IMG/VR virus record: IMGVR_UViG_2563366802_000007
Source: a virus
Lineage: Duplodnaviria > Heunggongvirae > Uroviricota > Caudoviricetes
DNA: 11,359 nucleotides
Direction: 5' to 3' (one strand)
Numbering within the stretch: the first letter of the stretch is position 1; each line of letters begins with the position of its first letter. The notes beneath the pieces are model-generated. The model did not search any database. It saw nothing but the letters and a program-made list of their open reading frames with translations, and was not told where the DNA came from. The position numbers were made by a program, and so were the translations under genes. Shown piece by piece: positions 1-11,359 of this stretch.

Positions 1-618
1 TCGCAGGTAAAAAGTGCTGCCACGCAGACCTTTGATGGTATTGCACAGAATATGGCGGCGATGCTGACCGGCAGTGAGCAGAACTGGCGCAGCTTCACCC
101 GCTCCGTGCTGTCCATGATGACAGAAATTCTGCTTAAGCAGGCAATGGTGGGGATTGTCGGGAGTATCGGCAGCGCTATTGGCGGGGCTGTTGGTGGTGG
201 CGCATCCGCGTCAGGCGGTACAGCCATTCAGGCAGCTGCGGCGAAATTCCATTTTGCGACCGGAGGATTTACGGGAACCGGCGGCAAATATGAGCCAGCG
301 GGGATTGTCCACCGCGGGGAGTTTGTCTTCACGAAGGAGGCAACCAGCCGGATTGGTGTCGGGAACCTGTACCGCCTGATGCGGGGCTATGCGGAAGGGG
401 GGTATGTGGGTGCTGCCGGAAGTCCGGCGCAGATGCGGCGGGCCGAAGGCATTAATTTTAATCAGAACAATCACGTGGTGATTCAGAACGACGGTATCAA
501 CGGACAGGCCGGGCCGCAGCTGATGAAAGCGGTGTATGAGATGGCCCGTAAAGGTGCGCAGGATGAGCTCCGGCTGCAGTTGCGTGATGGCGGTCTGTTA
601 TCGGGGAGCGGGCGATGA
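1..618 (+). CDS. H: Tail tape measure protein, C-terminal part (5'-truncated by window edge)
   Basis: Frame 1 is open from nt 1 with no stop until TGA at 616-618. Gly/Ala-rich C-terminal region. Position immediately upstream of M, with stop overlapping the M start (ATGA), matches lambda H-M layout. Identification from synteny and recollection, not a search. Confidence 0.8.
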   Translation, partial: SQVKSAATQTFDGIAQNMAAMLTGSEQNWRSFTRSVLSMMTEILLKQAMVGIVGSIGSAIGGAVGGGASASGGTAIQAAAAKFHFATGGFTGTGGKYEPAGIVHRGEFVFTKEATSRIGVGNLYRLMRGYAEGGYVGAAGSPAQMRRAEGINFNQNNHVVIQNDGINGQAGPQLMKAVYEMARKGAQDELRLQLRDGGLLSGSGR

Positions 619-944
619 AAACATTTCGCTGGAAAGTGAAGCCGGATATGGAGGTGAACTCGCAGCCATCGGTGCGTGAAGTGCGTTTTGGTGACGGGTA
701 CTCACAGCGTATGGCGGCAGGGCTGAATGCTGACCTGAAAACATACAGGGTGACGCTTTCCGTGACCCGGGAGGAGGCCCGGCATCTGGAAGCGTTCCTG
801 GCAGAGCACGGTGGCTGGAAGGCATTTTTGTGGAAGCCACCCTATGCATACCGGCAGATAAAGGTGATCTGTGCCGGGTGGTCTGCGCGGGTCGGGATGT
901 TGCGCGTTGAGTTCAGCGCGGAGTTTAAGCAGGTGGTGAACTGA
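615..944 (+). CDS. M: Minor tail protein M (tail tip complex)
   Basis: 109-aa ORF, the same length as lambda gpM and recognisably similar to it as I recall (MKTFRWKVKP...FSAEFKQVVN). GGGGAG Shine-Dalgarno ~6 nt upstream. ATG overlaps H stop; its own stop overlaps L start. Confidence 0.9.
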   Translation: MKTFRWKVKPDMEVNSQPSVREVRFGDGYSQRMAAGLNADLKTYRVTLSVTREEARHLEAFLAEHGGWKAFLWKPPYAYRQIKVICAGWSARVGMLRVEFSAEFKQVVN

Positions 945-1642
945 TGCAGGATATTCACGAAGAAAGTCTGAACGAGTCGGTTAAGTCAGAGCAGTCACCG
1001 CGGGTGGTACTCTGGGAAATCGACCTGACGGTGCAGGGCGGTGAGCGGTATTTTTTCTGCAATGAGCTGAATGAAAAAGGGGAGCCGGTGACCTGGCAGG
1101 GGCGTGAATATCAGGCGTACCCGATTGAGGGGAGTGGCTTTGAGATGAGCGGGAAGGGCAGCAGTGCCAGACCGTCGCTGACGGTGTCCAATCTGTTCGG
1201 TCTGGTCACCGGGATGGCGGAAGACCTGCAGAGTCTGGTGGGGGCCACGGTGGTCCGCCGCCGGGTGTATGCCCGTTTTCTGGATGCGGTGAATTTCGTT
1301 GCGGGCAATCCGGAGGCCGACCCGGAGCAGGAGCTGACGGACCGGTGGGTGGTGGAGCAGATGTCAGCGCTGACAGCCATGACGGCCTCGTTTGTGCTGG
1401 CCACACCGACCGAGACGGACGGGGCGCTGTTTCCCGGTCGTATCATGCTGGCGAACACCTGTATGTGGACCTACCGCTCTGATGAGTGTGGTTACACGGG
1501 CGGGGCTGTGGCGGATGAGTTCGATAAACCCACCACGGATATCCGTAAGGACAGATGCAGCAAGTGCATGCGCGGGTGTGAACTGCGCAGGAATGTCGGC
1601 AATTTTGGCGGTTTCCTTTCCATTAATAAACTTTCGCAGTAA
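944..1642 (+). CDS. L: Minor tail protein L (tail tip complex)
   Basis: 232-aa ORF, same length as lambda gpL. Contains a C-terminal cysteine cluster (CMWTYRSDECGYTGG...CSKCMRGC). Start overlaps M stop (TGATG). Confidence 0.9.
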   Translation: MQDIHEESLNESVKSEQSPRVVLWEIDLTVQGGERYFFCNELNEKGEPVTWQGREYQAYPIEGSGFEMSGKGSSARPSLTVSNLFGLVTGMAEDLQSLVGATVVRRRVYARFLDAVNFVAGNPEADPEQELTDRWVVEQMSALTAMTASFVLATPTETDGALFPGRIMLANTCMWTYRSDECGYTGGAVADEFDKPTTDIRKDRCSKCMRGCELRRNVGNFGGFLSINKLSQ

Positions 1643-1652
1643 ATCCCGGTTT

Positions 1653-2396
1653 ATGACACAGACTGAATCAGCGATTCTGGCACATGCCCGGCGGTGTGCG
1701 CCTGCGGAGTCGTGCGGCTTCGTGATAAGCACGCCGGAGGGGGAGTGGTATATCCCTTGTGTGAATATTTCCGCGGAGCCGGAGGCGTATTTTCGTATCG
1801 CACCGGAAGACTGGCTGCGGGCAGAGATGCAGGGGGAGATTGTGGCACTGGTCCACAGTCATCCCGGTGGGCTGCCCTGGCTGAGCGAGGCTGACCGGCG
1901 GCTACAGATAAAAAGCGCACTGCCCTGGTGGCTGGTCTGCCGGGGTGACATTCACAAATTCCGCTGTGTGCCACATCTGACGGGACGGCGCTTTGAGCAC
2001 GGGGTGACGGACTGTTACACGCTGTTCCGGGATGCTTATCATCTGGCGGGGACTGAAATGCCGGATTTTCATCGCGAGGATGACTGGTGGCGCAACGGCC
2101 AGAACCTTTACCTGGACAATATGGCGGTCACCGGCTTTTACCGGGTGCCCCTGTCCTCTGCACAGGCGGGCGATATTCTGCTGTGCTGCTTTGGTGCTTC
2201 GGTACCGAACCATGCCGCCATTTACTGCGGTAACGGTGAGCTGCTTCACCATCTGCCTGAACAACTGAGTAAACGGGAGAGGTATTCCGAAAAATGGCAA
2301 CGACGAACGCATTCTGTCTGGCGTCACCGCCACTGGCACGCATCTGCCTTCACGGGGATTTACAACGATTTGGCCGCCGCCTCAGCCTGTATGTGA
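1653..2396 (+). CDS. K: Tail tip assembly protein K (N-terminal MPN/JAMM-like domain plus C-terminal NlpC/P60-like domain)
   Basis: 247-codon frame from the first ATG after the L stop. JAMM-type motif HSHPGGLPWLSEAD (H-x-H-x7-S-x2-D) at nt ~1851-1895. NlpC/P60-type Cys (DCYTLF, ~2010) and His (PNHAAIY, ~2205). 3' end overlaps I by ~100 nt in another frame, as in lambda. Start is uncertain because there is no strong SD; the next in-frame ATG is at 1827. Confidence 0.8.
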   Translation: MTQTESAILAHARRCAPAESCGFVISTPEGEWYIPCVNISAEPEAYFRIAPEDWLRAEMQGEIVALVHSHPGGLPWLSEADRRLQIKSALPWWLVCRGDIHKFRCVPHLTGRRFEHGVTDCYTLFRDAYHLAGTEMPDFHREDDWWRNGQNLYLDNMAVTGFYRVPLSSAQAGDILLCCFGASVPNHAAIYCGNGELLHHLPEQLSKRERYSEKWQRRTHSVWRHRHWHASAFTGIYNDLAAASACM

Positions 2397-2974
2397 ACAC
2401 GGCAGCGGAAGCCATTCGCGCCCTGTCGATGCAGATGCCGGGCTTTCGCCGTCAGATGAACGAAGGCTGGTACCAGATACGTATTGCCGGTGATGACACG
2501 GCACCGGAGGCGGTGTACGCCCGTCTTCACGAACAGCTGGGTGAGGGAACGGTCATCCACATTGTGCCGCGACTGGCCGGGGCCGGAAAGGGTGGACTGC
2601 AGATTGTGCTGGGGGCGGCAGCCATCGTGGGCTCTTTCTTCACGGCCGGTGCCTCGATGGCGTTATGGGGTACAGCCCTGAGTGCCGGCGGTTTTTCTGC
2701 CACCACAATGCTGTTTTCACTGGGTGCCAGCATGATACTGGGCGGTGTGGCCCAGATGCTGGCCCCGAAGGCAAAAACACCGGATTACCGCGCAACGGAT
2801 AACGGCAGACAGAACACGTACTTTTCCTCGCTGGATAACATGATTGCCCAGGGGAACCCGATGCCGGTGCCTTACGGGGAAATGCTGGTTGGCTCCCGCC
2901 GTATATCCCAGGACATCAGCACCCGTGATGAAGGCGGGGGCGGAAAGGTCGTGGTTATCGGGCGGCAGGGGTAA
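2294..2974 (+). CDS. I: Tail tip assembly protein I
   Basis: 226-aa ORF with GGGAGAGG upstream. Ubiquitin-like N-terminal part, Gly/Ala-rich hydrophobic middle (GLQIVLGAAAIVGSFFTAGASMALWG) and conserved C-terminus (QNTYFSSLDNM...YGEM.VGSR) resembling lambda gpI as recalled. Confidence 0.85.
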   Translation: MATTNAFCLASPPLARICLHGDLQRFGRRLSLYVNTAAEAIRALSMQMPGFRRQMNEGWYQIRIAGDDTAPEAVYARLHEQLGEGTVIHIVPRLAGAGKGGLQIVLGAAAIVGSFFTAGASMALWGTALSAGGFSATTMLFSLGASMILGGVAQMLAPKAKTPDYRATDNGRQNTYFSSLDNMIAQGNPMPVPYGEMLVGSRRISQDISTRDEGGGGKVVVIGRQG

Positions 2975-3020
2975 AAAGAATAAAAAAATCCCGCAGTGAT
3001 CGCGGACAGGAACTGCGGGA
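2975..3020 (-). terminator. Rho-independent terminator on minus strand (stem 2989-2997 / 3012-3020, then U-run from the plus-strand A-tract 2975-2988)
   Basis: Plus strand reads AAAGAATAAAAAAA-TCCCGCAGT-(14 nt loop)-ACTGCGGGA. On the minus strand this is a 9-bp GC-rich stem followed by UUUUUUUAUUCUUUUU. There is no T-run after the hairpin on the plus strand, so it is directional (minus). Confidence 0.55.
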
Positions 3021-3078
3021 GAGTTACGAAGATTAAGTGTAAGGAATTATTCTTATATCACGACAAAAAAATTAACGC
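2980..3078 (-). ncRNA. Candidate small non-coding RNA (~100 nt) antisense to the late operon, in the I-J intergenic insert
   Basis: Bounded by a sigma70-like promoter (minus strand TTCACA-N16-TATAAT) and the minus-strand intrinsic terminator. No ORF with an SD fits between them. The local sequence is AT-rich relative to the flanking tail genes. Ends are predicted, not mapped. Confidence 0.3.
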
Positions 3079-3084
3079 AGAGAA

Positions 3085-3112
3085 ATTATACGCGCCACAG
3101 TCAGTTTGTGAA
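3085..3112 (-). promoter_or_regulatory. Putative sigma70 promoter on minus strand (-10 TATAAT = plus 3085-3090; -35 TTCACA = plus 3107-3112; 16-nt spacer)
   Basis: Reverse complement of 3085-3112 reads TTCACA aactgactgtggcgcg TATAAT: a perfect -10 hexamer and 5/6 match to TTGACA. Predicted TSS is near plus 3078. Confidence 0.35.
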
Positions 3113-3184
3113 AATGTGAAGATATTCAGAATTTTTATGCCATTACCGGTTTTAACCAACAGGATTATCGGTGGGCATGAAAGA

Positions 3185-3220
3185 AAACCCCGGTATCTGC
3201 TGATACCGGGGTTTCTCTTT
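3185..3220. terminator. Strong perfect hairpin (13-bp stem 3185-3197 / 3202-3214, 4-nt loop) with U-rich tails on both strands; possible bidirectional terminator or insulator
   Basis: AAACCCCGGTATC-tgct-GATACCGGGGTTT followed by CTCTTT on plus. On minus the hairpin is followed by UUUUCUUUC. It lies ~100 bp upstream of the J start. Confidence 0.45.
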
Positions 3221-3317
3221 AGCATGGCAGAAATGTGTTTCATGCTTTTCGGGCGAAGGATATCCGACTTCTGTACGGAATGGCAAGTGGCGGTTAATTT
3301 ATTCAGGGGAAGGCTGT

Positions 3318-6300
3318 ATGGGAAAAGGTGGCGGTAAGGCACACACGCCTCGTGAGGCGAAGGATAATCTCAAATCCACGCAGATGATGAGCGTGATTGA
3401 TGCGATTGGTGAGGGACCGATAGAAGGTCCGGTGAAGGGACTGCAGAGTATCCTGGTGAACAAAACCCCGCTGACGGACACGGACGGTAATCCCGTGATA
3501 CACGGTGTGACGGCGGTCTGGCGCGCCGGGGAGCAGGAGCAGACACCACCGGAAGGCTTTGAGTCCTCCGGTGCTGAAACCGGACTGGGCGTGGAAGTGA
3601 CGAAGGCAAAACCGGTGACGCGCACCATTACGTCCGCGAACATTGACCGCCTGCGGGTTACCTTCGGGGTGCAGTCACTGGTGCAGACCACGTCAAAGGG
3701 CGACCGTAATCCTTCCTCTGTCCGGATTCTGATTCAGTTACAGCGTAATGGCCGCTGGGTGACGGAAAAGGATGTCACCATTAACGGCAAGACCACCTCG
3801 CAGTTCCTGGCCTCGGTGATTCTGGATAATCTGCCTCCCCGGCCCTTTAACATCCGGATGGTCAGGGAGACGGCGGACAGCACCACGGACCAGCTGCAGA
3901 ATAAGACGCTGTGGTCGTCATACACCGAAATCATCGATGTGAAACAGTGCTACCCGAACACGGCCATTGTGGGGCTGCAGGTGGATGCGGAGCAGTTCGG
4001 CGGCCAGCAGATGACGGTGAACTACCATATCCGCGGTCGCATCATCCAGGTGCCGTCAAACTATGACCCGGAAAAACGCACGTACAGTGGTATCTGGGAC
4101 GGCAGTCTGAAACCGGCATACAGCAACAACCCGGCCTGGTGCCTGTGGGACATGCTGACTCACCCGCGCTACGGCATGGGAAAACGTCTGGGGGCGGCGG
4201 ATGTGGACAAGTGGGCGCTGTATGCCATCGGGCAGTACTGCGACCAGACGGTCCCGGATGGTTTCGGGGGGACCGAGCCGCGGATGACCTTTAATGCGTA
4301 CCTGGCACAACAGCGTAAGGCGTGGGACGTTCTCAGTGATTTCTGCTCTGCGATGCGCTGTATGCCGGTATGGAACGGCCAGACGCTGACGTTCGTTCAG
4401 GACCGTCCGTCGGATGTGGTGTGGCCGTACACCAACAGCGATGTGGTGGTGGATGATAACGGCGTGGGTTTCCGCTACAGCTTCAGTGCCCTGAAGGACC
4501 GGCACACGGCAGTGGAGGTGAATTACACCGACCCGCAGAACGGCTGGCAGACCTCCACGGAACTGGTGGAAGACCCGGAAGCCATACTGCGCTACGGACG
4601 CAACCTGCTGAAGATGGACGCGTTCGGCTGTACCAGCCGCGGTCAGGCCCACCGTGCCGGGCTGTGGGTGATAAAGACCGAACTGCTGGAAACGCAGACG
4701 GTGGATTTCACGCTCGGGTCACAGGGGCTGCGTCACACACCCGGTGACATCATTGAAATCTGTGATAACGACTATGCCGGGACCATGACCGGCGGACGTG
4801 TCCTGTCCATCGATGCCGCCAGCCGTACCCTGACGCTGGACCGGGAGGTGACACTGCCGGAGACCGGCACGGCCACTGTTAATCTGATTAACGGCAGCGG
4901 TAAGCCGGCGAGCGTGGCCATCACCGCACACCCCGCGCCTGACCGGATACAGGTCAGCACCCTGCCGGATGGTGTGGAGACATACGGTGTGTGGGGACTC
5001 TCCCTGCCGTCACTGCGTCGTCGCCTGTTCCGCTGTGTCTCCATCCGGGAAAACACGGACGGCACCTTTGCCATCACGGCGGTGCAGCACGTACCTGAAA
5101 AAGAAGCCATCGTGGATAACGGGGCCCGCTTTGAGCCGCAGTCAGGCACCCTGAACAGCGTTATCCCACCGGCAGTGCAGCACCTGACGGTGGAGGTGAG
5201 CGCAGCTGACGGCCAGTATCTGGCGCAGGCTAAATGGGACACGCCGCGGGTGGTGAAGGGCGTGCGCTTCAGTCTGCGCCTGACCAGTGGTAAGGGAACG
5301 GATGCCAGACTGGTGACCACCGCCATCACCGCAGACACGGAGCACCGTTTCAGCGGCCTGCCACTGGGGGAATACACCCTGACGGTGCGGGCCATTAACA
5401 GCTACGGCCAGCAGGGCGAACCTGCGACCACCACCTTCCGGATTGCCGCACCGGCAGCACCGTCGCGGATTGAGCTGACGCCGGGGTATTTTCAGATAAC
5501 GGCGGTCCCGCGTCTTGCGGTGTATGACCCGACGGTACAGTTTGAATTCTGGTTCTCAGAAAAACGCATCACGAACACAGCACAGGTGGAAAAATCTGCC
5601 CGTTATCTGGGGACCGGCAGTCAGTGGACTGTCCAGGGGAGCCGGATTAAGCCGGGGACGGATTTCTGGTTTTACGTGCGAAGCGTCAACCTGGTGGGAA
5701 AATCTGCTTTTGTGGAAGCCAGCGGGCAGCCCAGCAATGATGGTGAAGGGTATCTGGAAATTTTCCGGGGGCTGATAGATGAGACGCTTCTGGGCCAGGC
5801 ACTGAAAGAGCGCATTGATGCTTCAGCGCTGCGTACGGAGGTCACGCAACTGGAAGAAGACATCCGTCAGCGGATGGACACGGATATCGCAGAAGTGACC
5901 CGGAAAATCGGGAAGGCGGAAAACAGCCTCACGCAGCTGGTTGCGAAAAAGAATGAGGACCAGACACTGGCCATCGCGCAGGTGAGCCAGAAAGTGGACC
6001 GGGTGAGCAGTGAAATCTCACAGACTGTCAGCCAGGGGCAGTCAGAAAACGCCCGACAGATAGCACAGGTCCGCCAGTACGTGGATAAAAAAGGGAGTGA
6101 AATTACCTCGACCACGGATAAAAAGCTGGGTGACCAGGCCGTGACCATACAGCAAATCCAGCGGGTTCAGTCAGACACGCGCAATGAGCTGAATGCCATG
6201 TATATGCTGAAGGTGCAGAAAACAAAAAACGGTATTCCCTATGTGGCCGGGATTGGTGCGGGGATTGAGGATGTTGATGGTCAGACCCTGAGTAACATTC

Positions 6301-7010
6301 TGCTGCAGGCCGATCGCATTGCGATGATTACCCCGGAGAACGGCAACACCACGCCGCTGTTTGTGGCGCAGGGGAATCAGCTGTTCATGAACGACGTGTT
6401 CCTGAAGCGACTGTTTGCGGTGAGCATCACGTCATCCGGCAATCCTCCGACGTTTTCCCTGACGCCGGATGGCAGGCTGACAGCCCGCAATGCGGATATC
6501 AGTGGAGCCATCACGGCGAATACCGGCACGCTCAATAATGTCACCATTAACGAGAACTGTGTCATCAGAGGGAAACTGTCTGCAAACCAGATTGAAGGCG
6601 ATCTCGTTAAAACAGTGGGTAAGGCTTTCCCTCGTGACTCCCGTGCACCGAAGCGTTGGCCATCAGGAACCATTACCGTCAGGGTTTATGACGATCAGCC
6701 GTTTAACCGGCAGATTGTTATTCCGGCGGTGGCTTTCAGCGGTGCCAGACATGAGCGGGAGAACAGCGATACTTATTCGTCATGCCGCCTGATAGTACGG
6801 AAAAACGGTGCTGAAATTTATAACCGTACCGCGCTGGATAATACGCTGATTTACAGTGGTGTTATTGATATGCCTGCTGGTCGCGGCCACATGACGCTGG
6901 AGTTTTCTGTATCAGCATGGTGGGTAAATGGCTGGTATCCCACAGCAAGTATCAGCGATTTGCTGGTTGTTGTGATGAAGAAAGCCACTGCAGGCATCAC
7001 GATTAGCTGA
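3318..7010 (+). CDS. J: Tail tip / host specificity protein J (central tail fibre)
   Basis: 1230-aa ORF with GGGGAAGG SD. Conserved J-like N-terminal region, including the [16 protein letters not shown] segment. Two fibronectin-III-like segments (~nt 5160-5740), a heptad-rich charged segment (~5750-6230) and a C-terminal domain ending ...[14 protein letters not shown]. Same position as lambda J, but longer than the 1132 aa I recall for lambda. Confidence 0.9.
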
Positions 7011-7029
7011 ATTTTATAACCCCAATACG

Positions 7030-7056
7030 GGCGCCAGAAATGGCGCCTTTTTTATT
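7030..7056 (+). terminator. Rho-independent terminator downstream of J (stem GGCGCCA / TGGCGCC, loop GAAA, then TTTTTTATT)
   Basis: Perfect 7-bp GC stem 7030-7036 / 7041-7047 followed directly by T-run 7048-7056, 20 nt after the J stop. Confidence 0.7.
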
Positions 7057-7077
7057 GCAGAAAAGCGAGAGGTAATT

Positions 7078-7677
7078 ATGCGTAAAGTTTGTGCAGCCAT
7101 TTTGTCCGCAGCCATCTGTCTGTCCGTATCCGGTGCGCCTGCATGGGCGTCTGAACATCAGCCCACACTGAGCGCGGGGTATCTTCATGCCCGTACGAAC
7201 GCTCCCGGCAGCGATAATCTGAACGGGATTAACGTGAAATACCGTTATGAGTTTACGGACGCGCTGGGGCTGATTACGTCCTTCAGTTATGCCAATGCTG
7301 AGGATGAGCAAAAAACGCACTACAGCGATACCCGCTGGCATGAAGATTCCGTGCGTAACCGCTGGTTCAGCGTGATGGCGGGGCCGTCTGTACGCGTGAA
7401 TGAATGGTTCAGCGCGTATGCGATGGTGGGTGTGGCTTACAGCCGTGTGTCGACTTTCTCCGGGGATTATCTCCGCGTAACTGACAACAAGGGGAAAACG
7501 CACGATGTGCTGACCGGAAGTGATGACGGTCGCCACAGCAACACGTCTCTGGCGTGGGGGGCTGGCGTGCAGTTTAACCCGACCGAATCCGTAACCATTG
7601 ACCTTGCTTATGAAGGTTCCGGTAGTGGCGACTGGCGAACGGATGCATTTATTGTTGGTATCGGATACCGTTTCTGA
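7078..7677 (+). CDS. lom: Outer membrane protein Lom (Ail/Lom/PagC family beta-barrel; lysogenic-conversion moron)
   Basis: 199-aa ORF with GAGAGG SD. N-terminal signal peptide with AWA-S cleavage site. Alternating amphipathic beta-strand pattern and C-terminal ...GIGYRF ending in an aromatic residue, typical of beta-barrel OMPs. Sits at the lambda lom position between J and stf. Confidence 0.9.
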   Translation: MRKVCAAILSAAICLSVSGAPAWASEHQPTLSAGYLHARTNAPGSDNLNGINVKYRYEFTDALGLITSFSYANAEDEQKTHYSDTRWHEDSVRNRWFSVMAGPSVRVNEWFSAYAMVGVAYSRVSTFSGDYLRVTDNKGKTHDVLTGSDDGRHSNTSLAWGAGVQFNPTESVTIDLAYEGSGSGDWRTDAFIVGIGYRF

Positions 7678-7782
7678 CAACAGACGCCGATTTATCTTCT
7701 GTAAATATTGTTATGATACGCAGGTTCATCCACCTTATGGGGTGAACTGCGTTTGAGGAAACGTAAAGTTACACTGTCCTGA

Positions 7783-7817
7783 AGCCCGTGGCGTCACTGC
7801 TGCGGGCTTTTTTTATT
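7783..7817 (+). terminator. Probable rho-independent terminator downstream of lom
   Basis: AGCCCG...CGGGCT imperfect hairpin (7783-7808) followed by TTTTTTTATT (7808-7817), just upstream of the stf SD. Confidence 0.5.
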
Positions 7818-7828
7818 GGTGGAAAAGT

Positions 7829-10549
7829 ATGACAGTAAAAATTTCTGGCGTGCTTAAAGATGGCACAGGAAAACCAGTACAGAACTGCACCATTGTGCTG
7901 AAGGCCAGACGAACCAGCAGCACGGTGGTGGTGAACACGGTGGCCTCTGAAAATCCGGATGAAGCCGGACGTTACAGCATGGATGTTGAGCATGGCCAGT
8001 ACAGCGTCACCCTGCTGGTTGAAGGTTTTCCGCCTTCACATGCCGGGACCATTACCGTCTATGAAGGTTCCAGACCAGGTACGCTGAATGATTTTCTCGG
8101 TGCCATGACGGAGGATGATGTCCGACCGGAGGCACTGCGCCGCTTTGAGCAGATGGTGGAAGAGGTGTCACGTAACGCCTCCGCGGTTGCACAGAATACG
8201 GCAGCCGCGAAAAAATCAGCCAGCGATGCCAGTGCATCAGCCAGCGAGGCGGCAACTCATGCAACCGATGCTGCAGCCTCAGCACGTGCCGCCAGCACGT
8301 CAGCCGGACAGGCCGCGTCGTCGGCTCAGTCAGCGTCTTCCAGCGCAGGAACGGCATCGACAAAGGCCCGTGAAGCAGCAAAAAGTGCTGCTGCTGCAGA
8401 GTCATCAAAAAGCGCGGCAGCTACCAGCGCCAGTGCCGCGAAAACGTCAGAAACGAATGCCGCAGCATCACAAAAATCGGCAGCCACTTCTGCATCCACA
8501 GCGACCATGAAGGCGTCAGAAGCTGCCACCTCGGCACGGGGTGCGGCGGCCTCAAAAGAGGCAGCGAAATCTTCAGAAACGAATGCATCATCAAGTGCCA
8601 GTAGTGCAGCTTCCTCGGCAACGGCGGCAGGAAATTCCGCGAAGGCGGCAAAAACGTCCGAGACGAACGCTAAGTCTTCTGAAACAGCAGCGGGACAGAG
8701 CGCCTCAGCTGCGGCAGGTTCAAAAACAGCGGCTGCATTATCTGCCAGTGCCGCGTCAACAAGTGCCGGGCAGGCCTCAGCCAGTGCCACCGCCGCCGGA
8801 AAATCGGCAGAAAGCGCCGCATCATCCGCTTCAACAGCCACAACGAAGGCTGGCAAAGCCACTGAGCAAGCCACTGCAGCAGCGAGGTCTGCTTCTGCAG
8901 CAAAAACCTCTGAAACAAATGCAAAGACTTCAGCAGACAATGCTGCTTCCTCTAAGGCGGCAGCCGCATCGTCAGCCAGTTCAGCGGCGTCATCGGCATC
9001 ATCTGCGTCTGCTTCAAAAGATGAGGCGACCAGACAAGCGTCAGCAGCGAAAGGTAGTGCCACGACAGCAACAACGAAAGCATCAGAGGCGGCAGGCAGT
9101 GCGACGGCTGCATCTCAGAGCAAAGTTGCTGCTGAATCCGCGGCAACGCGCGCCGAGACAGCAGCAAAACGGGCAGAGGATATTGCATCCGCCGTGGCGC
9201 TGGAGGATGCGAGCACGACGAAAAAGGGGATAGTACAGCTCAGCAGTGCAACAAACAGCACCAGTGAAAAGCTGGCGGCAACGCCAAAGGCAGTTAAAAC
9301 TGTTAAAGATAGTTCAGTTCAAAAAACTGGCGACACAATGGGAGGGCAGTTAAAAATCAGCACGATAAATGCTCTTCGAATATTCAACCAAGCCTTTGGC
9401 CTTATTTTTAGGCGTTCCGAAGATCATCTTCATCTTATTCCGACTAATGAAGGGGAGGGGGAAAATGGAGACATCGGTTCATTAAGACCATTCTCTATAA
9501 ACTTAAGATCAGGGTTGGTGTCCATCGGTAATGGACTAAAAGTTGGTGGTAGTGTTACTGGTAATTTGACCGGAAACGCAGATACTGCGACCAAGATCAA
9601 GACAGCACGTAAGATTGGGGGCGTGGCATTTGATGGATCGGCAGATATCAACTTGCCTGGAGTCAACGCTACCGGTAATCAAAACACTACAGGTAATGCT
9701 GCGACCGCCACGAAACTTCAGGCAGCCAGAACGATTAACGGTGTGTCATTTGATGGTAGTGCAAATATCACATTGACCCCTTCAAATATTGGGGCATTGG
9801 CATTAACTGGAGGGACTCTTTCAGGTGGTTTAACTGCTGCTGGTGAGGTTATTTCAAGGTCAGCAAATGGTCTGCGTATTGCCTATGGCAACTATGGATT
9901 CTTTATCCGAAATGATGGATCAAACACATATTTTATGTTGACAGATTCGGGTAACAGTCTTGGTACGCACAATAGCTTAAGGCCGTTTATAATTAGTAAC
10001 CATACTGGCAATGTTACAATTGCAACTAAATTAAACGCGAGTGGTGGTATCACTGGATCTTTATCGGGTAATGCAAGCACAGCAACCAAATTGCAAACTG
10101 CAAGGACAATTAACGGCGTAAAATTTGACGGCTCGGCAAATATTGAAGCGTTTCCGCCAGGTGTTCCGCTGCCGTGGCCATCAGATACACCACCTGCAGG
10201 TTATGCGATCATGCAGGGGCAGACGTTTGATAAGGCAGCATATCCGAAACTGGCTATTGCCTATCCTTCAGGTGTTATTCCAGATATGCGCGGCTGGACA
10301 ATCAAGGGCAAACCCGCCAGTGGCCGGGCCGTATTGTCTCAGGAACAGGACGGCATAAAATCGCACACCCACAGCGCCAGCGCATCCAGTACGGATTTGG
10401 GGACGAAAACCACATCGTCGTTTGATTACGGCACTAAATCCACGAATAACACCGGGGCGCATACGCACAGTCTGAGTGGCTCTACGGGGTCTGCCGGTGT
10501 TCATACTCATGGTAATGGTATTCGTTGGCCCGGAGACTTCTTCCTATAG
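7829..10549 (+). CDS. stf: Side tail fibre protein Stf, main reading frame (ends prematurely relative to the conserved C-terminal tip; see 10476-10775)
   Basis: 906-aa ORF with GGTGGA SD. N-terminus ([20 protein letters not shown]...) resembles lambda Stf as recalled. Long Ala/Ser-rich low-complexity region, then three tail-fibre repeats, then a C-terminal part resembling the lambda Stf tip (PWPSD...[34 protein letters not shown]...). Frame terminates at TAG 10547-10549 inside the His-rich tip region. Confidence 0.85.
8180..9210 (+). repeat. Ala/Ser/Thr-rich low-complexity coding repeat within stf (recurring AAKTSETNA-type units)
   Basis: About 340 codons dominated by GCN/TCN/ACN codons. The motif A-K-(T/S)-SETNA recurs at least four times (nt ~8440, ~8566, ~8645, ~8897). 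It generates spurious long ORFs in other frames and on the opposite strand. Confidence 0.8.
9569..10150 (+). repeat. Three copies of a ~29-aa phage tail-fibre repeat within stf
   Basis: [29 protein letters not shown] (9569-9655), [29 protein letters not shown] (9689-9775) and [29 protein letters not shown] (10064-10150). The pattern resembles the Pfam 'phage tail fibre repeat' family found in T-even/P2/lambda-type fibres (assignment from memory). Confidence 0.7.
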
Positions 10550-10775
10550 ATCGTATTATCAACGTATTCAGACACAGTCAGCAGGTGCTCATACCCACTC
10601 GCTGTCTGGTACTGCAGCAAGTTCTGGCGCACATGCACATACTGTAGGTATTGGTGCGCATACGCACTCCGTTGCGATTGGTTCACATGGACACACCATC
10701 ACCGTTAACGCTGCGGGTAACGCGGAAAACACCGTCAAAAACATCGCATTTAACTATATTGTGAGGCTTGCATAA
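10476..10775 (+). CDS. stf: Stf C-terminal His-rich tip segment in the +1 frame (probable frameshifted continuation of stf, not an independent gene)
   Basis: Frame 0 is open from 10359 to TAA 10773-10775 and encodes ...[65 protein letters not shown], which matches the extreme C-terminus of lambda Stf as I recall it. No SD precedes the ATG at 10476. Stop overlaps the tfa start (TAATG). Confidence 0.6.
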
Positions 10776-11359
10776 TGGCATTCAGAATGAGTGAACAAGC
10801 ACGGACCATAAAAATTTATAATCTGCTGGCCGGAACTAATGAATTTATTGGTGAAGGTGACGCATATATTCCGCCTCATACAGGTCTGCCAGCAAACAGT
10901 ACCGATATTGCACCACCAGATATTCCTGCTGGCTTTGTGGCTGTTTTCAACAGTGATGAGGCATCGTGGCATCTCGTTGAAGACCATCGGGGGAAAACGG
11001 TTTATGACGTAGCGTCAGGGGACGAGTTATTTATTTCTGAACTCGGTCCGTTACCGGAAAATGTTACCTGGTTATCGCCGGAAGGGGAGTTTCAGAAGTG
11101 GAACGGCACAGCCTGGGTGAAGGATACGGAAGCAGAAAAACTGTTCCGGATCCGGGAGGCGGAAGAAACAAAAAACAACCTGATGCAGGTAGCCAGTGAG
11201 CATATTGCGCCGCTTCAGGATGCTGCAGATCTGGAAATTGCAACGGAGGAAGAAACCTCATTGCTGGAAGCCTGGAAAAAGTATCGGGTGTTGCTGAACC
11301 GTGTTGATACATCAACTGCACCTGATATTGAGTGGCCTACGAACCCTGTCAGGGAGTAA
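10775..11359 (+). CDS. tfa: Tail fibre assembly protein Tfa (chaperone for Stf)
   Basis: 194-aa ORF ending exactly at the window end (TAA 11357-11359). Sequence [34 protein letters not shown]... closely resembles lambda Tfa as recalled. Start is coupled to the stf C-terminal frame. Confidence 0.9.

Follow-up and report, generated by a model that had tools for sequence, protein, structure and literature searches.

A predicted Hfq-dependent small RNA of the PasB/EcOnc22-24 family encoded antisense to the late operon between phage tail genes I and J

What occupies the wide gap between tail genes I and J in this lambdoid E. coli prophage? The window, by which we mean the whole 11,359-nt stretch of DNA that was analysed, contains the tail assembly gene I (2294..2974, + strand), which was taken from the ORF list and matches Pfam Lambda_tail_I (E 1.8e-16), and the tail tip and host-specificity gene J (3318..7010, + strand), which carries seven J-specific Pfam domains, including Ig_J, FNIII-A_GpJ, Phage-tail_3 and Ig_GpJ_C. 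The two genes are separated by 343 bp (2975-3317), as stated in a preliminary description of this DNA, and the gap of about 60 bp that it gave for lambda is exactly 60 bp (NC_001416; I up to 15444, J from 15505). Its remark that the region is AT-rich also holds, with a GC content of 0.40-0.47 in the I-J gap versus 0.55-0.65 in the flanks. However, the gap is not the single 343-bp insert that was first described. It consists of two parts, an sRNA gene, whose promoter-terminator module occupies only about 2975-3139, and an alternative J-leader segment of about 178 bp (3140-3317). We conclude, with a probability of roughly 0.85, that positions 3078->2982 (- strand) are a gene for an Hfq-dependent, trans-acting base-pairing sRNA of ~85-97 nt that belongs to the PasB/EcOnc22-24 family and forms a moron at the I-J junction, antisense to the late operon and equipped with its own promoter and terminator. 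The homology, the synteny and the intact promoter and terminator come from the present analysis; expression, size, Hfq dependence and mRNA partners have been published for other alleles, and the expression, Hfq contacts, seed and targets of the window allele are predicted ones.

The promoter scan recovered the TTCACA-N16-TATAAT sequence reported earlier on the minus strand (3085-3112). This sigma-70 promoter (3112..3085, - strand) is composed of a -35 box TTCACA (3112-3107), a 16-nt spacer and a -10 box TATAAT (3090-3085), and matches at 11 of 12 positions. Nowhere else in the 11.4-kb window, on either strand, does a sigma-70 match reach 11/12, and of 2000 dinucleotide-shuffled versions of the gap only 14 contained a match of that quality. 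Its hexamers and spacing are identical to those of the PasB promoter of E2348/69. Among 118 loci, the -10 box reads TATAAT (n=86), AATAAT (n=30) or GATAAT (n=2). Directly upstream of the promoter lies a conserved block (3113..3139), which is nearly invariant in alignment A1 and contains a second TTCACA copy (3120-3115, - strand). Here the sRNA gene meets the alternative J leaders: the block is their breakpoint, and both leader forms part immediately after ...AGAATTTTTAT.

The predicted primary transcript is 97 nt long (2982..3078, - strand), with its 5´ end at 3078 placed from the -10 box and its 3´ end separated by 8 nt from the TAA stop codon of I (2972-2974). The GC-rich hairpin and U-run that had been noticed ~100 nt past the promoter correspond to an intrinsic terminator (2982..3019, - strand) ~97 nt downstream, in which the stem 3019-3012 (CCCGCAGU) / 2997-2990 (ACUGCGGG) encloses a 14-nt loop and is followed by an A and U7 (2988-2982). 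The 8-bp stem was read directly from the sequence, and the scan gave a shorter alternative stem. A 7-bp stem, CCCGCAG/CTGCGGG, is unchanged in 19 of 20 aligned alleles, and the L006-type allele has a shorter one. The minus-strand fold that had been suggested at the outset (2981-3078) comprises the terminator hairpin and a mostly unpaired body (-19.4 kcal/mol, z -2.3); the fold z-score of the PasB allele is an unremarkable -0.7.

Within the AU-rich body (3020..3063, - strand), which is single-stranded in the centroid fold, lie an (ARN)3 stretch AAGAAUAAU, a sequence resembling an anti-Shine-Dalgarno (UUCCUUACAC) and the core conserved in the family (UUAAUCUUCGU). Across the 20 alleles and in EcOnc22 of Sakai, the blocks AAyUCyyU and AAUCUU are kept. 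We infer that the body provides a putative Hfq distal-face site and the seed. The conserved 5´ leader GCGUUAAUUUUUUUG (3064..3078, - strand) is present in all alleles (columns 1-16 of alignment A2) and may be cleaved off in the mature RNA. PasB is annotated to begin 15 nt past the predicted start site, and in other alleles the mapped 5´ ends are displaced downstream by 6-15 nt relative to the start that the -10 box predicts; judging from the homologous annotated PasB end, the mature 5´ end of the window sRNA could be located near 3063. The short, independently transcribed and intrinsically terminated minus-strand RNA that the preliminary description envisaged is supported by the promoter, by the terminator and by experimentally detected relatives at the same site.

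One of these relatives is PasB (E2348CN_0006) from prophage PP6 of EPEC O127:H6 E2348/69 (Pearl Mizrahi et al., 2021; PMC8550237), which is further treated in a 2026 preprint (Zhu, Shabalina & Storz; doi 10.64898/2026.05.13.724894). PasB is an 83-nt RNA (NC_011601 1466343->1466261, - strand) documented by Northern blot and RIL-seq and dependent on Hfq for its stability (table S6 of PMC8550237), and the Northern blot confirmed the predicted size. Its neighbours in NC_011601 are tail assembly protein I, which ends at 1466255, and gpJ, which starts at 1466496. Upon hfq deletion, its RNA-seq log2 fold change is -6.8 under activating and -2.4 under non-activating conditions; in RIL-seq it has 37 partners, 30 of them in the CDS+5´UTR class (table S5), and is the second RNA in 99-100% of its chimeras, and its longest U tract is given as 7 (PMC8550237). 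A covariance model built from the published members (four PasB-type alleles and EcOnc22, with every window-type allele left out) hits the window at 3078->2982 (- strand, model positions 1-98) with 59.6 bits and an E value of 3.6e-11, and the runner-up reaches 10.1 bits. The PasB Northern probe matches the window at 20 of 23 positions (2987-3009), where no match is expected by chance. Like PasB, the window sRNA lies in the I-J gap, antisense to I and J, and abuts the I stop codon. The two loci have in common the TTCACA-N16-TATAAT promoter, the conserved upstream block, the 5´ leader, the terminator stem with U7 and the core motifs yUCCUU and AUCUUC, and the window flanks give IS009 and isrG-like Rfam matches, as described for the PasB flanks.

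The window allele nevertheless differs from PasB, with which it is identical in only 77 of 104 aligned columns (~74%), with four indel blocks. The proposed seed immediately upstream of the terminator is AAUCUUCGUAACUCU in the window allele versus GAUCUUCAUUUGUCUGU in the PasB allele. Because of the different seed and the limited identity, the PasB partners cannot be transferred to the window allele. The J leader is also different, the window having the 178-nt long form and the PasB locus the short form of about 80 nt. The longest exact word common to PasB and the window is 25 nt, and blastn with the 83-nt PasB query finds nothing in the window at word size 28 and one 25-nt HSP (30% coverage) at word size 11. 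The 2026 survey required a word size of 28 and a query coverage above 75%, or, for phages, a word size of 11 and a coverage above 50%; the window allele therefore falls outside its stated filters and is not PasB in that strict sense. The PasB variants of the survey differ by 'a few nucleotides' (doi 10.64898/2026.05.13.724894), and its PasB-2 is the C27A allele. The features that place the window sRNA in the broader family are the antisense site at the I-J junction, similarity over the full length, a sigma-70 promoter homologous to that of PasB and the CCCGCAG/CTGCGGG terminator with U7, and a discrete Hfq-dependent RNA of ~83-85 nt has been seen for the E2348/69 and Sakai alleles (PMC8550237, PMC4104026). 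Judged by sequence comparison, the window allele is a common but divergent version of the PasB/EcOnc22-24 family that the survey settings would miss.

The Sakai alleles are EcOnc22, EcOnc23 and EcOnc24, which were detected by Hfq CRAC in prophages Sp15, Sp14 and Sp11 of EHEC O157:H7 Sakai (Tree et al., 2014; PMC4104026); on a Northern blot, EcOnc22 is ~85 nt long and is destabilised without Hfq (PMC4104026). All three are located in identical 240-bp I-J gaps of these prophages, and the authors' probe matches the sense strand with its first 23 nt, directly beside the terminator hairpin. They share with the window sRNA the antisense site between I and J, the terminator stem and the core AAUAACUCC..UUAAUCUUC, and their size of ~85-90 nt, with Hfq binding and Hfq-dependent stability, compares with ~85-97 nt predicted for the window sRNA. 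In contrast, their body is unlike that of the window, as is the promoter region, which has AATAAT as the -10 box and TTCACA at a distance of 24 nt upstream, and hence no good -35 box. EcOnc22-24 are unmentioned in both PasB papers (PMC8550237 and the 2026 preprint).

The family is widespread in E. coli. Of 5,426 complete genomes, 800 carry the window allele (at least 99% identical in 613), which is also the most frequent of the 30 alleles seen in IMG/VR loci, and the EcOnc22 allele class is found in 542 genomes, often with two to three copies each. Together, the PasB-type, EcOnc22-type and window-type classes amount to ~3,200 copies in the 5,426 complete genomes. A near-consensus promoter and the U7 terminator are retained in all 30 alleles, which diverge by 17% on average in the body, and the alleles are mosaic, which indicates frequent recombination. 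Among the matches listed for the window allele are clinical human isolates, including strain ST648, as well as E. coli SaT040, ML35, MS7163 and SK1144 at 100% identity, and one carrier among those listed for the PasB-type allele is labelled ST131. None of the RefSeq matches listed has an annotated feature at the sRNA locus. A scan of genome contigs for the promoter word returned only E. albertii and one Streptomyces contig, which is probably contaminated; it thus gives no evidence of the family outside Escherichia with that exact word. Rfam searches of the whole window at the gathering score and of 2900-3400 at E values up to 10 gave nothing credible in the gap; the best look-alike in 2900-3400, SSRC34_2, scores 27 bits against a gathering score of 48 and reflects a generic terminator resemblance. 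A full-text literature search for the terminator sequence found no paper. The proposal of a prophage small RNA is upheld as to the nature of the element, but the RNA is not new: experiments had already revealed its family in 2014 and 2021.

The J-proximal part of the gap (3140..3317, + strand; 'module B') lies outside the sRNA gene and is a near-invariant, structured long-form J leader, the sense strand of which folds with -41.3 kcal/mol (z -5.5). Sense hairpin 1 spans 3137-3178 (+ strand). Hairpin 2 (GC core 3188-3211, + strand), with an A tract at 3180-3187 and a U tract at 3212-3220, is a bidirectional terminator-like palindrome, and the Shine-Dalgarno sequence of J lies 3´ of it. This segment and its second, stronger hairpin are absent from the preliminary description. 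A sense-strand sRNA ending at the 3188-3211 hairpin was considered, but no sense-strand sigma-70 promoter reaches 9/12 in 2700-3600. The long form is present in 1446 of 5426 E. coli genomes and is at least 99% identical in 1442 records. E2348/69, Sakai and the Stx2c phages have in its place a leader of 95-96 nt with another sense hairpin, and the IMG/VR locus L058 naturally lacks the stretch corresponding to 3180-3220.

How would the RNA act? A constitutive-type sigma-70 promoter would drive the sRNA and the intrinsic terminator would end it; with both of its own, the sRNA can be produced in a lysogen whose tail genes are silent. Hfq would be bound by the terminator hairpin and the U7 tail, and probably also by the A-R-N stretch, and the unstructured AU-rich, partly anti-Shine-Dalgarno-like body would pair with the 5´UTR or CDS of mainly host core-genome mRNAs. 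Alternatively, the RNA may regulate the late operon in cis, either by pairing with the late mRNA and inducing RNase III cleavage or by transcriptional interference, and thereby tune the J:I ratio as lambda OOP would. The sRNA is convergent with I and fully complementary to any read-through late transcript, its site at the I-J junction is constant in more than 118 phage loci and in three allele classes, and the J-proximal side always bears a sense-strand hairpin. However, the sRNA (2982-3078) overlaps neither the I or J CDS nor the J ribosome-binding site, which is 240 nt away, and thus lacks the overlap on the opposite strand that typifies OOP. In E2348/69, PasB is abundant (baseMean 482 and 1082) while I and J are almost silent (4.8 and 15), and the core genome accounts for at least 98% of the partner fragments ligated to it on Hfq (PMC8550237). 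A role in cis only also leaves the Hfq dependence unexplained. We consider a cis-antisense role unlikely, and it could coexist with the trans-acting one.

A sponge that titrates a host sRNA, as AgvB does with GcvB and AsxR with FnrS, had also been suggested for this locus and is very unlikely. Sponging is known for other EHEC prophage sRNAs (PMC4104026), and at least one chimera joins PasB to the pasA-adjacent intergenic RNA (PMC8550237), but none of the 37 RIL-seq partners of PasB is an sRNA (table S5, PMC8550237). The Rfam models of AgvB and AsxR (RF02702, RF02703) give no match at the gathering score or at E values up to 10 in 2900-3400, and the window sRNA, sited between I and J and not at the PR' moron site, is without the conserved 42-nt 3´ module of that group; its identity with AgvB or AsxR was rejected on location and sequence. 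It is highly improbable that the locus is a non-functional relic or a purely architectural element, whose promoter-like and terminator-like sequences would be insulators or scars of recombination and yield no RNA of any consequence. Such a reading accords with the mosaic alleles, with the RNAalifold result on 20 alleles, which found no covariation and the invariant terminator stem as the sole shared helix, and with the fact that no function has been assigned to PasB or EcOnc22-24 in the strains studied (Zhu et al., 2026 preprint; PMC7873438), but against it stand the near-consensus promoter and U7 terminator kept by all 30 alleles despite the divergence of their bodies and the abundant Hfq-bound RNAs made from two other alleles (PMC8550237, PMC4104026). 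Scarcely credible is a small protein gene, be it the 66-aa 'hypothetical protein' of phage ASU11 (3137-3337, + strand) or the 113-aa (+) or 94-aa (-) ORF, and we rejected it in line with the earlier view that no protein gene fits: open frames are present, but they have no Pfam family and cross a hairpin of -32 kcal/mol, ATG 3137 has no preceding Shine-Dalgarno sequence, the segment is missing from E2348/69, Sakai and the Stx2c phages, one-off leaders of 197, 193 and 151 nt, against the usual 198, disrupt the ASU11 frame, and RefSeq PGAP neither annotates the long-form leader nor calls a gene there in 1451 records.

Beyond the trans-acting sRNA itself, we tentatively propose, at slightly less than even odds, that the I-J junction of E. 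coli lambdoid prophages is a recombining 'sRNA cassette', in which the promoter, the 5´ leader and the terminator are conserved while the body is swapped among at least 30 alleles in the PasB-, EcOnc22- and window-type classes, and that each class could retarget Hfq-dependent control to other host mRNAs. As part of this same tentative proposal, the literature so far would have handled PasB and EcOnc22-24 as unrelated and overlooked the window class. If so, the window-type allele, which is frequent among extraintestinal lineages, would govern a different regulon from PasB. The practical gain concerns annotation and bookkeeping: Rfam contains no model of the family, the literature lists it under two names that have not been linked, and since the window allele escapes the PasB survey settings, the prevalence of the family and its extraintestinal link have been underestimated. 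An abundant sRNA from a silent prophage in the host Hfq network could change host physiology or virulence, and allele-specific bodies would make this effect strain-dependent.

The known picture of prophage moron sRNAs is extended by this locus, not altered. Like the window sRNA, AgvB and AsxR (RF02702, RF02703) are short, Hfq-binding, prophage-encoded and convergent with late transcription, and, as in the I-J family, their alleles form a series in which the 5´ part varies and the 3´ part is conserved. Unlike the window sRNA, they lie downstream of Q/stx at PR', are 51-60 nt long, have unrelated sequences and sponge GcvB or FnrS; the window locus shows neither their Rfam match nor the PR' site, and PasB has no sRNA partner among its 37. 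Lambda OOP RNA is a 77-nt antisense RNA with its own promoter and terminator. It resembles the window sRNA as a short promoter-terminator module antisense to a phage mRNA in a lambdoid genome, but overlaps the 3´ end of the cII CDS and acts in cis via RNase III, whereas the window sRNA overlaps no CDS and its relatives act via Hfq on host mRNAs.

The window corresponds to the distal end of the late operon of a lambdoid prophage, in which Pfam matches place L at 944-1642, K (JAB and NlpC/P60 domains) up to 2396, I at 2294-2974, J at 3318-7010, lom at 7078-7677, the side tail fibre gene at 7829-10549 and a tail-fibre assembly gene from 10775 onward. I and J are separated by 343 bp (2975-3317) with a GC content of 0.40-0.47 versus 0.55-0.65 in the flanks, which confirms the AT-rich gap reported in the preliminary description. 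The spacing of about 60 bp given there for lambda is also correct, because lambda I ends at 15444 and J starts at 15505 (60 bp). Downstream of J, the lom (Ail/Lom) gene is flanked on both sides by strong sense-strand intrinsic terminators (7029-7048 (+) and 7781-7810 (+)), the classic moron layout. In its C-terminal part (9300-10100), the side tail fibre gene falls to a GC content of 0.385-0.47, which suggests a mosaic, horizontally exchanged receptor-binding segment.

The minus strand of the gap carries a sigma-70-type promoter, TTCACA-N16-TATAAT (3112..3085, 11/12 match). No other site in the 11.4-kb window, on either strand, reaches 11/12, and dinucleotide shuffling of the gap produces one this good in only 14 of 2000 replicates. 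On the minus strand some 97 nt downstream of the promoter, an 8-bp stem rich in GC (3019-3012 / 2997-2990) leads into an A and U7 (2988-2982), the end of which is separated by 8 nt from the stop codon of I. Viewed on the plus strand, the hairpin has an A run before it and no U run after it; therefore, the terminator acts on minus-strand transcription only. Both the promoter and the hairpin with its U run had been noticed from the sequence, and both hold. The -35 element belongs to a tandem TTCACA-TT-TTCACA repeat (3107-3120 (-)), kept in PasB-type and window-type alleles, which might bind a regulator or provide an alternative -35.

Rfam contains no family for this sRNA; the literature instead provided PasB, one of the Pas sRNAs of the EPEC strain E2348/69, and EcOnc22, EcOnc23 and EcOnc24 of E. 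coli Sakai. PasB (NC_011601 1466343->1466261 (-), 83 nt) is encoded between E2348C_1436 and E2348C_1437 of prophage PP6, and its Northern probe was AATCCCGCAGTGATCGCGGAGCT (PMC8550237 table S6). Its flanking genes in RefSeq are tail assembly protein I (end 1466255) and gpJ (start 1466496). The probe matches window positions 2987-3009 at 20 of 23 positions, with 0 such matches expected by chance. Alignment of the E2348/69 and window gaps revealed a common terminator, 5' leader, promoter hexamers and hexamer spacing; the block upstream of the promoter hardly varies.

EcOnc22 (Sp15), EcOnc23 (Sp14) and EcOnc24 (Sp11) form a single homologous group in Hfq CRAC data (PMC4104026 table S2), and EcOnc22 gives a Northern band of ~85 nt and is destabilised in an hfq deletion (PMC4104026). 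In NC_002695.2, all three coordinates fall inside 240-bp I-J gaps that are identical to one another (L127 1492-1731 for Sp15, L128 823-1062 for Sp14 and L129 873-1112 for Sp11, each numbered in the extracted locus). The first 23 nt of the published probe (GGGAGAGAACGATGAAGATTAAC...) match the sense strand adjoining the terminator hairpin, so the RNA detected is the antisense one. The coordinates of table S2 (PMC4104026) follow an earlier version of the Sakai record and are lower than those of NC_002695.2 by about 128 nt. A shift of 122-150 nt brings the probe within the read cluster. Version 2 of the record is 5,498,578 bp long, and version 1 is, we assume, 128 nt shorter. EcOnc22/23/24 and PasB are one I-J locus family. 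This link is absent from both PasB papers: the PasB note field in PMC8550237 table S6 is empty, and the 2026 survey (doi 10.64898/2026.05.13.724894) does not mention EcOnc.

A covariance model whose training set was restricted to four PasB-type alleles plus that of Sakai, run with filters off, matches window 3078->2982 (-) over all 98 positions (59.6 bits, E 3.6e-11), and the runner-up match scores 10.1 bits. The window allele and PasB are identical in 77 of 104 aligned columns, with four indel blocks. Using the 83-nt PasB as query, blastn returns no match to the window allele at word size 28 and a single 25-nt HSP (30% coverage) at word size 11. The 2026 survey applied word size 28 and coverage >75% to bacterial genomes; for phages, word size 11 and coverage >50% are stated in its Methods and coverage >75% in its Results and figure 6 legend, and its PasB variants differ by just a few nucleotides (doi 10.64898/2026.05.13.724894). 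PasB-2 of that survey, altered at position 27, is identical to the C27A allele, which we found in phage ASU11 and PPompW phages. Because blastn misses the window allele at these thresholds and the surveyed variants are nearly identical to PasB, the window class lies outside the survey. The interpretation in the preliminary description is upheld in part: the locus is an sRNA gene, as a divergent, unsurveyed member of an experimentally known family (PasB, EcOnc22-24) and not as a new kind of RNA. The 5' end predicted from the -10 box is 3078, the annotated PasB start transfers to ~3063, and the Sakai read cluster begins ~6 nt past the predicted start once the coordinate shift is applied; these estimates leave some 15 nt of uncertainty in the 5' end.

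The gap sequence is common: of 5426 complete E. coli genomes, 1662 carry it, with no annotated feature beneath it among the RefSeq matches listed. In the same 5426 genomes, the window type occurs in 800 (985 places; 613 records at ≥99% identity), the PasB type in 956 (999 places) and the EcOnc22 type in 542 (1246 places). Stx2c phages carry an allele closely related to that of the window. Scanning IMG/VR with the conserved promoter word retrieved at least 120 loci; the matches listed comprise 30 distinct, clearly mosaic alleles, of which that of the window is the most frequent (35/118). Mean pairwise identity is 0.83 in the sRNA body, 0.905 at the I 3' end and 0.93 at the J 5' end (the promoter figure is biased, as the loci were retrieved by the promoter word itself); the body thus varies more than the neighbouring coding ends. 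In a scan of one genome per species, matches to the exact promoter word were confined to E. albertii and a 3.4-kb 'Streptomyces' contig. The latter (NZ_JBHTEB010000006.1, 'Streptomyces flavalbus', 3408 bp) contains an I-J sRNA locus of the E. coli type, long J leader included, and is most likely assembly contamination.

The anatomy is common to all alleles. The -10 box of 118 loci is TATAAT (86), AATAAT (30) or GATAAT (2), and the leader is GCGUUArUGUUUUUU. A variable stretch and an A-rich A-R-N-like run follow (AAGAAUAAU in the window, AACAAAAACAAC in PasB), then the blocks yUCCUU (anti-Shine-Dalgarno-like) and AAUCUUC, a variable linker, and a terminator with an invariant CCCGCAG/CTGCGGG stem, loops of 4-14 nt and U6-8. 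Folding of the minus strand, as had been suggested, predicts a largely unpaired body. RNAalifold on the alleles retained the terminator stem alone and found no compensatory change, so the structure lacks covariation support.

The gap is not the single insert of the preliminary description: 3140-3317 is separate from the sRNA gene and is a J leader, for which two alternative forms exist that part directly beyond the conserved block upstream of the promoter. Counted from where the promoter search word ends (3123) up to and including the J start codon, the long leader of the window is 198 nt and the short one of E2348/69, Stx2c phages and Sakai is 95-96 nt. The long leader accompanies both sRNA classes, which places recombination breakpoints in the conserved block. 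Of 1451 E. coli records, 1442 match it at ≥99% identity, and the full-length matches listed bear no annotated feature. Its sense strand forms two hairpins (3137-3178 and 3180-3220; -41.3 kcal/mol, z -5.5), the second a bidirectional terminator-like palindrome; short leaders have a different sense-strand GC hairpin and U run at the equivalent position. A search for a sense-strand promoter upstream of the J-leader hairpin found none. One IMG/VR locus (2671180417_000014) has a clean 47-nt deletion of exactly this palindrome, flanked by the short direct repeats GAAAGAAA / GCAGAAA, and is a natural knock-out of the long-leader hairpin.

Data on two other alleles, PasB and EcOnc22, argue that the window sRNA is an Hfq-dependent, trans-acting base-pairing sRNA from a repressed prophage, acting mainly on host mRNAs (probability about 0.85). 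In E2348/69, PasB is abundant and the tail genes are near-silent: its baseMean is 482 under activating and 1082, the greater level, under non-activating conditions, with I and J at 4.8 and 15, and without Hfq PasB drops 100-fold and 5-fold, respectively (PMC8550237). Its 37 RIL-seq partners comprise 30 CDS or 5'UTR, 4 3'UTR or intergenic and 0 sRNA; in its chimeras PasB occupies the position of second RNA 99-100% of the time, and the core genome supplies ≥98% of partner fragments (PMC8550237). EcOnc22 is Hfq-crosslinked (PMC4104026). By analogy, the window allele would be transcribed from the repressed prophage, its U7 and A-R-N run would contact Hfq, and the conserved yUCCUU/AAUCUUC region would act as a seed for pairing in trans, chiefly with host mRNAs. 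The 2026 survey proposed as seed the single-stranded stretch directly upstream of the terminator (doi 10.64898/2026.05.13.724894); the target sets of the window allele and PasB may differ, because this stretch differs between them apart from AUCUUC.

Complete complementarity to the I-J spacer means that the sRNA could, as a second function, act in cis-antisense on the late transcript, which we consider unlikely, as it overlaps neither a coding sequence nor a ribosome-binding site and the known partners are host mRNAs. The anti-sRNA function envisaged in the preliminary description is unsupported and highly improbable: PasB has no sRNA partner, and the window sRNA is unlike AgvB and AsxR in both sequence and genomic site. 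A relic or insulator fits the data poorly and is more improbable still, and a small protein gene is the least credible reading, consistent with the earlier view that no convincing one fits the gap.

By-products of the analysis are the PasB-EcOnc22-24 link and an enlarged family census. Elsewhere in the window, Rfam IS009 (RF02111) matches at full length (225 bits, 11118-11316 (+)) and is probably coding sequence here, because it lies wholly within the tail-fibre assembly ORF (Caudo_TAP). Antisense inside the side tail fibre gene, isrG (RF01390) matches twice below threshold (8577-8825 (-) and 8862-9170 (-); 25-26 bits versus a gathering score of 100). The flanks of PasB are reported to be rich in IS009 and IsrG matches, and the flanks in the window agree with that report.

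Follow-up and report, generated by a model that had tools for sequence, protein, structure and literature searches.

An 80-bp deletion accounts for a frame break in the side tail fibre gene stf of a lambda-like Escherichia coli prophage

Phage lambda PaPa carries a frameshifted stf gene and makes no side fibres. Neither Stf nor Tfa was detected in its virions by mass spectrometry, and the phage remains viable through J in the absence of side fibres (PMC12617516; PMC10721106). PMC12617516 and PMC9659904 cite Hendrix and Duda (1992) for the frameshift (orf-401 / orf-314). According to the annotation of HK630 and lambda, the lesion is a single missing C in the middle of stf, within the region encoding the shaft. 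The tip of the related T4 fibre protein gp37 includes a six-stranded, antiparallel needle, built from one outgoing and one returning strand per chain, with the receptor-binding site in the head (PMC9659904). The gp37 residues G938, T939, V941, G943, Y949, Y953 and A955 are receptor determinants of the head domain, and substitutions at these positions alter or abolish the recognition of OmpC or LPS (PMC5221442).

Here we describe a broken stf gene in the tail-tip end of a lambda-like E. coli prophage. The stretch of DNA analysed, referred to as the window, comprises 11,359 nucleotides. An earlier note on this sequence had reported that the stf frame breaks inside the His-rich tip and had proposed a single-nucleotide indel as the cause.

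Gene layout and the truncated stf frame

The window extends from the tape-measure gene to tfa (Table 1) and begins directly after a gap of 675 N (L004 1498-2172) within the tape-measure gene. As expected for a fibre of the lambda Stf / T4 gp37 type, a tfa gene with a PF02413 domain adjoins stf on its downstream side; it is undamaged and identical in sequence to WP_000885577.1. When the window (~11.4 kb) was compared with AR_0372, the only differences besides the deletion described below were 13 substitutions in J. Nine of these fall within 55 bp in the C-terminal third of the gene (6287-6341), which suggests that a short patch of the central fibre gene was exchanged by recombination or gene conversion.

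Table 1. Features of the window, with positions counted from its first nucleotide.
Feature	Position	Strand	Basis or remark
Tape-measure gene, 3' part	at window start		
M	615-944		
L	944-1642		
K	1653-2396		placed by transfer from the RefSeq annotation of AR_0372
I	2294-2974		
J	3318-7010		
lom	7078-7677		
stf, truncated ORF, 906 aa	7829-10549	+	ORF, Pfam, comparison with intact allele
TGA in the +1 frame	10473-10475	+	bounds the two-frame overlap
Deletion junction, 3-bp microhomology GCC	10528-10530	+	prefix/suffix analysis, alignment
Right repeat copy GCCCGGAG, retained	10528-10535	+	left copy GCCAGGAG lost with the deletion
Premature TAG of stf	10547-10549	+	results from the frameshift
Stranded 3' remainder of stf, +1 frame	10531-10775	+	100% identical to intact allele
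tfa, tail fibre assembly chaperone	10775-11359	+	PF02413, E = 1.9e-44

The stf frame starts with ATG and comprises 906 codons plus a stop codon, in agreement with the earlier description of a 906-codon frame ending at 10549. A Pfam search of Stf returned PF08400 (phage_tail_N), PF21446, PF07484 (Collar) and PF03335. The PF08400 attachment domain, which covers residues 1-134 (E = 4.8e-70), identifies the protein as a member of this fibre family, and the attachment domain, the Gp34_trimer-like domain and the collar were detected alike in the truncated and the intact protein. The shaft (~8190-9270, residues ~120-480) is a long Ala/Ser/Thr-rich stretch of low complexity with recurring KTSETNA-like motifs; its DNA holds only one short tandem repeat, of 12 nt.

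Residues 1-902 match the intact 1008-aa Stf exactly and are followed by four frameshift residues, DFFL, and the premature TAG, 17 nt downstream of the deletion junction. The break does lie inside the His-rich tip, and the conserved C-terminal tip is encoded in the +1 frame down to 10775. The collar and the outgoing strand of the needle remain in frame, and the returning strand and the C-terminus lie in the +1 frame beyond the premature stop. In the intact allele all four are encoded in one frame; in the window they are not. The stranded piece, 81 codons long, encodes what is left of the head domain as well as the His-x-His returning strand of the needle (PETSSY...). Pfam again detected a fibre repeat in the stranded ORF, and a PHROG search assigned the piece to phrog_295 (tail fiber, E = 2.4e-39). 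Together with the match of the intact form to the T4 gp37 tip described below, this establishes the similarity to Stf tips as genuine.

The extent of the second frame differs from what had been described. The downstream frame, said to be open over 10359-10775, is interrupted by the TGA at 10473-10475, so that its open part is limited to 10476-10775. The region in which both frames are open, previously given as 10359-10546, is correspondingly confined to 10476-10546 (71 nt). A scan of 10300-10800 for promoters and terminators yielded only weak consensus matches at background level.

The deletion and the gp37-type tip

The intact gene of AR_0372 has 3027 nt and encodes a protein of 1008 aa (WP_000216486.1), compared with 2947 nt in the window, which is 80 bp fewer. 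Intact stf is annotated as a single 3027-nt CDS, either WP_000216486.1 or WP_000216487.1. We located the junction by prefix/suffix comparison of the window stf with the intact gene of AR_0372. The two sequences agree from the 5' end as far as 10530 and from the 3' end back to 10528. The three shared bases, GCC, sit inside an imperfect 8-bp direct repeat, GCCAGGAG / GCCCGGAG, with 7 of the 8 positions matching; in the intact allele the left copy is found in the context G-GCCAGGAG and the right copy in the context A-GCCCGGAG. The junction in the window reads GTTGGCCCGGAG, and the missing 80-bp segment runs GCCAGGAGGCGG...CAAGTAA.

Alignment to homologues, which the earlier note had recommended, located the lesion in the same way. 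In the alignment with E. coli 7/2 and ATCC 25922, a single clean gap of 80 columns appeared, with 100% identity on both sides. A megablast search of complete E. coli genomes with 10200-10800 gave hundreds of matches at 99.8% identity, each in two pieces, in which the 601 query bases correspond to 681 bases of the record. Apart from the deletion, stf and tfa of the window are identical to those of AR_0372.

These comparisons revise the proposed cause. The tract CTTCTTCC, suggested as the site of a single-nucleotide indel, is indeed present at 10537-10544, but the tract and all sequence 3' of 10528 match the intact alleles. A 1-nt indel in CTTCTTCC is thus ruled out, and the frame is broken by the loss of 80 bp instead. 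Likewise, the ancestral Stf is a protein of 1008 aa rather than of ~980 aa. A 1-nt repair of the window sequence would yield 981 aa, still without the apex of the head domain. The loss equals 27 codons minus one base; as this is no whole number of codons, the 81 codons that follow are shifted to the +1 frame. A near-identical intact allele, a non-triplet loss, repeats at the deletion ends and a premature stop, the features of a pseudogene that arose by deletion, were all found at this locus.

To relate the missing segment to a known structure, we aligned the C-terminal 266 aa of the intact protein with T4 gp37. The alignment covers the whole gp37 tip chain (PDB 2XGF, 242 residues) with E = 2e-81. 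The collar, the His-x-His needle motifs and the C-terminus of the gp37 tip are conserved in the intact Stf allele. According to the 2XGF structure paper, the His residues of the needle reportedly coordinate iron. In contrast to these conserved parts, the head-domain segment of Stf is allele-specific and 18 residues longer than that of gp37. In the window most of this segment is missing, and the returning strand has moved out of frame. Alleles of lambdoid phages are hypervariable in the tip segment, on either side of which the His-box DNA is conserved.

The deleted residues P901-S927 (PGGGGSALAFYDGGGFTYVQNSQYQVS) fall opposite gp37 N937-S952. Note that gp37 residues were numbered by taking chain position n as residue n + 784, and that this numbering was checked against the residues named in PMC5221442. 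Judged from this alignment, the deleted stretch would represent the apex of the distal head domain, the part that contacts the receptor in gp37.

Origin and consequences of the frame break

Among the sequences searched, the deletion appears to be private to one draft assembly. An exact-sequence look-up returned the truncated 906-aa protein from one record only, scaffold KE137186.1 of GCA_000408605.1, a 2013-era draft scaffold assembly. The 39-nt junction was absent from 5,426 complete E. coli genomes, as well as from viral contigs, GTDB species representatives and JGI metagenome contigs. The undeleted form was found with the junction query in 403 complete E. coli genomes, as two pieces spanning 161 bases each. 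The junction-spanning ORFs of 88 aa and 99 aa gave no match in exact look-ups for independent assemblies, and a literature search with the assembly and scaffold accessions gave none either.

A junction unique to one assembly is also what would be seen if the strain carried an intact 1008-aa stf and 80 bp had been dropped in short-read assembly or gap-patching. We regard such an artefact as possible but doubtful. It would fit the draft state of the scaffold and the gap in the same prophage, 8.3 kb upstream, where 675 N stand in place of 505 bp in AR_0372. Both flanks match the intact allele at 100% identity, as would be seen if the assembly alone differed, and E. coli genomes often carry several prophages with similar stf tips, in up to six places per genome, which complicates assembly. 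However, only 3 bp are shared at the junction, whereas mis-joins in a k-mer graph would be expected to need long shared words, and the deleted segment is neither a tandem nor a low-complexity repeat. The 80-bp loss is moreover the sole indel in ~15.9 kb of alignment between the source scaffold and AR_0372, and short imperfect direct repeats at the ends are a classic signature of biological deletion. Because the ends show a 3-bp microhomology in short imperfect repeats, with no long repeat or tandem array, we favour a real deletion over an artefact.

Alternatively, a full-length or two-piece fibre might still be made, by +1 frameshifting within the 71 nt in which both frames are open (10476-10546) or by separate initiation of the downstream ORF, with GTG 10476, ATG 10509 and ATG 10515 as candidate starts. 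We consider this highly improbable. A small family of 82-aa proteins, phrog_36248, corresponds to just the C-terminal piece (E = 4.9e-42), and in the annotation of phage PhiR30_1 the C-terminal part of Stf appears as an ORF of its own, of 75 aa. The split in PhiR30_1, however, is a G6-to-G5 frameshift relative to PhiR26_1, and hence a separate inactivation rather than a conserved design. The nearest homologues of the window stf are one continuous ORF, which rules out a conserved two-ORF arrangement. The overlap has the same sequence as in the intact allele, in which it is translated in frame, and a recoding signal has therefore not evolved. Inspection of the sequence by eye revealed no slippery motif of the CUU-UGA type before the TAG, and no shift-prone codon with a stimulatory element in the context GAC TTC TTC CTA TAG, where no tRNA can re-pair in the +1 frame. 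A GGAG located 8 nt upstream of the CTA codon is likewise shared with the in-frame ancestor. By eye, neither the TAG nor the internal ATGs are preceded by a Shine-Dalgarno sequence at the correct spacing, and the source assembly has no gene called there. Frameshifting would still yield a product in which 27 residues of the receptor-binding apex are missing. We therefore reject both recoding and a conserved two-gene arrangement. In this respect the earlier note had ranked the explanations correctly, with an inactivation distinct from the lab-lambda lesion or a sequence error leading and recoding unlikely.

The lesion is thus a common type of inactivating mutation, with an error in the draft assembly as a possible alternative. 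More likely than not, stf was inactivated by a single recent 80-bp deletion that is present in the strain. The deletion would have occurred between the imperfect 8-bp repeats GCCAGGAG ... GCCCGGAG, with the crossover in the shared GCC. Replication slippage and microhomology-mediated deletion typically leave such a pattern, and we infer slippage as the mechanism. The intact segment folds no better than shuffled sequences (z = +1.29), giving no indication of slippage promoted by a hairpin; neither long repeats at the deletion ends nor a relevant tandem repeat in stf were found. The flanks are without divergence, and the deletion would therefore be very recent.

Loss of codons 901-927 would remove the apex of the head domain, and the shift of the remaining codons would leave untranslated the returning needle strand and the conserved C-terminus, whose sequence T4 and lambda have in common with the intact Stf. 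The 906-aa product would retain the attachment domain, the shaft and the collar, but of the needle just the outgoing half. By homology to gp37, such a truncated Stf would be predicted neither to form the intertwined trimeric tip nor to bind a receptor. By analogy with lambda PaPa, no functional side fibre is expected, and virions, if still made, would be without working side fibres and would rely on the central fibre J. An effect on tfa may be added to this. The tfa ATG overlaps the original stf stop (TAATG, 10773-10777), and ribosomes translating stf now terminate 226 nt upstream of this site. Therefore, the translational coupling of tfa to stf has probably been lost.

There is a slim chance that the deletion was selected, the loss of the side fibres or of the receptor-binding apex being of benefit to the prophage or its host. 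The benefit might then lie in a lower adsorption rate, an advantage proposed for lambda in crowded habitats, or in avoiding re-adsorption to lysogens, and the independent breaks in the head segment of the window stf and of PhiR30_1 would represent a recurrent adaptive off-switch rather than decay.

With inactivation by deletion as the preferred reading, the window stf is a further instance of the known lambdoid stf pseudogene, analogous to the lambda PaPa lesion. In both cases a gene pair of the Stf-then-Tfa family lies downstream of J and lom and is split into two frames by mutation, with an expected loss of dispensable side tail fibres. The lesions themselves differ. A single-base deletion in the middle of the gene, as in lambda PaPa, was not found in the window, where the distal head domain has lost 80 bp, leaving a stranded piece of just 81 codons. 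A 1-nt reversion could not restore wild-type Stf here.

PhiR30_1 (PV340558.1) resembles the window in that its lambdoid stf has suffered an independent frameshift where the head domain is encoded, which leaves a small C-terminal ORF. In contrast to the window, it carries another tip allele and has lost 1 nt from a G6 run, a lesion of the type that had been proposed for the window. In PhiR30_1, whose listed host is E. coli C, stf is present as three ORFs, with the distal split at the G6-to-G5 site (L005 3391-3396). The stf of mEp332 (L006) is also annotated as two ORFs, with 683 nt between them. Broken stf genes seem to be common in lambdoid phage records.

The stf gene of this prophage should accordingly be annotated as a pseudogene, or a possible assembly error, with an 80-bp deletion, and not as a truncated fibre plus a small ORF or a candidate recoding site. 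It adds one more case to the lambdoid side tail fibre genes that are readily lost, and it illustrates how quickly near-identical alleles resolve a frame break in a prophage. Beyond correct annotation and the correction of the proposed mechanism, the finding has little importance.

The I-J gap and an Rfam match in tfa

The gap between I and J (2975-3317, 343 bp) contains a homologue of PasB on the minus strand, at ~2982-3078. PasB is an Hfq-dependent prophage sRNA of 83 nt in EPEC E2348/69. The published Northern probe for PasB, AATCCCGCAGTGATCGCGGAGCT, matches window positions 2987-3006 at 20 of its 23 bases. The homologue is bracketed by a promoter-like site on the minus strand (TTCACA-16-TATAAT, 3112->3085, 11 of 12 positions matching) and by a terminator hairpin with a U-tract on the same strand (3006->2990). 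Its predicted fold has a free energy of -19.4 kcal/mol (z = -2.3). The PasB locus of E2348/69 lies in the same I-J gap; the -10 box, the 5' region and the terminator align, and the middle has diverged. We found no Rfam model for PasB, and the locus is unannotated in RefSeq relatives. An ORF at 2996-3337 had no PHROG match.

A second strong hairpin is present in the gap at ~3189-3212. It reads CCCCGGTATC-TGCT-GATACCGGGG, has T-rich tracts on both sides and looks like a bidirectional terminator. The whole I-J gap is ~91% conserved in PPompW and in Stx-converting phages.

Rfam IS009 (RF02111) matches inside tfa, at 11118-11316 on the plus strand, over the full model and with 225 bits. A 2026 preprint names IS009 as the commonest Rfam match near PasB. 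The IS009 family evidently corresponds to tfa coding sequence.

Follow-up and report, generated by a model that had tools for sequence, protein, structure and literature searches.

A probable cassette exchange within a lambda-type side tail fibre gene of an Escherichia coli prophage

The middle of stf, the side tail fibre gene carried on an 11,359-nt stretch of viral DNA (IMG/VR record IMGVR_UViG_2563366802_000007; hereafter the window), is very probably a swapped cassette, a reading to which we assign a probability of approximately 0.88. The gene is a lambda-type side tail fibre gene of an E. coli lambda-like prophage. The open reading frames (ORFs) of the window run in the order J (3318-7010), lom (7078-7677), stf and tfa, an order also given by the annotation for the identical locus of E. 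coli 7/2, where tfa is described as a tail fiber assembly protein. The horizontal module exchange proposed in the initial annotation is supported by sharp joints, by alternative cassettes between those joints, and by discordance between the identities of flanks and cassette. In the layout of the gene (Table 1), a lambda-like attachment domain and an Ala/Ser-rich shaft lead through one conserved joint into a cassette of 849 nt, and through a second conserved joint into a lambda-like Collar and HxH-repeat tip, followed by tfa.

Table 1. Parts of stf and the adjoining tfa gene, in window coordinates
Feature	Coordinates	Strand	Basis
stf ORF (906 aa, frameshift-truncated; intact allele 1008 aa)	7829..10549	+	ORF list and translation
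phage_tail_N, N-terminal tail-attachment domain (aa 1-134)	7829..8230	+	PF08400; 84% nt identity to lambda stf
Ala/Ser/Thr-rich shaft (A 37%, S 23%, T 12%)	8231..9226	+	Amino acid composition; blastn segments against lambda
Left joint, conserved motif; counterpart is the Phage_fiber_2 (PF03406) motif of lambda Stf	9227..9298	+	Five-gene joint alignment
Central AT-rich cassette (aa 491-773), without lambda counterpart	9299..10147	+	GC 42.6%, GC3 33.5%; no lambda match
Unit A, putative diverged beta-prism domain, ends SLRPFSINL	9329..9571	+	Homology to unit B
Fibre repeat 1, 26 residues	9572..9649	+	Pattern match
Fibre repeat 2, 26 residues; internal recombination joint in other prophages	9692..9769	+	Pattern match
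Unit B, predicted gp34 / Mu S-type beta-prism domain, ends SLRPFIISN	9827..10066	+	Pfam Gp34_trimer, phmmer
Fibre repeat 3, 26 residues	10067..10144	+	Pattern match
Right joint, start of Collar region	10148..10186	+	Point where similarity to lambdoid genes resumes
Phage tail Collar domain (aa 778-825)	10160..10303	+	PF07484, 40 bits
80-bp deletion site relative to intact allele	10528..10530	+	Prefix/suffix comparison with E. coli 7/2
stf remainder, out of frame: HxH-repeat tip and lambda-like C-terminus	10531..10775	+	Translation of intact allele
tfa, tail fibre assembly chaperone, 194 aa	10775..11359	+	ORF list; 93.8% nt identity to lambda tfa

Both ends of the gene resemble those of lambda (Ur-lambda), which shares with the window the J-lom-stf-tfa gene order, the Ala/Ser-rich type of shaft, and the LAATPKAVK and PWPSD motifs at the joints. 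The attachment domain is a strong match to PF08400 (234 bits, E = 5e-70, cut-off 26.6), and the tip matches PF03335 (21-25 bits) in addition to the Collar family. By blastn and tblastn, window positions 7804-8736 and 9042-9297 are 84% and 77% identical to the 5' part of lambda stf, and positions 10148-10504 and 10596-11359 are 76-94% identical to its 3' part and tfa (94% nt identity for tfa itself). The Collar and HxH-repeat tip has 65% amino acid identity to that of lambda over aa 764-1008 of the intact allele (tblastn, E = 1e-97). The view that the central module is flanked by lambda-like parts holds for the matching 5' and 3' segments, but not for positions 8737-9041 of the Ala/Ser-rich shaft, which have no lambda counterpart, nor for the very end of the reading frame, which stops short of the lambda-like C-terminus. 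The Ala/Ser-rich shaft is approximately 100 aa longer than in lambda. The centre differs: aa 386-528 of lambda Stf (143 aa, …MDETNRKAPLDSPALTGTPTAPTA…ALNTLNELAAALG…GAGENS) are replaced here by 283 aa of gp34/Mu S-type domains, and neither blastn nor tblastn finds a lambda match within positions 9298-10147.

The joints are precise. The two landmarks by which the initial annotation had bounded the module are real and lie close to where it had placed them: LAATPKAVK occupies aa 482-490 (nt 9272-9298) and PWPSD aa 782-786 (nt 10172-10186). Alignments with the fibre genes of lambda, PhiR26_1, PhiR30_1, phage 204576 and Cyrano all break off at 9297/9298, just 3' of LAATPKAVK, and similarity resumes at 10148 for lambda and at 10172 for PhiR26_1, PhiR30_1 and phage 204576; no collinear alignment of the whole protein to a single family, free of such breakpoints, was found. 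Between these joints, the last four, which are lambdoid, carry unrelated cassettes of approximately 430, 935, 1258 and 1261 nt. The left joint comprises approximately 70 nt that are largely identical among exchange partners. PF03406 covers aa 358-396 of lambda orf-401 (70.5 bits) and is not listed for the window protein at E <= 0.01; P0002 and P0003, which have nearly the same left-joint motif, have a precomputed PF03406 match. For the P2-like phage P24A7b, the match (90.5% nt identity over 17% of the query) is confined to segments between query positions 1389 and 2603, consistent with similarity at both joints.

Comparison among close relatives also makes exchange visible. In E. coli 203740 and 22F46, the N-terminal part of stf is 83-92% identical to that of the window and the central block and tip are 99.2-100% identical. 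Phage 204576 has a different centre, but its tip and tfa are 96.9% identical. Two further prophages (L091 and L092) are 100% identical over 9298-9528 and approximately 94% identical over 9529-9756, with diverged flanks; their similarity ends inside repeat 2, at about 9757-9778. Since these two share just its first half, the block can itself be subdivided. The central module described in the initial annotation is supported as a swapped block, although it is not one indivisible module. The full-length cassette is found in 423 of 5426 complete E. coli genomes (99.8-100% identical among the matches listed), and the whole of stf-tfa is found in the same number. The cassette is thus almost invariably accompanied by these flanks, and its recent exchange by itself is rare.

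We infer both the mechanism of recombination and the direction of transfer. The cassette most likely entered by homologous recombination within short conserved joint sequences, which are common to many otherwise unrelated tail fibre genes, with the GNAxTATK…FDGSA repeats doubling as putative internal joints. A site-specific invertase of the Cin/Gin/Pin/Min type, acting at crossover sites, could instead have exchanged the segment: L091 and L092 have a Resolvase/HTH_7 gene just downstream of tfa, and relatives of the cassette sit in invertible segments of P1, P7 and Mu. We consider this very unlikely. Unlike the invertible fibre segments P1 C, Mu G, p15B Min and e14 P, the locus has no invertase or resolvase gene, either in the window itself or in the next 10 kb downstream of it in the source contig. 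Furthermore, the joints lie in protein-coding motifs, the extended identity of the left joint suits homologous recombination, and the joints fall at several conserved repeats (9298, about 9760 and 10148), a pattern that a single crossover site would not give.

Exchange could be dispensed with altogether if the centre were a fast-evolving part of a vertically inherited stf, with its low GC content an effect of amino acid usage (a G/T/N/S/I-rich segment beside an Ala/Ser-rich one). The base composition bears on this in two ways. GC content is 42.6% in the centre (about 9296/9299 to 10147), compared with 57.5% in 7829-9295 and 54.6% in 10148-10528 (centre versus rest of stf, chi-square p = 6e-12). 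Of all windows of 852 nt, a mere 0.05% reach a GC content as low as that of the centre, and the minimum starts at 9292. The central block is indeed lower in GC, as the initial annotation had noted, and is the lowest-GC stretch of its length in the window; the AT-rich run quoted in that annotation lies at 9349-9385. This contrast is owed in part to amino acid composition: GC1 and GC2 differ strongly between the parts (0.56 and 0.69 on the left, 0.44 and 0.50 in the centre), and the Ala/Ser-rich left part raises GC2 to 0.69. Domains of the same type in Mu, P1-like and other lambdoid fibres likewise have 41-51% GC; low GC content is therefore common to this domain type, and a single recent AT-rich donor is not indicated. 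GC3, however, is also lower in the centre (33.5% versus 47.4% on the left, p = 2e-4, and 51.2% on the right, p = 1e-3), so that the drop in GC content is not due solely to the Ala/Ser-rich left part; the uniform composition across stf that the initial annotation had named as counting against its reading is not seen. Descent without exchange is also at odds with boundaries that are sharp to within a codon and common to five comparators, and with cassettes that range from 430 to 1261 nt, that of lambda lacking similarity even by tblastn. The discordant flank and cassette identities in 203740 and 22F46 (L003 and L004), phage 204576 (L007), L091 and L092 already contradict it, and we regard it as highly improbable.

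The product of the cassette is predicted to be a segment of trimeric fibre shaft, of the type found in T4 gp34, Mu S and P1 S. Its three 26-residue GNAxTATK…FDGSA repeats, found by pattern match, correspond to the three tail-fibre repeats of the initial annotation, and the two copies of a longer motif reported there correspond to units A and B, which align with 42% identity over 107 aa (E = 7e-22). A domain search, also proposed there, identifies Pfam Gp34_trimer (PF21446) in unit B at 94-99 bits, above the cut-off of 27; for unit A by itself, the score of 14.7 bits falls short of this cut-off, and the predicted strand pattern is similar to that of unit B. Unit B is nearly identical to Mu S over approximately 80 aa (residues 268-349; PDB 5YVQ; phmmer E = 9e-26) and also matches the T4 gp34 structures 5NXF and 4UXE (about 1e-17). 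An AlphaFold2 monomer model of the cassette is of low confidence (pLDDT 65, pTM 0.32), and its best Foldseek matches, 5YVQ and gp34 4UXG/5NXF, reach a TM score of only approximately 0.2 for this low-confidence monomer. From these likenesses, the layout would be two beta-prism knobs, each with a GNAxTATK…FDGSA repeat after it, and one additional repeat between the knobs. In T4 gp34, beta-prism domains interrupt a triple beta-helix (PMC5537660), and by analogy the repeats of the cassette probably form a triple beta-helix. No match to Rfam was found in the cassette, and a scan of 9100-10700 for promoters and terminators gave counts at or under the shuffled expectation, so an embedded regulatory element is not suggested.

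No direct DNA repeats of at least 20 nt are detectable in the cassette, and the duplications of units and repeats are therefore old. That the centre arose mainly by in-place duplication of one domain-plus-repeat unit, without import, is the least credible explanation: units A and B are homologous and the 26-aa repeat is present in three copies, but any such duplication is ancient, lambda lacks any copy of the unit as a starting point, unit B is far closer to Mu S than to unit A, and L091 and L092 have unit A but lack unit B.

Under the favoured reading of a swapped cassette, its role is probably structural, setting fibre length, spacing and stiffness between the shaft and the receptor-binding tip. 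More speculatively, the two knobs could provide an extra, independent site for binding or sensing (a surface glycan, or docking on the tail), with the repeats serving as recombination linkers by which single knobs are added or removed across tail types; we think this unlikely. The sub-cassette joints at repeats, and the 100% identity of unit A in otherwise diverged fibres, are compatible with knobs as binding sites.

We were unable to identify a donor of the cassette from searches of phage records and of one genome per species. Distant blastn over 50,697 phage records gave partial matches of 69-76% identity and no full-length match; the best DNA matches were to P1-like fibres (Cyrano, CMS-2020a, P1 and P7 Sv') at 71-76%. 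In the one-genome-per-species scan, nothing close was found outside Escherichia (the best long match, in Kluyvera, has 41% aa identity), and the GNAxTATK…FDGSA repeat is scattered across many phyla. A possible P2-type context was set aside: in one metagenome contig (L090), the cassette (98.7% nt identity) follows a P2 H-type N-terminus, and this contig may be a chimeric assembly. Because its coverage is 2.7x and its junction is absent from the 5426 complete E. coli genomes, we do not rely on it.

With the S fibres of Mu and of P1 and P7, the window protein has shaft domains alone in common: those phages are contractile-tailed, their fibres have other N-termini and tips, and the segments are invertible. 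The likeness to the C-terminal region of T4 gp34 (PDB 4UXE/4UXG/5NXF; PF21446) lies in an architecture of triple beta-helix and triangular beta-prism, and aa 141-262 of the cassette align to gp34 residues 997-1120. Identity is only about 20-30%, however, and gp34 is a 1289-aa proximal half-fibre without a receptor-binding tip, whereas here the domains form an insert in the side fibre of a siphovirus.

That tail fibre genes are mosaics, with segments common to lambda, P2, P1, Mu and T4, is textbook knowledge, and such mosaicism was already recognized in 1992. The present case is clear but ordinary, an instance of the already known shuffling of cassettes among phage tail fibre genes, and as a discovery it is minor, given also that 423 complete E. 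coli genomes contain the intact allele. The literature describes the horizontal movement of stf segments between unrelated phages as well documented (PMC3945230).

In practical terms, the locus is useful because it clearly marks where lambda-type side fibres have natural permissive joints, namely after LAATPKAVK, within the GNAxTATK…FDGSA repeats, and before PWPSD. In lambda Stf, LAATPKAVK occupies aa 377-385, the motif MDETNR ends at aa 393, and GAGENS occupies aa 523-528; the latter two are presumably the lambda Stf insertion sites named in a patent, and a literature search on these two peptide motifs returned nothing relevant. Brödel et al. (Nature 2024; PMC11338833) built chimeric fibres for DNA delivery in which residues 1-393 or 1-528 of lambda Stf were joined to foreign parts. 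The first of these fusion points is no more than 8 residues from the left natural joint and the second coincides with the right one, so that two of the joints match points already used for retargeting lambda particles. In those chimeras everything distal is replaced to change the receptor, whereas here an internal cassette lies between a lambda-like base and tip. The repeat-internal joint is a possible further design point for engineered fibres.

The copy of stf in the window is truncated, a feature overlooked in the initial annotation. Relative to the intact allele (WP_000216486.1, E. coli 7/2, 3027 nt), 80 bp are deleted at 10528/10529, and the resulting frameshift leads to a stop codon at 10547-10549; the product is 906 aa rather than 1008, and the frame does not run uninterrupted to the conserved C-terminus. 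An imperfect 8-bp direct repeat (GCCAGGAG / GCCCGGAG) is present at the two boundaries of the deleted segment. The deletion junction in one piece is absent from the complete E. coli genomes and has no match in viral contigs, and GCA_000408605.1 is the only record with the 906-aa product. The fibre of this copy is probably non-functional, much as in lambda PaPa, in which Stf is also truncated by a frameshift; the lesion there is a 1-bp frameshift near aa 395, as opposed to the deletion near the tip here. Downstream of the deletion, the sequence is 100% identical to that of E. coli 7/2, and the out-of-frame remainder of stf forms part of an ORF at 10476-10775.

The window carries the distal tail genes of a lambda-like prophage (see table). 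From 6652 to its end, it is identical to the potB-adjacent prophage of E. coli 7/2, save for one 80-bp deletion. The 117 mismatches to that prophage all lie at or before 6651 (compared from 868) and are clustered, for example at 3684-3800, 4785-4988 and 5445-5468; their confinement to this side points to a further putative mosaic boundary close to the end of J. The J protein has 1230 aa, compared to approximately 1132 aa in lambda, and two stretches of the gene (5766-6308 and 6561-7010, C-terminal end included) gave no match in blastn to lambda J, which contacts its receptor via its C-terminal end. The central fibre encoded here probably has a receptor specificity different from that of lambda.

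Features of the window and of its stf gene (nucleotide positions unless residues are stated)
Feature	Position	Description or source
Tail genes L, K, I	upstream of J	ORF list
J	3318-7010	ORF list
lom	7078-7677	ORF list
stf	7829-10549	ORF list
stf left	7829-9295	GC 57.5%, GC3 47.4%
stf centre	9296-10147	GC 42.6%, GC3 33.5%
stf right	10148-10528	GC 54.6%, GC3 51.2%
Cassette (stf centre)	residues 491-773	in order: unit A, repeat 1, linker, repeat 2, unit B, repeat 3
Unit A	residues ~501-581	
Unit B	residues ~667-746	
tfa	10775-11359	ORF list

The initial annotation described stf as a mosaic with an AT-rich centre between lambda-like ends, and its landmarks were all located: LAATPKAVK at 9272-9298, PWPSD at 10172-10186 and an AT-rich run at 9349-9385. 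The break in composition is genuine and pronounced. Across the whole window, the centre has the lowest GC of any 852-nt stretch, and it differs in GC from the rest of stf (p = 6e-12, chi-square). The Ala/Ser-rich left region, with a GC2 of 0.69, does inflate the GC contrast; however, GC3 also drops in the centre (p = 2e-4 versus left, 1e-3 versus right), so the break is more than a by-product of this neighbour. These comparisons exclude a uniform composition, and the AT-rich centre stands. Domains homologous to the cassette in Mu S, Cyrano, P1 and PhiR30_1 likewise have 41-51% GC: low GC follows the domain type and does not point to a single recent donor. No cassette donor was found by blastn against phage records or in a scan of one genome per species.

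The window matches lambda at 7804-8736, 9042-9297, 10148-10504 and 10596-11359, while 9298-10147 has no lambda match, even by tblastn. Similarity also ends at 9297/9298 for the lambdoid phages PhiR26_1, PhiR30_1 and 204576 and for the P1-S-like fibre of phage Cyrano, and returns at 10172 in the three lambdoids. When the joints are aligned, the sequences are largely conserved as far as the final codon of ...LAATPKAVK and again from ...P(V/A)G(A/V)P(I/L)PWPSD, and are unrelated between, with cassettes of approximately 430 nt in lambda, 935 in PhiR26_1, 1258 in PhiR30_1, 1261 in 204576 and approximately 850 in the window. This shared break with different cassettes excludes a collinear alignment and confirms that stf is mosaic. 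Outside the cassette, approximately 305 nt of the Ala/Ser-rich shaft (8737-9041) lack a lambda counterpart (the flanking blastn segments abut in lambda), making the shaft approximately 100 residues longer.

The three fibre repeats and the doubled longer motif reported initially were both recovered, by pattern match and by alignment of units A and B. The 26-aa repeats fit GNAxTATK(I/L)x(T/A)AR(K/T)I(G/N)GVxFDGSA(D/N)I, and the two units, repeats included, share 42% identity across 107 aa (E = 7e-22). Unit B scores 94-99 bits against Pfam Gp34_trimer, is nearly identical to residues 268-349 of Mu S (PDB 5YVQ; E = 9e-26), and aligns with residues 997-1120 of T4 gp34, a region in which triangular beta-prism domains interrupt a triple beta-helix (PMC5537660). 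A weak AlphaFold monomer model (pLDDT 65) has a similar strand pattern in both units, with 5YVQ and gp34 as best PDB matches. The function of the cassette is most likely structural: it would provide a further length of shaft bearing two knobs, placed between the coiled Ala/Ser segment and the Collar/tip.

Identities of flanks and cassette are discordant among relatives, which supports horizontal module exchange as first proposed. In E. coli 203740 and 22F46, the N-terminal domain and shaft of stf are 83-92% identical to the window, and the cassette and tip 99.2-100%; phage 204576 has 96.9% identity in the tip and tfa and a different cassette. Two other lambdoid prophages, L091 and L092, are 83-91% identical in the N-terminal part, 100% at 9298-9528 and approximately 94% at 9529-9756. 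Their similarity then collapses within repeat 2 (approximately 9757-9778) and the distal parts differ, so the cassette is itself divisible, with the conserved repeats acting as internal joints. The exact joints are placed by alignment at 9298 and 10148, with a further one inside repeat 2. These joints, the link of GC to domain type and the truncation of this copy refine the original interpretation. Parts of the gene do match P2-like phages: P24A7b has 90.5% nucleotide identity over 17% of the query (within query positions 1389-2603). In one metagenome contig, a P2 H-type N-terminus is joined to the cassette; this contig was discounted for its low coverage and lack of a counterpart in complete genomes.

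Tail fibre mosaicism is long established, and this stf is an ordinary case. Homologous recombination at conserved joints is the classical explanation of such mosaics, and cassette exchange within these short joints most likely proceeded in this way. This fits the relaxed homologous recombination at stf-tfa between lambda and defective prophages shown by De Paepe et al. (PMC3945230). The main alternative is exchange driven by an invertase, but neither the window nor the next 10 kb of the source contig downstream contains an invertase gene, and the joints are multiple and within coding motifs. The two natural joints at the cassette ends also correspond to the fusion points of the DNA-delivery chimeric fibres of Brödel et al., made from lambda Stf 1-393 (lambda-P2) and 1-528 (lambda-K5) (PMC11338833): residues 377-385 of the Ur-lambda protein are LAATPKAVK, residue 393 is the last of MDETNR, and residues 523-528 are GAGENS. 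The match marks them as permissive domain boundaries, a property already known in practice.

The stf copy in the window is truncated. Compared to the intact 1008-aa allele of E. coli 7/2 (WP_000216486.1 in RefSeq; carried by 423 of the 5426 complete E. coli genomes), 80 bp are missing at 10528/10529, bounded by an imperfect direct repeat (GCCAGGAG / GCCCGGAG). The frameshift leads to a stop at 10549 and a 906-aa product; the last 100-odd residues (the fibre tip), including HxH repeats and the conserved C-terminus, are lost, with effects to 10775, and tfa is intact. The exact 906-aa product is recorded only in assembly GCA_000408605.1, where it occupies the same place on the chromosome as in E. 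coli 7/2, and the deletion junction was found in one piece in none of the 5426 genomes, nor in the viral contig collection. Either the deletion arose as a strain-specific mutation or GCA_000408605.1 contains an assembly error at this site. If the deletion is real, the prophage probably produces no functional side fibres, much like lambda PaPa. In PhiR30_1 (L006 1501-4894), the annotation splits stf into three 'side tail fiber protein' CDSs, and the gene is presumably interrupted too, which suggests that side-fibre loss is common among lambdoid phages.

The minus strand of the Ala/Ser-rich part of stf carries a 245-aa antisense ORF (8326-9063), which also appears as a called gene in L091 and L092; in lambda, the antisense orf206b is annotated at the corresponding position. 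GCN/AGC-rich repeats most likely gave rise to this ORF as an artefact. A full-length match to Rfam IS009 (RF02111; 225 bits; 11118-11316, plus strand) lies wholly within the 3' half of tfa; this family was probably built on conserved tfa coding sequence rather than on an independent RNA gene. In L092, one of the related lambdoid prophages sharing cassette unit A, a SopE-type guanine-nucleotide-exchange effector gene (6871-7593, minus strand) directly follows tfa and is itself followed by a resolvase/invertase gene. Downstream of tfa, the source contig (L009 13586-14577) encodes an opposite-strand SAM-dependent methyltransferase and an 88-aa piece of a second tail fibre assembly protein, with potB next; this piece may be a leftover of an earlier fibre-end exchange.
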